Virus record (IMG/VR): IMGVR_UViG_2740892234_000024 | Length of the DNA: 8,307 bases | Strand: one strand, 5' to 3' | Source of the DNA: a virus | Lineage: Duplodnaviria; Heunggongvirae; Uroviricota; Caudoviricetes | Shown: positions 1-8,307 of the stretch, piece by piece | Layout of the letters: the number at the start of each line of letters is the position of its first letter | Numbering within the stretch: position 1 is the first letter of the stretch | Notes under the pieces: generated by a model | The model's database searches: none | What the model was told of the DNA's origin: nothing | The model's input: only the letters and a program-made list of their open reading frames with translations | Position numbers and translations under genes: made by a program

Positions 1-579
1 TTAGCCGTTAAGTTTAACTGCCAGACCTGCGACATATTCCCCTTGATAACGAGCAATAGACAGTTCTTCCTGGCTTGGCTGGCGTGAGCCGTCACCGCCT
101 GCGATGGTGGTTGCGCCGTACGGCGTACCGCCGCGAACCTGTGAAACGTCAAATAATTCCTGCGCTGCGTAGCCAATGGGGACAATTACCATGCCGTGAT
201 GCGCAAGGGTCGTCCAGGTTGAAGTAATAGTTTGTTCCTGACCGCCGCCAGTACCGGTGGAACTAAAGACGCTCGCCAGTTTTCCGTATAGTGCGCCGGA
301 AGCCCACAGGCCGCCCGTCTGGTCGAGGAAGGTACGCATTTGACCGGACATGTTGCCAAAGCGGGTAGGTGTACCAAAAATAATGGCGTCGTAATCGGCC
401 AGTTCTTGCGGGGTTGCAACCGGTGCAGTTTGCGTTTTACCGCCTGCTTTTTCAAATAATTGCGGCGGCATGGTTTCCGGTACACGCTTAACGACAACTT
501 CTGCGCCATCGACTTTGCTTGCACCCTCAGCGACTGCGCGTGCCATCGTTTCAACATGTCTAAGGATATGGTTTATCAT
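1..579 (-). CDS. wrbA: NAD(P)H:quinone oxidoreductase WrbA, 3-prime portion with a phage-derived start; the native N-terminus is replaced by about 9 different codons (MINHILRHV, then [10 protein letters not shown]... onward matches WrbA as recalled)
   Basis: 192-aa ORF; from [38 protein letters not shown] to the C-terminal AVKLNG it matches E. coli WrbA as I recall it. TAA stop at 1-3. ATG at 579-577 overlaps the int stop (ATGA). Confidence 0.85.
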
Positions 580-580
580 T
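540..580. other. Approximate prophage/chromosome junction (int-proximal att core) inside wrbA
   Basis: WrbA-like translation begins around the codons for ETMA (about nt 540-556); upstream codons diverge from native WrbA and run straight into the int stop. Exact core not determinable without the uninterrupted wrbA allele. Confidence 0.4.
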
Positions 581-1886
581 TTGAAAAATATAATTTTATT
601 TCATCCTCCTGGTCACTTTGGGGCACGTCTGGGGCACGGGCATTAAGGACATTATTCAACATGGCAACTTGAGTCACGCTGCACTCAGGCATCCATGCAC
701 CATAAACATTGTAGACCATGCTGGCGCTGGAGTGCCCCATCTGTGATGCAATAAATGTCGGGTTTGCTCCGGAAGATAAAGCCCAGCACGCATAGGTATG
801 GCGTGACTGATACGCTTTACGGGATCGGATACCCGCTCTTTTTATTGCTGAATCCCATGTCGCTCCGATGGAGCTTACCGCGTAGTTAATACCCGCCTTG
901 TGATTCTTGCGAACGATTTGCGGACAGAAAACAAAAGTGCACTCGTGCAAAATTGTTCTTCCGTACTCGCGTAATTGAACAGTGATCTGATGCTGCCTGC
1001 TAAGACGAGTAAGCATCGCCTGGTTTTTAAGTGCTTCAATTGCTGGTGCCAGAAGATGTATAACCCGGTTAGTGCCTGCGTCGGTCTTTGGTAGCGTAAA
1101 ATCACCTATTTTTGTAAAATTTCGTCGCACTGTTATCGTGCCAGCTTTCAGGTCGATATCCTCCCATGCAAGTGCGGCAATTTCACCGTGTCGCATCCCT
1201 GTAAAAACAGCCACTGTCCAGAGGTTTTTGGTCTGTTGATGATGGCAGGCATCAATGAGACGGCTAAACTCATCTCTGGTCAGTGGATCCGGCACTGGTT
1301 TTGATTTCCTCAGCGGTGTTATTGAATTAAACGGGTTTTTCTCCAGATACCCGTTTTCGGCGGCAAAGCTGAACATTCCGGCTGTTGTTGTCATGTAATA
1401 GTTCACTGTGGGTACGGTTCTTCCTTTTCGGGACGTGCTGGTTTTCCTGCTTCCCTTTTCCCCGGTCAGTAAATCTTTCCTGATAAACAGCAGATCTTCT
1501 TTTGTAATCGATGACGCCAGCCTGCCAGGACCAAGCCTCGGTAGCATATTTTTCATCACTGATTGATAACGATTTAAGGCGTTACTACCGATTTCCATTG
1601 CTTTCAGAGTAAGCCATTTCTGTGCCAGTTCACCGACGGTGATATCTTTTTTTACCAGGCCAAATAGCTTCAGGTTAGGTGAGTCAGGGAATCGATCGGC
1701 ATAATCAAACGTTCCTGTTCTGATTGCAAAGCAGACCGAAGCCCTTAACTCACCAGCGATCTTTCTGTTTTTCGGTGTATCGGGCACGCGAAGATTTTCG
1801 CGCACTCGTTTACCCCTGTACTTAAACGTTATTCGGAGTTTTCCTCCGTGATTTTCAACGCCGGCTGGATAGGCTGAATTCGCCAT
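576..1886 (-). CDS. int: Phage tyrosine integrase (site-specific recombinase)
   Basis: Long ORF next to the att junction with tyrosine-recombinase-type C-terminal region (...[15 protein letters not shown]..., ...[27 protein letters not shown]...). The track start at 1910 is a GTG; the ATG at 1886-1884 (MANSAYPAG...) is preceded by AGGAGG and is preferred. Confidence 0.85.
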
Positions 1887-1938
1887 TGTTCCTCCTGCGT
1901 CCAAGAGCACGCTCAGGTTATACTCTTATGGACAAGAA

Positions 1939-2238
1939 TTAAACATCCTGAGATGGTAAGGGTTGGTTTTTGATCCAAGTGTTGATGGTAGGAAGATGAT
2001 AGAGACATTCGCTGTTTTTCTTTGGCGTTCCGTCGGGGGCGATTTGTTTATATTCTCTGCCGTTCATCCACGCACTGTCCCTGGCGCGTAATATTGTTCC
2101 TTTTCTCAGGCCTGTTACAGCCATTAAAAGCTCCAGTGTTACCCATTCATTCGCATTTATCTGTACAACAGGTGTGATGACTGGCTGAATGCCATGGTTA
2201 TGTTGGTTTACTAACTCGCGCATAAGTTGCCTCTGCAT
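1939..2238 (-). CDS. xis: Excisionase-like DNA-binding protein
   Basis: Small ORF immediately upstream of int; the segment EWVTLELLMAVTGLRKGTILRAR resembles the DNA-binding region of excisionase-family proteins. An internal ATG at 2223 has a better RBS (GAGG) than the ATG at 2238. Confidence 0.6.
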   Translation of the reverse strand: MQRQLMRELVNQHNHGIQPVITPVVQINANEWVTLELLMAVTGLRKGTILRARDSAWMNGREYKQIAPDGTPKKNSECLYHLPTINTWIKNQPLPSQDV

Positions 2239-2244
2239 GTGTAA

Positions 2245-2265
2245 GAAAAAACCGCCATCAGGCGG
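2245..2265 (-). terminator. Intrinsic-terminator-like hairpin for the leftward transcript
   Basis: Perfect 5-bp GC stem (ccgcc 2252-2256 / ggcgg 2261-2265, loop atca); on the minus strand it is followed by TTTTTT (plus 2246-2251). Sits 44 nt downstream of the stop at 2309. Confidence 0.35.
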
Positions 2266-2308
2266 CTTGGTGTTCTTTCAGTTCTTCAATTCGAATATTG
2301 GTTACGTC

Positions 2309-2620
2309 TTATTCGATGCGCACTCCTGGTATTTCGCCTTTTGATATTGCTAAGTCATAAATTTGCGCGGCACTATACCCATCTCGCATCCATGAATCTA
2401 AGGCGCGAACAGCCTCGCTACGCTTTTTATCTTCTCTCTCATTTTTGATATCAACGAGGACATCAACGCAATTAAGGCAAATGTGGATTTTGTCTTTACA
2501 TTCGATCATGGCGGCTTTGCCATGATTTCCGCCACACAGTGAGCATAAATCTTCAGGGTCTGGCTGGTATTTCTGTAACGTTAGAGGGTTGAATGTTGAA
2601 CAGGCCATAATCATCTCCAT
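2309..2620 (-). CDS. Hypothetical Cys-rich protein (putative zinc ribbon, CxxC...CxxC)
   Basis: ORF with CSLCGG ... CLNCV cysteine pairs. Three in-frame ATGs at 2620, 2614 and 2608; the 2608 start (MACSTF...) has the best-spaced GGAG. Confidence 0.55.
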   Translation of the reverse strand: MEMIMACSTFNPLTLQKYQPDPEDLCSLCGGNHGKAAMIECKDKIHICLNCVDVLVDIKNEREDKKRSEAVRALDSWMRDGYSAAQIYDLAISKGEIPGVRIE

Positions 2621-2627
2621 AAAACAA

Positions 2628-2645
2628 AACTCGCCGTAGCGAGTT
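2628..2645 (-). terminator. Terminator-like hairpin between the 94-aa and 103-aa genes
   Basis: 7-bp stem (aactcgc / gcgagtt, loop cgta) followed on the minus strand by TTGTTTT. Confidence 0.3.
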
Positions 2646-2679
2646 CAGATAAAAGAAATCCCCGCGAGTGCGAGGATTG

Positions 2680-2964
2680 TTATTCATTGCCGATATTCAC
2701 CTTTATCGCGAACACCTTTACCGGTTTATCTCCGAAGTGTGTATGTGTGATTGTCTTGATTTTATATCCGTCATACGGGACGTTAATTCTGCGGCTGGAG
2801 TCGTCGCGCTTCGGATATCCCTTTGTGATAATCAGGCGGTCATACTCCCGGAACATAATTCGCTTATTCCAGTAGTCATTACACAGGCGATACTCTTCTG
2901 TTTTCTCTCCGCGAATCATGGCATCGAAGTATTCACCTTTGACTGCAAGTTGCAGGTTAGCCAC
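2680..2964 (-). CDS. Small ASCH/DUF3850-like protein (PUA-like fold, recalled from family pattern)
   Basis: 94-aa ORF; GTG start at 2964 preceded by AGGAGG with 6-nt spacer. N-terminal pattern VKGEYFDAMIRGEKTEEYRL resembles ASCH-type domains. Confidence 0.55.
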   Translation of the reverse strand: MANLQLAVKGEYFDAMIRGEKTEEYRLCNDYWNKRIMFREYDRLIITKGYPKRDDSSRRINVPYDGYKIKTITHTHFGDKPVKVFAIKVNIGNE

Positions 2965-3241
2965 GACCTTCCTCCTTTGGCTTGTGAATTTGTATCGTCA
3001 TGCCGCTTTGAGTGGTGACTACAACGACAGAACCAGGCTGAAGGCTGTTAAGATTGAATGCTTCGTAAAATGAATCCAAGGCCAGTGCTTTTTTATTCTT
3101 TCGGTTCCACCAACGCCATCCCTTGCTACAGGCTACACTGACAATCCACTGTCCACTCCTATAAGCCAAATAAAACCAGATGAGCAAAACCTGAAGGAAT
3201 GCTATCCAGTCAATAATCGTATATTTCGCGAAGGAGTCCAT
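2957..3241 (-). CDS. Small membrane protein (one predicted transmembrane helix)
   Basis: ORF with hydrophobic stretch IIDWIAFLQVLLIWFYLAY; ATG at 3241-3239 overlaps the upstream stop (TGATG), AGGAGG upstream. The track start at 3244 is a TTG. Confidence 0.5.
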   Translation of the reverse strand: MDSFAKYTIIDWIAFLQVLLIWFYLAYRSGQWIVSVACSKGWRWWNRKNKKALALDSFYEAFNLNSLQPGSVVVVTTQSGMTIQIHKPKEEGRG

Positions 3242-3852
3242 CAATTAACCTCCTGCGGCGGTTCTGGTAGCGGCATCCAGTGGGTTACTCCATGCCATAT
3301 ACCAGTTAAGGTTTCAAACCTTGGCTCTCTGCCTTTCTGTGTCTTGGCATATTCATTCCTTGTATATACGCATTGTCTAACTGCATATTCATTCCATCCA
3401 ATAACTGTTTGTCTAATTTCTGGCATTCGCTCACTACAGCTTATCCAACCATCCGGAATTACCGGAGAGTTGCCAGCCTCATACGCCACACGCATCCAGT
3501 GCATAAGCGTTTCAGTGCTCACACATCCGCAATCAACGTCTATTTTTTCTTTTTGTTCTGACAACCATTCCTGGAATGACAGCTTGGCAGTCTGGCTTGC
3601 TGGCTCAATTCGTGGCAGGCCGATATATAGCGGTACATTTCCCGGATCCATCGAATTGTCGGGACAAATAAACGTGTTACAACCATATTTAACGAGCTCA
3701 ATTCCCGCGGTGTCGATAGTGGCGAATGGTTCAGCGGTCAATGCAGTCAACGCAATTTCATAAGCACGGCGCTCAATATTGTCCCGCACCCCCAGACTGC
3801 TGATATGTTCTTTAATTTCTTTAATTAGCTCTTTGTCGGTAATAGTGGTCAT
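3241..3852 (-). CDS. DUF551/Eaa-like phage protein
   Basis: 203-aa ORF ending in ...GIWHGVTHWMPLPEPPQEVN, the tail I associate with DUF551-type proteins of lambdoid early-left regions. Confidence 0.65.
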   Translation of the reverse strand: MTTITDKELIKEIKEHISSLGVRDNIERRAYEIALTALTAEPFATIDTAGIELVKYGCNTFICPDNSMDPGNVPLYIGLPRIEPASQTAKLSFQEWLSEQKEKIDVDCGCVSTETLMHWMRVAYEAGNSPVIPDGWISCSERMPEIRQTVIGWNEYAVRQCVYTRNEYAKTQKGREPRFETLTGIWHGVTHWMPLPEPPQEVN

Positions 3853-3854
3853 AG

Positions 3855-4046
3855 CTATTTCACCTTAATCTCAACATTTCGCAGCTTTAGCTCTACTGGC
3901 ATGTCTGACTTTCCTGTTAATGCTAATGCGAGATTTTCTGGAGTAATGAGAGCAGTTATTGTTTTCCCCATCGCCAGACGAATAATCATTCGTATCTCGC
4001 GATCGTCACATGCTCCCGGTCGAACAATTGAGATTTGTCCGTTCAT
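3855..4046 (-). CDS. Hypothetical 63-aa protein
   Basis: ORF whose ATG follows the conserved junction sequence GGAGAGTGAGATG that supplies its RBS; no family recognised. Confidence 0.5.
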   Translation of the reverse strand: MNGQISIVRPGACDDREIRMIIRLAMGKTITALITPENLALALTGKSDMPVELKLRNVEIKVK

Positions 4047-4047
4047 C

Positions 4048-4071
4048 TCACTCTCCTTTGATGCGAATGCC
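4048..4071. repeat. 24-bp gene-junction repeat tcactctcctttgatgcgaatgcc, copy 1 (identical copy at 5965-5988; degenerate relative near 4543-4568)
   Basis: Exact 24-bp identity read directly. On the minus strand it encodes the tail GIRIKGE plus TGA and contains the GGAGAG RBS for the next gene. Confidence 0.9.
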
Positions 4072-4539
4072 AGCGGTACTCATTCTCCTGATTTCCCAGA
4101 GCACACGAGGAATACCACCGTTTCCGACCGGATCGCGTTTACTCCGCAGGGCGACGCTTGATTCCGCCCAGCTTTTTCTTGGAGGAAGCTCTTTCACACG
4201 AACAAAACCAGCTGCGCGAAGAGATGCTCCTGATTCATCTGCCTGGGTGTACGTAATACAACGTTGATAACCCATAGCTTTTGCTGCCCGCCAGACAGCA
4301 CCATAAAGCGCGCTGTTAGCGTTGCGTTCTCCTGTGGTACATGTGCGATTTACTTCAAGCGTTAATCCATCGTCCAAATGTCGTGCAACAGGTCGACCAG
4401 CTGTCGCCACACCTATCAATTCTCCGGCATTATTTCTCAGACCAATGCTGAATTTATGCCCCACTGGTGGTTTATTGTGTCGGTGGTGCTGTGCGATAAA
4501 TTCCTGCGCCGCTTTCAGCGTTATAGGTGAAATGACCAT
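4048..4539 (-). CDS. Conserved phage protein of unknown function (possibly GNAT-like fold) carrying an Ea22-type C-terminal tail (...GIRIKGE)
   Basis: About 163 aa; ATG at 4539 overlaps the upstream stop (the GTG at 4542 is the alternative). C-terminus matches the tail of the Ea22-like gene at 5965-6467. The fold guess is from loose motif resemblance only. Confidence 0.6.
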   Translation of the reverse strand: MVISPITLKAAQEFIAQHHRHNKPPVGHKFSIGLRNNAGELIGVATAGRPVARHLDDGLTLEVNRTCTTGERNANSALYGAVWRAAKAMGYQRCITYTQADESGASLRAAGFVRVKELPPRKSWAESSVALRSKRDPVGNGGIPRVLWEIRRMSTAGIRIKGE

Positions 4540-5132
4540 CACTCAGACTCCTCCTTGATGCCAGCGGCGCTTGCTGATTCTTCATATGCGCGTTTAGCAG
4601 CGTTAAGGATTGCTGCCAGTGGCGTATAGCCGCCATCCATTCGGATTGTGTTGTGGATGCCAGCCATTGTGTCGCGCAATTTGCTGTGGCTAGCAGACAG
4701 TTCTGCTATGCGCTTACTTCCATCCGCGATTACTCCCTCGTAATACTCGCGTTGCTCGTTGAGTTTTGATTTTGCTTCCTCAAGCTCAACACGCAGTTTC
4801 CCTACCGTTAGCGCAATATCCTCGTTCTCCTGGTCGCGGCGTTTGATGTATTGCTGGTTTCTTTCCAGCTCATCCAGCAGCGCCAAGACGGTAGCCGGAT
4901 TGGCTGCGGCGATGAATTCAGCATTGGCCTGCTGTTCCATTTGGAAATCTTCATCGAAACCGCTTTCAGGATGCGCTCCTTCAATTCTGCAAATGGGAAT
5001 ATATCCAGCAGCCTCGCGATGAATTAGTGCATCATCACCATCAAATCGGCTCTCTCCATATTCGAGAGACCACTCACCACACGTTGCTTTTTCTGCCTTT
5101 TCACGCAGTACCTGATAGTCAATCTTGCTCAC
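4539..5132 (-). CDS. Ea22-like family protein, paralog 1
   Basis: Coiled-coil core LLDELERNQQYIKRRDQENEDIALTVGKLRVELEEAKSKLNEQREYYEGVIADGSKRIAEL matches lambda Ea22 as recalled. Preferred start is GTG at 5132 (VSKIDYQVLRE...) with AGGAGG 6 nt upstream and GTGA overlap with the upstream stop; the ATG at 5165 is probably an over-extension. Confidence 0.7.
   Translation of the reverse strand: MSKIDYQVLREKAEKATCGEWSLEYGESRFDGDDALIHREAAGYIPICRIEGAHPESGFDEDFQMEQQANAEFIAAANPATVLALLDELERNQQYIKRRDQENEDIALTVGKLRVELEEAKSKLNEQREYYEGVIADGSKRIAELSASHSKLRDTMAGIHNTIRMDGGYTPLAAILNAAKRAYEESASAAGIKEESE
4778..4878. repeat. About 100-bp repeat, copy A (in Ea22-like paralog 1); copy B is at 6161-6262
   Basis: Direct comparison shows about 7 mismatches in 100 bp; encodes the shared coiled-coil segment. 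Copy B runs into the N-gap at 6263. Confidence 0.9.
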
Positions 5133-5963
5133 TGGTTTCCTCCTTTGCGAATCTGTTCCGCCCATTCTTCAAGGGATTTCTCCGCATATTCACCAGACAG
5201 GCCATCAATCGGATGCGCTTCATTAGCCAACTCTTCTTTCGCTGACAAAATCATGCGTGTAACGTCGAAAACTTCACGCAAAGACTTATTGATAAATCCG
5301 TGATTGAAAGCAGCAGCAAGACGGCTTGCGGTATAGTTAATACCCTCGTTGCGAGCCGCCGCACGAATTTCAGCCAGGAAAGCGTCGGTGGCTGGGGTTT
5401 CCGTGAAGTTGTCCTCCCAACCGTAGTACTCCTGACGACAGAAGTTATTAAATTCCTTCTCCGACTGTTTAAGCTCCGCATTCTCTGCCGCCAGCACCGA
5501 AAACTTCTCGTGTGCCAACTTAACAGCCGCATCAGCCTGCTTAATTNNNNNNNNNNCCGGGTTCTTTAATGTGCAAGCGAGGCTCACCATCTTTTGGCTC
5601 AGGCCACTGGCGCTCCATGTTGATCTTCAATTTATCTTCCATAGCAGCGGTAATTTCAGCATCGCTGATGCCAGCACGGCGCTGTGCATCCCACAACAGA
5701 AACTGCATATCAGCCCACTCGCTAAGATCGTCTGGTTCGGCTGCGGCTTCCAGTGCCTCTTTTGAGAGATGTTTCAGCGGACCAATGGGGCCAACGCAGC
5801 CAAATGTGGAGTCAGACCATTTGGCATGCTCGTGGCGAATCTGTTCGCGTTCCAGTGATGCCAGTGCAATTCGTGCCAGTTCCATTTGTTCGCCACGAGT
5901 AAGTCCGTTATCAAGCGGATTTTTAATGAATAATTTGATACGTTCTTTGGTTATAGCGCTCAT
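5129..5963 (-). CDS. MazG-like NTP pyrophosphohydrolase domain protein (DUF550-type dATP/dGTP pyrophosphohydrolase-like), interrupted by the N-gap at 5547-5556
   Basis: N-terminal part (5557-5963) has the all-alpha MazG-type acidic pattern (EALEAAAE ... EWADMQFLLWDAQRRAGISDAEITAAMEDKLKINMERQW). The C-terminal part (5129-5546) continues after the gap in a shifted frame. Start ATG at 5963 follows GGAGAGTGATATG. Confidence 0.55.
5547..5556. other. Assembly gap (10 N) inside the MazG-like gene
   Basis: Run of N; reading frames on the two sides differ, so the true gap length is unknown. Confidence 0.95.
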
Positions 5964-5964
5964 A

Positions 5965-5988
5965 TCACTCTCCTTTGATGCGAATGCC
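5965..5988. repeat. 24-bp gene-junction repeat, copy 2
   Basis: Identical to 4048-4071. Confidence 0.9.
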
Positions 5989-6467
5989 TGTTGCAATGCT
6001 GTTTATGATGCTGTCAGTGCATGGGGTAGAAAGCTGGGCATCTCCAGCAATTCTCATGACCTCAACATCTGCATATCGAATACCGAGGTGTATCAGACCG
6101 GCTATACCTGACTTAAGCCGAGCATTTTCCATAAACAGATCCTTTGCACGCTGTTTTTCTGCCTCAAGCTCAACGCGCAACTTCCCTACCGTTAACGCAA
6201 TATCCTCGTTCTCTTGGTCGCGGCGTTTGATGTATTGCTGGTTTCTTTCCCGTTCATCCAGCNNNNNNNNNNTTGGTCTTCGGCCAGCTCCGCTAAATTA
6301 GCCTCCAGTTCGGCTATGCGTTCGTTTAATGCATCTCGTTCATCCAGTAGCGCCAGCACAACCTGAGGTGTGACTTTCATACGAAATGCCAGCAATTTTT
6401 GAGGCGTTGCTACTGTTTCAATTGCTACTGCCGCCTCACGCAGTGCCTGAGAGTTAATTTCGCTCAC
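5965..6467 (-). CDS. Ea22-like family protein, paralog 2, interrupted by the N-gap at 6263-6272
   Basis: N-terminus MSEINSQALREAA..., coiled-coil segment and C-terminal ...GIRIKGE all match lambda Ea22 as recalled. ATG at 6467 overlaps the TraR-like stop (ATGA). Confidence 0.7.
6161..6262. repeat. About 100-bp repeat, copy B (in Ea22-like paralog 2)
   Basis: See copy A at 4778-4878. Confidence 0.9.
6263..6272. other. Assembly gap (10 N) inside Ea22-like paralog 2
   Basis: Run of N placed at the edge of a roughly 100-bp repeat shared with paralog 1. Confidence 0.95.
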
Positions 6468-6685
6468 TTCGAACCTCTCTGTTTACTGATAAGCTCCAGA
6501 TCCTCCTGGCAACTTGCACAAGTCCGACAACCCTGAACGGCCAGGCGTCTTCGTTCATCTATCGGATCGCCACACTCACAACAATGAGTGGCAGATATAG
6601 CCTGGTGGTTCAGGCGGCGCATTTTTATTGCTGTGTTGCGCTGTAATTCTTCAATTTCTGATGCTGAATCAATGATGTCTGCCAT
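6464..6685 (-). CDS. TraR/DksA-family C4 zinc-finger protein
   Basis: 73-aa ORF with CCECGDPIDERRRLAVQGCRTCASCQ (CxxC-x17-CxxC), the DksA/TraR-type zinc finger. Confidence 0.75.
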   Translation of the reverse strand: MADIIDSASEIEELQRNTAIKMRRLNHQAISATHCCECGDPIDERRRLAVQGCRTCASCQEDLELISKQRGSK

Positions 6686-6728
6686 CTTTCATTAATCCCT
6701 GAATTGTTGGTTAATACGCTTGAGGGTG

Positions 6729-6738
6729 NNNNNNNNNN
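6729..6738. other. Assembly gap (10 N) between the two copies of the TraR-like 5-prime region
   Basis: Run of N flanked by near-identical 188-bp sequences. Confidence 0.95.
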
Positions 6739-6884
6739 ACCAGGCGTCTTCGTTCATCTATGGGATCGCCACACTCACAACAATGAGTGGCGGATATAGT
6801 CTGGTAGTTCAGACGACGCATTTTTATTGCTGTATTGCGCTGTAATTCTTCAATTTCTGATGCTGAATCAATGATGTCCGCCAT
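6739..6884 (-). pseudogene. Partial second copy of the TraR-like gene (N-terminal 48 codons, cut off by the gap)
   Basis: ATG at 6884-6882 opens a frame encoding MADIIDSASEIEELQRNTAIKMRRLN... that runs into the N-run. Confidence 0.5.
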
Positions 6885-6934
6885 CTTTCATTAATCCCTG
6901 AATTGTTGGTTAATACGCTTGAGGGTGAATGCGA

Positions 6935-6960
6935 ATAATAAAAAAGGAGCCTGTAGCTCC
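6935..6960 (-). terminator. Intrinsic terminator for the leftward transcript
   Basis: 5-bp stem (ggagc 6946-6950 / gctcc 6956-6960, loop ctgta) followed on the minus strand by TTTTTTATTAT; lies 23 nt downstream of the stop at 6983. Confidence 0.45.
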
Positions 6961-6982
6961 CTGATGATTTTGCTTTTCATGT

Positions 6983-7198
6983 TCACCGTTCCTTAAAGAC
7001 GCCGTTTAACATGCCGATCGCCAGGCTTAAATGAGTCGGTGTGAATCCCATCAGCGTTACCGTTTCGCGGTGCTTCTTCAGTACGCTACGGCAAATGTCA
7101 TCGACGTTTTTATCCGGAAACTGCTGTCTGGCTTTTTTGATTTCAGAATTAGCCTGACGGGCAATGCTGCGAAGGGCGTTATTATGTTCTATTGTCAT
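6983..7198 (-). CDS. Hypothetical 71-aa protein translationally coupled to the upstream 250-aa gene
   Basis: ATG at 7198 (MTIEHNNALRSIARQ...) preceded by GAGG, 8 nt downstream of the 250-aa gene stop at 7206. The track extension to 7336 overlaps that gene and is not preferred. Confidence 0.6.
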   Translation of the reverse strand: MTIEHNNALRSIARQANSEIKKARQQFPDKNVDDICRSVLKKHRETVTLMGFTPTHLSLAIGMLNGVFKER

Positions 7199-7205
7199 AT
7201 TGGCC

Positions 7206-7958
7206 TCACACTTCGAATGCCAGTTGAGGGGTAAAGACGTCCCGTTCAGCATTGTAATTAAGTGAACTGGCACTGTTGAATGATTCAATGCGTTCCACAA
7301 GAACTTGCGTACGGGTTTCTTTACTTGCGGGAGCATATGGCGAACCTACCCAGGATTTGTCGATGCCTATATTTCTTGCGACGTTCGTGCTGTCTGCAGA
7401 CGAAAGCGGTACATGAGTAAAAATGTCTTTATTTAACATCCGTAACCCATGAATCTTGGTGATTGGGTAGCCGTACTGATCTACAACATGACGTATAAGA
7501 TCGCGTAGTTTAGCCCGACACGCTCTCGGTCGTTTTGCATCGCATTCCCCCATCGAGCCGATGCAGACGCGGGGAAACTCATGGCACAGACGAATAAATC
7601 GCTCATCTGGTTCGTTCATGTGCCACACCGGAGCACCAATAAATTTACCGTGAGGCCATGCCGCAATCAGGGCGTCATTCTCTTCACTGGTTCCGCCGAT
7701 AACATCCGGGATAACCGCGAATGAGAAACGAGGGTGATTACCCCAGCGTTCAACAAATCTGTAATATTTATTCCAGTCTACGGCCTTGTTTTTTGTCCAG
7801 AATGTGAATGCACCATTATCAAGAGCAAATGATTGGGTGACTTCGGAAGCCAGATCAATCTGAGCTGGATTAGCAAAACTGATGAATGCGTGTCTGCCTT
7901 TCCAGGCTTTCAACGCACAGGTATCGGGAGTTATTGGACCACCGTGAAAATGAATCAT
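7206..7958 (-). CDS. 250-aa protein with tRNA-guanine-transglycosylase-like motifs; candidate DpdA-like DNA 7-deazaguanine transglycosylase (hypothesis)
   Basis: Clean ORF with ATG overlapping the upstream stop (ATGA). FALDNGAF resembles the TGT LTDSGGF motif, and SADSTNVARNIG resembles TGT FDCVMPTRNARNG with identical D-x5-R-N spacing. Motifs matched by eye against recalled E. coli Tgt. Confidence 0.7.
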   Translation of the reverse strand: MIHFHGGPITPDTCALKAWKGRHAFISFANPAQIDLASEVTQSFALDNGAFTFWTKNKAVDWNKYYRFVERWGNHPRFSFAVIPDVIGGTSEENDALIAAWPHGKFIGAPVWHMNEPDERFIRLCHEFPRVCIGSMGECDAKRPRACRAKLRDLIRHVVDQYGYPITKIHGLRMLNKDIFTHVPLSSADSTNVARNIGIDKSWVGSPYAPASKETRTQVLVERIESFNSASSLNYNAERDVFTPQLAFEV

Positions 7959-8119
7959 ACACTCTCCCGTTTATTATTTATCTCCTCAGCCAGCCGCTGT
8001 GCTTTCAGGGGATTTCGGGTAACAGAAAGGCCGGGAAATACCCAGCCTCGCTTTGTAACGGAGTAGACGAAAGTGATCGCGCCTACCCGGATATTATCGT
8101 GAGGATGCTTCATCGCCAT
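7955..8119 (-). CDS. Small protein in the lambda orf60a position (immediately downstream of exo)
   Basis: 54-aa ORF ([54 protein letters not shown]); the second Met at 8113 gives ATGA overlap with the exo stop; its own stop overlaps the next ATG (ATGA). Confidence 0.55.
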
Positions 8120-8307
8120 TGCTCCCCAAATACAAAACCAATTTCAGCCAGTGCCTCGTCCATTTTTTCGATGAACTCCGGCACCATCTCGTCAAAACTC
8201 GCCATGTAATTTTCATCCCGCTCAACCACGACATAATGCAGGCCTTCACGCTTCATTCGTGGGTCATAGTTGGCAAAGTACCAGGCATCTTTTCGCGTCA
8301 CCCACAT
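8110..8307 (-). CDS. exo: Lambda-type exonuclease (Red-alpha), 3-prime end only; gene continues beyond the window
   Basis: Translation [65 protein letters not shown] matches the C-terminal 65 residues of lambda Exo as recalled, with a few substitutions. Confidence 0.85.

Follow-up and report, generated by a model that had tools for sequence, protein, structure and literature searches.

The 164-aa ORF of the window (the whole stretch of 8,307 nt that was analysed) encodes a member of the XF1762 family with a GNAT fold, an assignment of which we are all but certain. As judged from remote homology and from a donor-site signature that it has in common with phage Mu Mom, the protein appears to be Mom-like without belonging to the Mom family in the strict sense, and this putative relative of Mom probably helps the prophage to evade restriction. 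The 63-aa gene that follows is merely the module that comes after a gene boundary in this locus and is not the partner of the enzyme. The locus is an ordinary mosaic, holding one member of a Mom-like family.

Locus and operon

The window corresponds to the left arm of a lambdoid prophage with wrbA as integration site, and the genes discussed are all on the minus strand:

1-579, minus strand, WrbA-type flavodoxin fragment
576-1910, minus strand, integrase
1939-2238, minus strand, excisionase
2957-3244, minus strand, DUF4752
3241-3852, minus strand, DUF551 gene, the next operon gene downstream of the 63-aa gene (Pfam DUF551, E 1.2e-15)
3855-4046, minus strand, 63-aa ORF (PHROG 1222, E 1e-40)
4040-4071, minus strand, boundary cassette GGCATTCGCATCAAAGGAGAGTGA-G-ATGAACG with tail codons, stop and start of the 63-aa gene (direct repeat D3)
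4048-4542, minus strand, 164-aa ORF, XF1762-family compact Mom-like GNAT gene (NCBIfam NF045478)
4051-4083, minus strand, non-core C-terminal tail MSTAGIRIKGE of the 164-aa protein (residues 154-164)
4539-5165, minus strand, first Ead/Ea22-like gene, upstream of the XF1762 gene (Pfam Ead_Ea22, E 1.7e-39)
5957-5988, minus strand, second copy of the cassette, where the second Ea22-like gene ends (…ATGIRIKGE*) and the next one begins
about 5965-6467, minus strand, second Ead/Ea22-like gene
6464-6685, minus strand, TraR/DksA zinc-finger gene
7206-7958, minus strand, DpdA-like gene
7955-8119, minus strand, DUF1317
8110-8307, minus strand, end of the exonuclease gene

Both ORFs named in the preliminary description, of 164 and 63 aa, were thus found on the minus strand with the peptides that it quoted, and the location that it had proposed for them, the lambdoid early-left accessory region, was confirmed, since the XF1762 gene lies between exo and xis/int.

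Translation of the XF1762 gene from a GTG at position 4542 gives 164 aa, while an ATG at 4539-4537 gives 163 aa. This ATG shares bases with the TGA that ends the upstream Ea22-like gene (TGATG), and GGAGGAG lies 8 nt before it; the copy in phage TL-2011a is annotated at 163 aa. The true start is therefore likely to be the ATG at 4539, giving a 163-aa protein, and its overlap with the upstream stop codon is the predicted site of translational coupling. Scanning of positions 3200-5300 disclosed neither promoter-like sites nor, on the minus strand, terminator-like ones, indicating that the genes are coupled members of a long early-left transcript. Because of its translational coupling within this leftward early operon, the XF1762 gene would be expressed early after induction or infection, with no promoter of its own. 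An independent moron, with a promoter or terminator belonging to it alone, was rejected, the coding strand being devoid of candidate sites. We also rejected a linkage between the XF1762 gene and the DpdA-like gene of the same operon, which was found in only 4 of 104 loci, with distant homologues only.

Family, fold and comparison with Mu Mom

The 164-aa protein matched the NCBIfam model NF045478 ('XF1762 family') with 207.2 bits (E 8.7e-62; curated equivalog cut-off 50), its residues 4-137 being aligned with positions 2-130 of the 143 of the profile. It is full-length with respect to this family, but carries an extra Ea22-type tail of about 10 residues outside the model. The single-domain motif set (H-R-H, E-x-x-R, N-x-x-S, E-x-G-x-S-L, W…W-E; ~145-155 aa) is fully present, and the protein is strongly basic (pI 10.5). 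It also matched PHROG 1384, 'Mom-like DNA modification protein' (E 1.4e-43), which is the same PHROG as that matched by Mu Mom (E 7.9e-84). With the Pfam Mom model (PF25680) it scored 24.2 bits, for a gathering threshold of 27.1, and covered only profile positions 3-124 of 202; conversely, Mu Mom gave no match to the XF1762 model at E<=0.01. A search of the 164-aa protein at a cut-off as loose as E<=1 gave no match to Pfam Ead_Ea22 (PF13935).

RefSeq uses the name 'XF1762 family protein', which derives from a Xylella fastidiosa prophage ORF, for near-identical copies in E. coli (DNA identity up to 100%). The preliminary description had spoken of a widely conserved phage family of unknown function. 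The family is indeed large and phage-borne, but it is not nameless: it is already catalogued in RefSeq and, as 'Mom-like', in PHROGs, with a putative function. A search of the literature on XF1762, 'Mom-like' and PHROG 1384 retrieved annotation mentions only. The wide conservation was borne out: at E<=1e-3, homologues amounted to 4897 clusters when grouped at 90% identity, and the 50% identity level gave 3794 representatives, 557 of them at E<=1e-30. Proteins sharing 51-71% identity were found in Mycobacterium, Streptomyces, Clostridiales, Acidobacteria, Planctomycetota and Dehalococcoidia, and, of 5426 complete E. coli genomes, 144 had the gene. The search for related loci was built on alignment A1, and the census comprised 104 loci with an XF1762 homologue.

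The AF2 model, obtained with an 80-sequence alignment (pLDDT 90.7, pTM 0.84), had a GNAT topology, in the order beta1, alpha1, beta2-4, alpha3, beta5, alpha4, beta6, a 26-residue segment, beta7 and the disordered tail. The segment between beta6 and beta7 (residues 120-145) was modelled with low confidence as two short helices. Foldseek comparison with the PDB gave Mu Mom (8BV8) as joint-best match, with a query-normalised TM-score of 0.72-0.73, the highest among the matches listed; the other matches listed had values of 0.58-0.67. The suggestion of an acyltransferase-like fold made from the sequence was therefore correct. Sequence searches of the PDB, whether with the single protein or with the A1 profile, gave nothing significant, and Mom was reached only by fold comparison.

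Mom is a GNAT that moves glycine from Gly-tRNA(Gly) onto N6 of adenine in dsDNA, the product being 6-NcmdA (PMC13219725). Its residues R111, S124 and R151 are essential, H58, Y59, Y159, W48 and W181 are important, and its HTH-like insertion (175-209) is required, as its deletion abolishes activity (PMC13219725). R101 (= R111; the Nat Commun numbering is the 231-aa numbering + 10) is conserved among Mom homologues, but not among GNATs generally (PMC7261163). The identification of Mom as a tRNA-dependent DNA-modifying GNAT is recent (2023 preprint, 2026 paper). Alignment of 80 XF1762 proteins with 41 Mom proteins by hhalign was significant (E 3.5e-4), while a shallow XF1762 profile aligned with a single Mom sequence gave too weak a result. 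The following residues were paired (conservation in alignment A2, n=80):

H20 with Mom H58, kept in 79/80
E63-x-N-R66 with Mom E108-x-N-R111, R66 being kept in 80/80
N74-x-x-S77 with Mom N121-x-x-S124, N74 and S77 being kept in 75/80 each
E103 with Mom E150, kept in 78/80

R21 and H22 were also kept in 79/80. Two of the residues essential in Mom, R111 and S124, accordingly have counterparts (R66 and S77) in the XF1762 proteins. The beta4-alpha3 loop (residues 69-77) reads T-T-G-E-R-N-A-N-S, comprising a Mom-type R-N-x-x-S, and the canonical CoA pyrophosphate motif Q/R-x-x-G-x-G/A was missing from it, both observations being made by inspection only.

Other elements of Mom were reduced or absent. 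The region aligned with Mom D149-Y159 reads T-Q-A-D-E-S-G…S-L-R in the 164-aa protein. The counterpart of D149 (D102) was found in only 18 of the 80 XF1762 proteins, and that of R151 (position 104) was Ser, Pro or Thr in 62 of them, Arg not being among the five commonest residues. Mom Y159 aligned with L108 or R109, Y59 with R21, and the dimer-interface residue W48 with K10. The XF1762 protein begins at about Mom residue 28-29 (231-aa numbering), lacking the N-terminal basic extension, and it is also devoid of the 8-residue beta3-beta4 insert of Mom. Its beta6-beta7 segment, opposite the HTH-like insertion, has 26 low-confidence residues versus roughly 46 in Mom, i.e. it is about 20 residues shorter; global hhalign paired W125 with Mom W181 in this region, but not significantly, and hhalign restricted to the C-terminal parts gave no significant alignment with the insertion either. 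Taken as a whole, XF1762 and Mom are both phage-borne, basic GNAT-fold proteins of PHROG 1384 with equivalents of H58, E-x-N-R111, R-N-x-x-S124 and E150 in common. They differ by their size (about 154 residues for the XF1762 core versus 231-241 aa), by the lack of conservation of D149, R151 and Y159 in XF1762, by its score under the Pfam Mom threshold, and by the presence of the XF1762 gene in an early operon, without com-type control.

The GIRIKGE boundary and the 63-aa gene

The conserved fold ends at …LWEIRR, and in alignment A1 the sequences of several close relatives extend only 1-2 residues past WEIRR. The tail that follows in the 164-aa protein had no secondary structure in the AF2 model (pLDDT 71-81). 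Its DNA belongs to a direct repeat, positions 4040-4071 and 5957-5988 being identical for 30 of 32 nt, whereas the chance expectation for such a repeat in 8.3 kb is about 1e-8 (rough estimate). On the coding strand, the cassette reads GGC ATT CGC ATC AAA GGA GAG TGA N ATG, i.e. the codons for G-I-R-I-K-G-E, a TGA stop, one spacer base and the ATG of the next gene, whose Shine-Dalgarno, AAAGGAGAG (GGAG), lies inside the tail codons. Only these 7 final codons, the stop codon and the ribosome-binding region downstream are common to the Ead/Ea22-like proteins; the likeness of the two tails is that of a boundary sequence and not protein homology. The last 7-11 residues do not belong to the enzyme and represent the translated side of a portable gene boundary, a textbook module boundary that doubles as a ribosome-binding site.

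In the census, GIRIKGE-type tails were present in 61 of the 104 loci, the rest having other Ea22-type tails (such as AAGIKVEVK and AGIKWEAE) or none. The genes found after GIRIKGE-tailed XF1762 genes were diverse: that of an 87-aa PHROG-1714 protein (36 loci, in a P2-like context), the 63-aa gene or directly the DUF551 gene (16 loci), the genes of a 95-aa protein (4 loci) and of a 171-aa protein (3 loci), plus others. Other complete genomes of E. coli have these ~34 nt, 100% identical, at the junction of an Ea22-like gene with a DUF551, ClpX-zinc-finger or HNH gene. Since the same boundary joins many different genes, the earlier proposal that the tail held in common with the second Ea22-like gene marks a recombination joint is right, and it is general. 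Such portable module boundaries have long been described for lambdoid mosaicism (Hendrix-type literature). Recombination in this mosaic region joins modules at the tail, which serves as the portable boundary.

The 63-aa ORF reads as a real gene. Its product is small and basic, with 88 homologous clusters, nearly all of 63 aa and 59-97% identical, which are restricted to Enterobacterales and their phages or prophages; S6, I7, R9, P10, D14, R19, G27 and R56 are invariant. The AF2 prediction (pLDDT 82.8) is of a small fold, rich in beta structure and with a single helix, for which Foldseek found no match in the PDB (best E 0.4). There was no match in Pfam (E<=1), NCBIfam or PADLOC, the sole match being to PHROG 1222, of unassigned function; the statement that this gene has no recognisable family was therefore essentially right. 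An AbrB/MazE-like fold, suspected from the sequence pattern, was dropped because the Pfam search at E<=1 and the Foldseek search were both empty. Our guess, and a weak one, is that this early-region product acts as a small binding protein or inhibitor.

The two genes had been described as an accessory pair, a view that did not survive the co-occurrence check. They were found together in 16 of the 5426 complete E. coli genomes, i.e. in 16 of the 144 with an XF1762 gene. The combined query matched 1070 genomes, but in most of these it was an Ea22-like gene, with the same boundary, that directly preceded the 63-aa gene, an arrangement that included O157:H7 strains and >100 Stx phages. In the census, 9 of the 104 XF1762 loci had the 63-aa gene. 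It was always the next gene downstream, its ATG following the stop codon by 2 nt, and it accompanied only XF1762 copies that were at least 93% identical. Phages TL-2011a and Kapi1 (the latter P22-like) also have the pair, and the P2-like PhiR44_2 has the XF1762 gene with a different neighbour. The XF1762 and 63-aa genes thus behave as independent modules, and the 'pair' of this window is an accident of mosaic recombination.

Possible function of the Mom-like protein

How might such a protein act? The 164-aa protein is a compact, strongly basic, single-domain putative transferase with a GNAT fold, and belongs to the short sister group of Mu Mom. An activated acyl or aminoacyl donor would bind in the GNAT donor cleft, as in Mom, this cleft being lined by the Mom-specific E63-x-N-R66 and R-N74-x-x-S77. 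The group would then be passed to a nucleobase of double-stranded (phage) DNA, and the modified DNA would blunt host restriction. We give this mechanism as a whole an even chance of being correct, and a role in DNA modification, taken by itself, an even chance at best. The anti-defence role put forward in the preliminary description is thus plausible through the relationship to Mu Mom, but remains putative. Several points count against the mechanism. The counterparts of Mom D149, Y159 and R151, the last of these essential, are not conserved, the segment opposite the HTH-like insertion, which Mom requires, is shortened, and the score with the Pfam Mom model is under its threshold. Moreover, the Mom gene of Mu is expressed late and under tight control, while the XF1762 gene lies in an early operon. 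Because of the lack of D149, R151 and Y159 and of most of the HTH-like insertion, the donor, the target base or the product probably differ from those leading to 6-NcmdA.

The genomic context suggests DNA modification, through a handful of loci and fusions in several phyla. An XF1762 domain was found fused to a Dam/D12 N6-adenine methyltransferase in P0149, which was present on 4 contigs from different samples and whose N-terminal domain scored 199 bits with the XF1762 model, and to a C5 cytosine methyltransferase in P0195. Further fusions were with DUF6884 and with YodL+LPD28 polyvalent-protein domains. A D12 methyltransferase gene lies immediately upstream of the XF1762 gene in a Mycobacterium locus (L022), as does an SNF2+N6_N4 methyltransferase gene in a Clostridiales locus (L023), while a C5 methyltransferase fragment and a dCMP deaminase are encoded near the XF1762 gene in a third one (L009). 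When the 147 ORFs that flank the gene in 19 diverse loci were submitted to a blind Pfam census, they yielded mostly generic phage genes and only a few DNA-modification families, indicating that the association with methyltransferases is suggestive, not statistical; DNA methyltransferases are in any case common in phage early regions.

Several other functions were considered. An ordinary acetyl-CoA-dependent GNAT would acetylate a host or phage protein, or else a small molecule (e.g. polyamines, antibiotics, defence signals), rather than DNA, in the service of host takeover or anti-defence. We consider this unlikely, as the loop has the Mom-type R-N-x-x-S and the Mom-specific Arg instead of the CoA motif, the HMM libraries link the protein to Mom rather than to acetyltransferase families, and the high pI as well as the methyltransferase fusions and adjacency point to nucleic acid. 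The latter features would also fit a GNAT-fold nucleic-acid binder that is non-catalytic or differently catalytic, with RNA or tRNA as target or acting as a specificity or accessory subunit of a methyltransferase. The loss of the equivalents of Mom R151 and D149, the frequent methyltransferase fusion or adjacency, and the very basic character with a conserved H-R-H loop that is unique to the XF1762 family all go in this direction. Yet E63, R66, N74, S77, E103, G105 and S107 are near-invariant across phyla, as expected for a maintained active site, and the E. coli prophage copies are without any adjacent methyltransferase, which makes this binder distinctly improbable in our view.

A functional pair was also envisaged, e.g. 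a TacT/AtaT-type GNAT toxin that acylates charged tRNA, for which the 63-aa protein would be the antitoxin or a regulator. In favour of this, only 1 nt separates the two genes, which are coupled in translation, the 63-aa gene has a small, conserved product, GNAT toxins that act on aminoacyl-tRNA do exist, and Mom itself uses charged tRNA (PMC13219725). These toxins, and likewise the FemX-type aminoacyl-tRNA transferases, have the GNAT fold in common with the 164-aa protein and are conceptually related to it through the use of, or action on, aminoacyl-tRNA (PMC13219725). However, TacT, AtaT and FemX were absent from the top fold matches listed and gave no sequence-family match, and the adjacent antitoxin of TacT/AtaT-type systems has no conserved equivalent here: co-occurrence was limited to 16/144 genomes and 9/104 loci, the usual predecessor of the 63-aa gene is an Ea22-like gene, with no XF1762 gene present, and GIRIKGE-tailed XF1762 genes have several different downstream genes. 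Neither an antitoxin domain or fold in the 63-aa protein, nor a local promoter, nor a PADLOC match was found. The toxin-antitoxin, or 'accessory pair', reading was therefore rejected on the co-occurrence counts, and we regard any such functional coupling as exceedingly improbable.

Returning to the Mom-like transferase, a bolder version of this proposal is that XF1762 is a second, minimal Mom-like class, installing an undescribed base modification, perhaps with aminoacyl-tRNA or another donor, and setting its target without the HTH-like insertion. We would rather bet against this version. Such a class may be spread by phages across many bacterial phyla, with some members fused to Dam-/Dcm-type methyltransferases. 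If it exists, an unrecognised gene for DNA hypermodification and anti-restriction is carried by thousands of phages and by about 3% of E. coli genomes. Mom has until now looked like a one-off, and XF1762 keeps two of its essential residues (R111 and S124) in a much smaller scaffold, with about 3800 clusters at 50% identity. Should XF1762 modify DNA, it would represent a widespread, overlooked anti-restriction or epigenetic function, and a minimal model for DNA recognition by GNATs. The contribution of the window itself is more modest, since it holds a member of an already-named family.

In PADLOC, both proteins and their neighbours were without match, save two marginal ones (E ~0.003-0.008), which were to DndD/PbeC and concerned the coiled-coil Ea22-like protein. 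In another of the related loci (L103), a 641-aa ORF that follows the XF1762 gene contains FAGGGG, which, by eye, is possibly motif I of a C5-methyltransferase.

Candidate DNA-modification genes in the early-left operon

The early-left operon that carries the XF1762 gene also holds a DpdA-like gene, located 2.7 kb upstream:

7206-7958, minus strand: DpdA-like ORF of 250 aa, matching PHROG 887 ('queuine tRNA-ribosyltransferase') with an E-value of 4.5e-98

A Pfam search with this ORF gave no match. Judged by DpdA motifs, its product presumably resembles a candidate DpdA-like DNA transglycosylase (7-deazaguanine DNA modification). Since the same operon holds both genes, the prophage may have two candidate DNA-modification genes, DpdA-like and XF1762. 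Elsewhere the two are unlinked: they were found together in 4 of the 104 loci sampled, only as distant homologues.

In soil metagenomes, we found the XF1762 domain joined to a methyltransferase:

L005 (a sampled locus), 6001-7359: fusion of XF1762 with a Dam/D12 N6-adenine methyltransferase, 452 aa; also in L006, L007 and L008

The XF1762 domain of this protein is bona fide (199 bits), and the four contigs that encode the fusion each come from a different sample. A second methyltransferase gene (N6_N4) and a recombinase gene lie near the fusion gene.

The protein of 63 aa encoded directly downstream of XF1762 in the window (3855-4046, minus strand) also matched a family annotated as 'DNA methyltransferase', PHROG 11564, its residues 26-60 (the C-terminal 35) aligning with the final 35 positions of that family (E-value 5.9e-6). 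The match probably reflects a common mosaic tail rather than kinship with methyltransferases.

Neighbours and plasmid copies of the XF1762 gene

In P2-like prophages, the XF1762 gene with the GIRIKGE tail is followed by a conserved gene that replaces the 63-aa gene and is the commonest downstream neighbour of XF1762 in this sample of loci:

L044 (a sampled locus), 4497-4757, and 35 other loci: protein of 87 aa, PHROG 1714 (no function assigned)

In E. coli, the XF1762 gene was found in 151 copies, 20 of them plasmid-borne. Three of the plasmids concerned (NZ_AP027413.1, NZ_CP091707.1 and NZ_CP074765.1), each of about 58 kb, are possibly phage-plasmids.

Repeats and runs of N in the window

4770-4878 and 6154-6262: direct repeat of 109 nt, 92% identity, in the coiled-coil middle part of both Ea22-like genes
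6464-6685 and 6711-6884: two copies of a TraR/DksA zinc-finger gene, the second broken by N
5547-5556, 6263-6272 and 6729-6738: three runs of N, 10 nt each

The 109-nt repeat offers an additional recombination substrate in the region. The TraR/DksA gene may have been duplicated in tandem, or its doubling may be an artefact of the assembly. The three runs of N resemble masking or scaffold joins; the first sits between the Ea22-like genes, and the other two fall within repeated genes, namely the second Ea22-like gene (6263-6272) and the second TraR/DksA copy (6729-6738).

Follow-up and report, generated by a model that had tools for sequence, protein, structure and literature searches.

The HK620 genome paper of Clark, Inwood, Cloutier and Dhillon (2001, J Mol Biol 311:657) reportedly describes in its abstract seven sequences that bound functional modules. 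Such 'boundary sequences' (Clark 2001) and the 'linker' homologies of the modular theory (Susskind and Botstein 1978), which are short, conserved, placed at the ends of genes or modules and common to phages that are otherwise dissimilar, have been proposed to focus homologous recombination and so to assort modules (both as cited in PMC3029335 and PMC2327257). The ea22 genes of lambda and Stx phages are mosaics whose products end in a '+GE' motif (Dydecka et al. 2020, PMC7093339; Goddard et al. 2024, PMC10834534), and Rad52-like recombinases such as Red-beta, RecT and Erf are described by Martinsohn et al. 2008 (PMC2327257) and De Paepe et al. 2014 (PMC3945230) as acting between phages and prophages on homologies that are short or diverged. 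Here we analyse an 8,307-nt stretch of virus DNA (IMG/VR record IMGVR_UViG_2740892234_000024, Caudoviricetes; the window) in which a short block ends one gene and precedes the next. The boundary-sequence concept is already known, and the block is a good example of it; because that concept was published in 1978 and 2001, the accepted picture is unchanged.

The window carries two exact copies of a 24-mer (TCACTCTCCTTTGATGCGAATGCC), at 4048-4071 and 5965-5988. The identity of these two junctions had been claimed from the letters alone, and the claim is borne out by exact matching and by a shuffle control, in which none of 200 dinucleotide-preserving shuffles of the window contained two copies; no third match with three or fewer mismatches is present in the window. 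All genes here lie on the minus strand, and on this coding strand the 24-mer reads GGC ATT CGC ATC AAA GGA GAG TGA, encoding GIRIKGE and a stop at both copies, as had also been proposed. Copy 1 (GGCATTCGCATCAAAGGAGAGTGA; flank pair U7/D1) provides the last seven codons and stop of a 164-aa Mom-like open reading frame at 4048-4542 (ending ...RRMSTAGIRIKGE), and copy 2 (flank pair U1/D3) provides those of an Ea22-like frame at 5965-6467 (ending ...SIATGIRIKGE), both with the basic-Gly-Glu end ...IKGE. The start codon of the next gene falls one base past the TGA in each case: after copy 1, a G is followed by the ATG (4046-4044) of a 63-aa frame at 3855-4046 and, after copy 2, a T is followed by the ATG (5963-5961) of a DUF550/dATP-dGTP pyrophosphohydrolase-family gene at 5541-5963 (PF04447, E 3e-42). 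Read in frame, AAAGGAGAG is Lys-Gly-Glu, and at each window copy it holds AAGGAG 6 nt ahead of the next start. A repeat search returned the pair as a 32-nt repeat with 94% identity (4040-4071 and 5957-5988, repeat family D7), the span reaching 32 nt because the ATG of the next gene falls inside it. Beyond its first 12-15 nt, the block includes AAAGGAGAGTGA.

The genes on either side of the two copies differ. The Mom-like gene (upstream family U7) is of acyltransferase type, with a Pfam Mom match (E 3e-5) that scores below the curated cut-off; its tblastn homologues, known from Pectobacterium and Mycobacterium phages, are annotated as 'Mom-like DNA modification protein' or 'acetyltransferase'. 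In the alignment, the homologues from ZF40 (70% identity) and from a Mycobacterium prophage (55%) stop just before the tail, so the tail is an add-on grafted to the Mom-like fold. The 63-aa gene 3' of copy 1 (downstream family D1) has no Pfam match. On the copy 2 side, the Ea22-like gene (upstream family U1; its downstream neighbour is family D3) is broken by an N run at 6263-6272, with its halves in different frames as given; the Ead_Ea22 domain is found in the frame at 6192-6467 (E 1e-9) and in the U1 representative (E 4e-31), with no match to this domain in the frame that ends in copy 1, which is Mom-like instead. A further Ead/Ea22-like gene with a variant tail lies between them at 4539-5132 (start GTG 5132-5130; Ead_Ea22 E 1.7e-39). 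The conserved Ea22 coiled-coil core at 4770-4878 forms a 109-nt direct repeat (92% identity, repeat family D2) with 6154-6262, which gives the two Ea22 paralogues of the window another patch of homology, longer than the tail.

Among the matches listed, positions 13-20 of the block (AAAGGAGA), the Shine-Dalgarno part, showed no variation in 120 contigs, an invariance that is partly one of ascertainment as the loci were picked for the 24-mer, and that degenerate-pattern scans, which count contigs rather than events, correct in part. Close variants of the tail surfaced only in those degenerate-pattern scans of the collection; a search of the first 122 loci with up to six mismatches gave no cloud of close variants and, apart from exact copies, yielded a distinct NIGIKGE-type tail and nothing else. 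AAGGAG, the core complementary to the anti-Shine-Dalgarno sequence, lies 6 nt before the ATG, within the 5-9 nt expected of such a site, stop and start are adjacent, and an ATG or GTG follows one base past the stop in 123 of 126 copies; from this arrangement we infer that GGAG is the ribosome-binding site of the next gene. Within the first 12 nt, amino-acid replacements (G>D, R>G, G>V, R>C and G>N) were about as frequent as synonymous changes, and a third-position change anywhere in the tail was seen in only 16 of the 120 contigs, all families taken together.

These patterns bear on whether the tail (...AGIRIKGE) is a functional C-terminal peptide, such as a degradation tag, a localisation signal or a partner-binding motif, held by selection on the protein. 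Its position, always in frame and terminal, would suit such a role, as would the common basic-Gly-Glu end of Ea22 proteins, the significance of which is given as unknown in PMC7093339. However, nonsynonymous variants of the first four codons (DIRIKGE, GIGIKGE, VICIKGE, NIRIKGE and the NIGIKGE family) occur at about the frequency of synonymous ones, hardly any variation is seen at synonymous sites, unlike what protein-level selection predicts, the invariant KGE codons fall exactly on the Shine-Dalgarno sequence, and the Mom-like homologues of other phages function without the tail. Because the first 12 nt tolerate amino-acid changes, we take the peptide not to be the target of conservation and consider a peptide function very unlikely. 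The proteins concerned resemble the published Ea22 mosaics in their conserved N terminus and coiled coil, their variant-unique C-terminal domains and their K/R-G-E end. Whereas PMC7093339 and PMC10834534 treat '+GE' at the protein level, with its significance unknown, here it is AAA GGA GAG, the downstream Shine-Dalgarno sequence in frame, set in a longer block that is conserved as DNA and is present on non-Ea22 genes too. This is a modest addition, namely that Ea22 proteins owe their so far unexplained '+GE' end to the putative ribosome-binding site of the next gene being read in frame, and it carries a warning for annotation: a C-terminal peptide common to unrelated prophage proteins need not mean a common function.

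The exact 24-mer occurs in at least 120 IMG/VR viral contigs. A 37-nt consensus of the block matches 389 phage records, including lambda, HK620, Stx phages, P22-like and P1-like phages, and is found in 3087 of 5426 complete E. coli genomes, at up to 11 places per genome. The ea22 gene of lambda terminates in the exact 24-mer, HK620 has it at the hkaG/hkaF junction, and the P1-like plasmid prophages P7, SJ46 and D6 also carry the block, with an Ead-like gene present alongside it in P7 and other P1-like phages. The sequence-only reading had likened the block to the short linkers of lambdoid phages; the literature concept and the many flank combinations described below uphold the likeness, but the range of the block is wider than the lambdoid phages and takes in P22-like phages and P1-like plasmid prophages. 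In PMC3945230, no recent exchanges are reported between the lambda-like and P1-P2-Mu groups of phages, whereas here the block and an Ead-like gene are both found in P1-like phages. A taxonomic range drawn from the genome collection was discarded, as 33 of 38 matches were 99.3-100% identical to lambda DNA over most of the stretch available per assembly, and represent contamination. The assemblies concerned come from unrelated organisms, among them Streptomyces, Bacillus and Shewanella, and in some of them the lambda-like DNA is a contig of ~48.4-48.5 kb; the genuine-looking matches in this collection came only from Escherichia spp., Shimwellia and two gut MAG contigs. When the literature was searched for the sequence or the peptide string, the only hits were unrelated papers that list lambda primers.

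We next consider the flanks. The 121 junctions from viral contigs among the matches listed fall into 14 upstream and 18 downstream families that occur in 53 combinations, so a search of other phage genomes finds the 24-mer abundant and in changing company, rather than absent or always between the same two genes. Because random assortment would give 70.5 ± 2.6 combinations against the 53 observed, with a Cramer's V of 0.49, linkage across the joint is largely broken; the association between upstream and downstream families is nonetheless significant (chi-square 382 versus a permutation mean of 223), and assortment is therefore not free. Among locus pairs, 322 have upstream flanks at least 98% identical and unrelated downstream flanks, 134 show the converse and only 102 are alike on both sides. 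Similarity among family representatives falls to background beyond -9 nt upstream and +4 nt downstream, and the points at which related loci cease to resemble the window cluster at 4040-4079 and 5960-5969. Divergence within flank families is mostly 1-10%, with higher values in two loosely aligned downstream families, in contrast to the few third-position changes in the tail. Where junctions differ on both sides, the exact run they have in common has a median length of 28 nt (IQR 27-32). In one locus (L048), the U1 body is joined directly to D1, the product expected of a crossover between the two copies in the window.

Compared by description, the block is like the lambdoid boundary or linker sequences in being short, in lying at gene ends and in being common to dissimilar phages: it runs from stop to start, with 24 nt exact and ~31-37 nt if the partly conserved edges are counted, and its flanks are non-homologous and variously combined, as the 53 combinations and the 322 and 134 discordant pairs indicate. 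The sequences of Clark 2001 reportedly bound functional modules, whereas this block bounds single genes and Ea22-family domains within the ea/exo-xis region. Most upstream bodies belong to one family, Ead/Ea22, and differ in their C-terminal domains (the Ead_Ea22 domain was found in 8 of 10 upstream family representatives scanned); what the tail represents is therefore primarily a conserved 3' terminus of ea22-type genes. Truly unrelated carriers are a minority, comprising the Mom-like gene of the window and an HNH endonuclease, and the earlier picture of unrelated protein bodies on one tail holds for these but not for the Ead/Ea22 majority. A toxin-immunity-like pairing between an Ea22 C-terminal domain and its downstream gene was also considered and set aside, as the upstream and downstream families are largely re-assorted.

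Combinations of this kind could also arise if the block were only a ribosome-binding or coupling signal, with the joints produced by illegitimate recombination and selection for those at gene ends (the Juhala/Hendrix view), which PMC2327257 and PMC3029335 present as the prevalent account of most mosaic joints. Strict invariance of the Shine-Dalgarno half (positions 13-20) alone and a start codon directly after 123 of 126 copies would be expected on that account. However, a ribosome-binding site needs ~6-9 nt, whereas the upstream 12 nt are near-identical, synonymous sites included, across 14 unrelated upstream families; independent illegitimate events predict varied fusion points, whereas every upstream family meets the tail at the same position and in the same frame; and lambda has no start codon after its 24-mer, yet keeps it exactly. 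We judge this account improbable for the block as a whole, although some joints may have arisen by illegitimate recombination followed by selection, with which the comparative patterns also fit. The old debate over whether mosaic joints form at short linkers or by random illegitimate events plus selection gains a clear, quantifiable case here: lambda and more than half of the complete E. coli genomes carry a single sequence that connects no fewer than 14 x 18 flank families.

A cassette-like pattern, in which a single short site is bordered by many genes to its left and right, might suggest the recognition site of a dedicated recombinase, comparable to integron attC or shufflon sites, and a tyrosine integrase gene does lie in the window at 576-1910. 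That integrase, however, is an ordinary prophage enzyme adjoining the wrbA attachment site, and the block is carried by phages whose integrases differ widely and also by P1-like plasmids. Integron attC sites, which are likewise short, recurring and bordered by many different genes, are imperfect palindromes that act as folded single strands with a dedicated integrase, whereas the block has no symmetry or structure, lies in coding sequence and contains a putative ribosome-binding site. The repeat search of the window found no inverted repeat at the junctions, ruling out an attC-like palindrome, and folding z-scores of -0.32 and -0.08 give no hairpin character. General homologous recombination also fits better with the several unrelated conserved joints nearby, some of them intragenic. 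We therefore give a dedicated recombination site scarcely any credence. A structured RNA was likewise rejected, as shuffled sequences fold just as well as the four junctions and the window has no Rfam match.

Together, the sequence and frame of the block, its spread, its combinatorial flanks with sharp edges, the invariance of its Shine-Dalgarno part and a variation that does not follow the peptide are what the comparison shows; homologous recombination within the block, the enzymes that would carry it out and use of the Shine-Dalgarno sequence are probable on these grounds. The reading we favour, with a probability of roughly 80%, is that the block is a translational-coupling element whose 27-32 nt of identity would serve as a crossover patch for phage recombinases. 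The 24-mer is the conserved 3' end of ead/ea22-type genes in the early left operon of temperate enterobacterial phages, and would work as a translation-initiation and coupling element through its in-frame AAGGAG 6 nt before the next start. A great many phages, co-infecting as well as resident, have the block in almost the same form, and it therefore provides DNA that is unrelated elsewhere with ~27-32 nt of exact identity, which should be enough for annealing-type recombinases such as Red-beta, RecT and Erf. Crossovers within it would re-assort upstream sequences (variable Ea22 C-terminal domains and, occasionally, other genes) with at least 18 downstream families, and every product would have an in-frame stop and a ready-made ribosome-binding site.

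The same mechanism was proposed earlier for short conserved lambdoid sequences, as set out in PMC2327257 and PMC3029335. Efficient pairing takes a segment of at least 23-27 bp with Red-beta and of at least 31-34 bp with RecA (PMC3945230). A length of 24-32 nt is the lower limit for efficient homologous exchange, and the median run of 28 nt is at the pairing threshold, adequate for Red-beta-type enzymes only. The studies of relaxed recombination (PMC2327257 and PMC3945230) deal with homologies of hundreds of base pairs with divergence, whereas here the patch is isolated and ~28 nt long; moreover, swapping a cassette needs a second exchange in other homology besides the crossover in the block. 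As the shared length lies at the Red-beta-type pairing threshold, the block is a ready substrate for direct experimental test.

A fourth related junction of the window, overlooked in the sequence-only reading, lies at 5128-5155 (...CAGATTCGC AAAGGAGGAAACCAGTGAG). It represents another type of conserved joint, type B, and forms the tail ...EQIRKGGNQ of a 153-aa frame at 5129-5590, the 5' part of which is masked by an N run at 5547-5556. It has a putative GGAGG ribosome-binding site and a GTGA overlap of its stop with the start of the Ea22-like gene at 4539-5132, and the fetched loci contain 55 copies of it, flanked by ~19 contexts on the left and ~9 on the right. The region also holds several other conserved joints that are unrelated to these, some within genes, such as ELARIALASLEAEP and PDGWISC in neighbouring genes.

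A bolder reading is that the ea22 locus is a maintained diversification system and not a passive mosaic, with the tail under second-order selection for evolvability beyond its function in ribosome binding. Its anchors would be the type B start junction with its SKIDYQALRE leader, the 109-nt core, the GIRIKGE tail with its stop, ELARIALASLEAEP and PDGWISC, and conservation of these at the DNA level would let phages quickly exchange effector-like C-terminal domains and accessory genes. Such exchange would span lambdoid and P22-like phages on the one side and P1-like plasmid prophages on the other, groups thought to be without recent exchange. We regard this extension as unlikely, and retain the coupling element that doubles as a crossover patch as our reading of the block.

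Finally, the Ea22-like gene at 4539-5132 ends in a degenerate relative of the tail at 4539-4568 (CGCTGGCATCAAGGAGGAGTCTGAGTGA, ...SAAGIKEESE and stop), the stop of which overlaps the start of the Mom-like gene. It has CCGCTGGCAT, the GGAG core and GAGTGA in common with the canonical tail. A relative noted from the letters near 4543-4568 is thus present, with weak likeness, but its suggested part as a shuffling joint is unsupported: the fetched loci contain three copies, in two upstream contexts and with one downstream gene throughout. The Ea22 body that it closes in the window bears the canonical tail in another locus (L065, upstream family U12).

A 24-mer proposed from sequence to recur in the window does so exactly, at 4048-4071 and 5965-5988, and no shuffled sequence contained two copies. 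Both copies lie on the (-) strand as direct repeats 1917 nt apart, and the direct repeat around them reaches 32 nt at 94% identity. On the coding strand this block reads GGC ATT CGC ATC AAA GGA GAG TGA, specifying the C-terminal tail GIRIKGE and a stop; the gene closed by copy 1 is Mom-like and that closed by copy 2 is Ea22-like, with the ATG of the next gene one base past the stop in each case. A degenerate relative had also been proposed, and there is indeed one at 4539-4568 (...AAGIKEESE and stop), but it is distant from the canonical tail.

The sequence-only reading took the 24-mer to be a short linker homology for lambdoid module swapping. An exact search of IMG/VR found it in at least 120 viral contigs. 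We oriented 126 occurrences (from 120 viral-contig loci, TL-2011a, HK620 and the window) to the coding strand and clustered 200 nt on each side of the 121 junctions with enough flank, which yielded 53 combinations of 14 upstream (U) and 18 downstream (D) families; the window copies are U7/D1 and U1/D3. In 322 pairs, loci were at least 98% identical over 150 nt upstream but unrelated downstream, 134 pairs showed the converse, and only 102 were alike on both sides. Under random assortment 70.5 ± 2.6 combinations would be expected as against the 53 found (Cramer's V of 0.49), so linkage across the joint is mostly, but not completely, broken. Among family representatives, conservation fell to background beyond approximately -9 upstream, where the edge is a partially conserved CGCGCCGCT (Arg-Ala-Ala), and +4 downstream (N-ATG), and the points at which the window ceased to resemble the loci clustered at 4040-4079 and 5960-5969. 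These results support the linker interpretation, with refinements. One locus (L048) has a U1 body joined through the block to D1, the arrangement to be expected had the two direct copies in the window recombined with each other.

The exact run shared by junctions differing on both sides had a median of 28 nt (IQR 27-32). For efficient pairing, Red-beta is reported to need a segment of at least 23-27 bp and RecA one of at least 31-34 bp (PMC3945230), and exchange at short or diverged homology is mainly the work of Rad52-like phage recombinases (PMC3945230; PMC2327257). A crossover inside the block would re-assort the upstream and downstream flanks, with a second exchange taking place in other shared segments, and this combination is the most economical reading of the data. 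Site-specific recombination at the block would also join different flanks at one point, but the block lacks a palindrome, structure or dedicated enzyme.

Shared segments that could serve the second exchange are plentiful in the region. An unbiased search of the fetched loci for 12-mers found in numerous contexts on each side ranked the GIRIKGE block first. A junction related to it in style, type B (...CAGCTTCGC AAAGGAGGCAACCAGTGAGC; 5128-5155, (-) strand; 5128-5146 in the 12-mer search), occurred 55 times in the fetched loci, the contexts numbering about 19 upstream and 9 downstream; it encodes the tail Q(I/L)RKGGNQ, its GTG start overlaps the TGA stop (GTGA), and Ea22-type genes follow. Many contexts on both sides were also seen on the (-) strand for the DUF551 C-terminal tail ...WMPLPEPPQEV (3249-3261), with an embedded GGAGG ahead of the next gene, and for two intragenic joints, one in the DUF550 gene close to its N-terminus (...ELARIALASLEAEP; ...ELARIALASLE(A/R)E; 5842-5879) and one where the DUF551 domain begins (PDGWISC; 3434-3456). 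Domain-level shuffling seems to use the same principle as the gene-end joints. One more shared segment in the window is the 109-nt repeat of the Ea22 core (92%).

The block places AAGGAG 6 nt ahead of the start, and the stop-start gap is one base in 123 of 126 copies; from this spacing and the adjacent stop and start we infer a translational coupling element. Three degenerate scans of IMG/VR gave a view less biased than the exact search, with counts referring to contigs rather than independent events. Allowing any base at every third codon position, 16 of 120 contigs listed differed from the canonical block (GGT, GAA, ATT and one GAC), whereas freeing the first and second positions of codons 5-7 gave no differing contig among 120 listed; by this measure AAAGGAGA, the Shine-Dalgarno (SD) part, is strictly constrained. 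Freeing the same positions in codons 1-4 gave, among the matches listed, DIRIKGE in 5 contigs, GIGIKGE in 2 and VICIKGE and NIRIKGE in 1 each, along with a separate NIGIKGE tail family. The first half of the block therefore seldom varies, nonsynonymous changes being as frequent as synonymous ones, and flanking bodies are 1-10% divergent within most families while the tail is almost uniform across all of them. As far as these variants indicate, this is not how a selected peptide would be expected to vary, and a functional tail is further contradicted by Mom-like homologues that do not have it. The pattern fits a ribosome-binding site together with a stretch of DNA whose uniformity is maintained by recent shared ancestry or by continual exchange. 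A ribosome-binding function alone, with illegitimate recombination joining the flanks, leaves unexplained both the identity of the 12 nt ahead of the SD and the constancy of the fusion point.

Judged by their full upstream ORFs, most upstream families are Ead/Ea22-like, and 8 of 10 family representatives scanned have an Ead_Ea22 domain. These carriers share a constant start (V/M-S-K/E-I-D/N-Y-Q-A-L-R-E), a coiled-coil core and the tail, and differ in their C-terminal domains. Lambda ea22 ends in ...HMMSDAGIRIKGE and stop, with the exact 24-mer and non-coding DNA after it, and HK620 has the 24-mer at hkaG/hkaF. Unrelated carriers are a minority, namely the window's Mom-like gene and an HNH_3/AP2 endonuclease. 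The Mom-like homologue from Pectobacterium phage ZF40 (70% identity) ends in ...LWEVRR and that from a Mycobacterium abscessus prophage (55% identity) in ...LWEAV, and the E. coli protein runs on past these ends with MSTAGIRIKGE; judged by these termini, the tail is grafted onto the Mom-like gene and the graft is visible. A related, distinct tail (...EACQ(S/A)V NIGIKGE and stop; AACATTGGCATCAAAGGAGAGTGA) occurs at L007 3494-3517 and 11 other loci. It precedes the Mom-like gene in some phages, where tail-type sequences bracket that gene on both sides.

A 37-nt consensus of the block matched 389 phage records, including Stx phages, P22-like phages and the P1-like P7, SJ46 and D6, and was present in 3087 of 5426 complete E. 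coli genomes (median 2 places per genome, maximum 11), with 439 places on E. coli plasmids. In phage P7 (AF503408; L139, 2847-4050) the Ead-like gene upf88.3 ends in the exact block and is followed by a D2-family gene; SJ46, D6 and E. coli plasmids of roughly 95 kb are further P1-like plasmid prophages with an Ead-like gene and the exact block. De Paepe et al. 2014 (PMC3945230) report no recent exchanges between lambda-like and P1-P2-Mu groups. We also considered 38 bacterial genome contigs with the 24-mer (L164-L201) as a host range and rejected this, as 33 are lambda DNA contamination: over most of the compared stretch they match phage lambda at 99.3-100% identity, and the assemblies that contain them, often at about 1x coverage, come from unrelated organisms (Streptomyces, Bacillus, Prevotella, Streptococcus and others); examples are Shewanella canadensis NODE_20 (L165; 48,542 bp) and two Pseudomonas spp. 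contigs of about 48.4 kb (L171, L181).

The block is already known in kind. For HK620, Clark et al. 2001 proposed that short conserved boundary sequences of lambdoid phages act as foci of homologous recombination, as cited in PMC3029335 and PMC2327257, and Susskind and Botstein 1978 had proposed this earlier, as later papers cite them; the block is no new kind of element beside these. Published work already describes ea22 as mosaic and as having a shared '+GE' (basic-Gly-Glu) end, and states the significance of the motif as unknown (PMC7093339; PMC10834534). Our analysis adds figures for the breadth and combinatorial use of the block and a reading of '+GE' as an in-frame SD, and it shows the block grafted onto non-Ea22 genes and present in P1-like phages.

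The window is the left end of a lambdoid (Stx-phage-like) prophage whose integration adjoins wrbA, with the wrbA 3' end at 1-579, a tyrosine integrase gene at 576-1910 and then small (-)-strand genes in series. Pfam assigned these to DUF551 (3241-3852), Mom-like (4048-4542, weak), Ead_Ea22 (4539-5165 and 6192-6467), dATP/dGTP pyrophosphohydrolase (DUF550; 5541-5963) and TraR/DksA zinc finger (6464-6685), and the E. coli sequences that match best carry the annotations wrbA, integrase, ead/Ea22-like and DUF551. The 3800-6500 segment belongs to the early-left operon, of which it forms the 'ea' or exo-xis part; it is matched piecewise by 468 phage records, none of which reached 80% coverage of it. 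Parts of the window are present in 5423 of 5426 complete E. coli genomes searched, but none covers more than 59% of it in one place, so that its mosaic character is already evident; its combination of ea genes appears unique among these genomes.

The window has three runs of exactly 10 N (5547-5556, 6263-6272 and 6729-6738). The second lies inside the Ea22-like gene at 5965-6467 (503 nt total), whose halves do not share a reading frame in the sequence as given; this means either a frameshifted gene or an N mask that is not length-preserving. The third separates the copies of a 188-nt tandem direct repeat (6541-6728 and 6740-6927; 96%) that duplicates the 5' part of the TraR/DksA-type zinc-finger gene (ORFs 6464-6685 and 6711-6884).

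Follow-up and report, generated by a model that had tools for sequence, protein, structure and literature searches.

A MazG-like reading frame in a viral record is probably two unrelated prophage gene fragments placed side by side by a scaffold join

The closest described relative of the hydrolase gene analyzed here is eaa of Salmonella phage P22 (AF217253.1, 5509-6462), whose product EaA belongs to the same family, together with many prophage homologues annotated as [quoted passage not shown] The (d)GTP-specific MazG-like pyrophosphohydrolase MazZ of cyanophage S-2L (PDB 7ODY) is a more distant relative. It acts in a datZ-mazZ-purZ cluster that feeds 2-aminoadenine synthesis; the roles of its residues are taken here from PMC8342488. 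According to a passage in PMC12884076 that refers to Zhou et al. 2021, the protein with measured dATP/dGTP activity was a DUF5664-DUF550 fusion from Acinetobacter phage SH-Ab 15497, and the DUF550 domain of that protein is the source of the present Pfam name of the family. The same paper ascribes a similar dNTP-to-dNMP activity to the DUF5664 protein of phage Wayne alone. The activity that Pfam names for the family has also been measured on MazZ. A separate group, the Ead/Ea22-like proteins (Pfam ID PF13935), includes Ead and Eae of P22 and Ea22 of lambda, and these are relatives of the other gene discussed below.

The window, i.e., the whole analyzed stretch of 8,307 nt from a Caudoviricetes record (IMG/VR IMGVR_UViG_2740892234_000024), carries on its minus strand a reading frame at 5129-5963 that the earlier note described as a single MazG-like pyrophosphohydrolase gene, split by an N-gap and lying between two Ea22-like paralogs. 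The gap and the flanking Ea22-like genes are indeed present (Table 1), the strings EALEAAAE, EWADMQF, and DAEITAAMEDKLKINMER are found in the translation from the ATG, and the assignment of the N-terminal part to the MazG/HisE type and to DUF550 stands, backed by PF04447, MazZ, and the conserved catalytic residues. The single gene does not stand. The two sides are parts of different genes both in complete genomes and in contigs without breaks, and what was taken for the C-terminal domain of the hydrolase is a third Ea22-like fragment; the composite reading frame is an artefact. The earlier note had counted closure of the gap onto two unrelated genes against itself, and two unrelated genes are what those genomes and contigs contain. 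We assign a probability of roughly 80% to the reading in which a scaffold join has set two unrelated minus-strand gene fragments side by side, the right-hand one encoding a hydrolase with a MazZ-like mechanism proposed by homology.

Table 1. Coordinates of the features in and around the composite reading frame
Feature	Position	Strand	Basis
Repeat in the DUF551 gene of piece A, GNSPVIPDGWISCSERMP linker	3416..3472	minus	blastn-short
Complete Ead/Ea22-like paralog, downstream; overlaps the end of the 209-aa gene	4539..5165	minus	PF13935, E=1.7e-39
Last 138 codons and stop (3' 418 nt) of a 209-aa Ead/Ea22-like (P22 Eae-like) gene	5129..5546	minus	identity
N-run 1, scaffold join of pieces A and B, not a short in-gene gap	5547..5556	.	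10 N
Complete DUF550 / dATP-dGTP pyrophosphohydrolase domain, residues 42-135	5557..5840	minus	PF04447 and identity
N-terminal leader module, codons 1-41 of the eaa-type gene, MSAITKERIKLFIKNPLDNGLTRGEQMELARIALASLEREQ	5841..5963	minus	ORF and start context
Start codon ATG of the ORF	5963-5961	minus	read from sequence
Another Ea22-like gene, 3' part (piece B); directly precedes the eaa-type gene	5965..6262	minus	identity
Shine-Dalgarno AAGGAG of the eaa-type gene	5970..5975	minus	read from sequence
N-run 2, scaffold join of pieces B and C	6263..6272	.	10 N
First 64 codons (piece C) of an Ea22-like gene of the type whose 3' end is at 5129-5546	6273..6467	minus	PF13935, E=4.2e-10
Core of piece C (188 nt), shared without differences by both prophage types	6352..6539	.	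comparison with L005
N-run 3, scaffold join of pieces C and D	6729..6738	.	10 N
Proposed metal residues, DUF550 domain	E69, E72, E82, D85		MazZ alignment
Proposed base-contacting residues, DUF550 domain	W49, D92		MazZ alignment
Other proposed catalytic residues	K111, N115, R118, W120, R129, H131		MazZ alignment

Judged by sequence, the right-hand side, read from 5963 to 5557, is the first 135 codons of a P22 EaA-type gene and is truncated whichever reading of the assembly holds. The TGA of the upstream gene (5967-5965) lies 1 nt before the ATG, so that the two genes are read back to back. The leader module is common to other proteins of the “ea” region: its PHROG matches (phrog_3323, phrog_10451, and phrog_660) are confined to residues 1-49, and its DNA (5850-5963) underlies genes annotated as DUF551 or hypothetical in other genomes (H116-H129). 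The reading frame ends with the contig after ...HIKEPG, at codon 135 (N-run edge 5556), and thus does not run from start to stop, whereas its relatives extend 61-101 residues further. The 135-residue fragment is 100% identical to proteins of 196-236 aa, most of them with PF04447 and PF04448; ORF25 of phage N7 matches it at 100%, as do E. coli proteins such as P0042. Its DNA (5557-5963) is 100% identical to positions 5001-5407 of the related locus L005, where 4739-5407 encodes a 222-aa DUF550-DUF551 protein that is 100% identical to the fragment over the 135 residues. In the full-length copies of 196-236 aa, DUF550 is followed by a GNxPVxPDGW linker and a DUF551 domain; this 3' part is absent from the window. 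P22 EaA has the module order of these copies (leader, DUF550, linker, DUF551) and is encoded at the corresponding place, the early-left “ea” region with the recombination genes on one side and xis/int on the other; the identity is 62%. At 317 aa it is longer, the domain being flanked on both sides by extra inserts, whereas the window copy ends at residue 135. The MazG-like hydrolase is therefore an ordinary member of a known prophage family of the P22 EaA type.

The left-hand side (5129-5546) is, by identity, a fragment of an Ead/Ea22-like gene unrelated to the hydrolase gene. Residues 72-209 of WP_016241159.1 match it at 100%, as does P0121, which is found on at least 1000 contigs. A Pfam scan of this stretch alone shows no Pfam match and no MazG/DUF550 signal; the stretch falls outside the Pfam-defined N-terminal region of Ead/Ea22-like proteins, and it matches a PHROG family of unknown function (phrog_614, E=7e-62). 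The parent protein WP_016241159.1 scores 42.1 bits against PF13935 (cut-off, 27) and thus belongs to the Ead/Ea22-like family. The gene part just upstream of the eaa-type gene, 5965-6262, matches annotated Ead/Ea22-like genes of L001 and L005 at 98.9-100% identity. An NCBIfam scan of both halves and their neighbours gave no match.

A fusion of the MazG-like N-terminal domain, through the gap, to a novel C-terminal domain at 5129-5546 is highly improbable. The two parts do share strand and orientation, and module shuffling is rampant in this region, as in the Ea22::DUF550::DUF551 chimera of L015. However, with a spacer of 10 nt the parts are out of frame (2 + 10 + 1 leftover bases), two different complete genes match the two sides at 100%, and the junction, sought as contiguous 5250-5850, occurs in 0 of 5,426 complete E. 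coli genomes. Neither half's domain is found on homologues of the other half, among the best 120 homologues of each and the long cluster representatives read for the N-terminal half. The latter (120 closest homologues and representatives) continue into DUF551-type or other C-terminal modules, never into the Ea22-like half, and PF04447 is present in 0 of the 120 closest homologues of the C-terminal half. The only records similar to both halves within about 1 kb, H76/L006 and H78/L015, were rejected as parallels of the junction: there, the module resembling the C-terminal half is a separate gene upstream of DUF550, i.e., in the opposite order.

The window contains three N-runs, each exactly 10 long, which divide it into four contigs, A to D. 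These runs are not same-length masks: right up to the Ns their flanks are 100% identical to different genes, and each of the three falls at a repeat boundary. At the first of them, ...HIKEPG ends the right-hand fragment and ...IKQADAAVKLAHEKF belongs to the Ea22-like side. In the unbroken contig L011 and in seven other contexts, C-like sequence begins 17 nt beyond piece A (99.96%); the sequence of 6273-6467 lies 17 nt from the equivalent of window position 5546 in L003, L004, and L007-L014. Pieces B (100%) and D (99.87%) are found 191 nt apart in L005, another prophage type. The 188-nt core of piece C has zero mismatches to L005, with mismatches flanking both of its ends, a pattern that identifies it as a collapsed repeat at which the assembly branches. 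Piece B stops 3 nt short of this core and piece D begins just past it: the start of D (6739) is the equivalent of C position 6540, the first post-core base at which C differs from L005, so that the TraR/DksA gene is present twice, as two alleles. Over its first 189 nt, D aligns to C 6541-6728, and 8 positions are mismatched. As for the break at 5557, its likely reason is the linker repeat in the DUF551 gene of piece A itself, which in blastn-short comparisons is 94-98% identical to the sequence past the left end of piece B in L001, L002, L005, and L006.

Under the scaffold-join reading, pieces A and C would come from a wrbA-integrated prophage and pieces B and D, most likely, from a second prophage similar to that found beside dsdC in strain 2013C-3264; the core in C would be common to both types, and the scaffolder would have linearised the branch point as A-B-C-D. 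A real adjacency of A and B, still with two genes and with the eaa-type gene truly located between Ea22-like paralogs, appears unlikely. In P22 and other prophages eaa does lie just downstream of ead/Ea22-type genes, and gaps whose length is not known are conventionally written as 10 N. Gap 1 would then hold about 480 nt or more, comprising the 3' end that encodes DUF551, a stop codon, and one more copy of the Ea22-like 5' end, which the assembler would have collapsed into piece C; all of the missing sequences are repeats prone to collapse. Such an arrangement, however, needs two Ea22-like 5' ends and a tandem TraR pair. Further, in eight distinct public contexts the exact protein encoded at 4539-5165 is preceded by the intact 209-aa Ea22-like gene, without a DUF550 gene, and the matches of pieces B (100%) and D (99.9%) to a single other prophage type run exactly to the edges of its shared core. 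No match covering 80% or more of the window was found among complete E. coli genomes, and the pattern of A end, 0-30 nt, and B start had no match in GTDB species-representative genomes. The window is thus chiefly a warning: its 10-N runs mark places where the scaffold joins co-resident lambdoid prophages at the edges of repeats, neither reading frames across them nor the B-C-D order beside A should be trusted, and the apparent “new C-terminal domain” of a MazG-like enzyme vanishes once the joins are recognised.

The DUF550 domain itself is well defined. Residues 42-135 match positions 1-94 of the 97 in PF04447 (dATP/dGTP pyrophosphohydrolase, formerly DUF550) with 142.3 bits and E=5.7e-42, far beyond chance given the Pfam cut-off of 23 bits. 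The Pfam scan gives PF04447 alone, with no match to the MazG or PRA-PH (HisE) profiles at E≤10; kinship to canonical MazG/HisE, as in E. coli, is at the superfamily level, seen only through the predicted fold and the MazZ profile match. Searched against PDB, the family profile has one credible match, MazZ (7ODY, E=0.0012); single-sequence phmmer also finds 7ODY only, at E=0.56, which is not significant by itself. The AF2 model (pLDDT, 75.9) has the four helices of the all-alpha MazG/HisE fold, whereas a single-sequence AlphaFold model of the 135-aa fragment was unusable (pLDDT, 52.7) and was kept out of the fold search.

MazZ is only about 21% identical to the window's domain. Its metal ligands E35/E38/E50/D53 have conserved counterparts there, as do R83, W15, D60, K76, N80, W85, R94, and H95. 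The invariant columns of the family alignment A1 (W, E, E, E, D, K, N, R, W, R, and H) align with the ligand and metal residues of MazZ. In particular, E69, E72, E82, D85, and R118, all invariant in A1, pair with MazZ E35, (E38), E50, D53, and R83, which would supply the acidic metal motif (E-x-x-E ... E-x-x-D) and the transition-state arginine; HMMER sets the E72 equivalent two residues off E38, and this pairing relies on the identical E-x-x-E spacing. By homology, the domain would be a MazZ-like all-alpha NTP pyrophosphohydrolase, forming a dimer or tetramer, with Mg2+/Mn2+ bound through the four acidic residues. The purine would be held by W49 and D92, the latter being the counterpart of MazZ D60 and the putative reader of the guanine 2-amino group, and the phosphates by R118 and the partner-chain residues K111/N115/W120/R129/H131; (d)GTP, possibly also dATP, would be converted to monophosphate and pyrophosphate.

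MazZ differs from the eaa-type gene product in having neither the leader nor the DUF551 module, and the window lacks the partners of the Z cluster. No PurZ/DatZ-like gene is found among its larger ORFs, which encode WrbA, integrase, DUF551, Mom-like, Ea22-like, TraR, and tgt/DpdA-like proteins, and none is annotated in the related loci L001-L006, L016, and L017. The SH-Ab 15497 protein, compared here by description, shares DUF550 with the window but differs in its fusion to DUF5664 and in its origin from a phage with a Z genome. With no purZ in the phage, hydrolysis early in the lytic cycle would reshape the purine (d)NTP pools instead of supplying 2-aminoadenine synthesis. The EaA/DUF550 family combines an active site that resembles that of a characterised dGTP pyrophosphohydrolase with occurrence in phages that lack Z-DNA. 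DUF550 and a tgt/DpdA-like gene are found together in L005, not in L001, L002, L006, or P22.

The EaA/DUF550 family is present in 797 of the 5,426 complete E. coli genomes, and the domain is very widespread and strongly conserved across temperate enterobacterial and Klebsiella phages; 3,533 clusters at 50% identity and 495 phage records contain it. Such a wide distribution implies a general benefit and, with the phage devoid of purZ/datZ partners and the window of any suitable ORF, is consistent with another role, in which the domain would act here not on purine dNTPs but on another nucleotide (ppGpp, cyclic, or modified) or would counter host defence by clearing a nucleotide immune signal or the precursor of one. 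Within the MazG family, substrates vary. We nevertheless regard this as a minority possibility, since the guanine-reading D92 and the stacking tryptophan are conserved, which favours guanine (d)NTPs; PADLOC shows no match for either half at E≤0.01, and the literature search on EaA function or MazG-like counter-defence returned nothing relevant and no link to defence.

It is quite doubtful, if conceivable, that EaA-type DUF550-DUF551 proteins as a family may serve counter-defence or host takeover through (d)GTP/dATP pyrophosphohydrolase activity, for example by draining a purine nucleotide pool or signal needed by host immunity, with the swappable DUF551 tail perhaps directing the enzyme to its target. 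The only pointers to such a role are conservation and the early-operon position. If true, it would be a trait of the whole EaA/DUF550 family and not of the window: the carriers of DUF550-DUF551 proteins include hundreds of temperate enterobacterial phages as well as lytic Klebsiella phages, with ordinary A-containing DNA. In the PADLOC search, the neighbouring Ea22-like protein weakly matched DndD/PbeC, probably a chance similarity of coiled coils.

The interval 5129-5963 (minus strand), which spans the first of the N-runs in the window and had at first been read as one MazG-like gene split by a gap, is a genuine EaA/DUF550 gene (Pfam ID PF04447), truncated by a contig end and artificially joined to an Ea22-like tail. 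The observation is partly confirmed and its interpretation partly supported. The window itself forms the left arm of a lambdoid prophage that has integrated at wrbA, and in it the integrase gene is followed by small excisionase-side genes and then by a series of leftward-transcribed "ea"-type genes. Three N-runs, every one exactly 10 bases long, separate four sequence pieces, A to D.

Coordinates of features in the window
Feature	Positions	Strand	Remark
3' end of wrbA	1-579		
Tyrosine integrase	576-1910		
DUF551 protein gene	3241-3852	-	203 aa
Linker DNA of the DUF551 gene	3416-3472		GNSPVIPDGW
Mom-like candidate gene	4048-4542	-	164 aa
Ea22-like left half	5129-5546	-	
Hydrolase fragment	5963-5557	-	
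Start of the 209-aa Ea22-like gene	6467-6273	-	piece C
TraR/DksA gene, first copy	6464-6685	-	
TraR/DksA gene, second copy	6711-6884	-	interrupted by N-run 3
DpdA-like candidate gene	7206-7958	-	250 aa
DUF1317 gene (probable)	7955-8119	-	
Apparent 3' end of lambda-type exonuclease gene	8110-8307	-	...GEQWR
N-run 1	5547-5556		10 N
N-run 2	6263-6272		10 N
N-run 3	6729-6738		10 N
Piece A	1-5546		
Piece B	5557-6262		
Piece C	6273-6728		
Piece D	6739-8307		

The hydrolase frame, of 135 codons and two further bases, extends leftward from the ATG at 5963-5961 until it reaches the N-run. Before this ATG lie AAGGAG (5975-5970) and the TGA of the upstream gene, which ends one base short of it. The strings quoted in the earlier note occur in the translation. 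In a Pfam scan, the frame matches PF04447 (dATP/dGTP pyrophosphohydrolase, previously called DUF550) over profile positions 1-94 of 97, with E = 5.7e-42 and a score of 142.3 bits (cut-off 23), and no other family at E ≤ 10. A profile of 16 DUF550 domain sequences, searched against the whole PDB, retrieved a single credible chain, 7ODY (E = 0.0012 across almost the full domain), the remaining row having an E value of 1. This chain is MazZ, the MazG-like (d)GTP pyrophosphohydrolase of cyanophage S-2L. AlphaFold2 modeling on the same alignment gave a four-helix bundle with a mean pLDDT of 75.9. The functional residues of MazZ (Czernecki et al., PMC8342488) were paired with those of the window protein from HMMER alignments, as follows (MazZ/window): metal ligands E34/K68, E35/E69, E38/E72, E50/E82, and D53/D85; transition-state residue R83/R118; and nucleotide pocket W15/W49, D60/D92, K76/K111, N80/N115, W85/W120, R94/R129, and H95/H131. 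The E38/E72 pair follows the E-x-x-E spacing, HMMER placing a two-residue gap elsewhere, and E34 is the sole metal ligand that is not conserved among MazZ-1 proteins (PMC8342488). The paired window residues are invariant or nearly so in the 16-sequence alignment. Because the sequence, profile, fold, and active-site evidence agree, the assignment to the MazG/HisE/DUF550 group is supported, and this part of the earlier note stands.

The left half has no match in the Pfam scan. With 100% identity, it corresponds to the last 418 nt of the gene for a 209-aa ead/Ea22-like protein (WP_016241159.1), which is present on at least 1,000 contigs. PF04447 is found in none of its 120 closest homologues, which are 131 to 238 aa long and bear the names Ea22-like, Eae-like, or hypothetical. 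Piece C encodes the first 64 residues of the 209-aa protein (V/MSxIxxQALREAAVAIETVATPQKLL...LAELAEDQ). In two complete genomes (L003 and L004), the equivalents of positions 5546 and 6273 are separated by 17 nt encoding QKAIES, and the same spacing recurs in public contigs, in eight distinct contexts with the exact 208-aa Ea22 neighbour protein of the window; in all of these, the 209-aa gene is intact and the DUF550 gene is absent. One of these contigs, L011, matches piece A from end to end (99.96%). At 5129-5165 (minus strand), the next Ea22-like gene (4539-5165) begins before the stop of the 209-aa gene is passed, at a start that is ambiguous, either GTGA (4-nt overlap, RefSeq) or an ATG 37 nt upstream (other gene callers).

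A literal 10-nt gap would leave 2 + 10 + 1 bases between the frames of the two halves. The stretch 5250-5850 is contiguous in none of the 5,426 complete Escherichia coli genomes, the junction pattern was not found in GTDB species-representative genomes, and only two record types show similarity to both halves within ~1 kb, with the halves separate and in the opposite order. With each half 100% identical to a different gene, the idea of a single split gene is refuted, two unrelated genes being what the earlier note had named as evidence against it. Judged from sequence, the halves are separate genes under either reading of the assembly. One such reading, a real adjacency in which B lies between A and C and the first gap hides collapsed repeat sequence of at least ~480 nt, is conceivable but would require a duplication of the Ea22 5' end and TraR genes in tandem. 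The simplest reading is a collapsed repeat in C, of which A and B would both be left neighbours, with the branch point written linearly by the scaffolder as A-B-C-D.

Pieces B and D match another prophage type, which adjoins dsdC/torI in strain 2013C-3264 (L005), with 100% and 99.87% identity, respectively, and a separation of 191 nt. A 188-nt core of piece C (6352-6539) is identical to L005, and the two differ on both sides of it. Piece B ends three bases short of the core equivalent, and piece D starts at the equivalent of the first post-core base at which C and L005 differ. Beyond the left end of B, the next 51 to 57 nt in four relatives are 94 to 98% identical to the linker DNA of the DUF551 gene in piece A. 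Since the core and linker repeats adjoin them, both ends of B and the start of D lie at repeat boundaries, the exception being the right end of A, which stops 17 nt before C. Over its first 189 nt, D carries a second allele, with 8 mismatches, of the TraR/DksA zinc-finger gene already present in C. The two copies are best explained as alleles of two prophages put end to end by the scaffolder, and a tandem duplication was set aside.

The 120 closest proteins of the hydrolase fragment in a large protein database are 98 to 100% identical over all 135 residues and 196 to 236 aa long, and most contain both PF04447 and DUF551 (PF04448). The copy in the complete genome of strain 2013C-3264 (L005:4739-5407; 100% DNA identity) encodes 222 aa with both domains, reading through ...HIKEPGNYPVTPDGWISCSERMP...THWMPLPEPP, and ORF25 of phage N7 is 100% identical across the fragment. 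P22 eaa (317 aa, 62% identity) shares this architecture and the position of the gene, in the order eae-eaf-ead-eai-eaa-eag-eac-xis-int. By its sequence, the window carries the leader and the complete catalytic domain of an EaA-type gene, without the DUF551 tail. The gene is of an already known kind: EaA/DUF550 is a well-populated, already named family, found in 797 of the 5,426 E. coli genomes and in 495 phage records, many of them from Klebsiella phages, and forming 3,533 clusters at 50% identity.

The position of DUF550 within proteins varies, and these proteins freely swap the modules at their N and C termini. The DUF551 tail and a 41-residue leader are common to other "ea" proteins, including the 203-aa DUF551 protein of the window, which has the same module design as EaA (leader MTTITDKELIKEIKE...YEIALTALTAEP and linker GNSPVIPDGWISCSERMP). 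The linker DNA of this DUF551 gene, shared with DUF550 genes, is a hotspot of recombination and assembly breaks. A natural chimera in L015 (2272-2958; NZ_CM177019.1, WP_490186585.1) combines an Ea22 N-terminal domain with part of DUF550, joined mid-domain at ...LLDELEAAAEPDD..., and with a DUF551 domain after it, and shows recombination at short motifs common to Ea22 and DUF550 genes; with the W49/E69/E72 half of the active site missing, it is probably inactive. RefSeq/PGAP cuts the continuous EaA-type ORF in two in L005 (4739-5407, 222 aa) and L001 (2778-3407, 209 aa), into a "pseudogene" over the leader (42 residues) and a CDS of reduced length that begins within the ORF. There is no stop codon or frameshift between these parts in either locus, and the split seems to be an artefact of annotation, brought about by the shuffling of the leader module.

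The hydrolase gene lies in the early-left operon, tightly coupled to the upstream gene. By analogy with MazZ (PMC8342488) and with the DUF550 activity reported for a protein of SH-Ab 15497, as cited in PMC12884076, its product may act as a dimer or tetramer that hydrolyzes (d)GTP, perhaps dATP too, to the monophosphate and pyrophosphate in an Mg2+/Mn2+-dependent manner. According to the same paper, the SH-Ab 15497 enzyme is, however, a DUF5664-DUF550 fusion, and a DUF5664 protein of another phage, Wayne, is an active dNTP-to-dNMP hydrolase by itself. Neither purZ nor datZ is present in the window or the related loci, so that the product cannot supply 2-aminoadenine synthesis, and its likely effect is therefore on purine (d)NTP pools, which would shift early after induction or infection. 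Our literature search found no paper with an assay of an EaA-type protein. Neither half matched a PADLOC defence model at E ≤ 0.01, and a counter-defence role is no more than a possibility.

Two neighbouring genes may be involved in DNA modification. The Mom-like candidate in the ea region, named "XF1762 family protein" in RefSeq, matches phrog_1384 "Mom-like DNA modification protein" (E = 1.4e-43) and scores 24.2 bits with Pfam Mom, slightly below the 27.1 cut-off. The other, in piece D, which is of the prophage type that also contains the DUF550 fragment, matches phrog_887 "queuine tRNA-ribosyltransferase" (E = 4.5e-98), with no Pfam match at E ≤ 0.01; it is annotated as "hypothetical" in L005 and could be a case of a DpdA-like DNA transglycosylase gene (7-deazaguanine DNA modification) carried by a lambdoid prophage. 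At the right end of the window, the probable DUF1317 gene, placed by its position relative to L005, and the apparent exonuclease end indicate that D runs on into an exo-bet-gam recombination module, as in L005, whereas the module of the wrbA-prophage relatives of piece A is of the AAA-ATPase/anti-RecBCD kind.

Follow-up and report, generated by a model that had tools for sequence, protein, structure and literature searches.

The window examined here, a stretch of 8,307 nucleotides taken at its full length, belongs to a lambdoid prophage of Escherichia coli at wrbA, with the early-left (pL) operon on the minus strand, and it carries the start of a traR/orf73 gene twice in tandem. Comparison of its pieces with finished genomes indicates that the tandem copy is very probably an artefact of draft assembly, in which short contigs of two closely related prophage versions were lined up with spacers of 10 N between them, and that there is probably no real biological duplication here. 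The preliminary description had favoured the scaffolding of contig ends from near-identical prophages without merging, and this reading is supported, since the second and fourth pieces of the window, and likewise the first and third, are separately collinear elsewhere. The comparison also supports a more specific form of it, namely that two paralogous (or allelic) early-left regions are interleaved, and not that a single overlap was left unmerged.

Composition of the window

Three N-runs divide the window into four pieces, c1 (1-5546), c2, c3 and c4 (6739-8307), whose features are collected in table 1. All three runs measure exactly 10 N, which suggests a fixed spacer and not a measured gap. 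Ten N is the minimum gap in several assemblers and archives, and NCBI counts N-runs of 10 or more as gaps; the Velvet manual reportedly has gaps with an estimate below 10 bp written out as 10 N. A literature search for the 10-N gap convention returned nothing usable. As had been pointed out earlier, the N-runs all fall within coding sequence, interrupting ORFs at three of three, and two of them abut repeats: the direct repeat D2 (4770-4878 and 6154-6262, 109 nt, 92%), which is shared by Ea22-like segments, extends up to the second N-run, and the third is flanked by D1.

Regarding the wider context, prophages integrated at wrbA in O157:H7-type genomes match the first 2,965 nt of the window at 99.1% identity, and to the right of approximately position 2965 the window is a different mosaic. 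Among the complete E. coli genomes, none covers more than 59% of the whole window in one place. As there is thus no single finished reference for the scaffold, the comparison was carried out piece by piece. The main reference loci were L001 (NZ_CP027544.1, strain 2013C-3264), L004 (NZ_CP025840.1) and L005 (strain 95NR1), together with two further assemblies, L010 and L015, which were found by a search for contigs encoding an XF1762-family protein.

Two other repeats were noted in the window. A 32-nt direct repeat (4040-4071 and 5957-5988, 94%) lies at two gene junctions, where both upstream ORFs end in GIRIKGE and the start of the next gene follows; it looks like a short conserved linker at the module boundaries of mosaic lambdoid phages. 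Within a DUF551-like ORF, a 34-nt unit at 3347-3380 shares 74% identity with its neighbour at 3383-3416, also of 34 nt, a similarity that may be a chance match.

Table 1. Features of the window, with coordinates counted from its first nucleotide
Feature	Position	Strand	Remarks
wrbA ORF	1-579	-	overlaps the integrase ORF by 4 nt
Integrase ORF	576-1910		adjoins wrbA, with a 4-nt overlap
Ea22-like ORF, 3' part at the end of c1	5129-5546	-	5' part at 6273-6467 in c3
N-run	5547-5556	.	10-N spacer between c1 and the misplaced c2
Piece c2	5557-6262	-	allele-A contig, 706 nt; 5' part of a dATP/dGTP pyrophosphohydrolase-like gene and an Ea22-like fragment
N-run	6263-6272	.	10-N spacer between the misplaced c2 and c3
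Piece c3	6273-6728	-	allele-B contig, 456 nt; 5' end of an Ea22-like gene and complete traR; true left neighbour is c1
Shared block in c3	6349-6539	-	191 nt, corresponding to the c2-c4 gap in L001; traR codons 49-73 and Ea22-like 5' end
Complete 73-aa TraR/DksA-type zinc-finger gene, allele B	6464-6685	-	orthologue of lambda orf73
Unit 1	6540-6728	-	right end of c3, allele B; traR/orf73 codons 1-48, part of codon 49 and 43 nt upstream
N-run	6729-6738	.	scaffold spacer joining c3 and c4
Unit 2	6739-6927	-	left end of c4, allele A; 5' fragment of 48 codons and 2 nt, with the same 43 nt upstream

The repeated unit

The two units had been described by eye as about 96% identical with a period of 199; aligned in full, 6541-6728 and 6740-6927 agree with this, differing at 8 of 188 nt (95.7% identity) at a spacing of 199. 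When the first base after the N-run is included (6540-6728 against 6739-6927), there are nine mismatches in 189 nt (95.2%). As a control for chance, 20,000 random ungapped pairs of 188 nt were drawn from the window; their best identity was 37.8%, so the similarity of the units is not due to chance. The extent attributed to the second unit, 48 codons and 43 bp upstream, is also correct: on the minus strand its ATG lies at 6884, 48 full codons and 2 nt bring it to 6739, and the upstream 43 nt occupy 6885-6927.

All eight differences within the 188-nt units are coding, six of them synonymous and two non-synonymous (H27Y and A29T), and the ninth, at 6540/6739, alters codon 49 (A/V). At each of the nine positions, the variant base is also present in finished genomes. 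Unit 2 has 189/189 identity to L001 7204-7392, where it forms part of an intact, single 73-aa gene, and unit 1 matches the intact gene region of L004 at 188/189. As both units correspond to intact genes elsewhere, they represent two functional alleles and not a gene with a decaying copy.

Collinearity of c2 with c4

The pieces c2 and c4 follow one another in L001. The 706 nt of c2 match L001 6307-7012 at 706/706 (100%), and c4 matches L001 7204-8772 at 1567/1569 (99.87%). In that genome 191 nt separate the two, and the place holds one annotated TraR/DksA gene, flanked by an Ea22-like pseudogene and a 71-aa gene. Joining c2, window positions 6349-6539 and c4 reproduces L001 6307-8772 with three mismatches in 2,466 nt and yields a single intact ORF of 73 aa, whose translation equals the L001 protein. 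The block 6349-6539, which in the window is found in c3, presumably belongs to both alleles and was assembled a single time.

On its left side, c2 stops within 2 nt of the point where a 59-nt repeat ends, one that recurs in c1 at 3416-3474 (96.6% in L001), and this is another boundary of the branch-point type. This end (5557-5786, minus strand) holds only the 5' 76 codons of a gene with a dATP/dGTP pyrophosphohydrolase domain; the full gene is the L001 CDS 6045-6536, the remainder of which is not in the window. In c4, a 250-aa ORF at 7206-7958 (minus strand) corresponds to a 'hypothetical protein' of L001, WP_000581110.1. The c4 segment at about 7181-7955 is missing from the prophages of L002, L003 and L004, which marks it as a variable module; it is flanked by the 71-aa gene on one side and by the DUF1317/exo genes on the other.

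Collinearity of c1 with c3

The piece c3 is only 97% identical to the L001 locus, and the differences are unevenly spread. Divergence covers the initial 79 nt, being strong in the first 64 and reduced to two SNPs from there to 6351, and this part is an Ea22-like variant other than that of L001. The following 188 nt (6352-6539) are identical to L001 7016-7203, after which nine SNPs occur in 6540-6680 and the last 48 nt are again identical. The left end of c3 is wholly divergent from the end of c2 at the homologous position. As a contiguous sequence, c3 is found at 98.0% identity in many complete genomes, for instance in L004, where the 71-aa gene follows; 98.0% is also the best value obtained, and full-length c3 at 100% was not found in complete genomes.

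The right part of c1 has its best full-length match in strain 95NR1 (99.9%). There, c1 ends at L005 7747 and positions 1-196 of c3 begin at 7765, leaving 17 nt between them. The same spacing of 17 nt occurs in L010 and L015, and in the complete genome L004 at 95-98% identity. When the end of c1 and the start of c3 are bridged with these 17 nt of L005, one intact Ea22-like ORF of 209 aa results, which is the L005 CDS 7330-7959 (WP_016241159.1) save for about six differences in the first eight residues. Since c1 and c3 stand 17 nt apart in four independent assemblies and their joining restores the 209-aa ORF, c2 has been wrongly inserted between them, and the split ORFs at the first two N-runs are artefacts. 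The search with the XF1762-family protein revealed no contig carrying c1, c3 and c4 together. The XF1762-family module occurs in many different phage contexts.

Three Ea22-like coding segments were observed within 2 kb of the window, at 4539-5165, at 5129-5546 with 6273-6467, and at 5965-6262. Two adjacent Ea22-like genes (209 and 197-208 aa) are present in L005, L010 and L015, so that their occurrence in finished genomes shows the pair to be real. The third segment, situated in c2, belongs with c4 and the L001-like sequence.

The preliminary description had warned that gene order across the N-runs should not be taken for granted, and the misplacement of c2 confirms the warning. It can be carried further than was proposed, as all three N-joins are unreliable.

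Contig ends at allele-discriminating bases

The right end of c2 coincides exactly with a base at which c3 and L001 differ (L001 7012), and c4 starts exactly on an allele-discriminating base (L001 7204). The end of c3 lies 48 nt past the last distinguishing base, and these 48 nt form the only exact terminal overlap in the window. Ends that coincide with allele-discriminating bases are the behaviour of branch points in an assembly graph and not that of a biological junction. The pattern is not uniform, with c3 overhanging by 48 nt and c2 and c4 stopping exactly on SNPs; the overhang of c3 would fit a de Bruijn graph with k = 49, to which the SNP ends of c2 and c4 do not conform.

The traR/orf73 gene

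The complete ORF in c3 matches the Pfam family PF01258 (zf-dskA_traR) with 35.8 bits, above the cut-off of 24.9 (E 7.7e-09). Its 73-aa product has 100% identity with the phage 434 protein and 98.6% with that of lambda (J02459 30395-30613), and the translation contains D3 and D6, C35/C36-x-C38 and C53/C56-x-x-C59, with both Cys pairs of a C4 zinc finger. An Ea22-like gene (PF13935, Ead_Ea22) lies immediately downstream, and the same order of TraR gene and Ea22-like gene is annotated in L001-L004. The gene is the orthologue of lambda orf73 and as such already well known. Lambda Orf73 is a homologue of TraR, the mimic of ppGpp/DksA, and like TraR it has a direct effect on host transcription (PMC9239242). 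It has been shown to bind RNA polymerase and to inhibit rRNA promoters, as well as ribosomal-protein promoters, raising phage yield 3- to 4-fold, and it is inactivated by D3A and D6A substitutions (PMC9239242). Judging from the 98.6% identity, the 73-aa protein of the window would likewise be expected to bind RNA polymerase and inhibit rRNA promoters.

The second copy (6739-6884) does not qualify as a TraR/DksA gene in its own right. It scores 18.1 bits against PF01258, below 24.9, and covers positions 4-18 of the 36 in the profile; it comprises codons 1-48 only, lacks Cys53, Cys56 and Cys59, that is, half of the zinc finger, and its ORF is interrupted by the N-run. The most fitting interpretation is that a further full allele begins here and was cut off by the contig end.

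Proposed explanation

In the model that we propose, the source E. coli, with a lambdoid prophage at wrbA, would hold two versions of the prophage early-left region, that is, the exo-xis region with the Ea22-like gene, orf73/traR and the 71-aa gene. The versions would have identical stretches in common and differ elsewhere by SNPs or by divergent modules, so that a short-read assembler would have broken the region into small contigs at branch points. A scaffolder would then have set these contigs in a single line with fixed spacers of 10 N.

Two paths can be drawn through the pieces. Path A would consist of 5557-6262 (c2), 6349-6539 (the block now present only inside c3) and 6739-8307 (c4). Path B, the prophage at wrbA, would run from c1 through about 17 missing nt into c3 and then into sequence like that of c4 from 6928 onwards; the candidate sequence is 1-5546 + GACTCAATCGCTTTCTG + 6273-6728 + 6928-8307. 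There is one intact 73-aa gene in each path. The linear order c1-c2-c3-c4 would place the allele-B end of c3 next to the allele-A head of c4, two sequences that cover the same 189 homologous positions. The remaining codons of allele A, 49-73, would fall within the shared block; as this block was assembled a single time, in c3, unit 2 stops after 48 codons. Under the artefact model, no read should contain ...CTTGAGGGTG followed, a few bases on, by ACCAGGCGTC.

Both paths are collinear with independent finished genomes, the shared block matches L001 exactly over 188 nt, and contig ends fall on discriminating bases; the layout itself would be the product of an assembler and a scaffolder. Fixed-length N spacers, ends at repeat or variant boundaries, and collinearity with finished genomes once the redundancy is removed are what a scaffold join of redundant contig ends should display, and all of these are found here.

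The two versions are most likely two prophages in one chromosome; by analogy with NZ_CP027544.1, the second of these may be situated beside dsdC/torI. Several copies of the region in one E. coli genome are common, with matches at 4,959 places in 3,379 genomes, with up to six per genome, and this frequency supplies the paralogues that such a mis-assembly requires. Among the finished genomes none with both paths was found: path A was detected in 2013C-3264 and, of path B, the c1 part in 95NR1. The presence of two prophages in one genome is therefore what we infer and not what we observed. In the same way, since no finished genome holds the whole window or c3 at 100%, the layout of the source strain is a reconstruction.

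Alternative explanations

The tandem arrangement could be read as real, that is, as a partial tandem duplication produced by unequal recombination between two lambdoid prophages, with the 10 N hiding a short junction. In the operon of such a prophage, the complete orf73 of allele B would be directly preceded by a 5' fragment of allele A, together with the 43 nt upstream of that fragment. A TraR-like N-terminal peptide of 48 residues, having the D3/D6 segment and only half of the zinc finger, could then be expressed and might compete with or modulate Orf73. Both units do stand in one submitted scaffold at a spacing of 199, and lambdoid phages are highly mosaic, the window itself giving evidence of module shuffling. 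A genuine duplication should, however, present a sequenced junction between the copies and collinear flanks in one molecule; here the junction is 10 N, and the flanks are split between c2 with c4 and c1 with c3. The former pair is collinear in a finished genome with one gene between its members and the latter in four others, so the order of the pieces is demonstrably wrong at the neighbouring gaps, and the ends of c2 and c4 on allele-discriminating bases also speak against a recombination joint. A direct junction query (25+25 nt) gave no match in 5,426 complete E. coli genomes; each side is too short to seed a match without the contiguous junction, so the query detects only a duplication whose copies abut directly at exactly these breakpoints. 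The unit is single-copy in all five of the fetched loci that carry the gene. The true duplication that the preliminary description had kept as its alternative is thus without support, with changes that are mostly synonymous, an intact full-length allele matching each copy and the direct junction absent from the complete E. coli genomes. We consider a recombinational duplication highly improbable, and it is hardly to be expected that a second orf73 allele is truly present, as a 5' fragment, ahead of the complete gene in the prophage.

The mis-scaffolding of two versions, which we favour, could also have drawn its alleles from two strains or sub-populations, as in a mixed culture, a contamination or a metagenome bin. 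The window alone cannot tell paralogues from a mixture, and the failure to find both paths in one finished genome would suit a mixture as well. Nevertheless, several lambdoid prophages with this region are common within single E. coli genomes, in up to six places, which makes the paralogue reading the simpler one, and the window has no other sign of mixing, with wrbA and the integrase on a single clean contig that is 99.1% identical to O157 genomes. A mixture of strains is accordingly very unlikely. A plain unmerged overlap of contig ends from one locus, with the nine differences due to sequencing or consensus errors, would account for an ungapped alignment whose last 48 nt match exactly. The differences, however, are not random, six of the eight coding ones being synonymous; all nine variant bases recur in finished genomes (189/189 for unit 2 in L001, 188/189 for unit 1 in L004), and at the homologous position the left end of c3 and the end of c2 are entirely different. 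An overlap of this kind has next to no chance of being correct, and an origin of the differences in sequencing error was rejected on the recurrence of every variant base.

Significance and comparison with known systems

The value of the result is practical. Annotated as it stands, the scaffold would yield a "TraR/DksA" pseudogene and a pyrophosphohydrolase gene, both truncated, along with two Ea22-like genes in split form, and a duplication or a novel prophage gene order might be reported from it. The order of genes over the three N-runs is unfit for prophage comparison. As the underlying gene is a well-characterised orthologue of lambda orf73, nothing new is added on its biology.

The complete copy shares with lambda Orf73 the length of 73 aa, the PF01258 match, D3 and D6, and the position within the pL operon, with an Ea22-like gene directly downstream, and no notable difference separates the two. 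With genuine tandem gene duplications of phages the locus has in common two similar head-to-tail units at a short spacing; it is unlike them in the 10-N junction, in a divergence of 4-5% that is mostly synonymous, and in the separate intact alleles that the copies match. The likeness is to the mis-scaffolding of multiple lambdoid prophages in short-read E. coli assemblies, with which it shares contigs of 706 and 456 nt whose bounds are repeats found also in paralogous prophage regions, N-runs of fixed length and redundant allelic ends set side by side.

Follow-up and report, generated by a model that had tools for sequence, protein, structure and literature searches.

A singleton DpdA-family protein in the early left region of a lambdoid prophage, with a proposed role in low-level guanine exchange in phage DNA

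A reading frame for a 250-aa protein in the 8,307-nt stretch of phage DNA analysed here (the window) carries two short motifs that resemble the catalytic regions of tRNA-guanine transglycosylases (TGT). Is this protein a DpdA, that is, an enzyme of the TGT superfamily acting on DNA, and if so, what would a phage gain from it? An earlier note on this DNA, based on motifs found by eye, had proposed a DNA 7-deazaguanine modification module made of the 250-aa protein and a coupled 71-aa partner. The assignment of the enzyme stands up well to our analysis, and the partner does not.

The window corresponds to the left arm of a prophage of the lambdoid type (Table 1). The two reading frames of the proposed module are both present on the minus strand as claimed, and both were also called by PGAP in E. 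coli 2013C-3264, in a copy that is 100% identical. The DpdA gene had been placed just downstream of exo, but orf60a intervenes, and its stop overlaps the start of the DpdA gene (ATGA). The exo gene itself is truncated by the window edge. At the other end, a spacer of 7 nt (GGCCAAT) separates the DpdA stop from orf61, the ATG of which begins at the 8th base, in agreement with the distance of 8 nt given earlier. A Shine-Dalgarno-like GAGG overlaps the stop codon of the DpdA gene. Among the window ORFs scanned no que or folE genes are found, so the remark that preQ0 synthesis genes are missing here holds. A promoter scan near the DpdA gene gives nothing above the shuffled expectation, and there is no evidence of a separate moron promoter for this gene. 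A Mom-like gene shares the window with the DpdA gene.

Table 1. Positions of the features in the window and of the motifs within the 250-aa protein
Feature	Position	Strand	Remarks
Lambda-type exo, 3' end	8110-8307	-	exonuclease annotated at the matching position in SfI, VT2-Sakai and lambda
orf60a/DUF1317	7955-8119	-	Pfam PF07026, E 2.8e-33; SfI and E. coli annotations
DpdA-family gene	7206-7958	-	250 aa, 753 bp; homologue of TGT-superfamily DNA-guanine transglycosylases, 'singleton' clade
FALDNGAF motif	residues 44-51; 7806-7829	-	contains D47 (putative acid/base) and F51 (putative base-stacking)
SADSTNVARNIG motif	residues 187-198; 7365-7400	-	contains the putative nucleophile D189 and the invariant S190
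Putative catalytic residues	D47 (7818-7820), D85, H113, H170, D189 (7392-7394)
Cassette replacing orf63 and a small hydrophobic ORF	about 7181-7955		MAFFT alignment, megablast
Orf61 homologue	6983-7198	-	71 aa; exo-xis block; phrog_303
Terminator-like hairpin and T-run just 3' of orf61	6944-6962	-	consensus match only; kept in VT2-Sakai
Two DksA/TraR-like ORFs (orf73-like), several Ead/Ea22-like ORFs	beyond the hairpin on the minus-strand reading
Mom-like ORF, DUF551 ORF, excisionase, integrase (576-1910)	beyond the Ead/Ea22-like ORFs
ORF presumably resembling the 3' part of wrbA	1-579

The 250-aa protein can be assigned with high confidence to the phage DpdA family within the TGT superfamily, and the similarity that had been proposed by eye is well beyond chance. 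The protein matches PHROG 887 ('queuine tRNA-ribosyltransferase') with an E value of 4.5e-98. A profile of 58 diverse relatives (the A2 profile, 31-90% identity to the query) is aligned by hhalign with the DpdA of phage 9g over 152 columns covering residues 40-196, with a probability of 98.2% and an E value of 2.7e-14. In tblastn searches the protein is 36.6% identical to the DpdA of Salmonella phage 7-11 (gp032, E 1e-27) and 37.6% identical to that of HK106 (YP_007151699). The AlphaFold2 model (pLDDT 81.4, pTM 0.82) contains eight beta/alpha units, and the predicted fold is consistent with the TGT-type (beta/alpha)8 barrel that the earlier note had suggested looking for. A Foldseek search of the viral BFVD library returns 27 matches with E<1e-3, and the annotated ones are nearly all phage 'queuine tRNA-ribosyltransferases'. 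One BFVD match is an uncharacterised protein of Vibrio phage nt-1.

Direct HMM and sequence searches with the 250-aa protein against Pfam, NCBIfam, PADLOC and PDB sequences find no match. In particular, the Pfam model PF01702, which had been proposed as a check, does not match it at E<=10, while E. coli Tgt, run as a control, scores 560 bits. The PADLOC DpdA model does not match it either. The Pfam check is thus negative but misleading: the validated 9g DpdA likewise has no Pfam TGT match, and its PADLOC DpdA match is marginal, so that the missing matches are no argument against membership. The family profile was also searched against PDB sequences and found GCN4 coiled-coil matches only, which we reject as spurious. 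The zinc site is to be read in the same way. E. coli Tgt has its site at C302-x-C-xx-C, and the 250-aa protein contains no CxCxxC motif, with just 61 residues following D189. Both this site and the large Ins8 insertion, which are features of TGT and of bacterial DpdA (bDpdA), are equally absent from the 9g and 7-11 DpdA proteins, and their lack therefore does not argue against the phage family.

Both motifs seen by eye, FALDNGAF and SADSTNVARNIG, prove to be conserved catalytic motifs, and the counterparts that had been quoted for Tgt do occur in the E. coli enzyme as LTDSGGF (D89) and FDCVMPTRNARNG (D264). D47, H170, D189 and S190 are present in 58 of the 58 relatives, and an aromatic residue at position 51, D85 and H113 are each found in 57. 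D47, F51, H170 and D189 align with D72, F76, H196 and D215 of the 9g DpdA, and the distance between the two aspartates is 142 residues here (D47-D189) and 143 residues in 9g. In the AlphaFold2 model, strand beta3 is predicted to end at D47 and strand beta8 at D189. In bDpdA the acid/base is D95, the nucleophile D256 and the stacking residue F99 (PMC10164549). D47, F51 and D189 would correspond to these, and the spacing D47-x3-F51 equals that of D95 and F99. H113 is probably the equivalent of bDpdA H181. H170 corresponds to 9g H196, which has been cited as the histidine typical of DpdA (Hutinet 2019, PMC6884629), and to H226 of Cap10, where it forms a pair with D248. The assignment of D85 is less certain. 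It lies in an IPDV motif after the predicted beta4 and is probably equivalent to the base-recognition residue D130 of bDpdA and to D143 of Tgt, although the alignments pair it with no Asp of the 9g DpdA.

Purifying selection on the gene is strong. Over six orthologue pairs pN is 0.10-0.15 and pS is 0.82-0.92; these are raw values, given because synonymous sites are saturated and the NG86 dS is undefined. The isoelectric points of the relatives range from 5.6 to 9.0, and charge is thus uninformative on DNA binding.

This gene is already known as a catalogued phage 'singleton' DpdA, published in 2019. Its product is 99.2% identical to gp34 of Shigella/Enterobacteria phage SfI (YP_009147480), which RefSeq names 'queuine tRNA-ribosyltransferase', and the DNA of SfI and of Escherichia phage PhiR5_1 matches at about 98-99% identity. 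Between the window protein and SfI gp34 there is essentially no difference. The window copy lies, as we take it, in a different prophage from SfI, beside wrbA. SfI (YP_009147480) and HK106 (YP_007151699) are both entered as DpdA-only phages in Supplementary Data 1 of Hutinet et al. 2019 (PMC6884629). This DpdA-only 'third group' is the largest, with 76 of 182 viruses, and the gamma-proteobacterial singletons form a cluster of their own in the similarity network (Hutinet 2019, PMC6884629). A lone DpdA gene in a phage is therefore not the unusual arrangement for which it had been taken, nor is it new.

The family is large: clustering at 90% identity gives more than 6,000 clusters and clustering at 50% identity gives 869, and members occur in 111 phage records. 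The singleton clade spans temperate phages of Enterobacterales, Vibrio, Aeromonas and beyond. At >=99% identity the allele is found in 100 of 5,426 complete E. coli genomes (about 2%), and all 100 copies are annotated by PGAP as 'hypothetical protein'. The carriers include pathogenic E. coli strains with lambdoid or Stx-type prophages. A further copy, also identical, is located near dsdC/torI. Viral RefSeq and PHROGs do name the gene, but with the wrong substrate. We found no paper in the literature testing a lambdoid or P22-like DpdA, and the DpdA gene goes unmentioned in the paper on the BTP1 transcriptome.

A comparison with known systems places the window protein among the smallest forms. 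SfI gp34, HK106, 7-11 gp032 and the window protein share a minimal length of about 234-250 aa, the motifs LDNGAF, IPDVI, VWH, IHGLR and SADS, and the absence of que genes from the phage. Chemical data within this set (trace dADG) exist solely for 7-11, a virulent 90-kb phage and not a lambdoid prophage. The singletons tested so far have given trace dADG or nothing. DpdA1 of 9g/CAjan has the LDxGAF acid/base motif, the DpdA histidine and the nucleophile as in the window protein; like the window protein, the 9g DpdA lacks CxCxxC and fails the Pfam TGT model. The identity between them is just about 19-20%, and the 9g protein is extended by roughly 45 residues at the N-terminus and roughly 60 at the C-terminus. 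[quoted passage not shown] The bacterial DpdA of S. Montevideo (PDB 7UI4) is a TIM barrel with the catalytic layout predicted for the window protein: one Asp ends beta3, another follows beta4, the nucleophile Asp ends beta8, and a D-x3-F motif provides the stacking. Features of bDpdA that the window protein lacks are the Ins8 subdomain, the CxCx2Cx22H zinc site, the DpdB ATPase partner and the dpd cluster.

The gene neighbourhoods of relatives were compared over 41 loci, from phages and from bacterial genomes (35 loci). No que or folE gene occurs within +/-3.5 kb of any of the 41. No conserved partner gene is found in these loci, only antisense shadow ORFs and neighbours of low frequency, the commonest real ones being DUF1317 (8 of 41) and a DksA-like gene (6 of 41). 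The surroundings of the DpdA gene differ between Eeyore, BTP1, Vibrio phage D105 and 7-11. A metagenomic relative (P0248, L048:2840-3847) is fused to a QueD/PTPS domain, and its contig has no further que genes. Another relative (P0240, L049:6001-7266) is a fusion with a D12-class Dam methylase; it lies in a prophage, and the genes around it have Pfam domains of the P2/186 type. An MT-A70 DNA methylase adjoins the DpdA gene in 5 of the 41 loci, and in Pseudomonas phage Epa33 a C5-cytosine methylase follows it directly. The fusions, each from a single contig, the methylase neighbours and the Mom-like gene of the window are hints towards DNA modification and the deazaguanine pathway.

We therefore consider a model in which the protein would exchange G for 7-deazaguanine in phage DNA at low level and in dependence on host preQ0. 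As a whole we give this model a probability of about 0.6; its fold, family and conserved residues come from the present analysis and its chemistry is taken from TGT and bDpdA. The protein would be a minimal DpdA of the singleton clade, travelling without preQ0-synthesis genes. Transcribed early from pL as in lambda, it would be made during lytic growth, which we infer from its position in the pL-transcribed exo-xis block and from the lack of a convincing promoter of its own. [quoted passage not shown] D85 and H113 would read the edge of the base, F51 would stack on it, and H170 would position the nucleophile. Guanine would then leave and a host-made 7-deazaguanine would enter. The incoming base would probably be preQ0 from E. 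coli FolE, QueD, QueE and QueC, and may end as ADG; dependence on the host is the natural reading because no preQ0 genes accompany the DpdA gene. Orf61, encoded downstream, belongs to the lambdoid backbone and is a regulator-like protein with no relation to DpdA.

Data on related enzymes suggest how much modification such an enzyme could reach. When the 9g DpdA alone is expressed in E. coli, dPreQ0 appears in plasmid DNA at 0.03-0.3% of G from host preQ0 (PMC6884629). Phage 7-11, which has DpdA only, contains dADG at about 0.02% of G, and in the DNA of the singleton phage Orion no 7-deazaguanine was found (Hutinet 2019, PMC6884629). By analogy with these relatives, about 0.02-0.3% of G may be modified in the present phage. 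For a lambdoid genome this comes to anything from a handful of sites to about 100, probably located at a sequence motif. In the next host, DNA packaged in this state would have partial protection from restriction enzymes or from other defences that target DNA. This partial protection is the least certain part of the model.

Two other uses of the same active site are unlikely but have to be weighed. In one, the scaffold would be repurposed: the TGT active site is kept, but no protective 7-deazaguanine DNA is made. The protein could then bind or transfer a deazaguanine on a partner other than DNA, like Cap10 with the NDG-modified CD-NTase, or it could counter host chemistry of the QueC/TGT type, as in type IV CBASS and QatABCD. 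Cap10 of type IV CBASS (PDB 9NTN) is indeed the best structural match and the closest solved structure. The likeness is structural only, with no link at the sequence level, and neither CD-NTase nor Cap9 is found at the window gene or at the 41 loci. Moreover, Cap10 binds a protein-linked deazaguanine in a defence operon, whereas the window gene stands in the early left operon of a phage.

In the other, to which we give the same small chance, the protein would be a DNA glycosylase or base-exchange enzyme with another outcome. It might remove guanine or a modified base from the DNA, or else put in preQ1, CDG or some other purine analogue in place of preQ0. Its purpose could be damage to host DNA, the erasure of host marks, or a regulatory or packaging signal set at few sites. 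The flexibility of a relative speaks for it, as DpdA2 of VH7D inserts preQ1, preQ0 or CDG depending on the pool, and so does the finding of dADG rather than dPreQ0 in 7-11 DNA. The expected level of modification is also too low for broad protection against restriction. However, the singleton clade offers no positive evidence for such an outcome, the acid/base D47 and the putative base-reading pair of D85 and H113 are retained, as they are in exchange enzymes, and the DNA methylase neighbours fit a protective modification. It is similarly improbable, in our estimate, that the singleton clade as a whole (about 250 aa, no Zn domain, no que genes) has a distinct job other than bulk anti-restriction; such a job could be the marking of few sites, the insertion of a base other than preQ0, or a Cap10-like countermeasure against type IV CBASS or QatABCD.

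It is very unlikely that the protein is a true tRNA-guanine transglycosylase which alters the queuosine status of host tRNA during infection. What favours this is the database name together with membership in the TGT superfamily, and the name is carried over from remote homology. PF01702, the model on which E. coli Tgt scores so highly, does not match the protein; the CxCxxC zinc site and the tRNA-binding insertion are missing in the short stretch after the nucleophile, and the related 9g DpdA fails to complement delta-tgt.

The 71-aa reading frame had been described as having no recognisable family. It matches phrog_303 with an E value of 1e-34 and is Orf61 of the exo-xis block, a lambdoid backbone gene and not a partner of DpdA. 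It overlies H0081 of VT2-Sakai, annotated as 'similar to lambda Orf61', and represents the core of the 93-aa Orf61 of Phi24B and 933W. [quoted passage not shown] The window shares orf60a, orf61, the orf73-like and the ea22-like genes of this block with lambda and the Stx phages in canonical order, but it has DpdA instead of orf63, and its orf73-like gene is a tandem duplicate. In a MAFFT alignment of the window, lambda and VT2-Sakai, the DNA is nearly identical from exo through orf60a and remains so as far as the DpdA start codon. Homology returns at codon 7 of orf61, and the non-homologous stretch in lambda and VT2-Sakai holds orf63 and a small hydrophobic ORF. In agreement with this, most lambdoid phages match only the two flanks in megablast (49% cover, 2 pieces). 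Since orf63 stands in lambda and VT2-Sakai where DpdA stands here, the DpdA gene is a cassette that has replaced it.

Least probable of all is a two-gene module with the 71-aa protein as dedicated partner: the short same-strand spacer, the GAGG over the DpdA stop and the homeodomain-like DNA binder predicted in the literature would fit it, but the coupling is one of physical proximity only, and as a conserved arrangement the module is refuted, with an Orf61-like neighbour in just 4 of the 41 loci (the contexts in Eeyore, BTP1, the Vibrio phages and 7-11 being different), Orf61 at 91-94% identity in about 170 lambdoid and Stx phage records that have no DpdA (434, 21 and Phi24B included), and a recombination junction at the start of orf61 that makes the adjacency a by-product of the cassette swap.

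Low-level exchange of guanine for a host-made 7-deazaguanine is thus the reading that we prefer. The identification in itself adds little, as the family, the singleton status and the presence in SfI and HK106 were all published in 2019. Of practical use is that the label 'hypothetical protein' given by PGAP persists in about 100 complete E. coli genomes. For the question of what DpdA-only phages gain from this gene, the lambdoid clade is the best available genetic system, with inducible lambdoid prophages, hosts compatible with E. coli K-12 and que mutants at hand. Host glycosylases attack DNA that contains dPreQ0, which puts a cost on heavy modification (bioRxiv 10.1101/2025.10.29.685425), so that sparse modification may be a trade-off between evading restriction and being recognised.

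The annotation of the DpdA gene is inconsistent between sources. It is called 'hypothetical protein' by PGAP in all 100 E. coli genomes carrying it, whereas viral RefSeq and PHROG-based annotations name it 'queuine tRNA-ribosyltransferase', which is the wrong substrate for a DpdA. An identical copy of the allele is found in strain 2013C-3264, in another prophage than that of the window, near dsdC/torI. Disrupted copies are also observed: in Yersinia similis two ORFs stand in place of one intact DpdA-like gene (L032:5001-5756), and in Paraferrimonas (locus L023) the gene is truncated. These two copies look like occasional pseudogenes in a DpdA-like family that is otherwise well conserved.

Two fusions are found, each in one contig only. 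The DpdA-like domain forms a single ORF with QueD/PTPS in a JGI metagenome contig (L048:2840-3847). The second single-ORF fusion (L049:6001-7266) joins it to a D12-class Dam methylase and belongs to a prophage in which the adjoining genes carry the P2/186-type Pfam domains Phage_GPA and Phage_186_Fil. DNA methyltransferases are also encoded next to DpdA-like genes. An MT-A70 methylase directly adjoins the gene in 5 of the 41 loci compared (L013:5758-6423 and four others), and a 697-aa C5-cytosine methylase does so in Pseudomonas phage Epa33 (L050:7740-9830).

Features of the window outside the DpdA gene and orf61
Feature	Position	Strand	Remarks
Left-end ORF	1-579	-	abuts the tyrosine integrase
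Tyrosine integrase	576-1910	-	Arm-DNA-bind_2 domain
Mom-like ORF, 164 aa	4048-4542	-	phrog_1384, Pfam PF25680
DksA/TraR-type zinc-finger ORF (orf73-like), first of tandem pair	6464-6685	-	
DksA/TraR-type zinc-finger ORF (orf73-like), second of tandem pair	6711-6884	-	

In the poly-A run of orf61, the lambda reference (NC_001416; L047 1540-1725) has one A more than the window (6983-7198) and VT2-Sakai, and because of this extra A lambda Orf61 is annotated shorter and frame-shifted. A truncated appearance of lambda Orf61 has been noted in the literature, and the observation is consistent with it. The tandem orf73-like ORFs have near-identical N-termini, and the second is broken by a masked N run at 6729-6738. 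Ead/Ea22-like ORFs contain two more such runs, at 5547-5556 and at 6263-6272.

At the left end of the window, the ORF next to the integrase is presumably wrbA with its N-terminus replaced. Since this wrbA-like ORF abuts the tyrosine integrase, the arrangement suggests that the prophage may be integrated in wrbA. wrbA is the integration site of Stx2 phages such as 933W/Sakai.

The Mom-like ORF matches phrog_1384, 'Mom-like DNA modification protein', with an E-value of 1.4e-43, and its score against the Pfam Mom family is 24.2 bits, slightly under the cut-off of 27.1 bits. With it, the early-left region that houses the DpdA gene would have another candidate gene for DNA modification (anti-restriction), the second one there.
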